Shown here in pieces: positions 1 through 64,000 of a stretch of DNA of 64,000 bases; within the stretch, counting starts at the first letter, position 1; each line of letters opens with the position of its first letter. Position numbers and translations under genes: made by a program. This stretch comes from Adineta vaga (taxonomy: Eukaryota > Animalia > Rotifera): positions 8,680,001-8,744,000 of the forward strand of contig CP075497.1 in NCBI GenBank assembly GCA_021613535.1, given 5' to 3'. The notes beneath the pieces are model-generated. The model did no database searches. It was not told the DNA's origin and saw only the letters and a list, made by a program, of their open reading frames with translations.

Positions 1-3000
1 CGGAAGGATATGATGATCCAACTGAAGTTGAAAGTATTCGTTTTGCACGGGAAAATATGGGTAATTATTTCTTAAAAACAGCACCCGATTATGTCGTACC
101 AGCTGATCAACGATTGACAGTTCTTCGAGCATTGGAACGAATTATGAAGATTCGACTTGCAGTAAGTATAAAATCAGATGTTTTATGAGCAATAAGATTA
201 TAGAAAATATAATCAATCTTTTGTTTGTATTAGACATATACTTATAAAATGGAATTTAATAAACGTATTCTCGATCTTATTGAACGTAAACGCGTTCTTA
301 CAGAACAAATCAATGCTGATTATCAATATTTACGTAATCTTGGTAAAAATCAAACAAATGCTAATGAATTCTTCAATATTCCTCTTCTGCCCGAAAATGA
401 AAACGGTGAAACAAAGTATAAATCAATTAAAAAAACAAAACATTGAAATTATTCTTTCCAATTTCATTTTCTCTTTAGTCGTTTTCAATTTACTCGCGAA
501 GAAATTCAAGCATTTCGTGAAGAACATGAACAACGTAATGGTGATTTAACACGACCTGATGATGATTCATCCAATCCAACAACATCAAAACAATCATCAT
601 TAAAACGTCCACTAGATCTTCGTTGGTCTGTCAATTTAAAAGAAGTACTACCATCGAATCTTTCTCATCAAACAATGTCTGAATCAATACCGATCGATGT
701 TTTACGACAAGCAAAAGATTCCAATTCATTTACACATCGGTACGTAATAAATGATGAATTAATGAAATATTTCCATTTATTTTAGATTATATTTTGAACG
801 TGATCAAATACTAAAGAATGTCCAAGAAAAAATGCGTCTATTTGATCAAGATGTTTGTCTTTTATATTATCTTAAAACTATTAAAACTTTACGAGTGAAA
901 GAAACTGATCTTCGGTACGAATTTTCTTTCATTATCTTGATAGATTTCACTCTTAGTCTTTTCACAAAAATAGATGTATTACATTCTATGAAGAATTAAT
1001 GTTGACAAAAGAATTTGAACGAACAGAAAATGAATTAGAAAATAAAGTTTCCGAAGCACAAAAACGATTTGATACTGAACAAGCAAAAGTAAACGAAAGA
1101 ATCCTTCGTGTTTATAAGACATTTCTTTTTCTATATGAAATTTTAGATGAATGAATTTCAACTAAAAGTCGATGCCAAAAAGAAAGATATCGACATTTTA
1201 GATGATCGAATGAAACAACTCTATGGAACATATGATGAAATGATACCAAAAGAACATAAATTTTATAATTATCTTTTACGAGTATTGAACAAAAAGATCA
1301 AACGAAAGAAACGTGTCGAAGGAGAAGAAGGAGACGGTATGTAAACAAGATTGTATATCTGATATTTCTATGTAAATTCCTGGGATTATTTAGATGCGGA
1401 TGATATGTCACAAGATTTAGATGATGATGATGATTGGGAATTAGAGGATGATGATGATGATGAAGATTTAACAAATACAGATCCAACTCGACAACTTGAT
1501 GTGGATATCTGTCCACCTAATCTTGATCAAAAACTATATGATGAAGTTGTTGCTTTACGTGAAAAACGACTTGATCTTGGTAAGAAATTTTTCTCTATTA
1601 ATCTTCGAGATAGAAAAAAATATTGATTTTTAACTATTTGTAGAAGAAGTAATCGTTGATGAGAAAGGTGTTCTTCAATCTTTACAACAAACATTTGGAC
1701 AAACGCAAATCTATATGAATAAAATTGATGCTGAATTGAAAACGAAACAAAATGATCTTCTTGATTTTCAAGTAATATCAATTGATAATAATTGAAAACG
1801 AATCTTTTTTTCTCCTTTATCTAGAGAAAAAAACAACAAAAGATCAATAATATTAATGTGGCTGTTGGTCTTCGTTGTAATCAAATTCGTTATGATCATT
1901 CGACTTATTTACCGGATGATCTATCTGATTGTTTGATATTTAATAAGAAGAGTAAAACAGATTTAACTAATCGTATTGTTGATGTTAAAACGGAAATTAA
2001 ACGAGAAAAAGAACGATATATGTAATTATAGTTTTCTCAATCGAAAATAATTCTCTAGGAAAATTCTTGTTTAGAAATAAAAAACAATCCCGAAAAGATT
2101 TAGCACATGAATTGAAAAATGCTGCTCAAATTATTCAACGTTTAACAGATGAATGTAATAAATTAATGGTTGAAAAATTTGGAAAATTAGTTGAATTAGA
2201 AAGAATTGAAGGAGCAATTGTTAATTTACAAATTGAAGAACTTAAACAAAAACTTGATGATGCAGGTGATGAATATTACAATACAATGGCACAATATGAG
2301 GTATGAAATTATCTTGACATCATTATAATAGATGTCCTTAACATTTGTTTGACATTGTCCTCTGTTTGCTCGTATGAATAGCAGACTAGAAGAAAACGTC
2401 AACGAAGATAATAATTGCATGAAAGACGATTGTTACTTCTATTAAAATAACCTTGAATATCAAAAGACAGTTGGGCTTATCAAAACAAAGTTTCCGTTAG
2501 TCTTATCTCAAAAAATGTGTTTGTTTCTCAAATCAGTCGTTGACATGTCTTACACATGAATGTTCGATAGAACAACCGATTGATAATCCTATCCACGCTT
2601 TAGTTAGTAAACATTATGATTTTTTCGAGATTCACATCAACAGTTATATCAAATTGAAGAGCTCTTTTGAGAATACATGTTTCAATACAGATAATAATTT
2701 TCATTGTAATCAGTTACATGATGACGAATCACTAGAAAAATGAAAAATATATTTGGTTCATTGGTTAGCAAATGTTAGTAATCAATTGTTTTTGTTAATA
2801 ACATGATTTTTGTTATCGTCAACTGCATTTTAATATACTAGATATATTCTTTATTGATTGATATCATTGATGTGCTATTATATCAAGGATATCATAACCT
2901 ATTTTTGCCCAAGTCATCTCATAATGACCTTGTAAAAGATATGCAGTTATGTTTTCTCTAAATACTTTCGTTAGATAGTATAGTAATAATATATAATATG

Positions 3001-3383
3001 CTTTTAGCTTCGTAAGATCGAAGAAAATGACGATACAATTGATTTATTGAAAACCAATACGAAACGTCTTGATGAATTAACTCACCTTGTTGATGATAAA
3101 CGTCAGCTTGACGAACAATTAATGAAACGTAAATCAAAATCTGTAAGTTAATTTCTTTTTGTTTTCGAGATCTATTCAATTACGTTTTATTCGATGTCAA
3201 TTTTAGGCAGATGAATTTGCTGGTCAATCAAAACAAGGTGCTGAAGAATACGATCGTCTATGTACTCTTGTACAATTACAAGCACAAGAAATTGAAGCAT
3301 TAAAAGCAGAAATAAGTATTCTATCACGTAAAGGTGGACATATTTTACCACCGAATCCTGCGATACTTCCTCAAAATGCGTGA
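1..3383 (+). CDS. CFAP44: Cilia- and flagella-associated protein 44 (WDR52), C-terminal coiled-coil part; multi-exon, 5'-truncated by the window
   Basis: Spliced frame gives 'GYDDPTEVESIRFARENMGNYFLKTAPDYVVP', an acidic 'DDDDD..LDVDICPPNLDQKLYDEVVALREKRLD' segment and the end 'LVQLQAQEIEALKAEISILSRKGGHILPP', all resembling CFAP44; stop TGA 3381-3383. Confidence 0.85.
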
Positions 3384-3472
3384 TACATCATCTGATAATC
3401 ACTAACATTGATTGAAACATTTTTTCTTTTGAAATATTTTTTTTTTTCATCAATAAAAATGACTTTAAAAAA

Positions 3473-3775
3473 TTATTTTCGTCCCTTTGGTTTTCGTACA
3501 ATCGCTTTCTTTTTTCTTGCATTTTCATTTCGTTGTTGCTGTTGTTGTTGTTGTTGTGATGGATTTATTTTATTCTTATTCAAATCTAATGAGAATTGAT
3601 TTTCTGATGAAGATTTTTGTTGTGAAACAAGTTCTTCAGCGGCATTTAGTAAAGCTTGACGAACAACATGAAGTATTTTCGAAGATGATTGATCGGTTGG
3701 AATTAGTTGTGGTTCAGATGATTTCTTTTGTTCACTTTGCCGACGAGAAGTTTTTGATTTAGAAGCACGAACCAT
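3473..3775 (-). CDS. Small basic hypothetical protein (100 aa, MVRASKSK...RKPKGRK, poly-Q)
   Basis: Open frame from ATG 3775 with coding-like composition and NLS-like K/R clusters at both ends; the ORF-track extension upstream is U-rich non-coding-like sequence. No family recognised. Confidence 0.5.
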   Translation of the reverse strand: MVRASKSKTSRRQSEQKKSSEPQLIPTDQSSSKILHVVRQALLNAAEELVSQQKSSSENQFSLDLNKNKINPSQQQQQQQQRNENARKKKAIVRKPKGRK

Positions 3776-3906
3776 ACTCAGAAAGAGAAATGAAAAGTTA
3801 ATCTGTTTTCTTTTTATCAATAGAAAATGCGCGTAAAAAAGCAAAACTACATGAAGATAAAATGAGAAAAAAATGAGAAGATACACACAGAAGAAGAAAA
3901 TTCAAT

Positions 3907-5152
3907 TTAAACTCTGTACGGTGAAATAGTTGTTTCAATAGGAATTATACGGTCGCCAACTGTTTGATTATCATTGATTAATGAACGTTGATTATTCGTT
4001 GAAACAGTATAACTAGGTCGATTTGATGTATATGGTGGTAAACGTGATGCACTTGTGCCTAACATAGGTCGAGTACAAGCTTCAATAATAAAGAGTATGC
4101 CAGCAATCAATGCAAATGTCTGCAAAAGAAAAACTTCTATGTTACTAACGTTCAAATTAATTATCTTACGGCTGCAGCTGCAGCTGCTCCTGGACTTGGA
4201 TATGTTTGTTCATTGAAAATATTCTGATAGTCATAGGAAAGATATCCACGTTTTATAATTCCGGGTGTTCGTCGTAATTTATCTTCCCATAAGATAGCAC
4301 ATATTCCAATGGATATCATCATTAATCCCATAATAACATTTGCAAATAAACACTGAACGAAGAAAAAAAGAAACTTCATGAGTGGCTTAACAATTTTTTT
4401 TTCTACTTACAGCTTGATTTAAATACAAAAATGTTCTTCCTAGATAACGTAGACCATAGAAATGTGCAAGAAGAATAATAATTGTAACCGTTAAACAAAG
4501 AACACAAAATGCTTGAAATACACCTCGTATAGCTAGAGTACTTAGATCAGGATAGACTGATTGTAAATTATCAGCTAATTCACAAAACAATCGTGATGTA
4601 AATGCAACACTAATGAGAGCTGCAATTAATGAAACCTAAGAGAGAAAAAGAATCGGTACGTTAAAGTCAATTGTCTACGTATAATGAATTCTAAATGATT
4701 CAGAACAATACGGATAAGTAATTAAATATGAATGTTTAGATTCTATTCATTAGAATCTTTCTTGGAGGTATTCATCATATTCAATCACTATCTGGAATAC
4801 ATATGTTGTTATTTTACGACTAATTGATTGAATAATCTACTTCATCAACCGTTAAGTATCCAAGATTCCTTCTTCCTATCGATTGTTTGTTTAGATAAAA
4901 ACCGTCGGCATATCAAGATTACATCAGACTGACAAAAATACCTATTTGTTTTTGTTAACTCCTCAGACAAGAAGTAAAAAAAGAAGAAAAAGAAATTTAT
5001 CGTCTCTTTAAAAAGATTCGAATCATTCAAGGAAATTATTTTTATATCTATTCTTTTATCTTCAATAATATAAACCGTAAACTTACGATTTCAGCAATAT
5101 TAAGAATCCCAGTTATCGTCGATAAATATCCGTAGTCTAATGTTCTACCCAT
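3907..5152 (-). CDS. MARVEL-domain four-TM membrane protein, 4 exons
   Basis: Exon 1 (5152-5087) MGRTLDYGYLSTITGILNIAEI|gtaagt is a typical MARVEL start; downstream exons give four hydrophobic helices ending 'GAAAAAA|TFALIAGILFIIEA'. Confidence 0.7.
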
Positions 5153-5913
5153 TTGTCCTATGAAAAAGAAATTTCATATATGTTCATCTTTTCATCTTAT
5201 GACATTGACTCACTTTTCTAGTCGTCTTTTAAAAATGAATCAATGTGAAGGAGAATATATATATGTATATATAGACGACGATAAAGAAAAATAATAATCA
5301 CGATTAGCACGACGTACGCCTTTCTATGGCCTTCTTTGTATGTATATATGAATGTACAAGCGATATCTTTCTCGTCTTTCTCGTAACTGTACTATTCTTA
5401 TTCTTTTCTCTTATGGTGATTGGACAAGGTTATTCTGTTTCCTCATCATTATTTTCGCTAGAGACTTATTTTAGTACATCTACTATTGATGACGTTCGAA
5501 GACATCAACTCGTTTGTGTGTGTGTGTGTATGTGTTTATGATGTTCGTTTCCGCATATACAAAAGACGAGACAAAAAGGATGTTTTCCTTGGGACATCCA
5601 ATAGTTGTCTTTGTTGTTGTCGTATACATGCGTATGATGATCCGATCTATATTTAGAAATATCAGCATGAAACCATTAAAAATCTTCAGAGATACGTCAA
5701 ATGAAAAATGATCTAGATGAGATCAATACTTTGCATGTAGACATAGATTGATTTCAATCGGTTCCATATGGAAATTATTTTTCTATGACATCAATGCAGA
5801 AAAAAAAGATGATCTCAAAGAAGAAGAAAAAGCGCCTTGAATATATATATTCTTATTATTATTTCATCTGTAGTGTATTTCGTTTTTTTTCTCTCTTCGG
5901 AAAATGATTTAAG

Positions 5914-8890
5914 ATGCGAACTGTCTCGAAACTCTATGATCTATGTTTAACAGGTGTATTAAAGAATTCTTTTTTAAATTTCAATCAATTGCCTAATTCA
6001 TGTTTACGCGATTTACTTCCATATCTGTCACCGTATGAACTTGAACGTTTAGATTTAATTTATCATCAACGAAACATTCCGATTAATGATCTTTGGCGTC
6101 GACATTTCGAATTGATTTGGTCATTGTCACGAGATGATAAAGATTCTTATGAATCAATGTTAAATATTCCATATAAACGGTTCTATTTCGAATATCTTTT
6201 TCATGATACACAAATTTTACAATTAGGAATCTATACACATATCTCAGCAATAAATCAATCGAAATCAATTGTAAACCTTTCATTTTTTGAGCAAATTAAA
6301 TATAATTTAACAAGAGATTCAATTATCTATTGTTCAAAACGAAGATTAATTGATGAAAATCAAAATCTTCTTCTCATTTGGAATCATCAATGGAATAAAT
6401 ATATCAAACGGTAATCCTTTCAACAAAACACAATCATTTCATACACTATTCAGCTCATTTTTTCAGTTTTATTCTCGTACCAAATGTTTGGAATTTAACT
6501 AAAATGGATCCACTATTAATTGAATGTTTTACGGAGAATGTCACTCATATTGTTCTTAGTGGTTATCCGACAGAAAATGATATTCATGGGATGAAATTTA
6601 TCTTGGATGTTCTTACACGTGGACATATTGAAAATATGATAATTAAATTTCCATCCTATTGTTTAATGAATATTCTTTTACCATTATTAATCTATCCACG
6701 TTCATATTCATTAACATATCTGTCAACAATGAAAGAAACGGATTCTAAACAATTGAATATTTTAACACAAAATTATTTTTTACCACGTCGTAAAAAGAAA
6801 GTTTGTTTGCAAGTACAAATTCGTTCGAACGATGATTCAAAGAATCTCAAACGAGTCCTATCAACAATTGAACAATCTATTGAAGATGATGACCAACATT
6901 CAATCGATACAACACGGGCTATAATATCAAATTCTATGAATAGTTTACATGATTCGATTGATCTTCTATCAAATCCACCGAATACAACTGTTCATGTACA
7001 TTCATCGATCTTAGAAATAAGAAATGATTCATTAGAATTAATTCTACAACAAAATAGACCTTCGGAAAATCATGTACAAGTGATTGAATCAAGTCATGTT
7101 ATTCCATCGATAAATACGGAAAGGTATGTTGAAAGGAAAAAAATTTGAAATTCAAATTCATCTTTTATCTCACTTATTGTATTGGTATTCTTCATTCGAT
7201 TTTAATAGTTACTTACATGATAAGATGAATTTTGACATTCATCGATAGAATCATGAATGACAATAAACAGAGACAAATTTCGATTTTTAATGAATATAAC
7301 ACATATATCATCATGAAAGATTACTGTATTAAATTGAAATAGTTTTCATTCTTTTTCTTAGACCAATTCTCGAACCATATGAACAACTTCTTCCTTATCT
7401 AAATCGTTCTCGAACACAAACACAATATTCTACACTTCCGTCATTCTTTACACCAACTCGTCATCTATCAATTTCTGAACAATCCGTTTCAATCAATCAA
7501 CCACCACCACTACTATTAACGAACACTCACGTAGAACCATTTTCCTCTAGTGATAGTAATTTATTTCATCACCACCATCATCATAATACAATTAAGATTG
7601 CTATTCCTGAAAAGAAAGTTTTAATTCAACAACAAGAAAATAAAATTTCCGAAGAAAAATTTCCAATACTTCATGTAACACCAGAAAAACAAACGAATTC
7701 ATTGACAACACTTTCCATTTATTATGTTTCATCGATTGAAACGATCGATATGATTGCTATTGCTCTACTAGGTAAATCTAAACTCATTGAGAATTTAGAA
7801 TTCAAATTTCTTGTTTTTCGTTCGAAAAACAAAAGGTATGAATCAAATTCGTCATTTGACTTTCGTTAATTTTGCACATTATTCATCTCAATTGGAAACA
7901 AGTTTAATTGATCTATGTACACGATCTCAATTACAAACACTCCATTTAACTAGTATTTCATTAGTACAGGGTGCCATTGGTTTTCTTTTTCATCTATTTC
8001 AAAATCCAATCATCAATCTTAAACGTTTACGATTAGATGCAATTAAAATTTTTACTTCCATTAATAATAATATTCATTTATCTGACATTGAACAAGTCAA
8101 ATTTCATCTGAATACTTCATTAGAACAATTCATTTGGAGAGAGTAAATCAATTGAACTATTTATTGATTGATCCATTGAAATCTTTTCTTTAGACGTCAT
8201 ATGCAATATATTCACATGCGTTTATTATATAAACTATTACCGATTATTTTGTCAAAACTTGATCGTCTTGAACTTTCATCGATACTTGAATGTACAGTAT
8301 TGGATCAGTTTCAATGGTGTCAAACATTTCTACACGATATAGCGGATATACGTCTTCGAAATTTTCGTATTCGATCGATGAATCTTTCACGACTGTTTCT
8401 AGCATTGAATACGCCATGTACATTAACGATATTTCATTTGGAACGTATTGGTTTAATATGGAATAATGATCAACAATCTTCTCTTATTCATGAAGCATTT
8501 ACTTCCTTGATTTTACATGCAAAATATCTAGTAGAACTTAGTTTAGCCTATAATAATCTCAATGATAATTTTATTCAATGGCTTTGTCAAATCTTATTAC
8601 GTGACGATATGAATGTTGATAATCAAAAGTTATCATGGTGGTCAATTAGTAATCTGAATCTGACATTTAATTTAATACCAAGCGAATCAATGCGAAGACT
8701 TTGTCAAACATTGAGAGAATATAGAGATCGATGGAGAATAGGAAATTCACCTATTCGACGACTTGATATTCTCGGTAATGCTATTGAAATGAGAGAGATT
8801 CCGAATTTAAAAAAGCAATTCAACGCACTTGGTTGCGATCTTATCTCGTACATCTTGACTCAAATATTTTCCTCTTGTAGACACGAATAA
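5914..8890 (+). CDS. LRRC41: LRRC41/MUF1-like BC-box leucine-rich-repeat protein, multi-exon
   Basis: N-terminal 'SKLYDLCL...LPNSCLRDLLPYLSPYELERL...LWRRHF' (BC-box/Elongin-A-like), central low-complexity region, C-terminal RI-type LRRs (LVELSLAYNNL, ISNLNLTFNLI, IRRLDILGNAI). Confidence 0.65.
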
Positions 8891-10009
8891 GTGCATACTC
8901 TAGAGATGATACTATCGAATAATTGTTATGGTTTGTTAAATAACGAAATATTTTGAACGAGAGAGACTCAATGAACCATTAAAATATATGTACTAGATGA
9001 ATATCAAACCAACTTGCTACTCTTCAGTAGATCTAACCATTTAGTCAGACATTCTTTTCACTGATGAAAAATAATGATCAACTGTCGACTGATCGATTTC
9101 AATAACATTTAAAAAATATTTCAGTATCATCACAATCGTATGTTTTATTAATCATATGTGACATTGATGAAATAGATATACTATCTTATCAATCTGAGAA
9201 TTTCTTTCGACTCATTGACATAGTACATGATAAATCACCAATATAAAATGATGATTGAATATAATAACAAAACAACAACAACAACAGCAATATATCACTA
9301 TTTTAAAGATAAAATCTTTTCATTTAAAAAACTTTGATATTATTTTCTTCCTTAAAAATTGTCATATAACAAAAAGTCCCTATAATTTTCTTTCTTATAT
9401 ATAAATTTCAACACTCATGACTTGATGAAAGTCATTCAAAACATTTCTTTTTCATCTGCTATAATTCAATAACATAATATAAAGATTTTTCGTTGGCAAG
9501 TAATTTAGTGTGACTTCGATTTCTTTTCAATATTACTATGAATGTTACTAAACATGTCTAATTCAGACGACGATTGAATGAATAAAAAAATATGTGCTTC
9601 AATCTTCTAATTTTTCTGAGCATAGTAATAGACTGATCTGATGTTCTTGACAAGCGCATAGTTGGTTCGATTTTTTTTGTACATTATCACAAGAAAAAAA
9701 AACTGAAATGCTTGAAATTATCTTATCAATTAGATGTATTAATTAAGTTGTATATTTTCAATAACAAGTCATGAAATGAAGGACTCTTAAGATTTTTCAT
9801 TTGTAGACACGCTCGTCTCAAGGAAAGAATAGACATAGAAGTAAGATAAAATTGATTTTACTTTCTAATTAGCAATCTGATTGTCTAAAATGAGGTAAAT
9901 ATCCTGAGAAGAATAGTTGATTTCTATCTCTCTCGAGATTGTTGATGATAGGTTCGATTTAACAAAAAGAAAACTGAAGATATCGAACAAGTTCAAATTC
10001 GATTATTGT

Positions 10010-10370
10010 TATATCCAATTTAAGTTGATAGTTTCATCCGAGAAATCTTGTCCTTGTAAATGACCTGTAAGTTGATCCTGATCTACAAGTATGTGTACGC
10101 GTGGATTTTGTTATTTCTTTTCTACTTACTTGTTTCCTCTTTCACTCTCTCTCTCTCTTCTCTCTGTTGATTCAACTGGTCGTCGTCCTGATGATGAACT
10201 CTATCTCTCTCAAATTTCTTCTGACCACAATTGAAATTGTTGACATACGCATACAAATACTGTACTTTTCTTTTCATTTCTTCGATTTCTTTCTTCTTTT
10301 CCTTTTTGTTGTTCTTTTCATTTTCTGTCAAGCATCGAAATTTGTCCAGAGAAGAAAGGATTGAACGTCG
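10010..10370 (-). CDS. Possible small or decayed hypothetical gene (charged, coiled-coil-like)
   Basis: K/E-rich ORF 10122-10397 ends at a gtaagt donor that can join an acceptor (cttgtag) near 10083; no homology recognised and start uncertain. Confidence 0.25.
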
Positions 10371-10730
10371 CGGCTGAATAAGATGAGATGAGGGCACTAC
10401 TTCATTGTCAAATATAACATACTCTTCTAAATAGAGTTTTTTTTCTTCTTTCTTTATTCTTTTGTTCTCAATTGCTCTTAGTTGTTAGCCGTATTTTGAT
10501 ACGAAAAAAAAGCGAATTGACGAGTAACTTATCAAATTCCGTTCTACACATTTATTCAACTGCATTGTTACATCTCGTATTCTATTCATTGTATATTCTC
10601 GTATATATACATATGAATATGTATCCGTGTAGGACAATATATAACTAAAGGGATGTCTACGTGTGATCGTCGACGAACCATAACAAATAGGAAGCTTCAT
10701 CATACTTAATTACGCGATCGTTCATATTCG

Positions 10731-10760
10731 AGAATAGAACAGAATAGAATAGAATAGAAT
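10731..10760. repeat. (AGAAT)n pentanucleotide microsatellite
   Basis: agaat agaac agaat agaat agaat agaat seen directly. Confidence 0.85.
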
Positions 10761-11201
10761 AGAGAACGAAATAACAGTTGAACATGTTATATTCAATCCA
10801 ACCCGCTATACGATTAGGTGTGAACAGCAGGAGTGACTTTTTTCTTTTTGCTTGAGTTTTTTTTAGTTATTCTCGTATAAGCATCACATAACCATTTATC
10901 TATCGCGTATATGTATATGTATGCAATGAATACAGGTGAGAGAACGAGAGCTCATTATAAAAATGAATATTGAAGGTCATCATTCGTATGAACATTGTTA
11001 TCATTTGACATGATGAGCACTAGTTGACGGGAAATGGAGCTCGATCGATGGAGCATGACCTATGAGTATGTATACACCTTGAAACTAAATGTATATGAGT
11101 AGATGTATATGTGTATTAGGCAATGTGTCTTTTTCTTCGTTTTTCTTCTTCGTCTTCGTTTTTCTTTCTTTTTCTATTAGACAATCAACTAATAATCATG
11201 A

Positions 11202-14200
11202 ATGACAGCAAAAGGTGTTGATCAATCAAGAAAACTTGTTGGACACACAAATAGCATAGAAAGGAAAAGAAATTAGATGATTTAATAAATAATGAACAGA
11301 CCTAATTATGCATTCACAAATATCGATTGAATATGATAAAAAATGGAAGGTAATATATAATTGATTGATTCTAAACAATCTTTTATCTATTGATCATGAC
11401 AATTTTAGGCTAATAGTGAACCACGTGGTTTTCCAACCAAACATTTTATGAACGATTCTAATGGTAGATTTAACCTTCATTTATTTTCTTTTAATTGAAT
11501 TATTTATTTTCAAAAAAAAAACTGAATTTATTTAGATGGATGTCATGATCATTTTCGTATCGATAAAGAACAATCGATGCTTTCTGATTGTCAAAGATTA
11601 CTGGAAAGAAATGAACCATTAGATAAACCAGATAAATATGGCATTACTTTAGTAATTAAAGAATTATTTTTTATATATTAGTTTTTCCTTCTCTTTTTTT
11701 TCAGTTACATATTGCTGCTACTAAAGCATATACAAGTGTAGTTCGTTTCCTGTTACAACGACGTGTGAACGTAGATCAAATAGACGACACGGGTGCTACA
11801 GCATTACATCTTTGTGCTAAACATGAGCAAGTAAGAGAAAGAAAAAGAAAAAACCTTCTTTTTTATGCACGTGTTTTCCTTACTGTTTGTTAGGGTTTAA
11901 TTGTTAAACTTCTAATCGACGCTCGTGCTAATCCAACTATTTGTGATCGTTTTGGTCGAAAACCAAGTGGTAAAATTTTCTTATCAAAAACAAGTTCAAA
12001 TCTATGGTTTCTTTTTCTTTTTGTTTTTTTTTGTAGAAGTATGTGCATCGAATAGTTTCATTCGAGCTGTACTTCTCAAAGCAGAAGTTAAATATGAAGA
12101 AAAACGTAAACGTGCTGAACAAAGTGATGATAGTTTAGAAGAAGAGCATGAAGAAGCATCAGATAGTCTATCAGATGAAGATAATCGTGACGATGATGGT
12201 TTTCAAGATTTATTTAATCCGATACCTGAAAAAAAACAAAGGTGATTCATCATAGTTTAAAATAAAATTATACCAGAAAGAAAAAGCATCGATCATTTTC
12301 TTCCTTTTTTTCACATGTTATAGTATGAATTCACCAACGACCGATGATGATGATGATGTGACTAGAATGTTGGATATTTTTGAAGAAAGTTCTGTCGATG
12401 AAAAAGTAAGTAGTAATAAAAAAAGAAGAATAGATCGTAAAAATGTAATGAGTAATGTTTAAGTCATTTTATTAGAAATTAACATTGAATGACTTTCGAA
12501 TGCTTCGAAATTGAATCTATTTAAGTAAAAGAAACGATAGGTTTTTTTTAATGAAACTTATTTGTCATCATAATTGTTTTTAACTTCCTTTTTTTCTCTT
12601 TCTTGTACTTGTCTTTAAAAGCCGTAGGATAGAAATACATTAACCTTGTCTATTTACATATATATTAATAAGAACCTATTGAAATTTTTTGACGTCATGT
12701 AAAATACTAGTTAACGATATATATAATCTTTTACCTTGACTTAATATATTTGAATTTGTCTAACTATCAATTATCTTTAGCCGGATATATTTAGTTATGA
12801 ATCTATGTGGCTATTTAAATTGGAAATAAAAGATGACTTTTTTTTGCTTTTTATAAGAAGGAAATCAAAATGAGATGTGAGAAAATACATTATTGTTACT
12901 CAATAATTACATCATCATTTAAAGTGCTTGGCAATTTGTAGTACGGTTGAACGAGCTGAAAAACGTCACGAGAGATGTTCAACCATTAGTACAATGTAAT
13001 GGACAGAAAAGTAAATCATTTAGTATGATTCTGATCGGTCCAGCCACGCACACACACACATAGAGAGAGAGAGAGGGGGAGATGATTTCGCATATATTAA
13101 GTAAAAGAACATGATAGAAAGAGGAAAAAGGGAGTAATGGACAAAAGTAGGCATGATCAAATATGGGCGAGAGTAGGAGAATTGTCTTCGTTGTTGTTCT
13201 GAGCGCTCTCCTAATTGACTAAATAAGAGGAAGAGAAAAAAGAAAAGAAAAAGAAGAAGATACACGTCGTCAAAAGTAATCCTTTATCGAGTGACAAAAA
13301 GCGACGTTGAAGGCGACTTAACGCCGTTGACACACTCAGATACATACAACACATAGACACACGGACATTATGCCGCCGACAATGTTACCACTGATATTTG
13401 ACATGGGGTCTTACAAACCTTCGGTGAGATTTACGCATGCCTTTTTCGCCTCTGACTCGTTCTCTCTCTCTCTGTTTTACCTATTGTTTCCAGTTCCTTT
13501 GAAAAATCAAGTGATCTTCATTTGCGTCAATGTATGATTGCACTTTTAAAGATTGCTTTTCGAATCGTCAAATTGAAGATCATGTTTTCGAATGTTCGAT
13601 CGTTGAAAAAAAGGAAAAAAGAAAGAAATGCAAGATTTGAAGAATTTTAGTAAACATGTTCGAGAATGCAGGCAAAGAGAAAGTTACACAAGGATAAGCG
13701 AAAAAAAAGAAATGAGAGACGACAAAGATGAAGAAGAAGAAGAAGGAAAATGAAACAAGGACATATTCAACATTTTACAAACTACGCTGACAAGTGTAAA
13801 ATCAGTCCTTGACGATTACAAACAAACAAACAAACAAATCATGAACGAAATATTACTATTATCACTATCATTATCACTCGTTCCGCGAAATGTTTTTTAC
13901 CTTGTACTTTTATTTATATAAATCTATTCAATTTCACAGACCGATGTAAAAGGAAAAAGACGAAACGAAAAGAAAGGACATATATACATTCATCATACAT
14001 ATTCTACTGACCTTTTTTTGTAGTGTCTCATATGACTATTTGTATTCATTCGGTCTGCCCATCAGAGGCACATACATACTAATTTTTCGTTCATATTTAT
14101 ATATAGATATTCATAGTTTATAGTTCTTTCGAAGACTAGTCTAAAAAACTTTATGTCATGTCGAGAGACGATATGGACTACCAATCGAATAACCCAGCAT

Positions 14201-17200
14201 GTAAACAAGAACAGTTTCCAAGAAACTTTCCTAATAATCTTTCGAAACAGGTATATTACATCTTTACATTTCTTTGTTTTTTTTTGTACTTTATATGTCA
14301 TTTTATCGAACTATATTTAACTACGTTTAGTTGATTAAGAATGCATTCATGGAACTTGTATAGCTTCGAGTTTTTTTTCTCTTTCCTAATTTATACTTAG
14401 ACTATTTTAACAAACACCAATATTGTTTTGCTCTAAATTGCGTATCGAGTAAGCAAGATTAATCGTCTGTGAAATAACTCTGAGAATAAATATCTATCGA
14501 TTTCATTCACTTCTATTTTTACGGAGAAAATAATAATCAAAGTATATGAATATTATTGGACTGGTTGGATGCAATATCAGGTTAGAATTCTCTATTAATG
14601 AATTCCTTTTTTTAATATGATTTATTTCAATATGATTATGTTTCGTTTTTTTCTTCTTCTTCTAGTCACTTCCAAGTAAATTGCCAAATGATGATTTGGC
14701 ATTATTTCCAGAAATTTCCGAGCAAAGCGTACTGTATGATTTGGAAATGCGCTATCAACAAGGCCAAATCTATGTAATAAAGATTTTCTTGATGAAATTT
14801 CATTTTACATTCAATTTATTATTCTATTAGACTTACATTGGAGATATTCTTATTGCATTAAATCCTTTCGATCTTTTACCCATCTATAGTCGAAAAGTAA
14901 GAACAACCCAATGTCTATAAATTTCTCTTTTATTTTATAATATCAAAACATTTATAGATATCGGAACTTTATAAAAATACTCAATCCATTGTTTCTTTAC
15001 CACCGCATATCTATGGATATGCTGAACGTTTATATCGTAATATGATCCGAGAAAGAACGTCACAGTGCGTTGTGATATCTGGTAAATGATGATGCTGATG
15101 ATTGACATTTCAAAGAAACCATATTTATTTTTTAGGTTTATCTGGCAGTGGAAAGACTGAATCATGTAAATATATTGTTCAGCATATTCTTAGTCGATCC
15201 TTATCCGTTGAAACAGCATTGAATATGAAAATTAATCAGGTAGAGAGTGAAAAAAAAGGAAGAACTTTTATTGATTAAAGACATTTTTTGATAGGTCAAT
15301 CCACTTATGGAAGCATTTGGTAATGCTAAAACATATATTAATACAAAGTATAGAAGAGGAGTTCTGCATTGAAATTTTATGATTATCTATTCGATTTTTT
15401 AGTTCGAGTCGTTTTGGTAAATATCTTGAAATTCATTTTACACCAACAGGCAATGTTCTCGGCGGTAAGATTTCAATGTAAAAACAAAAACGGCTTCATG
15501 TTAATGTTTGATTTTCTTTTAGCTCAATTAAAAGAATATTTATTAGAAAAATCTCGTGTTATTTCACATAATAATGATGAAGGAAATTTTCATATATTCT
15601 ATTATTTGTTTGCTGGTTTATCTCATGATACATTAGTTCGAAATGGTTTAAGAACACCCAGTGAACATCGGTAAATACCATCCAATAAAAACATAAACAA
15701 CAAAGATCTTATTTGAAATTCTTAATATTTTTATAGATACATGTCACATAATACTGAATTAGCTCAGTTAGATGGTGCAAGACAAGTTGAATATCGAAAA
15801 AAATTTCAAATGGTTAAACAAAGTTTAATATCCATTGGATTTTCTTCAGATGATGTTCAATCAATATTTACAATTCTATCTGCTATTTTACATATTGGTG
15901 ATATTGCGTTCCTTCCCCATGGTGCAAATGATGGTGTACGAGTAAAAAATTCCACGACAGTCGATAAAAGTACATTGTCCAAAGAATTCAATTCGATAGA
16001 TTTATATTAAATGTTCATATTTCTAGTTGCTGAACTTCTTCAAGTTTCGTCAATTGAATTCAGTTCAGCTTTAGTTACAGAATTACAAGTAACACGTGGT
16101 GAACAAATCTTTCGAGAAAGAAATTTTATGCATGCATCCGAATGTCGAGATGCTTTTGCTAAAGCACTCTATGGAAGATTATTTAGTTGGATTGTTAATG
16201 GAATTAATTCTTATTTACAACCAATACAAGAAGATAGGTAAAATATTATCTTGATAATGAACAATTAATAGAAATGAATAGGATAACTAAAAAATGAATT
16301 TTCCGTAACATTTTTTTCTTTTCGATTAATTATAGAAAGGAAAGAAGTCAGATATGTTCATGATAGAATAGAAAGGTCATAGTTTTTATATATCATTTTA
16401 ACAAACCGTTACAGTTTAAATAACCTTTGACTGAGGTCAAGTATTCGATTAATTATTGATTGAAAATGATATAGGAAAACTTTGATGAAGGAACAATGTT
16501 CGACACATTTTCTTCATAAAATCGATATCAGAATCATTGTTCAAAATTGAATATTGTTTTTTTTTGTTGTAATGAATTCAATAAATGAACTCTAGTCTAA
16601 ACATAACCTTCACCTTTCGTTTACTAATATATTTTATTAAGAATTCGACAGTTTTCAATAATTGATGAAGGATAAATGATATGAAAAGAAGATTTCTATC
16701 TTGATTGTATTTTATTTTCTAGTGATTCAGCACATTCAATTTCAATACTTGATATTTTTGGTTTTGAAAATTTTAAAAATAATAGTTTTGAACAGGTAGA
16801 AAATGATCTTTATTGTTTTTAATTTATGAACTTTTCAAATTTAGTTATGTATAAATTTAACTAATGAACATATGCAACGTTTTCTCAATCAACATATATA
16901 TGATTTGGAAAATTATGATTGTCAACAAGAAGGTATCGATACGGTTGATATCAATTATACTGATAATCATCTTGTAATTGAAACATTCCTAAATGTAAAT
17001 ATTCATTTCTTGAGAAAACAAAATATCGAAATGAAAATCTTTTGTTTTTTTTTAGAAACATTCGGGTATATTAGCTATACTTGATGAAGAAAGTCGTTTT
17101 CCTCAAGCAACAGATCAAACTTTAGCAACAAAACTTCATCATGGACCTGGAATACAATTTCCAAGTATCTATGCTGTACCTAAAGATGGTGGTACAACAT

Positions 17201-20200
17201 TTACTGTACGTCATTATGCAGCACCTGTCATATATAATATAGTTGGTTTACTTGAAAAAAATCGAGATTTTCTACCTAATTCAATTGTTTTCGTTGCTCG
17301 AAGTAAGAAAAATATAATTCTCGATATAGAAATGAATTTGTTTATTTCTATCTTTAGCGAGTAATAATTTTATTATTCAAGAATTATTCCGTTCCAATTT
17401 AAATGAAAAGGGTGTTTTACCAGCATCACCATCATTACATCATCATCCAAATACATTTCATGTCAATAGAGATTTTAAACGTAATGACGTATTATTAAAT
17501 CATAATGGAAGACAATTTTCACCAATGCAACAACCTATTCGAACATTACCAGAAAAATCCAATGGAAATACATTCGAACGAACTGGTGGAACACAAATGC
17601 GAACAGTAGCTTTTCATTTTAAGGTAAATAATATTCATTCAAGGTCATAAACTTGATGTTCTTCGATTCTAACAGAGACAAAAAGAAAAAGTATATAGAA
17701 TTGTTAGTTGACTCGGAAATCGATGTTTGTTCCTTTTGTTCTCACAATCAAATCAAGGATTTTCTAAACTATTCTGTAACTTTACTCTTGCATATCTAAA
17801 TTTCGAAACAATGCATTTTTTTCTCACCTTTCTACATGAATAATTTGAAGTCGAATGAATCAATCTAGACCAAAAGCGAAGACTCATTAATAGGACAACA
17901 ATATGCGTAATAATTCAGAAATTCATTTGTCAAAATAATATTGATTCGTTTTTCGAGACAAAATTTTGTCTATTAAAAAGAACAATGTAGACATCGAATC
18001 AATTCAATATGAATACATAAAATAAATTTCGATTTTCTTTTCCTTTTATTTTAGCATTCATTAATTGAATTAATTGACAAAATGAATATTTGTCAGTGTC
18101 ATTTTGTTCGCTGCATAAAACCAAATGAAAGTCGTGATAAAACAACATCTCTAACTGTTCCCTGTGTGACACGTCAATTACGTTATTCTGGTATACTTCA
18201 AATGTGTGAAATTCGAAAGAAAGGATATCCATTAAGAATGCAATTTGATGAATTTCTTGACAGGTGAGACAACACTAACCTCGTATATTTAATAACGATT
18301 ATCGAGAGAACGAGTGTATATATATATATATTGTAAATGTCAATCGTAGGTATATGTCTCCTCCTATTACACTTCTCCTTCTTCGTCTTCTCATTAGACA
18401 GTGGAAAAAGCAAGTTTCTTCTATTGCTTTTGATTATCATTCAAATATACACATTGAAAATCGATCTTCATATATAATACAAAATATTTTTTTACCAGCG
18501 GTAAATGGATGTATAACGAATAGTTGTGAATACTTGATAGTAAGGAGATTTTTTCGTCTTTTGGTACATGATTAAAAAGATCGAGAGTAAGAGGATACAT
18601 ATAAAACCTCACTGTTGAAATTATATCGCCTGTATATGGATCAGAAGAGAATATTAGTGTTATTTTATGCAAATATGGTTTTCTTTTTCAATATATCACG
18701 AGAAAAAAACGAAATTCTTCAAGACAAGAAAAAAAACTCCTGTCTTTCTTTTTAGTTTATATCCAATCCAATCGATTATTGAACTCTTTTTACCTCATTA
18801 TTATTCATATTTAGTTTTTATCGATATGATTTATGACTTCCTTCTTTCGTTTTTTCTTTTTTTTTATTATTTCTTTCCGTTATGTTCATCTTAGATACAA
18901 CGCTCTCGTTCTATGTGTACTACCGATTCCTGCCAATGATCGGTCAAAAGAGTTATCATTATCATCAACAATACACAATCGTGATCGAGCTGTTGAATGT
19001 CTAAAACGTACCGGAATTGATGATTATAAAGTGAGTCAAACATACGATTTTTTCTTCTTCTGTTCTGTTATATTTGATGTAAAAAAAGAGAGAGAGGGAG
19101 AGAAAGAGAGCGAGGAAAAAAGGTGAAGAAAGAAATCGCCATATGAAGAAAGTTCTTTGGTCATAAAAAGAAAAGACAGTCGATCATATTCACGTCAATT
19201 TCTATGCTTTCTTATTTTGTGTATTCTTTTCATTTAAGGTCGGTCGTACAAAATTACTATTTCGTTATTGGCATTCTGATCAACTTCATAATTTAGCTGA
19301 ACAATATGAGAAAAAAGTTAATATTTGTCAGAAAGGTATGTACAAAGCTCTGTTCATAATGCCATTCTAGTGATAGACAGCAACAGCAATAACAACAAAT
19401 CGAGAAGAAAAAAAGTGATTGATAAGACCGACAGACAGACGACTAGTACTGATGAATCTAATCTCATTTATGATCGATAGAAAAGAGTACACATGTTCAG
19501 TTCATACACTCATACAATGCATGTATGAACTCATTAAACGCCAAACAGAAAGGGAGAGAGAGAGAGAAAAAGATAAGACTATAAATAAAAAGAGTGAAAA
19601 ATGAAAACAATATATCTCTCTTTCTGTCGTTTACACACTTGCTTTGATAGAGAAGGTCGTCATCGTTATTTGATCCTCGATCTCTCTTCCATAGACAGTT
19701 GTTCATTAACACATTCATACTCATTTGTTTATTATTTTCGTTAGACATAGATTAATGTTGATATTCATTTTTCTTTTCATTCATTGAATATAAGACAACA
19801 CAATTGTATGGAGACATTAAAGCGTTTAATAGAAACATTACAAATGCGAGATGATAACTTTGACGAGACGACAGGTAGTGTGAAAATATGATCTTAAATA
19901 ATCATCGATTTCTTTTTTTAATTTAAAAAAAACGAAACATCTCATAGTAATCCATTAACAAATATTGCATAAAGTAGAAAGAGTAAAGTCAATCAATTAA
20001 ATTTTTTATAGCATTTTAAGTGCGAAAGAAACAATCCCTGCTCATCTGAACTTTATATACGTTCTTCTTTTCGTTTTTTTCAAAAGCAATTCAATCTTGA
20101 TTTCGTAATCTGATCTTTTCATTTAGTCTTACGTGGTTGGTTAGCTCGACGTAAATATGCTCGTCTTCGTGAAGTTCATCAACTACAATTAGTATTTATA

Positions 20201-22806
20201 CGCAAGTTTTGTGATGATATTGCTTTAATTGGTCAATTATATAAAACAAAAATGGATAACTATTGTCAATATGATCAAAAACGAAAAGTAAAACACAGTT
20301 CTCAACTGAAAACTGATGAAGATGATGAACAAATTGCTAAAACAATGAACTTTTTTGATTCAATTCTTGATCAATATCTTAGTGATCAAGAAACAGTTGA
20401 TGAAAGTAAAAGTAATATTGAAATTTAACTTAGTGAAGTTAATTCGTGATATTTGATATAACTAGGCCGACGTATTCCAACTGTTCTTCCTGTTACTCAT
20501 CCTGTCAAACCACCAGTACATATTGTTGCAGGAGCAGTTGAACAAACTAAACAAGAATTTGATGTAAGTAGTCGATGATTGATGAAAACTTTCTGTTTAA
20601 TAGAAACATGAGATTCGTTTGAAAAAATACAAGCGTATAACAATACTTTCATCATTTTTTTTATCGATGAATTTCTATTTTAGACGAATATCTCCACTGT
20701 TACTAATGCATCTACAACTTCATCAACTTCATCTCAAAAAGTTCCCCAACGTCCAGTTGATTTACATGCTTCTCATTTTCATCAATTTCAAAATATTCGT
20801 TGTCGTTTTGAACAAATGACATCAGGTGCTAATAATTCACCAACAAATAACGTTCGTCGTTATACCTCCGAAAATAATTTAAATGATATTAATTCTCCTG
20901 CAAAACCAGTTATACTTCAGAAAAATCTTCGTCCCACACCTGTTCAAACTACTGCAACATCAACTGAAGATCTTTCAAATATTCCTGCATGGAAAAAACT
21001 ATCTCCACAAGCACGTCTTTCAGCTTTACTTGATAAAACAAATCATGCACCAGCATTAACAGCTAATGGAGCCAGTGCTAGTCTAATTGATTTAACTTCA
21101 ATTGATAAAACACCCAAAAATAAACAAGTTCAACCTCCACCATTAGCAAGACCACGTTTTCGTTTTGTTCCACCATCAGATAAAAATTCAGTCTTAAAGG
21201 AAGAACCAGAAACAGATGTTGAACAACATAATACGCCATCTAATCCAAATTATGATAATGTTGATCTTGAAACATCGTCACCAAATCGTACACCGACGAA
21301 TATTCAATCCTTAACACAACAACAACAACAGCAACAGCAACAACATCAATTACAGCAACAGCATCAACAACATCAGCATCAGCATCAGCATCATCAACAA
21401 CAACAACAACAACAACAACAGCAGCAGCAGCAGCAACAGCAACAGCAACAAAAACAACCACCATCAGGCGCATTAAAGCAACAAAGTAATATTTTTCTTT
21501 TATACAATCATCTTTTTTATTCTTCATTCTTTAGATGGTGTTATTAAACCATCGGCTATTCATCCATCACAAGGTGGTCGTTCAACTCTCATTTACACAA
21601 CCTGATATGACTATTTATAATCAAAATGGTAATAGTGCATTTAAACCACATGTTTCTCAGCAATCCAATCTTGGTAAATCACCAATATTATCACCATCGA
21701 ATCAACCACATGGACATAATTTACTTCGACCTGCTGTTTCTTCATCACAAACTTCTATTCATACAGCTGGCATAACTAATGGTAATCATACTCCCAGTAA
21801 AGCTCAACAACCACCACCGGTGCCTAATATTAAACGAACAGAATCTGCGCATAAACCAGGTGTACATGTTGGAATAACAAATCCGAGTGGTCCAGCATGT
21901 GCAAATCCATTAGTTCGTCAACGTTTACAAACAGTACCACAATTTCATCAATCAATGCTTAATTTATCTTCAATTGATGCAACAGAAAGTGTTAACGGAG
22001 CTCAACCTGCTACTGGTATGTTTGGTTCACGTGTATCACTTCAACAATCAGCAGCTAATTTCATGAAACATCCAGCTTATGCTCAGCAACCAACAAAAAC
22101 TAATGGAAATCATCATCATCATCACCATCATCATCATGCACCTCCTCCAGCTCCTCCTCCACCTCCACCGCCTCCGCAACAATCTGCACCATCGTCAACA
22201 TCCTCATCTCGACCTCCTCCAGTTATTCTTGAAGATCCTATTATTAAATGGATTCAACAAGTTAATGATAGTAGCAGTATCAATGGTCTGTCACCTGACG
22301 GAGGAGGTGGTAATCGACCAAAACAACCTACCTATCCATATGGATCTTACATTACAGCAGGTTCTGGTAAGAATAAGAAGATCTTAAATTTATTTTCTAT
22401 TTATCGTATTTCATCTTTCTTTTCAATCAAAGGTATTACACCAGCTATGAATGATACAGATCATCCAAATCGTCAACAAGCTCAACAATCGTATTTAAAT
22501 CAAGTAAATGTTCATAAACATCATACACCACAACATACCGTTCCTGTTCAATCGGCTTTTTTTACTTCATCACCTATACCACGAAGTAGTTTATCATCGT
22601 TACAAGCTGCTAATGTCTATCATTTCAGTCATCATCATCATCATCATTCTCATCATTCCCATCTTTCTCAACAAGTAAAATAGAAATTTTTATTTAAATT
22701 TTCGAATTATAATTTTATTGTTTAGGTTCCATTAGCATCGACAGGAGGAGGTCAAACAAGACCACAGGCACATCGGCAAAATATGACTGTGACAACTTAT
22801 CTTTAA
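11202..22806 (+). CDS. MYO16: Unconventional myosin with N-terminal ankyrin repeats (myosin XVI-like), many exons; IQ motif and long Q/H/P-rich tail
   Basis: Ankyrins '[52 protein letters not shown]' resemble the MYO16 N-terminus. Motor motifs: [16 protein letters not shown]-loop [56 protein letters not shown] '[14 protein letters not shown]'. Stop TAA 22804-22806. Start codon uncertain (11202 or 10926). Confidence 0.85.
21317..21451 (+). repeat. CAA/CAG/CAT trinucleotide repeat encoding poly-Q/QH in the myosin tail
   Basis: Seen directly; in frame with ORF 20816-21547. Confidence 0.9.
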
Positions 22807-23686
22807 ACTATAAACGAAAGGACATTTTCTCTTTTCCAGGTTTATTAAACTTGCAATAGTATCTAAACTCACTCAAAGGGAGCTAGAACACTATTAATAA
22901 AAGATATCTAAATATATATAAATGTGTGTGTGTGTGTATGTTTGATTTGTTACTGTCAAAATTTATAAGTTGTTTCGACGTCTATTCTCCTCCTATATTT
23001 TCACCTGATAATTCATTCATATATATTCTTGTATATTTTCATAATGCGACTTTCATTTGTCTCCTTTTTTCATTGATTATTTGTTTTTATTTCATTTTTT
23101 TTCGATATTCAATCAAAAAGAACAAAAGAAATACTTTTATTTGAAATATTATCGATGAAATCTATCGAAGAACCGTTTTTGATAGGCATTCAATGACATA
23201 TTAAGATCATTGAAAGATTCCTGAAATAAAAAAAAAAGAACATCTGAATTACTTGTTCTCTATTTCAGATGTAAGATAATCAGAAAAGAAAAGAAATATA
23301 TGAGATGAATCATCTAACAAAGAATTTAGATAATGGTAATTATTACTTTGGATACACTTTATAGAATGTGAAACTCTACAAAACATCAGAGTAAATAATT
23401 GTTATCTAAATGTCGATACCGATTTTGACTTCATGGTTGAGTGATCATCATTCTTAAGAGAAAAGTGAAACTTTCGAATTACTTTAGAGCGCTCTTTTAT
23501 CATGAAAGAAAAATAATCTGACGCACCCTAAATGTACTACAAAAAAACTAATTTCAACTGCTTATTTGTCGGTATTTGTAGTGATAGTGATACTTTACCG
23601 AACCTACTCTTCTAAATTCTAGTATCGAAACATTCATTCGATTTCTTTTGATAGAATTCATATTTTTCTGACACAAAATCTTTATT

Positions 23687-24915
23687 TCATATGCCGTTAA
23701 TTACTTCATTAATGGCATCAGTAGCCAGTTTCAGATCATTGATATTATCAATAAGTGGTTGTTGATTATCGATCTGTACAATATCTGAATTTCTATCATT
23801 ATCATTGAGATCATCAGCCTGTTGAACATCCGATGCAATTGAACCTTGTGGTGCACTAATCATTCGTTCATCACTTGAGATTTCTTCAATAGTTGCAAAT
23901 TGATTTTCGATTTCTTTTTTCGTGAAATCATCTGATTTATTTTGTAATTGAGACTTAAGAAAGAGAAGATAAAAACTAATATTTTTGTTTTCATCAAATA
24001 TTTACTGATTTTGATGGTATTTTAACCGTTTTGTTTGCTTGATTCTGATCACTTTTGGATTCATAAGTTGATTTTTTCGATGTAAACAAACGTCGTACAG
24101 GTGCGTAACGTTTTAGTCGATCAATACGACAACGAAGTTGATAATCCAAAGGTAATTCTTCTTCTTTATATTCCTATCATAATTAGAATTGAAATCATTG
24201 AATAATCAATCATTTTTTCAAACTGACTCGATCAGCAAAGAAAACACGACGAATACGACAATTTGCATGGATCTAAATGCATCAAAAGATTTCTTTTTGT
24301 TATCAAATTCACTTTGTCGAGCATACTGTAATTCGTCGACATTCGATATAATTAGTTCCATAGACTGTTTTTGTAAATGAATCAAGATTTAATGTTAAAC
24401 GATTCCAACCTTCGATCCAATTCAATGGTGAATGTGTACCAAATGGACCTATCTTTGTTTTCGTTGCAAATGTAGAAATTTTAAAACGACGATGCATTTT
24501 TTGACTATCTAATACCTAATAAAGATAAAGATGACTTCAAATTTTCTTTATTCTATCGTAACAAGAAATCGATTAATCAAACTTCAATTTCCATAACAAA
24601 ATAACGTCGTAAATTTTTTATATATAGATTTAAATATTGCATTTTTATTCCCAATGAATCATATGGACAACATGGACATGTAACATAAGTTGAACTGAAA
24701 TATTTTTCCGAGATTCAATGATGAAAAAGAAAATTCGCTTTAGAAACTTACCTAACATTACTTGAAATGAGTTCAAGTACAAGTGAATTAGTATCTTCAT
24801 CAGTAATTCGTTTAATATATCCATTGGATACTTTACAAATCCAAGTTTCAAATGGTTTTGATCCTTGACTTGAAAGAATAGATAGAAGACCTAATTGATA
24901 TGTTTGACGAAACAT
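23687..24915 (-). CDS. CFAP20/BUG22 (DUF667) family paralog with acidic C-terminal extension
   Basis: Spliced: [87 protein letters not shown], collinear with CFAP20. Confidence 0.85.
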
Positions 24916-25341
24916 GTCAAAAATACTGAACAATATGACTCATCACTTATGTTAGATAATTGGATTTGAAATATTCATTACAAAACATGTATAATTCATT
25001 AGATTTGTTTTGATTTTCTATCATATCAAATAGTAATCATCGATTAAAATTCGATTTATTAATCTGATGGATTATTTACAATAGAACGAGACATGAATAA
25101 TAAGCCCCTGATGATCAATGTCTCGCTTGCTGTCTATTATTTTTTCTGTTTTTCAGGTGATTTTTGTTTGTCGTCGCGTTCTTGATGCTGTCGTCTATGG
25201 ATGGTTAAATGTCTCTTACTCTTATTTCTTTGTCTTTTTATATATGTACGTATATATATATAGAAAGATAGATATGTTGTCTTTTTGTCATTCAAGGTTT
25301 AAAGACAATTGAGTGTTTAACAGAAATCAAATTTTGCGCGC

Positions 25342-25376
25342 GTTTATCATAACAACCTGTAAGTAAACTTGGCAAC
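25342..25376. promoter_or_regulatory. Two tandem X-box-like (RFX) motifs upstream of the CFAP20-like gene
   Basis: GTTTATCATAACAAC (25342-25356) and GTAAACTTGGCAAC (25363-25376), degenerate matches ~430 nt upstream of a ciliary gene. Confidence 0.3.
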
Positions 25377-27938
25377 GAGATTTTGTTTAATACAATGTAT
25401 GTTCTATTCATTTGACATTCAACAACATCATCTTCTTCTATAGTAAGTGTGTATGTGTGGATATATGTCTTTCTTCTTTTCTTTGTTCAAATGTGAAGAT
25501 GTGTCTATGTTGTTATCTAATCATAGTTTTCTTTTATTTATTCAATCGTCATCATAATTGATCTTCTCTTTACCATCAAGCACAAATTCTATTGTCGTCA
25601 CACACACACACACACATACACATATTTAGTCCTTCTTCAGCCGATGGTTTTAATTGTATCAACGAAATTTACTCGAAGATTGTCTCGTTTCTTCTTCTTC
25701 TTCTTCTTCTTTCTCTCGGCTCGTTGTCCGTATTGAGTAGGCAAAGATGTAAGAAGAATGGACAATGGTACATTCTTTATTCTCAATTGATGACTCGTTA
25801 GAATATTGTATTCTTATCGTTCGGTTATAATTGGAATAATAGATGAGATGCTACTAGAAAATTTCTTCATCTAAGAACCCTCTTCGTTCATTTTCAATCA
25901 TCAATCTTCTTCATATTGTTTCCCTTTGCCGGTAAAGAGAAAAGAACGAGAGAAAAAGAAATATCGTAAGAAAAAAAAGATAAAGGTGAGATCGTTAATA
26001 TAATTCTCATTTTTTCGTCAATCGAGCACAACTTCATTATCGTCAGTAAATGAGATATTGAGTGTAGAATTCTTTTGTTTTTTTTTGTTATTTAATAGTT
26101 GATTAGAGAAACTAATGGGTTTTATTTCGATGTATCAAATAAGCTTTAGTTAAAGTCGGTATAGAAGATGACATCGACGAAGAAGAAGAAATGGAATTCA
26201 TTTATTTTTTCGCTCTTTACATTTCTTTTCTTTGCCCTAATCCTGCTCGCGACCTTCTTATTTCCGTTCCATTCATTCATTCATTCATTCATTCATTTCT
26301 TCGTTTTCTATTGACGTTGGGTGAAGAAGATCGTACGATGGGCTGAGGTCTTTGCTAGCGTTGGTCGTCGAAGCATTAGGAAAGAACCGACAAATCACTC
26401 GGGCCACCAACAATTGCACGTCATAATGTTGTTCTTACTTAGATGACGTCTTTTCTTCTTTTCTTTTTCGTCGTTCGGCTTTGTAAAAAAATAGCACGGA
26501 GAACAAATGTGTGGGTGTAAAAAAAGGGAACGGAAAACTCAAAAAAACATGTGTGGTATGAATGTAGAAAAAAAGGAATCTTCTTTTTTCTTCTTCCTCT
26601 ACTTCGTCGAAAACATCGTACTAATAAAAAACGTTCGCCAAGCAAGAAGAAGAAGAAGAAGAAAAAACGCCACCGTCTTTTTGTCTTCAAAAACATACCA
26701 TTCAATAGAACATTGAGATATTATCCTATATATAACAACACGTTCAGAAGCAGAAAAAAACTAAGTGAGAGAAAGAGAGAAAAAATCTTTATTATTGTTT
26801 TCTGTTTTTTCATTCACTCACTCGTTCATTCATATACAAAAAAGGAAAATAATCATGATCGTTCTTGCATGTAGGACAAAAGAGAAAACAGGATGTAAAA
26901 ATGACAAAAAAAATATATAGGAGAAGAGGACGACGAGTATTACTACTGTAGAATACCGCGATGAAACAAGAGAAGAAGTAGTTGTAGTAAAAAAAAAGGT
27001 CCTTGCGTTTTTCTTCGATATGATCCTTTTCTTTCTATTTTACCCTCATCACCCACATACATTTTATATATTTATATATTTGTATTGTCCATTGATATAT
27101 TTCTCGTCATTAGACTACAGAAAAAAAAGAACGACACGAACTACTAATGATCGACGAACAACCCCAGAAGAATAACATCTAAGATTGTGCCGATAACGAT
27201 TTCATTATTCATATTGTTCGTATTCAATAAAAAAGACAGATAGATAGAGTGAGAGAGAGAGGTAAGTAAACTCAATTTTTTCCTTCTTTCATAACTACAA
27301 AAAAAAAAGAAATATCGCACCCACATACATTTGTATTTATCAAGGCTAAAAGAATGAATGCAGCTGCTGTCGCTACTACGTCGATTGCTAATGCTGTTGT
27401 GACTATTTCGTCAGTACTTCGTTTTATATTATCTTGACCGCTGATAAAAAAAAGAATAGACTTGTAATAATAATAATAATAATAATAATGATGATGTTCT
27501 CTAATTGAGACTAGGCGCTTCGTCTCCTATTAGTTTTTCTTTTCTTTTTTTTTATAATTCTTATCATCATCGTTTTTTTTCCTAATCATCGATGTAGTTA
27601 TTCGATCGACGAGTGAGAAAAAAAAGCGAGAAGCATGATATAAACCATCTATGTTAGTCTTTCTAATTCGATTTTGATCAATTATTTGTTCTTTTTTAAG
27701 ACGTTAGTTCGTTGAGAGAAAGTCTGTGGGTGGTATTCGATGGTACTGTTCGCAAAATATAGACAACAGGTGTGGATATATAGAGGAGAGAGAGAGAGAC
27801 AGACAGACAGAAAGAAAGAATGAAAATCAATCTTATGCTCTCGTGTATGTGCGTATTTTTTCTCTGCTTTCGCGTTTTTTTATTTCGATTACAAATTGAC
27901 AAGAAATATTTCATTTTGTTTTTCTTTAGTATAACACA

Positions 27939-29330
27939 ATGCAATTTGAAGTATCTGTTGCTTTAAATTTTCTTATTGCTTATCTTTATAATAAATTACC
28001 TCGTCGGTAAGTATTTCTATATATACATACCTATTTTATATTTCTATATATATATTAATCTTTAACTTTGCTATAGCCGGGTAAATATGTTGGGCGAACA
28101 AATGCTCGAACATTTACGCATTAAATTTCAAGGTCATTGGTATCCAGAAAGACCAACTAAAGGTTCAGCATATCGATCTATACGAATTAGTAAAGAAAAA
28201 GTAGATAAAGTTTTGGTCAATGCTGCTATCGATGTTGGTTTGGATTTACAAGAAATACTCGATACATTACCAAATGATTTAACGATTTGGATCGACCCAG
28301 GTGAAGTTTCATATCGTATTGGAGAAAAGGGACCAGGTAAATTTTCTTGTCGATTACTTCTTTCTTTTTACAAATCAATTATTTTTAGTTAAAATTTTAT
28401 ATGAAGATGAACGACGTTTACTTCGAAAAAGTACGAATAAAGATAGTCTTAACAGTGAATCATCAAGTGATAGTGAAGAACGTGAAGGACCATTATCTCA
28501 TCAAGGTAAACATCTTAATTGAATTTTTGAAAAAAAAGTCATATTTTATTACATTTCGAAAATAATCTTTATGTAGATTCTGATGTTCCCATCCGTCCGT
28601 TTAATCCCGATGCGCAAATATTTCAACCAATACCTGATAATTTTGATACAATCTCTTTACTTTCCAATTCTATAAATAGTCTTATCAGTTTATCTCCCAC
28701 ATCCTCATCAGCATCTAATAATCAGAATTTAAATTCATCGAGTGGCTCATCATCATCAGGTCTTGCTACAGCTACAGCTACAGTTACAGCTACAACTACA
28801 ACATCATGGAATACCAATGAACATTCATTAAATCCAACATTATCATCTCCAACGATTGCAACGAGTCCGAATACAGCTATATTAAATAAAACTATTTCAA
28901 CACCTGTTTTTTCTCCTCAAACATTTGCTCAAACGAAATTTGGTTCATTAAAATCGAAACATGCTGGAAAACGCAGTCAATCAAAGTAAGAAGAATATTT
29001 TTTGAATAGAATAATCTTTAGTTCTCATCAACTTTTGTTAGAATGTTACCAAGTGAATTTTCTGCATATATCAAACAAAAAGAACAAATTCAACAATCAA
29101 GAATTTTACCAATGCCATTCATTGATAATCCTAATCCGATAAATTCATCTGCATCTGCTGTTATTCGACCACCCAATTATCGAAATTATTGTAATTCATA
29201 TGTAACACATACACAATTGAATTCATCAATGTTTAATCATGATTTTCCATCGAGACCGAATACATTACCATTAACAAATGGACCGTCATCGATGTACGTT
29301 GAACAACAAATGACAAGTTCAACCTCGTAA
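27939..29330 (+). CDS. TOB: Tob (BTG/Tob family antiproliferative protein), 5 exons
   Basis: [54 protein letters not shown]; PAM2-like FNPDAQIFQPI; Tob motif TFAQTKFGSLKSK. Confidence 0.95.
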
Positions 29331-29367
29331 AACGCAACTTAATTCTTTCTTTGTGTTCTTTTGTTAT

Positions 29368-29409
29368 ATTTATTTATTTATTTATTTATTTATTTATTTG
29401 ATTTATTTT
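29368..29409 (+). promoter_or_regulatory. (ATTT)n AU-rich element cluster in the Tob 3'UTR
   Basis: About 8 overlapping ATTTA pentamers starting ~40 nt after the stop. Confidence 0.5.
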
Positions 29410-29785
29410 AATCGTTGTTTTTCTTTCTTTTCTTTTGGTTATATGGCCTCGGTTTTGTACTCTTTTCGTATTTTATCTTATTATTATATAATTTATTAAT
29501 CGATGTTCTTTTTTTTCTTCTGTTGTATTTGTTTCGTGTTATTTTATCTTCTCTCTTCCACAAAATGACAGAACAGTTGCATTCCTCTTTTTCCCAAACA
29601 TTTTTTTTTCATGTATAAAGAGAATACAATATATTGTTCCACATTCCACTAAGGTGAATTCGAACCTTTATTATAGAAATTTCTAATCAACACTAGATAA
29701 TAGTTTTATTTTGTGAAAAAAAAACAAACTATAAAATGTTCATTTCTGTTTTCTTCTTCTTGAATGTTTTATTCAAGAATATAGT

Positions 29786-32083
29786 TTAATCATTAGCTTC
29801 AACATTGCGGAAAAGATAACTCATGGATTCTTGATTATGTATACGACGAATTGCTTCGGATAATAGAAGACTTATATCAACGGTTTTGATTTTTGAACAT
29901 TGAAGTTTAGCAAATTCATGTGGAACAGTATTTGTGACAACGACTTCTGATATTTGAGATTCTTCGATTAACGATGGTGCATCGTTTGTAAAGAGTGCAT
30001 GTGTTGCTAATGCATAGACTTTATATGCACCACGATCACAAAGAATATCAGCAGCTTGAACAAGTCCAGCAACATCATCAATCATATCTTCTACCATAAT
30101 CGCTATGCGACCACCTACATCTCCAACAACATCCATTGGTAATTTACCTTTGACATGAACGTCTACAAAAGAAAGACAAAGAAATACATTTATTAATTTA
30201 AATTTCTATCGTTTCTTTTTGTTATTTATTATTATTATTAGTTTTATTCAATGAAGTCACGCAAGCAGTAAAGTTATTTTCTTTCTTATGTATATAGTTC
30301 ATCAGAATATGAGTAGCGGAAACGGATTTTGATGGCCGGATATCGTCTTTCCTATTACAACGTATTTTTCATCGGAAAGAGAAGTTCCGAATAGTTTTCT
30401 AATCGATCACAAATGGTTCGATTATATTTTTGTCACGAAATAAAATTAAACCAAAACTTTTTCATTTTCTATCTATCAAAATTAATTGAATAAATTTTTT
30501 TCTCATGCAGAAATAAAGAATATCTTCTCAAATAAATAATTGTCACTGTCTTGACCGTAGATTTGCTTTTCCACTAGATTGACTTAGGAAAAAAGAAGAA
30601 GAAGAAACTCGCGTTCATGCAGAAGAGCACATATATGAAGATAGACAATAATTACTTGAGCCTAAGGCAAGTGACGGAATGGTAAATACACTTCGACGTT
30701 TTGACATGGATGCAATCGAATTATTATCTAAATCAGATGATGGTGGTGGTGGTGGAGAATTTCGTCCATCAGCTTCTTCACTTTCTATTTCTCGATCTTG
30801 ACAACCATGTATGACAGCAATATTTAATTTTAATCGCTCAGCAAAACCTGTGACACGTTTAGCTTGATTAGGTGTACGTGCAACAATAACTGAATTACGC
30901 CAATCAGGAATCTTTGAATTATTAAGAAGAAAAAATGTTCATTCTTCTTCGAAATTGTTTTCGAATTACTTGTTGTTGAATATAATCCAATAGAAAAGAT
31001 GATGCACGTAAATTATCAACTGGTATGTCAAAGAAACCTTGAATTTCTTTCTGATGTAAATCAACTGTTATCAAATGTGTTAAACCGGCTTTCACAAGCA
31101 TTTGAGCAACAAGTTTCATTGCAATACATCCACGTTTCTTCTGTTTACTTTGTTTACTATCTATAAATAAGAAATTCTAATCAAAATCAAATCACTCGAG
31201 AAAAAATAAAAGTAATTCACTTACAAGGTAAATATGGTAAAACTCCCTAGAAACATCATATTCTTATTGGCACACATACATATATCTTGGCAGAAAGAAA
31301 CTTACAATAATATTTTTCGCACATGATGTTTTACATGCATAACTCATGATCATCAATTCCATTAGATTATCATTTGGATCTCTAGATGAAATGAAGTTGT
31401 TTGAATGAATTCATTACAATATAGATTTGTATTTTACTTTGTTGAACCTGTTTGAATAATAAAAACATCTTTACTTCGAACAGATTCACGTATTTCAACA
31501 TGAGTTTCTAAAGAAAAATCAATGATTAGTTGTTTGCGTTGAATTGCTTTTCGACAAACCTTTATCCGATTTCTTATACACACGACATTCACCAAGTGGT
31601 TTTATTCGACTAAAAAGAACAGTTTATGAGTGAATCATTTCGAAACTAATCGAATTTTTCCATTTATTATGTTAGTGCATATAAAATGTGAACATGTGAT
31701 TAATAACGCACATACTTACTGACTACTGTCTGATTTGTATGAATGAACAATTCTATAAAAAGATAAAGAAAAAGCAACATACACCATGTTAAGATTATTA
31801 TGAGAGATTTAGTTCAAACAGGTGCAGTTAAAAGCTGAAAAATATCATTTGATAAGTTTATTTTGTTGTTGATGAACTTTTGTTAGAATGATGGGCACAA
31901 AATAAAACTTACCTGGAAATATTTTCAGCCAATTCAGGATATGAATTACCGGTGAGAATCACTAAAATAAAAAAAAGACATCGTTCCATTGAATCATATG
32001 TACAATTCAAAGCGAACGAATCTAATTCAATTTTAATACTATTACTTACCCATTTCGGAGCGGCCAGTACGATCGGCAGACAT
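29786..32083 (-). CDS. PRPSAP: PRPP synthase-associated protein (PRPSAP1/2-like), multi-exon
   Basis: [58 protein letters not shown], 'DGRNSPPPP' insert, [36 protein letters not shown]: PRPSAP signatures rather than catalytic PRPS. Confidence 0.93.
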
Positions 32084-33072
32084 ATTCTTTTTTCAAAATC
32101 TGTGATAAAACCAAAACACAAGATAGCATATACATATAAGATAAGTGAAATATTTGTACTATTTTTTTTTTAGAGTTAGAAGAAAGAAAAAATAATATTC
32201 TTATCTTTTGCTTGTTCTGCATATAACATAACTGATCAAAACGATCCTGAATTAACGAGTCATGTTTTTCAAGTCGTCCGATAAACAAAATTAATCACAT
32301 TTTACTTTGATGTGTGTAGAAAGTGAGAGAAAAGTGTTTTTTTTGTTCTCTGAAACACTTACTGCGTTTGAAAAGCAATGATCAATTGAAGAGGAGATTT
32401 TTAGTGGTTAAATACATTTGTTTATAGAAACTCGGAGTACTCTCAATGAAAATTATCTTTCTCTCCTCTACTGAATAAAACAAGGTTGATAAACTATTCT
32501 ATTTTGACAGACGTAGATCTTCTCATAGTCTGTTACTTTAAATAGGATTCTCTAGAAAAATAATAAATATTTTAAAAAAACTTTATTTCATTTCTATTTT
32601 ATTATTTGAGAGTTTAAATAACCAATTATTGCTTCATGTCGCTAGTTTACAGACTTTACTTATTTTAAAGACGAAGAAGAGAAAATGAAACTTCGTACTT
32701 AAAACTGCAATGTGCACAATTGACGTATGTTAATATGTGATGATTGATATGGTTTGAATACGTTTGTATTATTCGTTTTTTTAGAAATATGTCTCAAAAC
32801 ATAGAACCTTTGAATAATTTTGTTTTTTACATATATATATATATATATATGTACTGTGATTTTAATTACGTCTCCTATTGGCGTGTGTCATAAAAAGAAA
32901 AGAAAAAAACTTAATCAATATATTTTATTACGCTTAAAAAATTAGAGTGTCATCACTGATTCTATGTTACTAATCATGTCTCTATTAATTAGCATCTTCA
33001 AACACATCATATGATTTAAAGCCGAAGAAGGTATATTACTTCAATTTTTATGATTTTATCTCGTGAAAATAG

Positions 33073-33488
33073 AATGCACCGGTCGGACGATTTTGTTGCA
33101 TTTAATCGAGACAATAGTAAACTTGTTCAAATACGAATAATATTCTTACAAATAGATAATGAAAGAAAATATTGTATTTATACTACTGAAATAACTGTTT
33201 TATATCATATTGACTCTGTACAGGTACAATTTACATACACGCGGGACATGTCAGTGCTCGTATAGGTATTGCAGCTCGATGATTAGTTGATGATTCGATT
33301 TTGTCAGAAATCGATCAAAATACACTTCAAAATCTTGACAACGATCACATTATTCATTTACCGGATGATTTCATTCAACAACAACACAACTGGCATACTA
33401 AACTTGGAGGATGGCACGCTGTCATTGTCGTGGTCCATATCGATATCGATGTATAATGAAAGAGAAAGATCGAAAGTATCGAGAGTGA
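33073..33488 (+). pseudogene. Internally deleted pseudogene copy of the adjacent pLGIC gene
   Basis: 33273-33404 matches 34705-34836 with 8 mismatches in 132 nt, including TGG->TGA; followed directly by LGGWHAVI and RGPYRYRCIMKEKDRKYRE, homologous to the parent's M3 and C-terminus. Confidence 0.85.
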
Positions 33489-34495
33489 CTGTTAGAATTT
33501 AATTGAATTACATGGAATCGTGGAATAACATTTGCAATGAAGTTATAGCAGACAAAAACTCATCGTTTTTTACCTGAAATTTAATAAATAGCAAAAGTAC
33601 AGTTGCTGATCTGGCGTCAACAATTTCATATTCACTTCTGTAACATGAATTAAAGAAAACTATGCTCAATTGGTTGATACAGTCGGTCGACTTTGCTTTC
33701 TTGAGCAGAAGAGAATACAATCCATGCATGTTTTTATTAAATAAAATTATGTTAAGAATATAGTGGAATCAATATAAAAATGAACAAATTGAACAACGTC
33801 GTGCATTAGCAGTCAAAGTGGATAATCAAGGAAAATAGTAAGTCCGTAATAGAAAGAACGTCAGAAAATTATATGAATCAATACTTTTGTCTCTTGCATT
33901 GTAATTATATTAAAACTAATAAAAATAAAAGGTAGTTTAGAAACTGTAAGCGATCGCCAATGCATAATCAGAAGTAAATGTTCTACGTGTAAAATGAATT
34001 TCTTTTCTCATTACATAATTTTATATCTGCAGTAGTATCAATACTGGCAATGGTTTCTTTCTTTAACAAACTATAGAAAAATTGACTAAAAATATCTTTG
34101 TAATATTATGAGAAAACGAATTTTCCATTAGTTGAATGAAGCAGTTATATTAATAATAATCATATATTCATAAAAGAGTAATTAATTACCGTAGTATAAA
34201 AGAAGCCTGTTGAGAATATGCACTATTTTCTCTTTCGTTTCTTCGTTCTTGCATATTTACTCTGTCACTTCAGTTAAATAAGCAATACCAGAAAAAAGAA
34301 TAAAGTAAATGAACTCCGAAGACGCAAATTATTTTCACGTGTAACAACCACGTTTCATTCTGTACTCTGTCATCTATCATGATGAGTTATATATCGTTCT
34401 TGATTTTTTACTTCATTTTATACGAATACAAACTTCTATAGTTTTGATGAATCGTGACGAAAACCTTCTCATTTCATTTCAATTTTCACAGCAAA

Positions 34496-35937
34496 ATGAG
34501 CGATAGTAAAAGTCAACGAGAACATTCTTCTCCATCGAACAAAGATACTAAACGATGCGTTGAAATACGATTAATGATCTTACAAATGGGTAATTAAATC
34601 TTTTTGATGTAATATAATAACAAAACTTCTTTTTTGAAAATTAATATCTATTTAGGTAGTATTAAAACACAAACTGAACAGTTCAACGCTCATTTAGTTA
34701 TAGAAGCTCGATGGTTAGCTGATGATTCGATTTTGTCAGAAATCGATCAAGATACACTTCAAAATCTTGACAATGGTCACATCATTCATTTACCTGATGA
34801 TTTCATTCAACAACAACACAACTGGCATCCTAAACTATTTCTTCTCAATTCCACTATCAACAAACAAAATGAACACATACGATATAGTCTTAGACGTGAC
34901 GGCGATGATGATCATCCATCATCTCAAATCTATGTGCGAGAACATCGCATCATTGATGCATCTTTTTGTACAACATTTCATTTACATCACTATCCAAATG
35001 ATATTCAAGAACTAAGCATTTCGATTGGATCATCATTGTCAAGTGAAAAAGTGAAACTAGTCTCACATCCAAGTATTGCATCTGGTATCAACAGAGAAGT
35101 GTTTGAATCTCAACAAGAATGGCATTTATATGAACATGTTGAAGTGAAATCACGAAATGTGCGAGGTTATTTATCGGTGGCAGATGAAGATGGTGACTTG
35201 GATAAGCCAGGACGAGAGAAAGAAAGAAGTGTATTGACATTTTCATGTCATGTTGGTAAGTGAGTGATGGAATAATGATAGGAAAGGTAGATATAATAAA
35301 TTGTTTTGTAGCTCGTCGATCTCGATATTTCTTTTGGAACAATTATTGTATTATATTTCTCTTGACTGTCGTTGCATTTAGTTCATTTGCCATTACCGCA
35401 GAGTAAGTGAGCAAAATATTTATATGTTCTGAAAAATTATGAATGGAAATTTTTGTTTCTGATATAAAGTCAAATACAACAGCGTCTTAGTGTTGCTTAC
35501 ACTCTTCTTCTCAGTCAAATTGCTTTTCGATGGACTATTAGTGTTAGCAATCTGCTGGTTTGTTTGTTTTCTATTTTCAGTCTAGAATAATCTTGTATTT
35601 TTAATCATAGCCACCAATATCCTATCTAACAACGATGGACAAATATTCTATCATATCAATGTTTTCTCTCGTTATACTTGGAGCTTGGCATGCTATTATC
35701 GGTTCACTCATGTTTACATACCATCATTCTCAGCCAGTCACTCCTGATACAAATTGGTTATGGGTTGATCGTTATATCTTTTTTACTTTAGCATTTCTGT
35801 ACATTGTTATGCACTTAGTATTTATTATTTGCCATTTTCGTGGTCCATATCGATATCAACGCAAAATGAGAGAAAAAGACATTCGATATAGAAATGAGAA
35901 TTTAGGAACAGAACGGAAAAACTCAAGTGATGTTTAA
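34496..35937 (+). CDS. Cys-less (Pro-loop) pentameric ligand-gated ion channel subunit, 5 exons
   Basis: WHPKLFLLN (loop A WxP), FHLHHYPNDIQEL (Pro-loop), QEWHL, pre-M1 ARRSRYFFWN, M2 QRLSVAYTLLLSQIAF, LPPISYLTTMDKY, M3, short loop, M4 WVDRYIFF. Confidence 0.85.
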
Positions 35938-36356
35938 AATACATAACTACGATTAACACAGTAATAGATACGATCGATAATCTTTATTTATTTTTATGAG
36001 AGATTTATGATATCTAGATTGTTGTAAGAAATATAAGTTAGGAATTGTATTAAAATATATGATAACAATGCTATGGAAGACGAATTTCTCAAGTAACAAT
36101 ACGATATTTCGATTACATTCAATTTTGGTGAAGAAATATTTCACAGATCTAAGCAACTAAAAGAATGTATAATATTTCCATCATACTACTTCTCATATTG
36201 CATGATAAATCACTTTTTTCATCATATGAATATAAGACTTCTTGATCACATGTTTTTTATTACTCATTATCGAGTAGTTCTTCAAGAATAGTCCTATAAG
36301 AAAAGGTATGACTATCTAGGTCGCATGTCTATTTTAAAAAGGTACTCATTATCAAC

Positions 36357-37415
36357 ATGAGAATTTATCCAAATTCATTTTGTCAATTAGGTTATTTCGG
36401 AAATTTCATTCAAGACCTTAGCGCTCGTACATTAATGCGATGTGTTATTGCATCTCAAAACAATGATCAATGTCGTATAGCTAATTATAATTCTCAAACA
36501 CGCATTTGTTCACTTATCAATGAGAATTCATTTATAGGACAGATCATTTCCTTATCAACAGACAACTCAATTATTTTCTTACAACTATGTATAGATCTAA
36601 CTCAACAAGAACCGGAATATTTATATTTTGGAACTTATCAACCAGCAGTAACACTTCAACATACTATTAATAATTCTCAACAAGCAGCAATGATTCATTT
36701 ACCTGTATATATTGCTCGTTATATTCATCGACTGGTTTCTTGTATATGCAAGAACATAATGTTGATACAGTACATGTCTATGAATATGAAAGATATACAC
36801 GAAGTCAAACATTAAAAAATATTCTCTAGTCAAATGAAACGAAATTTCGATGCAGATTTTGCTTGGAATTATTTTGTTTCTACAGGATACAATTTTGAAG
36901 CTCGAAAATTATATACAATCAGTTCATCGAGCAATACGACAATATCTGTTACTAATGATTATATTGGTATTTGTCTATCAAATCGTTATATTACAGTTAC
37001 TAGAAAGATGTCTCATAGTTTGATTAATGTTTACGAATGATCCAATGGTTCATTAGCATTTCAAATAAGAACGACAATGGCACGTAATGGAAATACGGTT
37101 ATTCGTGATCATCTTTTTATTCTAACTGATGACGTTGGAATGAAATCTACGAATTTACTCAATCGAACCGAAGCAACGTTTATATATTGGCCCATTAGAC
37201 TAAATCGACAAGGTTTTACTAATATTGTTGGCGATTCATCTGATCGTACCTATACTGCTTGTTCTAGTTGTTTAGATTCATATCCTTGTATTGGAAGATC
37301 AGTATATAGTTTTATTAGTTATGGCTTGAATAATACTCAGTTAGAAACATTGGATAGTTACTGGTATACAGTTGGTCAAGCAAATATAATTAAATATCGA
37401 TCTTTTAGGTACTGA
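36357..37415 (+). pseudogene. Fragmented PAN/apple-domain-containing gene (probable pseudogene)
   Basis: 'CVIASQNNDQCRIANYNSQTRICSL' is PAN/apple-like; three consecutive same-strand ORFs are broken by an apparent frameshift (~36720-36830) and an in-frame TGA at 37038-37040, without clear introns. Confidence 0.5.
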
Positions 37416-38212
37416 ATCTTTCTTAAATCAAGTTGCCTTGTTTGAATATTGATCAATCTAATGATGTCGTATGTGTATTCAATATATTTAAAAGAATAAA
37501 AATGAATTAACATTTATCTAATAGAGATTAATTGTAATCATCTTATTGAGATACAATGTAGAGAACTACGTAATAATCTTCGAAAATAACCTATGAACTA
37601 ACATGATTACTTTGCTCTGTTGGAGAATATCTGAATAGAGAAAAGAATTCTTTAGAGAAGAAATAAAAAAATGTAATTCTATCTGCTTCATTAGGCTTGA
37701 TTTTCACATAATTACTCTTCCATATAGATCTATATATTAGAATAATATTATGATATTGCATCGTTATTGAGCTATCAATATAGAAAACTATGAATACATA
37801 ATCATCGAGAAAAGTAAAAGTAAACATACATTTGTATGAGAGAGAGAGAGAGAAAAGAAGAATTGAAGACGTCTCTAAATAAGAGAATGTTTAATCAATA
37901 AAAGAACTTTTTCTTTCTCTCTCTTTCTTTCTTTTTTTTTCAAATACAAATCTCTAGCGTCATCTACTGACAAATCACGCGCTGTTCTTTCTATAGAATT
38001 ATTACTTTTCATATATTGGTTGCCATTTCAAATTGATAGTCTATAAACAGGTAGAGACTTACATACATGTATTAACATCGTTTTTTTCCAATATTCTATG
38101 ATGTTATTCGACAAATGATAATATTCCGTAAGAAACTAATTAATTCTGTCGTAAACGAAATATTTTTCGTCTAGTTTTACAATGATTCTATTTGTTGTTA
38201 TTTAATATTACG

Positions 38213-39099
38213 ATGAAAGACAATCTTGTTGATCAACAAATAGTAAAAATGAATAAGAAAACAGAGATTTTATCAGGTAAATTATAAATTTATTTCATTA
38301 TTTATGAAATAAAATTAAATGCTTTCTTTCATTCTAGATAATGAAGATAGACCTCCAATGATGGCTCAACTAGCAAGTTTACAAAGACTAAAAGAAGTAT
38401 ATTTCATTTCTTTACATTTCTCGAAATTAAAAATAATTTTTCGTTTAGGTCGGTTGGTATTGGGGTCCGTTAAGTTGGATTGATGCTGAACGTTTATTAA
38501 AAGATAAACAAGATTATTCATTTATTGTTCGAGATAGTAGTCATCGTCATTATTTTTTGGCAATAACATTTAAATCCCAAGGCAATATTCATCATACTCG
38601 TATTGAACATAGTAACAGTTCGTTGAATTAAACATGAAAACAAAGCAATTCGTTTACAATAACAAAATTTGTTTTGATTTTGTAGATTCATTCAGTTTTT
38701 ATCATGGAAATTCCAAGTCACAATGTACGTCATCTGATGTGGTAGAATTTATCGAAAATACAATAGAACATTCAAAATCGGGTCAATTTATGTTTTTTAT
38801 TCGATCAAGTATACCCGGTTTGTATAATTTTGTATGAAAACACATGAATAAATCATTCATTGTGTTCTTTTTTGTTTTGTTTAGGTCAACCGATGACACC
38901 CGTTCGTCTTCTATATCCAGTTTCACGTTTTGCATATATGTCGTCATTGAAACACATAGCCCGGTTCGTAATTCATCGACAAATACGTCGCGATCGTATC
39001 GATGATTTAGATCTTCCATTACGATTGAAATCATTTTTAAAAGAAGCTCAGATCTATACAGAAAACATCCCATCATCGGATGATCTCTCAGAAACTTAA
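38213..39099 (+). CDS. SOCS7: Suppressor of cytokine signalling (SOCS7-like), 5 coding exons
   Basis: SH2 GWYWGPLSW..SFIVRDSS..HHTRIEHS; 'FFIRSSIPGQPMTPVRLLYPVSRF' and SOCS box SLKHIARF..LDLPLRLKSFL. Confidence 0.88.
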
Positions 39100-39501
39100 C
39101 GAAGAATATATTTTTTTCTCTTTTGCATTTCAAAACAACTGAATTGTCTTATTCAGTGCCTTATTTCAACAGATTTTTCAAATAAACTATAACAGTCTTT
39201 TTCGTTTTTGGATTATGTGTGATTGTTTTCAAAATACTTCTGTACGTATTTTTTTTGATATTATGTGAAGAAAATATAAATAAGAGAAATGTTTGTTTGT
39301 TTTTTGTTCGATGTCTATTCGTTGAAAGAATACATCTCCTAATAGAAAACAAGAACAAGTTTCATTTAAATAAATCTGAATATAATCAAATCCATATTTT
39401 ATTAATGATCGTTGTTATGTGTAAAAAAATCATATGGATTCTAGATTATTGTGATAGGATAATCGAAACAAAAACTGTCTTTATTTACAATAGGTCGAAA
39501 A

Positions 39502-40400
39502 ATGGCAGTCACGTTTGTGACAGGAAATAAAGATAAATTAGAAGAAGTTCAAGCAATTTTGGCAGATGTTCTACCAAATTTACGTTCACAAGCATTGGAT
39601 TGTAAGTATCTTATTATAATGAACTGAAAAGATAGAAGATGATGCGAATATGACATTGATAATCTCATTATGATCGTTCTAAGCTCAAAATAAGTGAACA
39701 AGAGTCAACATCCGTAGTTATAAACAAAAATGTGATTTGCATTACAGTTGAAGTTCTCTTCATACACATACACGTAGTTATATAAAAATTCAAACGTACA
39801 TTAGTTGTTAATGATAGTTTAACATTGCATACACCTGCTACCATGTATAGAACTATTTATAAATGAAAAAATATATTTCTCATATTAGTATTATATAGAT
39901 GTTTTATAAATTTTATAGTACCTGAATATCAAGGTGAATCAGATGATATTTGTAAAGCAAAAGCTAAATTAGCTGCTGAACGTATTCAAGGACCGGTTTT
40001 AGTGGAAGATACTTCTCTATGTTTTAATGCATTACATGGTCTTCCTGGTCCTTATATCAAATGGTTTGCAGATAGATTAGGTCATGATGGACTAAATAAT
40101 CTTCTTGCTGCATATGAAGATAAAACAGCTTACGCACAATGTATTTTTTCATTTTGTGCTGGTCCTTCAAGTGAACCGATTACATTTGTAGGACGCTGTC
40201 CAGGACTAATTGTTCCAGCACGTGGACCAAATATATTTGGATGGAATCCAATTTTTCAACCTGATAATGAACAAGGTCAACCAGGTGACGAAACATTTGC
40301 TGAAATGAATAAAGCATTAAAAAATCGAATTAGTCATCGAAGTCAAGCATTAAAATTGGTTAAAGATTTTTTCAATAAACATCCAGAATATCGCTCATAA
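39502..40400 (+). CDS. ITPA: Inosine triphosphate pyrophosphatase (HAM1 family), 2 exons
   Basis: [58 protein letters not shown]. Confidence 0.96.
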
Positions 40401-40709
40401 TATTGTTTTTCTTTTCATTTTGTTTTCATAAACAACAAGAAAATTAATGGAATACTTCCTTTTTCTATTAAAGTGAGAAGTTCAAATGATTCACTGAGTG
40501 ACACGTAGTATGTATTAGGTATGATTATGAATCAAACAATTATCAAAGGTATTATATGAGAATAATGACAAGTATTATATTACTAATGAAGCAGAGGAAA
40601 TTCTAAGAGAAAAGACTTTATAGTCTTATAAATAACATTAAATGTAATTCATTATTCATAAGACTAGATTTCGAACTGTTTTTGTCAGCAGTATACAGAC
40701 GAAAATAAG

Positions 40710-41783
40710 ATGTATGAAAAGAAGTTCTGCATTTTATACCTTTTTACTTCATTTCATTTGACTTTACCAGTGTGTATTCCATCATCAACTCAATGTGGAT
40801 GTTCACGGGTAAGACCTACTCTTTCTGAATCGAAAATTGTTGGTGGATATACAGCTCGAAATAATTCCTGGCCATGGATTGGTAAGTATCATCAATTAAT
40901 TCTTAATTTATCATCATACTAAATGAATTCTATAGTTAGTCTTCGCCGATTAAAAGATAATAGTTCATTATATAGTGCTGGTAGTGCTTTTTGTGGTGGA
41001 ACATTAATTAATGATAAATATATTTTAACAGCTGCTCATTGTTTTGATAGCATCAAAACAACACAACTTTCAAGTTATATGGCTGTTGTTGGTGCTATAT
41101 ATAAGAATGATACGAATTCAAGTCGTTTTAGAATTCGAAATGTGATGCTACATGAAAACTATAATAGCGACACCTATGAAAATGATATCGCGCTTTTTGA
41201 ACTTTATCATCCAGTGGATTTGAATGATTATAAAATAGGATTTATTTGTCTTCCATCAAATGGTCGAGTAACATATCCGTATAATGGAATGAATGCTACA
41301 GCAATTGGCTGGGGACGATTGCAAGAAGGTGGTAGTTCATCTTATACTCTTCAACAAGTACAATTACCGATAATAGAATATGCAAATCAATACTGTTCGA
41401 ATCTTGTATACGACGATTCTATTCAATTCTGTGCCGGGTTTATTCAAGGTGGAAAGGATACATGTCAAGGCGACAGGTAAAGTAAATGTATTCAAATCTT
41501 AATCGGAGTGATTACGTGTTTTAGTGGTGGACCCTTAATGACATATGATGGAAATAGTGATACATGGATTATTGCTGGCATAACTTCTTATGGGCATGGG
41601 TGTGCACAGCCAGAATCTCCTGGTATTTATACTCGAGTAAGTATGTACGTGGATTGGATCAATGCTCATATAAACGCTACGAACATGAACTCTAAAACAT
41701 CGATAAAAATTATATCGAGTAAAGTTTTGCTATCTTTATATTGTCTTTATTTGTTTTTATCGCACCTGATTATTTGTATTTGA
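40710..41783 (+). CDS. Trypsin-like S1 serine protease with signal peptide and hydrophobic C-terminus (GPI/TM), 3 exons
   Basis: K|IVGG activation site, TAAHC, NDIAL, KDTCQGDS|GGP, PGIYTRV. Confidence 0.93.
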
Positions 41784-41966
41784 TGTTAAAATAAGGAATC
41801 GCATTTTTATTGACAAATACATTCGAAATGAGTATAAGAAGGATGGATTAAAATATAAAAATGTTATGATAAATATATAGTGAAAATAAATGATATGTCA
41901 AGTGAGAATTTAGTTCATATTGTCTCATATTTATTGATAATTTAGTAGGTTTGTATAACGAATCGT

Positions 41967-42552
41967 TTAACCTAAATTGAATGTAAAGAATTTTTAGACT
42001 GTCGTCAATGATGGTTGACAGTTTTCCTTACCTTGTTGTTTTCCCTTTCCTTGACCACCATTGCTGGCTGGCGGTGTTTGGCCGTTGGGTGGTGGTGTTT
42101 GACCATTGGCTGGTGGTGATTGACCGTTGGCTGGTGGTGATTGACCGTTGGCTGGTGGTGTTTGACCGTTAGCTGGTGGTGTTTGACCGTTAGCTGGTGG
42201 TGTTTGGCCATTGGCTGGTGGTGTTTGACCGTTGGCTGGTGGTGTTTGACCGTTAGCTGGTGGTGTTTGACCGTTGGCTGGTGGTGTTTGACCGTTAGCT
42301 GGTGGTGTTTGGCCATTGGCTGGTGGTGATTGACCGTTGGCTGGTGGTGTTTGACCGTTAGCTGGTGGTGTTTGACCGTTGGCTGGTGGTGTTTGACCGT
42401 TGGCTGGTGGTGTTTGACCGCCGCTTGAGCCAGTTGGTGCCGAGAAGACGGCAATGGCACAGATAAACTAAAATCAAACACATTAAGAAAATAAATGGGA
42501 AATAAACAAACACTGAACTGACCAATGTTAAAACAATGATAGCTGATCGCAT
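41967..42552 (-). CDS. Secreted low-complexity protein with 17 x GQ[T/S]PPAN repeats (~156 aa, 3 exons)
   Basis: Exons 42552-42523, 42467-42032 and 41971-41967 with 55- and 60-nt GT-AG introns give MRSAIIVLTLFICAIAVFS-APTGSSG(GQTPPAN)17..GGQGKGKQQG*. Most repeat variation is synonymous in this frame. Confidence 0.8.
42063..42419 (-). repeat. 21-bp coding tandem repeat, 17 units (GGTCAAACACCACCAGCCAAC consensus)
   Basis: Seen directly; head-to-tail with no spacers. Confidence 0.95.
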
Positions 42553-42612
42553 CTTCTTGTCGATAGTTGATTAAAACACAGAATGATTTTTTTTTTTGAA
42601 TTAATACAGCAC

Positions 42613-42620
42613 TTTATATA
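42613..42620 (-). promoter_or_regulatory. TATA box candidate for the repeat-protein gene
   Basis: TATATAAA on the minus strand ~60 nt upstream of ATG 42552. Confidence 0.4.
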
Positions 42621-43754
42621 CAATCGCGAATCATGTGTTTGCGCCCATACATTTGTTTGCTTTTTTTGCATCAATGAAGCCATTCACAACATATGTTTTT
42701 GTAAATATTTCGAAGGCGATACGTCATGCATTCTGCTTATATTCAGATAAATCACATGCCGAGTTACTCTACGTAATGTATGTCCATCATAAGTGCAACT
42801 ACTATAATTTAACATGGTTTACCTGTGTTTTCACCTCTACCAGGTAACGCACTTTTTTCTTTTTGAAGTCACGCCCTTGAATAAACAAGCACCCAATTAT
42901 ACTCTAGGTCATTTGAAATATGACCCTAAGAACGATTGCTTATTTATTCGAAACGATAATAGAAAATTTATTTTATTTATATGAATCACTGCCAAATAAA
43001 AAAATTCACATGTCATTATAATCCTCTATTAATCCTAACGAAACAAAGATCATCTTAATACAATCCATTGTATTTTTCATTTCTTTCGAAATCAAATCAA
43101 ATCACTTCGCTTGAAAATTTTCAATACTGTCTCTATTCAGTGAATAGAATAAATTACATCATCGTTTCATCGATATAACGTTTATTTAGTACAGTTGTGT
43201 ATATAGTACGTTCACTATAACAAAAAGAAAAAGAGATTTTTCTTTCTCTCCTTGAACTTCATTCAGTATGTGACGGTTGAAGCGCTTCGTACATAGAAAC
43301 TCTCTAGTTCATGTTACCAGTTACAATTTTCTTTTCCCTTCTTTTCTTCCCAAAAAAGTTCTTCCTCAAACAAGGACAAAGTAACAGTCCAGCTGATTAC
43401 GGTCAACATCTTGTGTACATATACACGTTCTTACACCATCGATGATTACACTGGTGCATAAAGGTTTGCATCTCTGACAAACACAGGACATGCATATAAA
43501 AAAAAGAAGAAAAGATGTAAAAAGGGCGTTGATTTTTTTCTTCTTCTCTTTCTGTCACACAATCGAAGAACAAAATAAAAGTAAGTAAATAGAGGAAAGT
43601 AAAAATGATTGCAACTTGAAATAGGTTTTCTTCCTTCTTTCTTTTTTGTCTTCACATCAACATATGTGTCACACGAAATGATATATCAGCTGATACATAT
43701 GGTTGTTATTGATGTGAAGATATGAGGAATAACTTCAGGAATTGATATCGATCA

Positions 43755-45039
43755 TGATCAATGTGTTATATCTATATTGTATTGTGCAATTTGTAATTCG
43801 TATAACAATCATCAATAGTGTTACGAAATCTCAACCACAGGAATATCGAGCTTTTTTCAATCGACCACAAAATGTTTATCAACAACGACAAGAACAAATA
43901 GCAAGTATAAATAGTCAGAAATGGTATTATTCATCTAATAATCAACCAACAGCTTCGTCATGGTTTTGGACAAATCAAAATGTACCATCATCAAATTTTT
44001 ATCAAAATTCACTCCCATTTAATCAAGTTGATCAATTATCCAATTGGGTATGTGGAAGAAATCAAATAAGCAATCGATTTGCACGTATTATGGGTGGACA
44101 AGATGCTGTACCACATTCATATCCTTGGATGGTTTCTTTAGCAAAACGTTCTTTAAATAATATTCATTTATGTGGTGGTGTAATTATCACAAGACGTCAT
44201 GTTCTATCTGCTGCACATTGTATGGAAGATTTTAATGATGTGTCAGATTTAAATGTTATTACCGGTACACATTATGCTAACGATAAACGGAATCCTGCAG
44301 CTGCTATTGCAATAACTGTTCATCCTCGATACGATTCTGAAACATTTGCCAATGATATCGCTGTTATTACTCTGTTATCTCCATTACCTGATAATGATCC
44401 ACGAATTGCAACAATTTGTTTACCGCCAGATGATATTCCGGGAAAAAGTTATCCACCTATGAAAAGTTCCGGTGTTGCTATTGGTTGGGGATCCACTTAT
44501 TTCGGTGGTGATCCATCGCCAACGCTTAAACAAGTAGTTTTACCAATTCTTGAAACAACTAAATGGCCATGCAATATATTTGTTACTTATGCTAATGGGC
44601 AGATTTGTGCGGGAGAATTAAGTGGTGGCGTTGATACATGTCAAGCTGACTCAGGTTAAATAATAAACATCTTTTTTGTTCTCTGCAACAGAAACAAACA
44701 TAATTGAATTTTTTACTTCAGGTGGACCATTAATGGTCGAAACTGCAAACAATCGTTGGGAAGTTATAGGTATAACATCATTTGGTAAATCATGGTAAGT
44801 TATGCCATCAAATATTGACAATTAAAATGAAATATTTTTTTTATATTTTTAGTGGTAAGCCAAATACGCCTGGAATTTATACTCGTGTAAGTACTTATAA
44901 TAGTTTTATTCGATCAACAATTGGCCTCTCACAATACAGTCCATATTATTCTTCATCAGCATTCTCATCATCATTAAGTTCTTCGCCAATGAAACTGCAC
45001 ATCAGTATTATGTTTTTGATAGTATTTTTTCTAATTTAA
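43755..45039 (+). CDS. Trypsin-like S1 serine protease with Q/N-rich propeptide and hydrophobic C-terminus, 3 exons
   Basis: R|IMGG, SAAHC, NDIAV, VDTCQADSG|GP, PGIYTRV; S-rich spacer then hydrophobic tail. Confidence 0.92.
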
Positions 45040-45493
45040 TCAGAAAAGAAACGGAAAAATCTGAGCTTTTTCTTGTACAAATTTGTTAAATGTTTTATTT
45101 TTTTTCTGCTCTTTTTTGAACGTTTATTCGAATAGAATAAGGTCGAACAGTATCGTATTAATTCTTTTAAGTATTTTTTCACTTCTCTTCTCATCATCAT
45201 GCTCTCATATGAGTAAGATCAATTCTATATTTCTCTTTTTATTGACAGAGAAGGAGAAAAAAAAAGACCGTTTAACAATATATCATCGTAAAAAAACGAA
45301 TACGAATGCTTCATGGTCTTTACATGCTTTATGTATATATGTATATTTAATGCAAATAGACAGCAATGAAAATGAGCATGAAAATTAAAAAAAAAAAGAA
45401 AATGAGGAAATCATATATGCATATGTATATCGGTGAATCAATCAATCGATAAGTGATATATCAGAAAAGTCGAGAATAGATTTATGATTTGAG

Positions 45494-46919
45494 TTACTCA
45501 AAATCGGTCGCAAAACCAGTATCGATTTTCGATCGAGCATGCCATCGTGGTTTTTTATTGAAAATCTATATTTTTAGAAGAAAATATTTTTTTTTCAAGA
45601 AATTCAATTGAAATTTTTACCACAGGTTTTGTATGTGTATAATTTGAATCATAAGAATCATTGAAAGAATCAATCTTTGGCGCAGATCTCCAACGTGGTA
45701 ATTGATTGATAATCTACAATGAACAAAATCGATTTGAAATGAAAAGATGAATCGAATTTACTCTTGGTCTTGGTTGGTTTTGTACATAATCTAACATGTG
45801 TTCATTATGACTATCAGTTTTTGGTTTGATAAAATGCCATCTATCATTCTTTCGATTAACCTAGAAAGCAGAAAATAAGTTGATATTCAGATTACATTAA
45901 CATAGATTACAGAAGTTGATTGACGGTGTTTTCGTTGTCGTACAGTTCTTCGATTTCCCATTTGCTTGAAAATGAATCATGAAAATTGACTCAAGCTCTT
46001 TTTTTTTGTCTTACCGGAAGTCTTGCTGGTCTATATTGTCTACTATACTCATCATATACAGGATCGTAATTAGCAATGTACATTCCGTTAGTATTCGTTC
46101 GTTGATCTTGTGAATAATTCTATACGAAAGAAATTCAAGTAATCCTTAGTGAAAATGTTATTTTTCTATAATAACATATGATTGTTGATATCGAAGAGTT
46201 CTTTCACGCTCTTTATATCTGATGTAATCATCATTATAAGTATCAGTTCTTGGACTTGAGAACCACGAACGTGGTTCATTGAAGATCTTTATGAAAACGA
46301 AAGATTGAGCAAAGAGTTTCTTTTATCTAAATTATCTTACTATAGGTTTTCGACGATTTCGTATTTGATCAAATCCTCTTTCATTATGAGTATCGATTTT
46401 AGGTTGCGCATAATATTCAATTTTTTCATCAAAAATCTGTTGGGCATAAAAGACAATAATTCATTTTAATTGAATAATGCTTTACTTTAACAGTTGATTG
46501 AGGTGGAACATAACGAAGACGACGTCGTTTTGGTTGAGCCTTCAAAAACATTTATAAATCAAATTCTATTGTTGTAAGATTTAATTTACTTGTGTTCGAA
46601 CTTCTTGATATCCCGTTCTATGTGGTATTCCAACATCAGACGTAGTTTCTTGAATATAATTAACTTGATTATATGAGATCGGATTTCTATCTTCATGTGC
46701 TACTACTCGTTTTACTCGTGTTCGTGGTACACGATGTATCGATGTAGATTTAAATGTTGTTGATTGATGAATTGGTTGAGCTACAACGTCATAACCCGAA
46801 ACATAATGTCTGGGATCATCGGCAACAATATAATATTGCTAGATAGAAGAAAATTGAAATTATTGATCTTTCGATAATATTTTCTTCATACATACTTGAG
46901 CGTCTTGATCGCGCGGCAT
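45494..46919 (-). CDS. Hypothetical protein with five exon-encoded tau/MAP-like repeats, ~10 exons
   Basis: Phase-0 exons splice into an open frame from MPRDQDAQ to IFNKKPRWHARSKIDTGFATDFE*; repeated motif I[F/I][N/D]xxxxWxxxPK[I/T]D[S/T]xN. Confidence 0.7.
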
Positions 46920-47416
46920 GATCAAAAGAAAATCTTTGACGTTACTATGGAGTAAAAACAATCATAATAGAAAAATGTTTATATATTCACGTAGAAATAT
47001 TGTCGTGCTTTTTGACGTTAAGTCGTAAGAAGAAATCATGTTGATGAAAAATAGAAAAAAATGAAACAAACAAATTTGACTCGTACAGATGTTAACTAAT
47101 CGGTGGTTTTTTTCAATAATGACTCATAATCGTCATCGATATTATTCTTGTAGGATAAGCATAGAACGACTTCTCAATACGAAGTTACGTGCTAGATTAT
47201 TCTCTTCCAAACTTTCCAACTAATTTTTTTGTATAGTCATACGAATTTACATCAACTCTATTTATATCATCATTTATATAAAGATAATTCATCTTTTGTT
47301 AAAATATGCAGATATATACACTATTTTAATCATACTATTTTCTGTAAACAGGCAAACAATACTAAATTTTTTAGTATTTACTTTTCGATATTTTTATTCT
47401 AAAATGTTAATGATAT

Positions 47417-48055
47417 TCAATTAATACAGTAGGTATTCTGATGATTCCAACATTGAAGTGACATACGTTGACAAGCACTAGGACATGATGAACAATCACC
47501 AGCATTAATCGTTTCATAATATTGATTTCCATTTGCTCCTTGACAAGAACAACCGCATCTTACAGATCCAGTGGGAACGGGTGGTGTTGGAGTAACTAAT
47601 CCTACGCATGTGCCTTGAGTTTGACCAACATAATTATTTACACATATATATGAGTATTGATTAGCACAAGCAATACTGCACGCACCAATTTGACATGTGT
47701 AAGCATTTGCATAACCCACAAGCGATGGCGTACATAAATATGAACCTGAATTGCAACAGTTACATTGACAAGAATAAGGACCGCCGGTCACGGGTGAAAA
47801 TGTGGTCGTTGTAGTTGTTGCATCAGTACATGTTCCTATAGCTTGGCTGTTCGATGGTTGTCCAGTACATTGATAATATCGTGCTTTACAAGCTGCTAAA
47901 CAAGCTATACTTGTGCATACTTCAGCAGTAACACTCGCTAAATCAATTGGTTGACATCCTGTTCCAATACAACATTTACATGAACAGGAAAAAGATTGAA
48001 CATTGACAATATTGAAGAGTAAAATGGAAAAAGTCGCTACTGATGTGAGATACAT
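47417..48055 (-). CDS. Secreted cysteine-rich protein with three CxCx(C)C modules, intronless
   Basis: 212-aa ORF with signal peptide; modules start CSCKCC, CQCNCC, CGCSC and are separated by T/P-rich linkers. Confidence 0.8.
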   Translation of the reverse strand: MYLTSVATFSILLFNIVNVQSFSCSCKCCIGTGCQPIDLASVTAEVCTSIACLAACKARYYQCTGQPSNSQAIGTCTDATTTTTTFSPVTGGPYSCQCNCCNSGSYLCTPSLVGYANAYTCQIGACSIACANQYSYICVNNYVGQTQGTCVGLVTPTPPVPTGSVRCGCSCQGANGNQYYETINAGDCSSCPSACQRMSLQCWNHQNTYCIN

Positions 48056-48442
48056 GATGCGATAGTAATATTCGTCTTTGTCTGATACTTTATAACATAC
48101 GAAGAGAAAAAAAAGAAATGATATTATATTAATACGCTAAAGTCTTTTTCAAATAAAAGAAGAATAATTGAAATTTTCTGTTAACAATTGATGGCTCCGA
48201 AGAAAAAAATCACTTTAATCATTTATCTATCCTTCAATTTCAATTCAAGTCACATCGATGCTTGTATATAATCTTCTACTTTTAAAACAAAGACGGTCTA
48301 TAACCTCGAACATTATGACGAAGGTCTTTTAAATGACGCACTCTTAAATTTAGCTAGTTTTTATCGTTATGTACACCGTGTCATCTGTAATAGTTAATAT
48401 AAAACATGAAAGTATTGGAATGAGAATCACATCATCAGGATA

Positions 48443-49166
48443 ATGTTTTTCTTTATAACAATCACTCTTATTCTTACAATTTTTGGTCAATCATGTTCTG
48501 CTGCTTGTCCAAAAATAGTCACTCAAAAAGACTTTAATGTTACTAAAGTAAATCAAAATATCTTTTGATTTATTAATCAATCTCACTGTAATGCTTCTCT
48601 TCTTCTTCATAAAGTATTTAGGTCTTTGGTACGAAATCGAACGAAATAATATTATTTTCGAAATCGCTTCAAAATGTGAAAATGCTACTTATACTCCTAA
48701 TGATAATGGTACTGTAGGTGTTTGGAATCAAGCAATTACTGAATATAGTGGCTATTATAGTATTCATGGTCTTGCTCGAGTCAAAGATCCAGCTGAACCA
48801 GCAGCTTTAGAAGTTATTTTTTCCAATCCATGTAATAAGATAATATTCTTGATATATCTTCTGATGTTATCATTTTTCATTTTGAATAGCTCGTAAAGGT
48901 GATTATAATGTAATTACGACAGATTATAATGAATATGCACTTGTTTATGCATGTGAAGCTTTACCAATTGTTGGCATCAAAATGGAATTCATCTGGATTC
49001 TTTCGTATGTTTCCTATCTTTTTCTTCCTATTTTCATTAATGAGTTTTTCTTTGTTTTAGTCGAAAGAAATCTTTATCTCCATCACGCATTGATGAACTT
49101 AAAAAAATCTTGAAAGATATGGGTGCTGATGTTAACAGTGTCAAACCCACGACACAAGATTGCTAA
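48443..49166 (+). CDS. Apolipoprotein D-like lipocalin, 4 exons
   Basis: Signal peptide, CP..QKDFNVTKYLGLWYEIER (SCR1 GxW), TTDYNEYALVYAC (SCR2), WILSR (SCR3), terminal QDC. Confidence 0.92.
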
Positions 49167-49327
49167 TCTTTACAATTACTAGAAAAACAACGAACCTTTC
49201 AACTGTAAACAATCCACATATATCTTTGTAATCAGTTATAAGATGTTCGTTTTGTTTTCTTTAACAGCGAGAAAAAAAAGAAGCTCATATATAACAATAA
49301 AAAAAGAAAACGGTTATTCAGTCTATC

Positions 49328-50607
49328 TTAAACCCATTCTCTTGGTTGTTTCAAAACTTTCATAAGTTTCATTTCCGGTGAATTTTCTGGCAAATCTAAT
49401 CCATATTTCCATTTAGCTAACGGTGGTAAAGACATTAGAATACTTTCAATTCGTGCACCAGGTGTTTGAAAACCAAATTTTGTCCCACGATCTAAAACAA
49501 GATTAAATTCAGCATAGCGTCCACGTCTCAATAATTGCCAATCACGTTCTTGTGCTGTATATGTTTGTTGATAATTTGCTTTAACTATCGGAATATATGA
49601 TGGAATGACTGTATTTGCACAAGCTTTAACAAATTTAAAACATTCTCCTTGATTCGTTTCATTGAAATCATCAAAGAAAATACCACCGACTCCACGACGT
49701 TCATTTGAACGATAAGTTATATTGAAATATTCATCACACCATTTCTTATATTTTGGATAATATGATCGATCATGTTTATCACAAGTTTTCTTCAATGATA
49801 AATGAAAATGTTTACAATCCTTTTCATTTAAATAATACGGTGTCAAATCCGTACCACTAGAATAAAGAGACGATTGAAGATATGAATCTCATACAGTGAG
49901 AATACGAACCCTCCATACCACCAATGAATTTGACCATCAACATCAACAACTTCAAAATATCGATAATTAAAATGAATCGTTGGAACATGAGGATTTCTTG
50001 GATGTATTACCGATGAAATTCCTGCTACAAAAAAGTCTAATGGTGTATTTCGTGCAGCAAATTCATGACCACGTGCTCTCATTTGTTCAATTGCTTGCAC
50101 TGGAAGTTTACCATGTACAACGGATATATTCACACCAGCTTTTTCGAAAACATCACCGTCTTGCAAGACACATGTAATACCGCCACCACCACCATCTTCA
50201 CGAGACCAACGATCGACAAGAAAACGACTTTCACTATGTTGTTTGACTTCGAATTGTTCTAATGAATGACAAAGTTGTTTTTGTAATTTTAATATGAAAA
50301 TTTCCATTCGTGCTTGATAAGAATTGGACGCATTTTTCTGTAGAATATTTTTGTCTGTAATTGGTTCAGCCATAAATGCTTCCATTGGTATATCTGGATA
50401 TACATCCGAAACATCGGTCTCAAATGATGATGGTGTTAATCGGAAGAAATCAAGCATTGCTGCATGATGTTTACTAAAAGGTTTGTGAACATAACAATAG
50501 GTTAAAGTTGTTGCTGTACCAAAAATATATGGTAATGCAGTTTTAAATTGTTTTGTAAGACGATTATATGAAACAGCAGCAAATATTGCTGAACGACTAA
50601 AAGACAT
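49328..50607 (-). CDS. CPOX: Oxygen-dependent coproporphyrinogen III oxidase with N-terminal mitochondrial-type leader, 2 exons
   Basis: GGGGITCVLQDGDVFEKAGVNISVVHG, SSVIHPRNPHVPTIHFNYRYF, WYGGGTDLTP, RGVGGIFFDD, QLLRRGRYAEFNL, RIESILMSLP. Confidence 0.97.
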
Positions 50608-50651
50608 AATCTGAAAGAAACAATTAGAATAAAGATTTTGTTTAATACATT

Positions 50652-51582
50652 TTATTCATTAATTTCTTCGATCGATTTTCGTTTTTTCTTTTTCTTTTTT
50701 TCAGAAAAAGGTAATAAAATTTGTTGTTGTTGTTCTTCTTGTTCTTGTAATCGTTGTAGTTTTCCATTCATTTTTATTCCATGACGAGCACCTCTATAAC
50801 AAGCAAATCACATGATTTTTATCTTTTAACATTTTGATAAGAGATAATTATTACTTATGTGCAGTTCGACCACCACAGATGCGAAGTAAATCTTCATCAC
50901 TTGGCCTAAAATTAAGAATAATTCAATAATCAAGGGCAATGTTCATTCTAAAATTAAACATACATTGCAGACGAATTGCTTTCAGTAACAATAGTTTCTT
51001 GTTCAATTCGAAGAGATTCTTCTTTATTACCCATTAAAACCGAACTCTAAATAGATAATCGATTAAAACAATACATATATACATCCATAAGATTGTCCTA
51101 ACGAGTTTAGTAAATAGATTGAAATTTACCTTTTCAAAACGAGAATATATTGATTTTTTTGTACTTTGATTATCATCACCACCAGTACTACCACCATCAT
51201 CATCTTTATGTTTACGTTTCTTTACTTTTTTCTCTTCACTTTCTGGTTTTTCAAGCGAATCAGAAACTTTTTTAGCTGCGCGATTGTACGAATACTCCCA
51301 CCATTTAAATTCACTTGAATATTCATCTTTTTGATTACATCCAACCTAGAAAAATAAAATCAACCAAACATTTTTCTTTCCTCTTTCGAGAGCATTGAAC
51401 TCTTACTCCTCGATTATCGAATTTTAGAACAGGCTTAATTGCTGTTTTCATTCCTTGATTATCTTTACCAAGACCTTTATCTAAATCATTTCATTTAAAA
51501 ATAGTAAATCTTTTTTTTAAAAAAAAAACATCTTACCGTCATCCCAACCATATTTTCTTAGCATTCTCTCAGCAAATTCCAT
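50652..51582 (-). CDS. GPATCH4: G-patch domain-containing protein 4-like, 6 exons
   Basis: MEFAERMLRKYGW..KGLGKDNQGMKTAIKPVLKFDNRGVG, WWEYSYNRAA, SDEDLLRICGGRTAHKGARHGIKMNGKLQRL. Confidence 0.9.
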
Positions 51583-52904
51583 CTTTTCTATGTTGTTTAA
51601 GATATGTACGAGAGAATCTACAAATTAATAGACAACTAAATTCATTTAGAAATTCCACAACGCACAAGTACAAATCAATGATAACTACTACACACACCAT
51701 CCTTGATCTTAACAATTCGTTCTATTTATAGACAAATCGATGATGAGTTTAAATTTTTATCATGAATATCAATGACATCTATCGAAAAGTCTAAAACTTG
51801 CATAAGTTAATCTAACTGAGCAATGCAGCTTTTACAAAGAAAAAACATATATGATTATCATCGAAGAACTCTTTCTCCTAAACATTTATACTTACTAGTC
51901 TGTTCATTCAAATTCAATAGAAAAAAACATTTCTTGTCTTGATAAGTATTTCAAAGGGTAAAGGAACACGCCTATTACGATCAATTGAAAATTGAAAGTG
52001 ACATAAAACAGACTATCACATGGTAGAATACATCATCATGCTAATTAATAATATTTTGTAATATCCAAAATTTTATTCTTAACTGTTATAATATATTTTT
52101 GCTTTATAAAAGAAATACTTTTAGTATTTTAGAATTGTCAATCACTATTGATTAAGTAAAATGTTGGATTAGAGAGTACTTAAAGAGACAGATACTTGAA
52201 CTAAAAGTAGCATCACAGATGTCGAATGAAGTATTTTATTGCATAGTCATAATTATTATAAGTATTGACTAACATTACCATTAAGTAATACTAACAATTT
52301 CAGATCGAAAAGTGATCATTTCAATTGATTGAGTAATTTACCAAATGTTATGTCAGATATCATCGATTAAACTAAAATACAAATGTCATTCATCATGTAC
52401 AATATCCTATTGAACAGATGAAACAATTTACATTTGTCATTCAATTCAATTTAATCTCTTCTAACCTTTTTCGAAAGATCAATCTATTGATGTTATTAAC
52501 AGATTACTTGAGTCGATTTGATTCAGATAAGAATGAAATTAAGCGAAGTTCATTTCGTGTCTACATATATATTCATTGATTTTATACACTTAAAAAATGA
52601 AATTACAAAGACACACGCCAGCAATTGAGACAATAAGAATGTAGAGAAAATGAGATAAAACACCTCGTTCCACTCTCTGTGGAATTCATAGATCACTCGA
52701 TGAACTACAAGAATAAATGTCTACAAACAAGACGAAATAAAGCTGAGATACATCGAAGCAAAAAACAAACAGAGGAATTTTTCTTTACATTTAGTGTAAA
52801 GAATGCTAATCAAATAAAACATTACAAAAAAAAAGATTCAATTTTATTTCACAAACAACATTGATTAAGATATAGATAAAAATTCATGTATTTCTCCTTA
52901 CATT

Positions 52905-54054
52905 TTATTTCAATGGACCACGAGAAACAACTGCATAACCTTCACGTGCACGTTGAGATAAGCCAGCATATAATACAAGAGCAAGAAGTATTACACCGGC
53001 AACTATCAATGTCAAAACTGCGACACAGAAAACTGTCTTCGTTTTTGTTTCGGAATAAACAATAGCACAACTTCGTTCATGATAGTGTTTATTATCCGGT
53101 TTGTATTCACAATCTGTCAAAAATTATATTCTATTTTGCAAAGAAATATTCGAATTGATTTTGTTTTCATCTTACCTTCTGATATGCAACAACTTCTCGG
53201 AGCTCCCTTATAATCTGCTAATGGATCGAATTCATTGAAATAGCCACAGCAAAAAAGTTTCTACCAACATAAAAATTAGAAAGGCTAAATCTTAAAAGAT
53301 TTTCAACATACATTATTCAAAGCATTCGCCTTGGCTTGAGCTTCCGCTGTTGAATTATTATAATTTATATTTAAATCTTTGATTTCATCTGAAATACTCT
53401 TATTTAATCGACCTGTTTTATACAAAACCATTCCATAAGCGCCAACGACCGCTAGAACAATACAATCAATTTAATAACACGAATTCTTTCAATTCAATTC
53501 TTACCTAGTACTACAAATAAAATAAAAAGTAATACAAGTGTTGCCAAACGTAAATTAGAAATATCCTTCAGTGCACCAAGCACTCCCAAAAGCAAAGTAA
53601 TTATTAATAGACTGCCAACGACAATCAAGACAATACTAGCGATAAATAAGTTAAAATCGCCATAATTATAAGTGAACCCAAAATTTTGATATAATAAGAA
53701 GATTCCATAACCTAATGTAGCCAGGCCACTTCCGAGTGTCAATGCGGTAAATCCTCCTAAAATATAGAAGACGTGATTTTAGTGCAGATTTTTTATTCAA
53801 CTTCCTATTTGATAAATCTACTTTTCCTTTCTTTCTCATTTTTACTTTTATTCAACTAGTCTCATTATGCACCAGCAACTCTTTTGAATAAAAAAAACTA
53901 AATAAGATGTGAAACTAGTCGGATGTTAGAAGAAATGGAAGAAGATATAATAATTTTGACTTTATCAAGTTCATCGATTGAATATTTACTAGATACATTT
54001 CAATGAGATCTTACCTAATAAGCCTTTGGAGGTACCATCGATTTCTGCAGACAT
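52905..54054 (-). CDS. Tetraspanin, 5 exons
   Basis: Four TMs, CCG and PRSCC in the large loop, C-terminal GYAVV sorting motif. Confidence 0.92.
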
Positions 54055-55584
54055 GTCGAAATATTGAATAACGTGAGTAAATATATCTGAATGAAACAAC
54101 TAATTGAGTTGTTGTGTTTTCTTCTAACTGAAATTTAATAAGAAAATATTTCTAAGCAGAGAAAAAAAGTGAAAGAAAATTCTGCTTGAGATGGTCGGCA
54201 CTACGGTTTTACTTCATTACTGTGATGTAAAAAGAAAAAAGAAAATGATGTCAAAAAAAAAGAAAAAAAGCTCGGCTTTTTCTTCTCCTCCTTCTCTTCT
54301 TCTATTTCTTCTTCTTCTTCTTCTTCTTCTGCGGTGTAAACTAAAAAAGTGCTCAAAAAGAAATGGAATTTACTGCTCGTCTTTCTCTCTCGAGTGTCCG
54401 GTTCAGAAAGAGAAAGACATGGATATATGAAGATTGTCTATTTTTTCTCCTTCTTACCTATGTCGTATACGTGTGAATGAAGATAATACACCTTTTTTTC
54501 ACTACCGAACTCCAATGAGAGACAGACAGAGAGCGCTCACACACACACATACATCGTCTGCCTATGGCATTATCCTCTTTTCTTCTCTTGCTATTTCGCT
54601 CGAAATTTGAGCGAGTGCGACGACAAGACAAAATTTTAACCAGTCAACTCTAGGTGACAATAAGAGAAGGAAAAAAAATATGAATCTAAAGGATATGCTT
54701 GTATATACTGTGACCGAGCTCGCAGAGAATGTTATTTATTGAATAAACTAAATGAATATACTGAACGGATAAAACGAAGAAGAGGAGAAAAATGAAGAAA
54801 GTTCATCGTCAATGATGTTGAAAAAGGTGTATATAAACAACTAAATGAAAAAAAAGAAGAAAAAGAGTCGATAGAAAAACTAACTACAGGGTTACCAGCA
54901 TAATTATACTAGAATAAAGACAACGTCGAAGTATGCCATCTCCGATATAGACGTAGAGAAAGGAGAAGAAAAAAAAGGATAAATGTATGTGTGACGCACA
55001 ACCCATAAATTAATCTTTATCCCAAGATTGCTCTATTTATACATCTCGCTTGAATGATGGCAAAGAAAAACTGAGAATATTCTTGAAAAAAAAAATGATT
55101 GAAAGAATGTTTTTAATGATAAAAAATGCAAATAAGATACGAATAAACTATAGACATAGTTTAGATCAATGTCTGCTCATGAAAATTCAATTAGATTTTT
55201 ATGACAATGTTTGCTCTTTTCTCTGTCTTTAGTCTATGTATGTATTTTGGACATATAAAGTAAGACAGAATACGTGCCAAAACAGTTGCCTATCCTATCA
55301 AAAAGTACAATAGTGAATAGAAGTGTGTTTCAATGTTGATCAAATTATATTTGCAAGACATGAACGAAAATGATATTATCGACTATAAAGTGGAAGAAAT
55401 TCTCGATTGAATCTTTAGACAAACAAGAATGTCTCAATTTTGTTCTGTTAAAAGCACCGGAAGCTGTCTATACTAAACACGTCTAATTATTTAGATAACC
55501 ATATGACAAAATTGAACTAGAAATAGCAATTTGTATGAGGTTTTATTTCATGTGAATAGTTTTATAAATAAAAACAAATTGTCA

Positions 55585-56592
55585 TCAATATCTTCTCCAA
55601 TAAAACATCGATCGACAACAATAAAAAAATAAAGTTCGATATCGTCGATTAAACCAACTATATATGATGGGATTATGACAACAACTACTAAGACTTAACC
55701 AATAAAATAATAAATACATTGTTGTATCATTACATTTATCTATTTGTACTGAACGTGTAGGTGCGATTTTTGATGATGATGATGATGAGATAAAAAGTTC
55801 TCGTAAATGTATGAAATGTATTGGTGTACGAGATAAAACAAAAATAATTACTGTAATCAATAATAACATCGATGAACGTGTACGTGTTTGTTCGAATGCT
55901 CGAAAACGTTGAACACCAATTATTGTTCGACGAGATAATATTCGTATTGTTAAAGTACATAGAATAGAAATAATGAACAATGGCATAATATAGAATAGCA
56001 TAACTACACAAAAAATTCGTGTTCGAAGTATATAATCATTTAAAAAATGTTTAGCTATTGTAGGAAGAAGTATTTGACATCCAATGACATGCTTTGTTGA
56101 AACGAAATATATTTGAATTCTTGTAGAAATTAAATAACTCGCAGATAATAATATAGATAAAATCCATGTAAATAGAAGAATACGAAAAAGTTTACGTCGA
56201 TAATATTTCAAAAGTGGATTTTGTATTAAACGATAACGATCATATGCAATTAAACATATTGTAAATGTTGAAGCATTATAAGCAAGAATTTGAATGAATT
56301 TATTTGATATACATATATATGAACTCAAAGGTAAGTTTTCAAGAGAATATTTTGAACAAGATAGAAATTGAATTAACATCGTTAAACTTAGTAAAGTATC
56401 GGCTAAAGCAAGATTAAATAAAAAGATTCGCGTTGTATTTAAAGGAAATTTCACTGTTGATTGAGATAATACGTAATGTCGACGTCGAAAAGTTACTATA
56501 AAGACTAGTCCATTATTAAATAATGCAAATACTGCTGTTAATGTATAAAGTACAAGAAGAAGAATATCTCGTAAACGTATCAATTGATCCAT
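55585..56592 (-). CDS. Rhodopsin-class GPCR, neuropeptide-receptor-like
   Basis: Seven TMs, FLFNLALAD, IAYDRY, FYIMPL, SSCCHNPIIYSWFN. The N-terminus may have an unidentified upstream exon. Confidence 0.88.
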   Translation of the reverse strand: MDQLIRLRDILLLVLYTLTAVFALFNNGLVFIVTFRRRHYVLSQSTVKFPLNTTRIFLFNLALADTLLSLTMLIQFLSCSKYSLENLPLSSYICISNKFIQILAYNASTFTICLIAYDRYRLIQNPLLKYYRRKLFRILLFTWILSILLSASYLISTRIQIYFVSTKHVIGCQILLPTIAKHFLNDYILRTRIFCVVMLFYIMPLFIISILCTLTIRILSRRTIIGVQRFRAFEQTRTRSSMLLLITVIIFVLSRTPIHFIHLRELFISSSSSSKIAPTRSVQIDKCNDTTMYLLFYWLSLSSCCHNPIIYSWFNRRYRTLFFYCCRSMFYWRRY

Positions 56593-58543
56593 TTGTTGTT
56601 GATCATATTGAACCCATTTAGATATAAGAATTTCTGTCGAATGCTACTTAGTTCTTTTTTTCCCCTAATAAATGAAGAGAATCTGTTATGAATAATTGTT
56701 TTGACTGGTCTTTATCAATAAATTCTTATAATATGACAAGTAGAAAATGCTTTAATACTTTTCATAGAAGTATCCTCATGTCTTTCAATTAAATATTCGT
56801 AATCGATAATTATATTTCCACAGAAACATGCATTATTTAATGAAAAAACTCAAAAAAGAAACATTCTTTTGCCTTATTACCTAGACAAGCACATAACGAC
56901 ATAATACGATAAAATAGTGTCATCCGGTTTCATCTTATTTGACAAAAAGGATCTTATTAGTTTATAAATTGACGTAATTGGTACAATGTCACATAAAACT
57001 TTATTGGTTTGATTTTAGTTGTTCACTTTGCTATTTTTCGATACCTAAAGTTGAGATTCTTTTGACTTGTTATGCTAATAATCGTGCTCATTCTTAAGTC
57101 GACGAATAAATTCATGAACATGAGGGAGTAGTGAAAAAACTCGTTGACGTGCAATACTTGTAATTTTCAGTAAAATTATTTGTTCTAAGCTGTTTATTTT
57201 GAGTATTATCATGTATATTCTATAGTTCAATGGAATATCGACGTGTCTTTGAGAACACGCACAAAATTGACGACTATAACAAACTGTATTGATAGTCATT
57301 CTCTTAATTAATAAACTAGGAAAAACCTTTTATAGAATAGAACAAATTTGGACAGATTTATTTTTTTGAGAGAAAAAAATGTGGGGAATAAATTTGGACT
57401 CGATCAATGAAATAATTACGATAAAATATTCATATTCGAAGAATAAACAGATCTATATTCACGACATTCGTATGTCAATATGCATGAACGCTCAAGTTAA
57501 TCTAGACGAGAGATCAAAAGAAGTTTGTCGTTTATCTGAATCAGCGCATAATCTTTTCCACGAGTAAGTCATTATATTGAATATCAATAAGTTTTCATTA
57601 GACTATACCATAAGAATAAACCTTTATATTCAATGTTGATCTATATTGCCTGTATAAAATACAATAAATTATCGTCAGACACGCTTAAGTGAACTTGTTT
57701 TCTTTCTTCTTTGTTTGTTATTATCATTAGAATCAGTAATACAATATACACTCCAGTGAGTGTCACACCGATGCATATATGTAGGTCTAGTTTATACTGA
57801 GAAAAAAAACTATTTTACTTAGTTTATTTTAGTCAGCTTGTAATGAATGTATTGGACGAAGTTTGAATCAGAGCTTAACAAACCGTCTGCAAAGCATTGC
57901 TCTCGTTGAATCAATGGTTCAACTCTGGAAAATTCATTAAAAATCATTCTCATACAGCTACTTAATTGAAAATAAGATGAAGAAATACATGATTCATGTT
58001 TTGAATAAACCAACTTGAAAAATGGCCTCATCAAATTTCAAACAAGATTTTTGATTCCAAAACACAGATGATAACGATTATTCTGTCGTTTAAACTGTTC
58101 AATCAGGACAAAACAGATGAAAATCATTCAACCAACTCATACATATATATAATTAACATTTCCTCATTTAACTCATTTCGTCGACAGTTATATAGTAAAA
58201 TAAAACATGTATGAATAAACGACCTCGGATTCTTTGTCTGCATTGATTACATTGGTTTTGAAAAGTTTGATATAACTGTGAAAGAAAAATATATTCACGA
58301 TAAGATAAATGCATGGTTCAAAATGCGCAGTAAAGTATATACTTGACTTTTCTTCGATAAACTTTCTACCGACAACTAACGCCCACTATATCCATATTGA
58401 TATAAGTATACTATGGACGAACCATGATTATTTTATTTCGTAAGTTGTGTAGTTTAGTATCATTTTCTGATTTATAGTGAACGTACTCGTTTTAGATACG
58501 TTTTTGTTTTTTACTTGCTTTTCAAGAACGAGAAGAATACAAT

Positions 58544-59366
58544 ATGGTGAGATAATTTATATCATTCAATACATTTGATAAGTTTTCTTTTAGTCAAAAG
58601 ATAAAAAACTTAAAGCTAATGGTAAACCTATTCATCCAAGCAGTCGAAAAGCCAAGCAAATTTCGAAAATAGAATGTCATAGTGGTCGTGTTGTGAAGTA
58701 AATTGATCTCTTCGTTATTTTGTCAATTGAAATTACTTTTTTAGAAAACGTCAAAATACAAAAGCAAAATATAACAATCTTCGTGATCGAATTCAATGGT
58801 TTAAAGATCAATTAAATGAGAATCAAAGTCATTTGTCTAGACAAGAAGTTCATGAATTAGTTCAACGGTTAGTTTTTTCTTATGATTTTCTTCTTTCATC
58901 TTACTATACTAATATGTAGATAGATATCTTCAACGATTTCAAGATGAAATTGAACAAATTGATCTGAAAAATCAAATAGGTCAACGACAGAAAACACCAC
59001 AATATGCATCACGAAAATCATTGATTGAAACAACAATTGATGCTGAACGACATGAATATGAAACGAATGGTTTTGGTATATGGATATTTTCTGGAAAAGT
59101 TTTCAAATTTAATCTTTATTTTATTTTTCTAGAAGTTCCAAATTTGATGCAACCTGATGCTGTGAAAGAACTACGGTAAAATATATTTTTCTTTCGATTA
59201 ATCTTTACTTTGAATTTCTTTTATTAGAAATTGGGATGGTACTATTCGATTTATGCCACGTCTTAAATTATGTTTAATTAAACATAACGGTTCTACATCA
59301 AATAAAACGGAGCAAATTGTTGACATTGATCATGAAAGTGATTCAATGGATGATGTTGATGAATAA
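58544..59366 (+). CDS. TMA16: Translation machinery-associated protein 16, ATG-only first coding exon
   Basis: IHPSSRKAKQI, RIQWFK, YLQRFQDEIEQI, ERHEYETNGFEVPNL, LRNWDG. Confidence 0.9.
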
Positions 59367-60328
59367 AAGAGAAGAAATTCAAGAAATACTAGAATTATTT
59401 ATTCTCTCATTTGATTTTCTTTTTATTTCGTACATATTTCTCAGATATATACTGATGTTAGACATGATAGAAGAAGAAATGACAAGCTTTACAATACATT
59501 TTCAAAAGAAATTACTTAATGAGTTAACGGAAAGATTGACTTTCTGACACAAAAGAAAGCAGATCACAAAGTATGCATAGTGATATTAATAATTCAACAG
59601 TTACTTTCATCAATGAGTTCGTTTGTTTTCCAAGATAAAGAAGTCGAGATTTATGATGAATAAATTCATATTTCTGTCGTTGATTCTCTCCTTGGTTCTC
59701 AATCGAATGATCGATCCAGAGATATCTCATTATGTTTTATCAACAATTGCAGATCAATTTCAATCAGATTATTGATTAGAACTGTTATGGTACTCTAAAT
59801 AGTACAATTCATTCACTTTTTTAAAGTTTATTTCATTTTACATGAAATTCAAGTAATATTGTGGTGTTTAAAATAGAGAAGGTATATTATAAAAATGAAG
59901 AATGACACTCTTTTCCTCTGTTTCTTCCTTCATTGTTATTGAAAAGAAGTGAACAGAGTAAAAAGTACTATCTAACGACAATTCCTCATGTTCAGTAAGT
60001 AGGACTATATTCTGCATTGTGCGTTGGTTACGGATGTTACATGTTGATGATGACAACACCTTTCCGATGGAATTGTTTATGAAAAAATTTGAAACAGTAT
60101 TTCTTTTTTTAGCGAGAGTGTAACAATTATTGCCTGGTGTTGCACAGTCTGTTTCCATGTCATTCATTTAGTCGAGTAATAGTACTCTAGTTTGTTCTCT
60201 CTCTCGTTTTCTCTCTCTCTCTCTCATTTTGTAGAAAAGAACTCTATTAACATTATTTTATATATTGTCATTATTTGTAATAACCATCTTGAGAAGAAGA
60301 AGAAGAGAGAAAAGAAGGTGTTGAAACC

Positions 60329-60754
60329 ATGCAAATCAGCGAAAAGCTTCTGCTTATCATCACAGCTATTGTCACAGCACTATCAGCATTCTTTTGTGTT
60401 ATTGGATTAGCCACACCACGCTGGTCAATTGCAAGTGGATTATTCTGTGCAGGTTGTTCAACATCATCATCGGGTTTATCAATTATTGCCTTTCTTTTAC
60501 TTGTGGCTTCTGTTGTGATTCTTGGTCTATTCATCCTTCGAATTTTACCTCCATCAATTCGAATAATATGTTTGATTGTTCTTTTTCTTGCGAATATCTT
60601 TACATTATCTACATTTGCAGCTTATGTCAATGCAATCACTGGCTATTCATATAAATTAATGGTATTTGCACATTTTCTTTGTTATGTAGCATCGATCTTA
60701 GCTGCATTTTGGCTCGGTACTACATATACAACAAATGTCACACAAACAAATTAA
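60329..60754 (+). CDS. Small claudin/PMP22-like four-TM protein, intronless
   Basis: 141 aa, four hydrophobic helices, 'LATPRW..GLFC..C' and 'GYSY' motifs. Confidence 0.7.
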   Translation: MQISEKLLLIITAIVTALSAFFCVIGLATPRWSIASGLFCAGCSTSSSGLSIIAFLLLVASVVILGLFILRILPPSIRIICLIVLFLANIFTLSTFAAYVNAITGYSYKLMVFAHFLCYVASILAAFWLGTTYTTNVTQTN

Positions 60755-61271
60755 ATATCGATAGGTTAACATTGATATAAACAGTTTAAAAGAAAATTGT
60801 CTTCACATTCCTCTTGCTTTTCTTATCCTAATAAAAACATACACTTTAATATCATTTTAAAGTCTGTTAATTAATTAAATATTTAAAAACAATGAATTTT
60901 TGGATAAATTTAGAACTCTTTCGGAAAAAAACAAACCTTTCTTATACCCGATCAAATCTTTATTGCGTTTTATGTTTATGAAGTTAATCGCTTTTTCACA
61001 AGCGAAAGATTAATAGAATAGAAAGGGAATATAAACGTTACCTAGCGCTCTCTATTGAGTGTATAGAAAAACAACACATATCACCAATCCATAATTTTTT
61101 CCTTCGTTGGTCAAATTATACGATGAATGAATCACAATCACAATTATTATTATTATATTTGGCATTACATTACATACCTTACCAACGACGACGAACTTTG
61201 ATAAAATAAGTGAAGAAAAACGCATTTCTTTTTTTTGATTTTTTTCGATTTCAACAAGTTTTTTTGCCAAA

Positions 61272-64000
61272 ATGGTAAGACAATGATAAATGTTTTAATT
61301 TATAAATTTTCTATCGATTAACTTTATAGATGCATGAAGATGTTGATGATGATGAAGAGGAAGTAATACTCGATCGGCGAACATTAATTCATCAAGCAAA
61401 TGATGCTCATTCATCCAGTAATTCAGGACCAATACTTCTTGGTGTGAATCGATTTGATATTAAAGTTTATGAAGATCCAATCAAATCATCTCAAGCAAAA
61501 GTTATTCTTCTAGCAGCAACGTCTGTCGTAATTGTATGTCATCAAAAGTTCCTTTTTTTTTCTCATTTATACTTTATCGATTATTTTATTTTCTATATAG
61601 GGAATGCTCACTGGATTACTAGGACCAACATTTCCTTTTCTATCACAACGTATACCAGCTGATCTATCAGCAATTGTTTGGCTGATTGCAATGAAAGCAA
61701 TTGGTTTTCTTTTTGGAACAGTTCTAAGTGCATACCTCTATGCTTGGTAACATTCATTTTTCGTCTGTACTGAAAAACAAAACAAAAAATATGTGTATTT
61801 CGTTTTTTTTTCTCAAAAAGGTTCAATGTTTGTTGTTTACTTGGTCTATCATGTTTAGCAATCAGTTTTGGAGTTTGTTCACTTCCACTAATAACTGATT
61901 TAGCGACATTCTATTTAACTTCACTTATACTAGGCATTGGTTTAGCTATATCGTATCATGGTAAAGTAAAGACTAGTTTTTGAATGAAGAAGAAAATTAT
62001 TTTGGTTGACTCTAGGTATTGATGCATTGTATAATCGTATATGGAATCGACCATCATTATCATCCGTCAAATGGTTGCATCTACTAGTAGCTGTGGGTGC
62101 TATTCTATCGACATTGATGCTTTTTCCATCGACTGTTCCGAATAATGATGAAATTTTATCAACAACAACCTCACTACGTAAGTTATTGAATTTTTTTTCT
62201 GAAAATTAAACTAAAAATTTGAATGTATTGTTTTGTATTAAAGCATCTCATCGACCTCGTCGAGAAGCTGCAGTTGATATGGCATCTCTTCTGGCTTCAA
62301 TGGCACTAACAGATAACAATGATCCTGTTAAAAATATCACTGATTCACCAAATTATTTAAATAGCACGAATATCACGGATGATTTTGCATCAACAGTAAC
62401 AATGAGTACCATAGGAAAACCTGTTATGAAACCATCAGTAGTTGATACAGAGAATTTAAAACAATTGAAGGTGATTAAACCTGCAAGTAAAACCGATTCA
62501 CCAGATGCAAAAACAACATGTATTAAAACATTTTGTTGTTATCATCGTAATGTTACAAATCTTAACGGAACAACTAGTACCACTATTAATAATGATCCAT
62601 TTACTTGCAAAGAAAAAGATGATAAACAATTGATTGATTGTAACAGTGTTCTATTATCTTGTACGACATCAACATCACATTTTTGTTTCGTTGAAAACAC
62701 ATATATTCAATGTCGAATTGATCAAATTTGTATAAATGATAAAAATTTAGAATGCTCAATACCATTAATCGAAACTGCTATTAATGCCAGTAGTACAACA
62801 ACAGTTCTCACTAAATCTCCATCAACTATAATAACAACAGTAACAACTTTACCAGCAACAGTTTCGTTATCAACAACTACATCAACAACTACATCAACAA
62901 CGACGACAACGACAGTAACAACAACAACAACAACAACAACAACAACCACAACTACCGTAACGAGTACGTTTTCGAAGAAACTTTTTATTGAAGAATGTCC
63001 TTCCATAGCTTTGTAATCTTTATCTTACTGCGCTGGATAAAAGATCATGATACGATATATCTTATATATGAATCTTTTCATTTTTAGCATCAACTACGAC
63101 AACTACACTTCCCCCACCGAGTACAACTACAACTCGTCGTAATAAACCATCTGTGGCTGAATCAGATATTGATGATCTCTCAGAAAATTTATTCTATAAA
63201 AAACTTCACTTATTTTTCCAATCAATAACATCGATTCATTTAATTTATTTATTTATTGCATTTGTATTTTTTCTTTTGGGAATATTCTATTCAACATTAG
63301 CAATGCGTGGCGACGGAATTCATTCTTCGTCACCTAAACCTACACGAGTAAATCCTTTATCATTATTATTTGGTAATTCTCATCGAATAGCAACAAATTC
63401 TCATACTCATTTATCATTACTATCAGATCGATCGTCACTTAGATTTGTTCTTCTTCTTATCCTATTCTATTTTCTTATGGCAGGAATCGAAAGTTCATGT
63501 ACTTATTTAACTTATTTATTTGGTCTTCAATTAACATTTACACAACATCAAAGTTTAATGATTCAATTTCTATTTTTCATTGGACTTCTTTTCGGTCGTT
63601 TAATTGATATGTTTATGGACTATGGTTGTTTCCTATTCAATACTCGAATAACAACACGAACGAAAAAACAATCCGATCGATTTCATTTAATATCAATTAA
63701 ATTTTGTATACTTATTCGTTTAATTCTATTATTTATTTTCTGTTCTACATTAAGTTTTTCACATTTATTTCAAGAAAATTCTCCAACAAAATCATCCAAT
63801 CCATCGATACAAATGTTTTATTTCATTTTCTTTCTTATTGGTTTATTAATTGCATCTATTCCAACATTAATCTTAGTTTGGATTGAACGTGATTTAAGTT
63901 TAAATGAATCACTTATGCAAATGATTTTCATAACAATAACAATAAGTGAAACAATCTTTCCATCTTTTCTATTTTATATTATCAAACATCGTGTTCGATC
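61272..64000 (+). CDS. MFS transporter (MFSD4/NaGLT1-like) with large Cys/Thr-rich loop; 3'-truncated by the window
   Basis: GMLTGLLGPTFPFL, WLHLLVAVGAILS, FYFLMAGIESS, FFIGLLFGRLI; hydrophobic helices on both sides of a ~300-aa insert. Confidence 0.7.

Follow-up and report, generated by a model that had tools for sequence, protein, structure and literature searches.

A conserved GPATCH4-CPOX gene pair as a candidate spliced-leader operon in Adineta vaga, a bdelloid rotifer

Gene content and organization of the locus

The window analysed here is a stretch of 64,000 nucleotides of the Adineta vaga genome (contig CP075497.1, positions 8,680,001 to 8,744,000), and all coordinates refer to it unless a contig is named. 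On its minus strand GPATCH4 lies directly before CPOX, with 44 nt between the stop codon of the first gene (TAA, 50654-50652) and the ATG of the second (50607). The coding sequence of GPATCH4 (50652..51582) is composed of six exons (51582-51537, 51480-51407, 51345-51130, 51046-50964, 50905-50855 and 50793-50652) and encodes 203 amino acids; the sequence of this model is that of A. vaga I4U23_030018. Its 5' UTR (51583..51617, minus strand) begins at the position where a spliced leader (SL) is joined, 51617, as placed by RNA contigs of relatives (L022 and L013). CPOX (49328..50607, minus strand) has two exons, 50607-49910 and 49856-49328, encoding 408 amino acids, and exon 1 is 100% identical to UJR37309.1. 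Spliced gene models were joined for translation only, and searches took single open frames or database proteins.

The names given to the two genes in the first-pass annotation are borne out by domain content and by named orthologues. GPATCH4 carries an N-terminal G-patch (Pfam PF01585, E=5e-12), its best matches across animals bear the name GPATCH4, and the bdelloid orthologues in UniRef are called "G patch domain-containing protein 4". CPOX (CPOX/HemF) matches PF01218 over its full length, with profile positions 1-123 and 127-295 coming from its two exons. In the six species compared, the first 45 residues of CPOX contain no acidic and four to six basic residues, so that its N-terminus looks like a mitochondrial presequence. 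The two are unrelated housekeeping genes with no obvious shared function. A. vaga is an ancient tetraploid. In a search of its own genome (a 100.8-Mb assembly of six contigs) GPATCH4 and CPOX gave one match each, and no homoeologous second copy of either was seen.

The genes on either side of the pair were considered as further members of the unit and rejected. The tetraspanin gene upstream (stop near 52906) is separated by a gap of 1.3-3 kb with a promoter-like motif in it and is absent in L046-L051, and the lipocalin gene lies on the opposite strand. The latter (48590-49330, plus strand) is convergent with CPOX, and the 3' ends of the two may overlap, given that RNA contigs from a relative merge them; the lipocalin-CPOX link is kept in Adineta and Rotaria magnacalcarata and not in the R. 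socialis locus L012. After the tetraspanin stop, a non-coding stretch of the minus strand (52140-52900) shows 63-70% conservation from Adineta to Rotaria and contains blocks around 52720-52660 that are nearly invariant; it is probably a long conserved 3' UTR. An Rfam search of 45000-57000 gave no match. Further along the minus strand, 47417-48055 holds an intronless gene for a cysteine-rich, secreted-looking protein of 212 amino acids with no Pfam match, and A. ricciae, A. steineri and R. magnacalcarata each have a gene of equal length in the corresponding position. Between two trypsin-like genes, positions 42065-42420 hold 17 copies of a GC-rich 21-nt unit (92% matches).

Intercistronic spacer and CPOX acceptor

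The spacer between the two genes, taken from the GPATCH4 stop to the end of the CPOX acceptor, is 41 nt long (50611..50651, minus strand). It consists of a pyrimidine tract leading to the splice acceptor TTTCAG (AG at 50612-50611), which in A. vaga ends 3 nt before the CPOX ATG. As no GT is found 40-130 nt upstream of it in A. vaga, the acceptor is unpaired, as had been proposed. A TTYCAG ending 0-7 nt before an ATG occurs at seven of the 2,916 ATGs of the window (0.24%). This rarity, together with the retention of the acceptor in nine lineages while the remaining spacer varies, places it beyond chance.

A poly(A) signal, AATAAA (50651..50656, minus strand), overlaps the GPATCH4 stop codon, and 40 nt separate its end from that of the CPOX acceptor. 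The same overlap with the stop is found in seven lineages; in Rotaria, AATAAA or AATACA lies just past the stop at a distance of 19-20 nt from the end of the acceptor, and across lineages this distance is 19-43 nt. Re-reading the positions given earlier for TAA, AATAAA, CTAAT, CAG and ATG, and the 44-nt distance, showed all of them to be correct. The CTAAT that had been called branch-like is indeed present at 50627-50623, but an alignment of the lineages shows that it is not conserved, and it was dropped as evidence for a branch point.

Conservation among rotifers

Comparison with relatives, which had been suggested as a check on the pair, revealed GPATCH4 directly before CPOX in nine bdelloid lineages: A. 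vaga, A. ricciae, A. steineri, R. socialis, R. magnacalcarata and four further bdelloids. Across these nine, 29-48 nt separate the stop from the acceptor, and TTTCAG stays invariant while the spacer otherwise drifts. The ATG follows the acceptor by 7 nt in A. ricciae and by 3 nt in the other lineages. In a bdelloid from activated sludge the tetraspanin and lipocalin neighbours are gone and the GPATCH4-CPOX pair is retained. The pairing is absent in the monogonont Brachionus calyciflorus, where no CPOX was found within 8 kb of GPATCH4.

Two differences in gene structure were also seen among the bdelloid genomes. One lineage (L009:2664-2790) lacks GPATCH4 intron 2, which is present in the other genomes, and one R. 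magnacalcarata locus (L016:5654-5839) has a short duplication near the CPOX intron, making the gene 124 nt longer there than in L017-L019.

RNA contigs of related bdelloids

The RNA evidence comes from assembled, intron-free contigs of two related bdelloids, which are short-read assemblies rather than single molecules, and SL matches were made with the rotifer SL sequence of PMC3795323. Contig L022 (JGI 3300056961) starts with the last 11 nt of this SL joined to the GPATCH4 5' UTR and continues through spliced GPATCH4, an intact spacer and spliced CPOX. Contig L013 (Logan, SRR22100216) has the same order of spliced GPATCH4, intact spacer and spliced CPOX, and starts with adapter and GAG at the GPATCH4 acceptor. 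GPATCH4 itself is thus SL trans-spliced at 51618/51617, the junction being read in relatives; neither this nor the promoter-like motif upstream of the gene had been noted in the first-pass annotation.

For CPOX, contig L014 (SRR22100207) starts with adapter, AAGAG, ATA and ATG. The last five bases of the SL (AAGAG) thereby take the place of the TTCAG of L013, precisely at the acceptor of CPOX, and from the CPOX ATG onward the two contigs are 99.8% identical. The match comprises three informative bases in one contig, with a chance expectation of about 1/64, and no donor of the form AAGAG followed by GT or GC was found upstream in any genomic copy examined. The SL addition that had been predicted at the CPOX acceptor is therefore seen at the matching site in one related bdelloid, a short match that weakly indicates that CPOX receives the SL at 50610. 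The SL 3' end is matched over 11 nt in the case of GPATCH4 and over 5 nt in that of CPOX, the latter being too short to separate SL variants. A search of JGI metagenome contigs for the SL-CPOX junction pattern returned nine matches, none of them CPOX or GPATCH4.

With an unspliced spacer in L013 and an SL-joined CPOX in L014, the same organism has both unresolved and SL-joined forms of the junction. L013 also merges the antisense lipocalin mRNA, so its continuity across the spacer may come from overlap of separate RNAs. Two other contigs carry less information: L020 retains the CPOX intron and is hence DNA-like, and L023, a chimeric contig of two GPATCH4 alleles, was left out.

Upstream region of GPATCH4 and SL RNA genes

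Upstream of GPATCH4 lies a conserved promoter-like motif, TAGATGTC (51774..51781, minus strand), 164 nt before the GPATCH4 acceptor, and in all seven genomic lineages it is found 144-170 nt upstream of that acceptor. The region of the acceptor (AG 51619-51618) is highly conserved, and in an alignment of six lineages both this AG and a GATTTGT block (51738-51732) are retained within the putative outron of about 130 nt (51618..51746, minus strand).

The A. vaga genome has 59 copies of the SL exon, and a GT donor follows the SL in all 39 distinct stretches read. AGATGTC stands at -33/-34 exactly in 18 of the 39 distinct SL upstream regions and with at most one mismatch in 23, although these regions are paralogues and hence not independent counts. 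Genome-wide, TAGATGTCGH has 1,152 copies and its reversed control 431, and the motif falls for the most part outside long open frames (25% vs 70%); in this window alone there is no enrichment (2 copies vs 2.3 expected). We found no paper describing the motif. TAGATGTC is a putative core promoter element; the same motif stands at about -35 of many SL RNA genes, a spacing that would set the start of GPATCH4 transcription near 51746.

Most SL RNA gene copies are arranged in head-to-head pairs about 154 nt apart, for example L002/L003 (C1:2551160-2551336). Upstream they have TGTAGAGAC in common near -50 and, in many cases, TAGATGTCG near -35, an arrangement that resembles a two-part snRNA promoter. 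Only 1-nt variants of one SL were found in the genome, in a search that a divergent leader would escape.

Operon interpretation and alternative explanations

Taken together, GPATCH4 and CPOX probably form a dicistronic operon, in which one pre-mRNA receives the same SL at 51617 and at 50610. The first-pass annotation had already read the pair as an operon, and this interpretation is supported by the SL tail, the contigs that cross the spacer, the conserved pair and the failure of a fusion to keep frame; under it both genes would be co-transcribed, and 3'-end formation may be coupled to trans-splicing.

The strongest competitor, which we nonetheless consider unlikely, places a CPOX promoter inside GPATCH4. 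CPOX would then be a monocistronic SL gene with an outron overlapping the GPATCH4 3' end, either alone or together with read-through from GPATCH4, as in a hybrid operon. C. elegans has hybrid operons in which promoters lie internally, and with an internal promoter one would expect an identical SL junction and identical unspliced sequence across the spacer, so that the contigs are compatible with both readings. The earlier argument that there is no room for a promoter between the genes is true for the spacer and does not extend to the body of GPATCH4. The promoter-like motif, however, stands upstream of GPATCH4 and not inside it: among the six lineages tested, none has a copy with at most one mismatch within the gene. 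The lineage alignment also shows no conserved non-coding element in the GPATCH4 introns, and the intron 2 that A. vaga has is missing from the L009 lineage. Invariant columns make up 0.22 and 0.26 of introns 4 and 5, 0.21 of the CPOX intron and 0.43 of the block upstream of GPATCH4. The lack of the motif within GPATCH4, and introns that are no more conserved than that of CPOX, favour one promoter before GPATCH4, bearing in mind that a promoter hidden in coding exons would escape the intron comparison. A further argument against the internal promoter is that an outron as long as that proposed for GPATCH4 (about 130 nt) would place it in the last coding exon of GPATCH4.

Cis-splicing from a GPATCH4 donor to the CPOX acceptor, giving either a GPATCH4-CPOX fusion protein or a GPATCH4-derived 5' exon on CPOX, is very improbable. 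Public databases hold Rotaria annotations of GPATCH4-CPOX "fusion proteins" (P0166, P0168, P0176, P0178 and P0179); several R. magnacalcarata models and one of R. socialis are fused in this way (P0166 with 591 and P0178 with 603 amino acids), and the A. vaga donors that follow exons 2 and 3 are of phase 0 and would be in frame. The phase-0 fusion considered earlier thus has its donors in A. vaga, but the frame does not hold across lineages: with 7 nt between acceptor and ATG in A. ricciae and 3 nt elsewhere, no single donor preserves it, which makes a fusion unlikely. The P0166 model of R. magnacalcarata uses a GT in the last exon that the R. socialis locus L012 and A. vaga lack. No RNA contig joins a GPATCH4 exon to the CPOX acceptor, all of them showing either the intact spacer or the SL tail, and a fusion would bury the mitochondrial-type N-terminus of CPOX. 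Annotations that wrongly fuse the genes of an operon are known (PMC7986045), and in Rotaria it was probably the unpaired acceptor that misled gene prediction into such fusions.

Just as improbable are two independent, tightly packed genes, with CPOX transcribed from a capped start in or near the spacer without trans-splicing and an incidental acceptor look-alike: pyrimidine tracts are frequent in the compact, AT-rich genomes of bdelloids, but the invariance of TTTCAG despite spacer drift, the SL tail exactly at the AG in L014 and the rarity of such sites among the ATGs of the window all argue against it.

Proposed mechanism and comparison with known operons

For the operon we infer a single transcript, the position of its promoter, a poly(A) site for GPATCH4 and a competition between the two processing reactions. 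A promoter about 130-165 nt upstream of the GPATCH4 acceptor would drive the whole unit, producing a pre-mRNA made of a short outron, GPATCH4, the 41-nt spacer and CPOX. The single bdelloid SL is trans-spliced onto GPATCH4 at 51617, as relatives show, and the same SL would be joined to CPOX at 50610, so that the CPOX mRNA would gain a cap and begin its own sequence 3 nt ahead of the ATG. The 3' end of GPATCH4 would be formed from the AATAAA over its stop codon, no more than about 40 nt past the stop, and thus either at the acceptor or still inside the spacer. Because the spacer is so short, this cleavage probably disturbs the branch point and acceptor, removing or crowding them, and a given transcript would then yield mainly one mRNA or the other; dicistronic RNA left unprocessed would accumulate, as the contigs suggest. 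In this arrangement 3'-end formation and trans-splicing may compete rather than couple. For operons of this kind, namely those of Ciona and the SL1-type operons of C. elegans, Satou et al. proposed that cleavage removes the branch point, so that each transcript may give one of the two mRNAs (PMC1488885).

By this comparison the pair would work most like the SL1-type operons of C. elegans and the operons of tunicates, and not like SL2 operons. SL1-type operons also have little or no intercistronic DNA and an AATAAA in the upstream gene, and one leader serves their outrons and downstream genes (PMC1488885), as is proposed for the rotifer pair; they are a minority class beside SL2, whereas at the rotifer locus one SL family was found and the intercistronic length would be set by the position of the putative poly(A) site. 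Tunicate operons (Ciona intestinalis, Oikopleura dioica) mostly hold two unrelated genes and use one SL for monocistronic and polycistronic RNA, with spacers of 0 nt in Ciona and 23-30 nt in Oikopleura, and unresolved dicistronic cDNAs are known from them (PMC1488885), as the rotifer contigs also suggest. Their upstream genes mostly lack AATAAA, which the rotifer pair keeps. The SL2-type operons of C. elegans are likewise divided by 3'-end formation and trans-splicing, but they have an intercistronic region of about 100 nt and a dedicated SL2, in contrast to the rotifers, in which the spacer (41 nt in A. vaga) has its AATAAA 19-43 nt short of where the acceptor ends and a second SL was not seen. 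The chaetognath Paraspadella gotoi, also a gnathiferan, has operons of housekeeping genes less than 250 bp apart with no operon-specific leader (PMC12460157), although it belongs to another phylum and has three leaders.

A broader proposal, which we hold tentatively and at slightly less than even, is that Rotifera have genuine, conserved short-spacer SL operons with AATAAA. Within some 40 nt, the first gene's polyadenylation would compete with the trans-splicing of the second, and the first gene would be under the core promoter motif of the SL RNA genes.

Significance

SL trans-splicing in bdelloids, with the same 23-nt leader as here, was described by Pouchkina-Stantcheva and Tunnacliffe (2005), as relayed in PMC2481426 and PMC3795323. 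Rotifer operons are given as "not determined" in PMC2481426 and are not reported in PMC7986045, and rotifers are mentioned, with no data given, in a general remark of a 2025 paper about trans-splicing and transcription from operons. No study of rotifer operons was found in the freely available literature searched. The mechanism itself is already known from nematodes and tunicates. GPATCH4-CPOX is a real, conserved and well-supported operon candidate in a phylum where operons appear undocumented.

Reviews credit rotifers with SL trans-splicing but report no operons for them (PMC7986045; PMC2481426), and with a conserved pair of this kind the phyla known to have operons would grow by one. The operon interpretation also explains the mis-annotated GPATCH4-CPOX fusion proteins of Rotaria genomes, and the spacer offers a natural test of 3'-end formation and trans-splicing sharing 40 nt. 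Beside the operons of chaetognaths, the GPATCH4-CPOX pair bears on the question of ancestral operons in Gnathifera.
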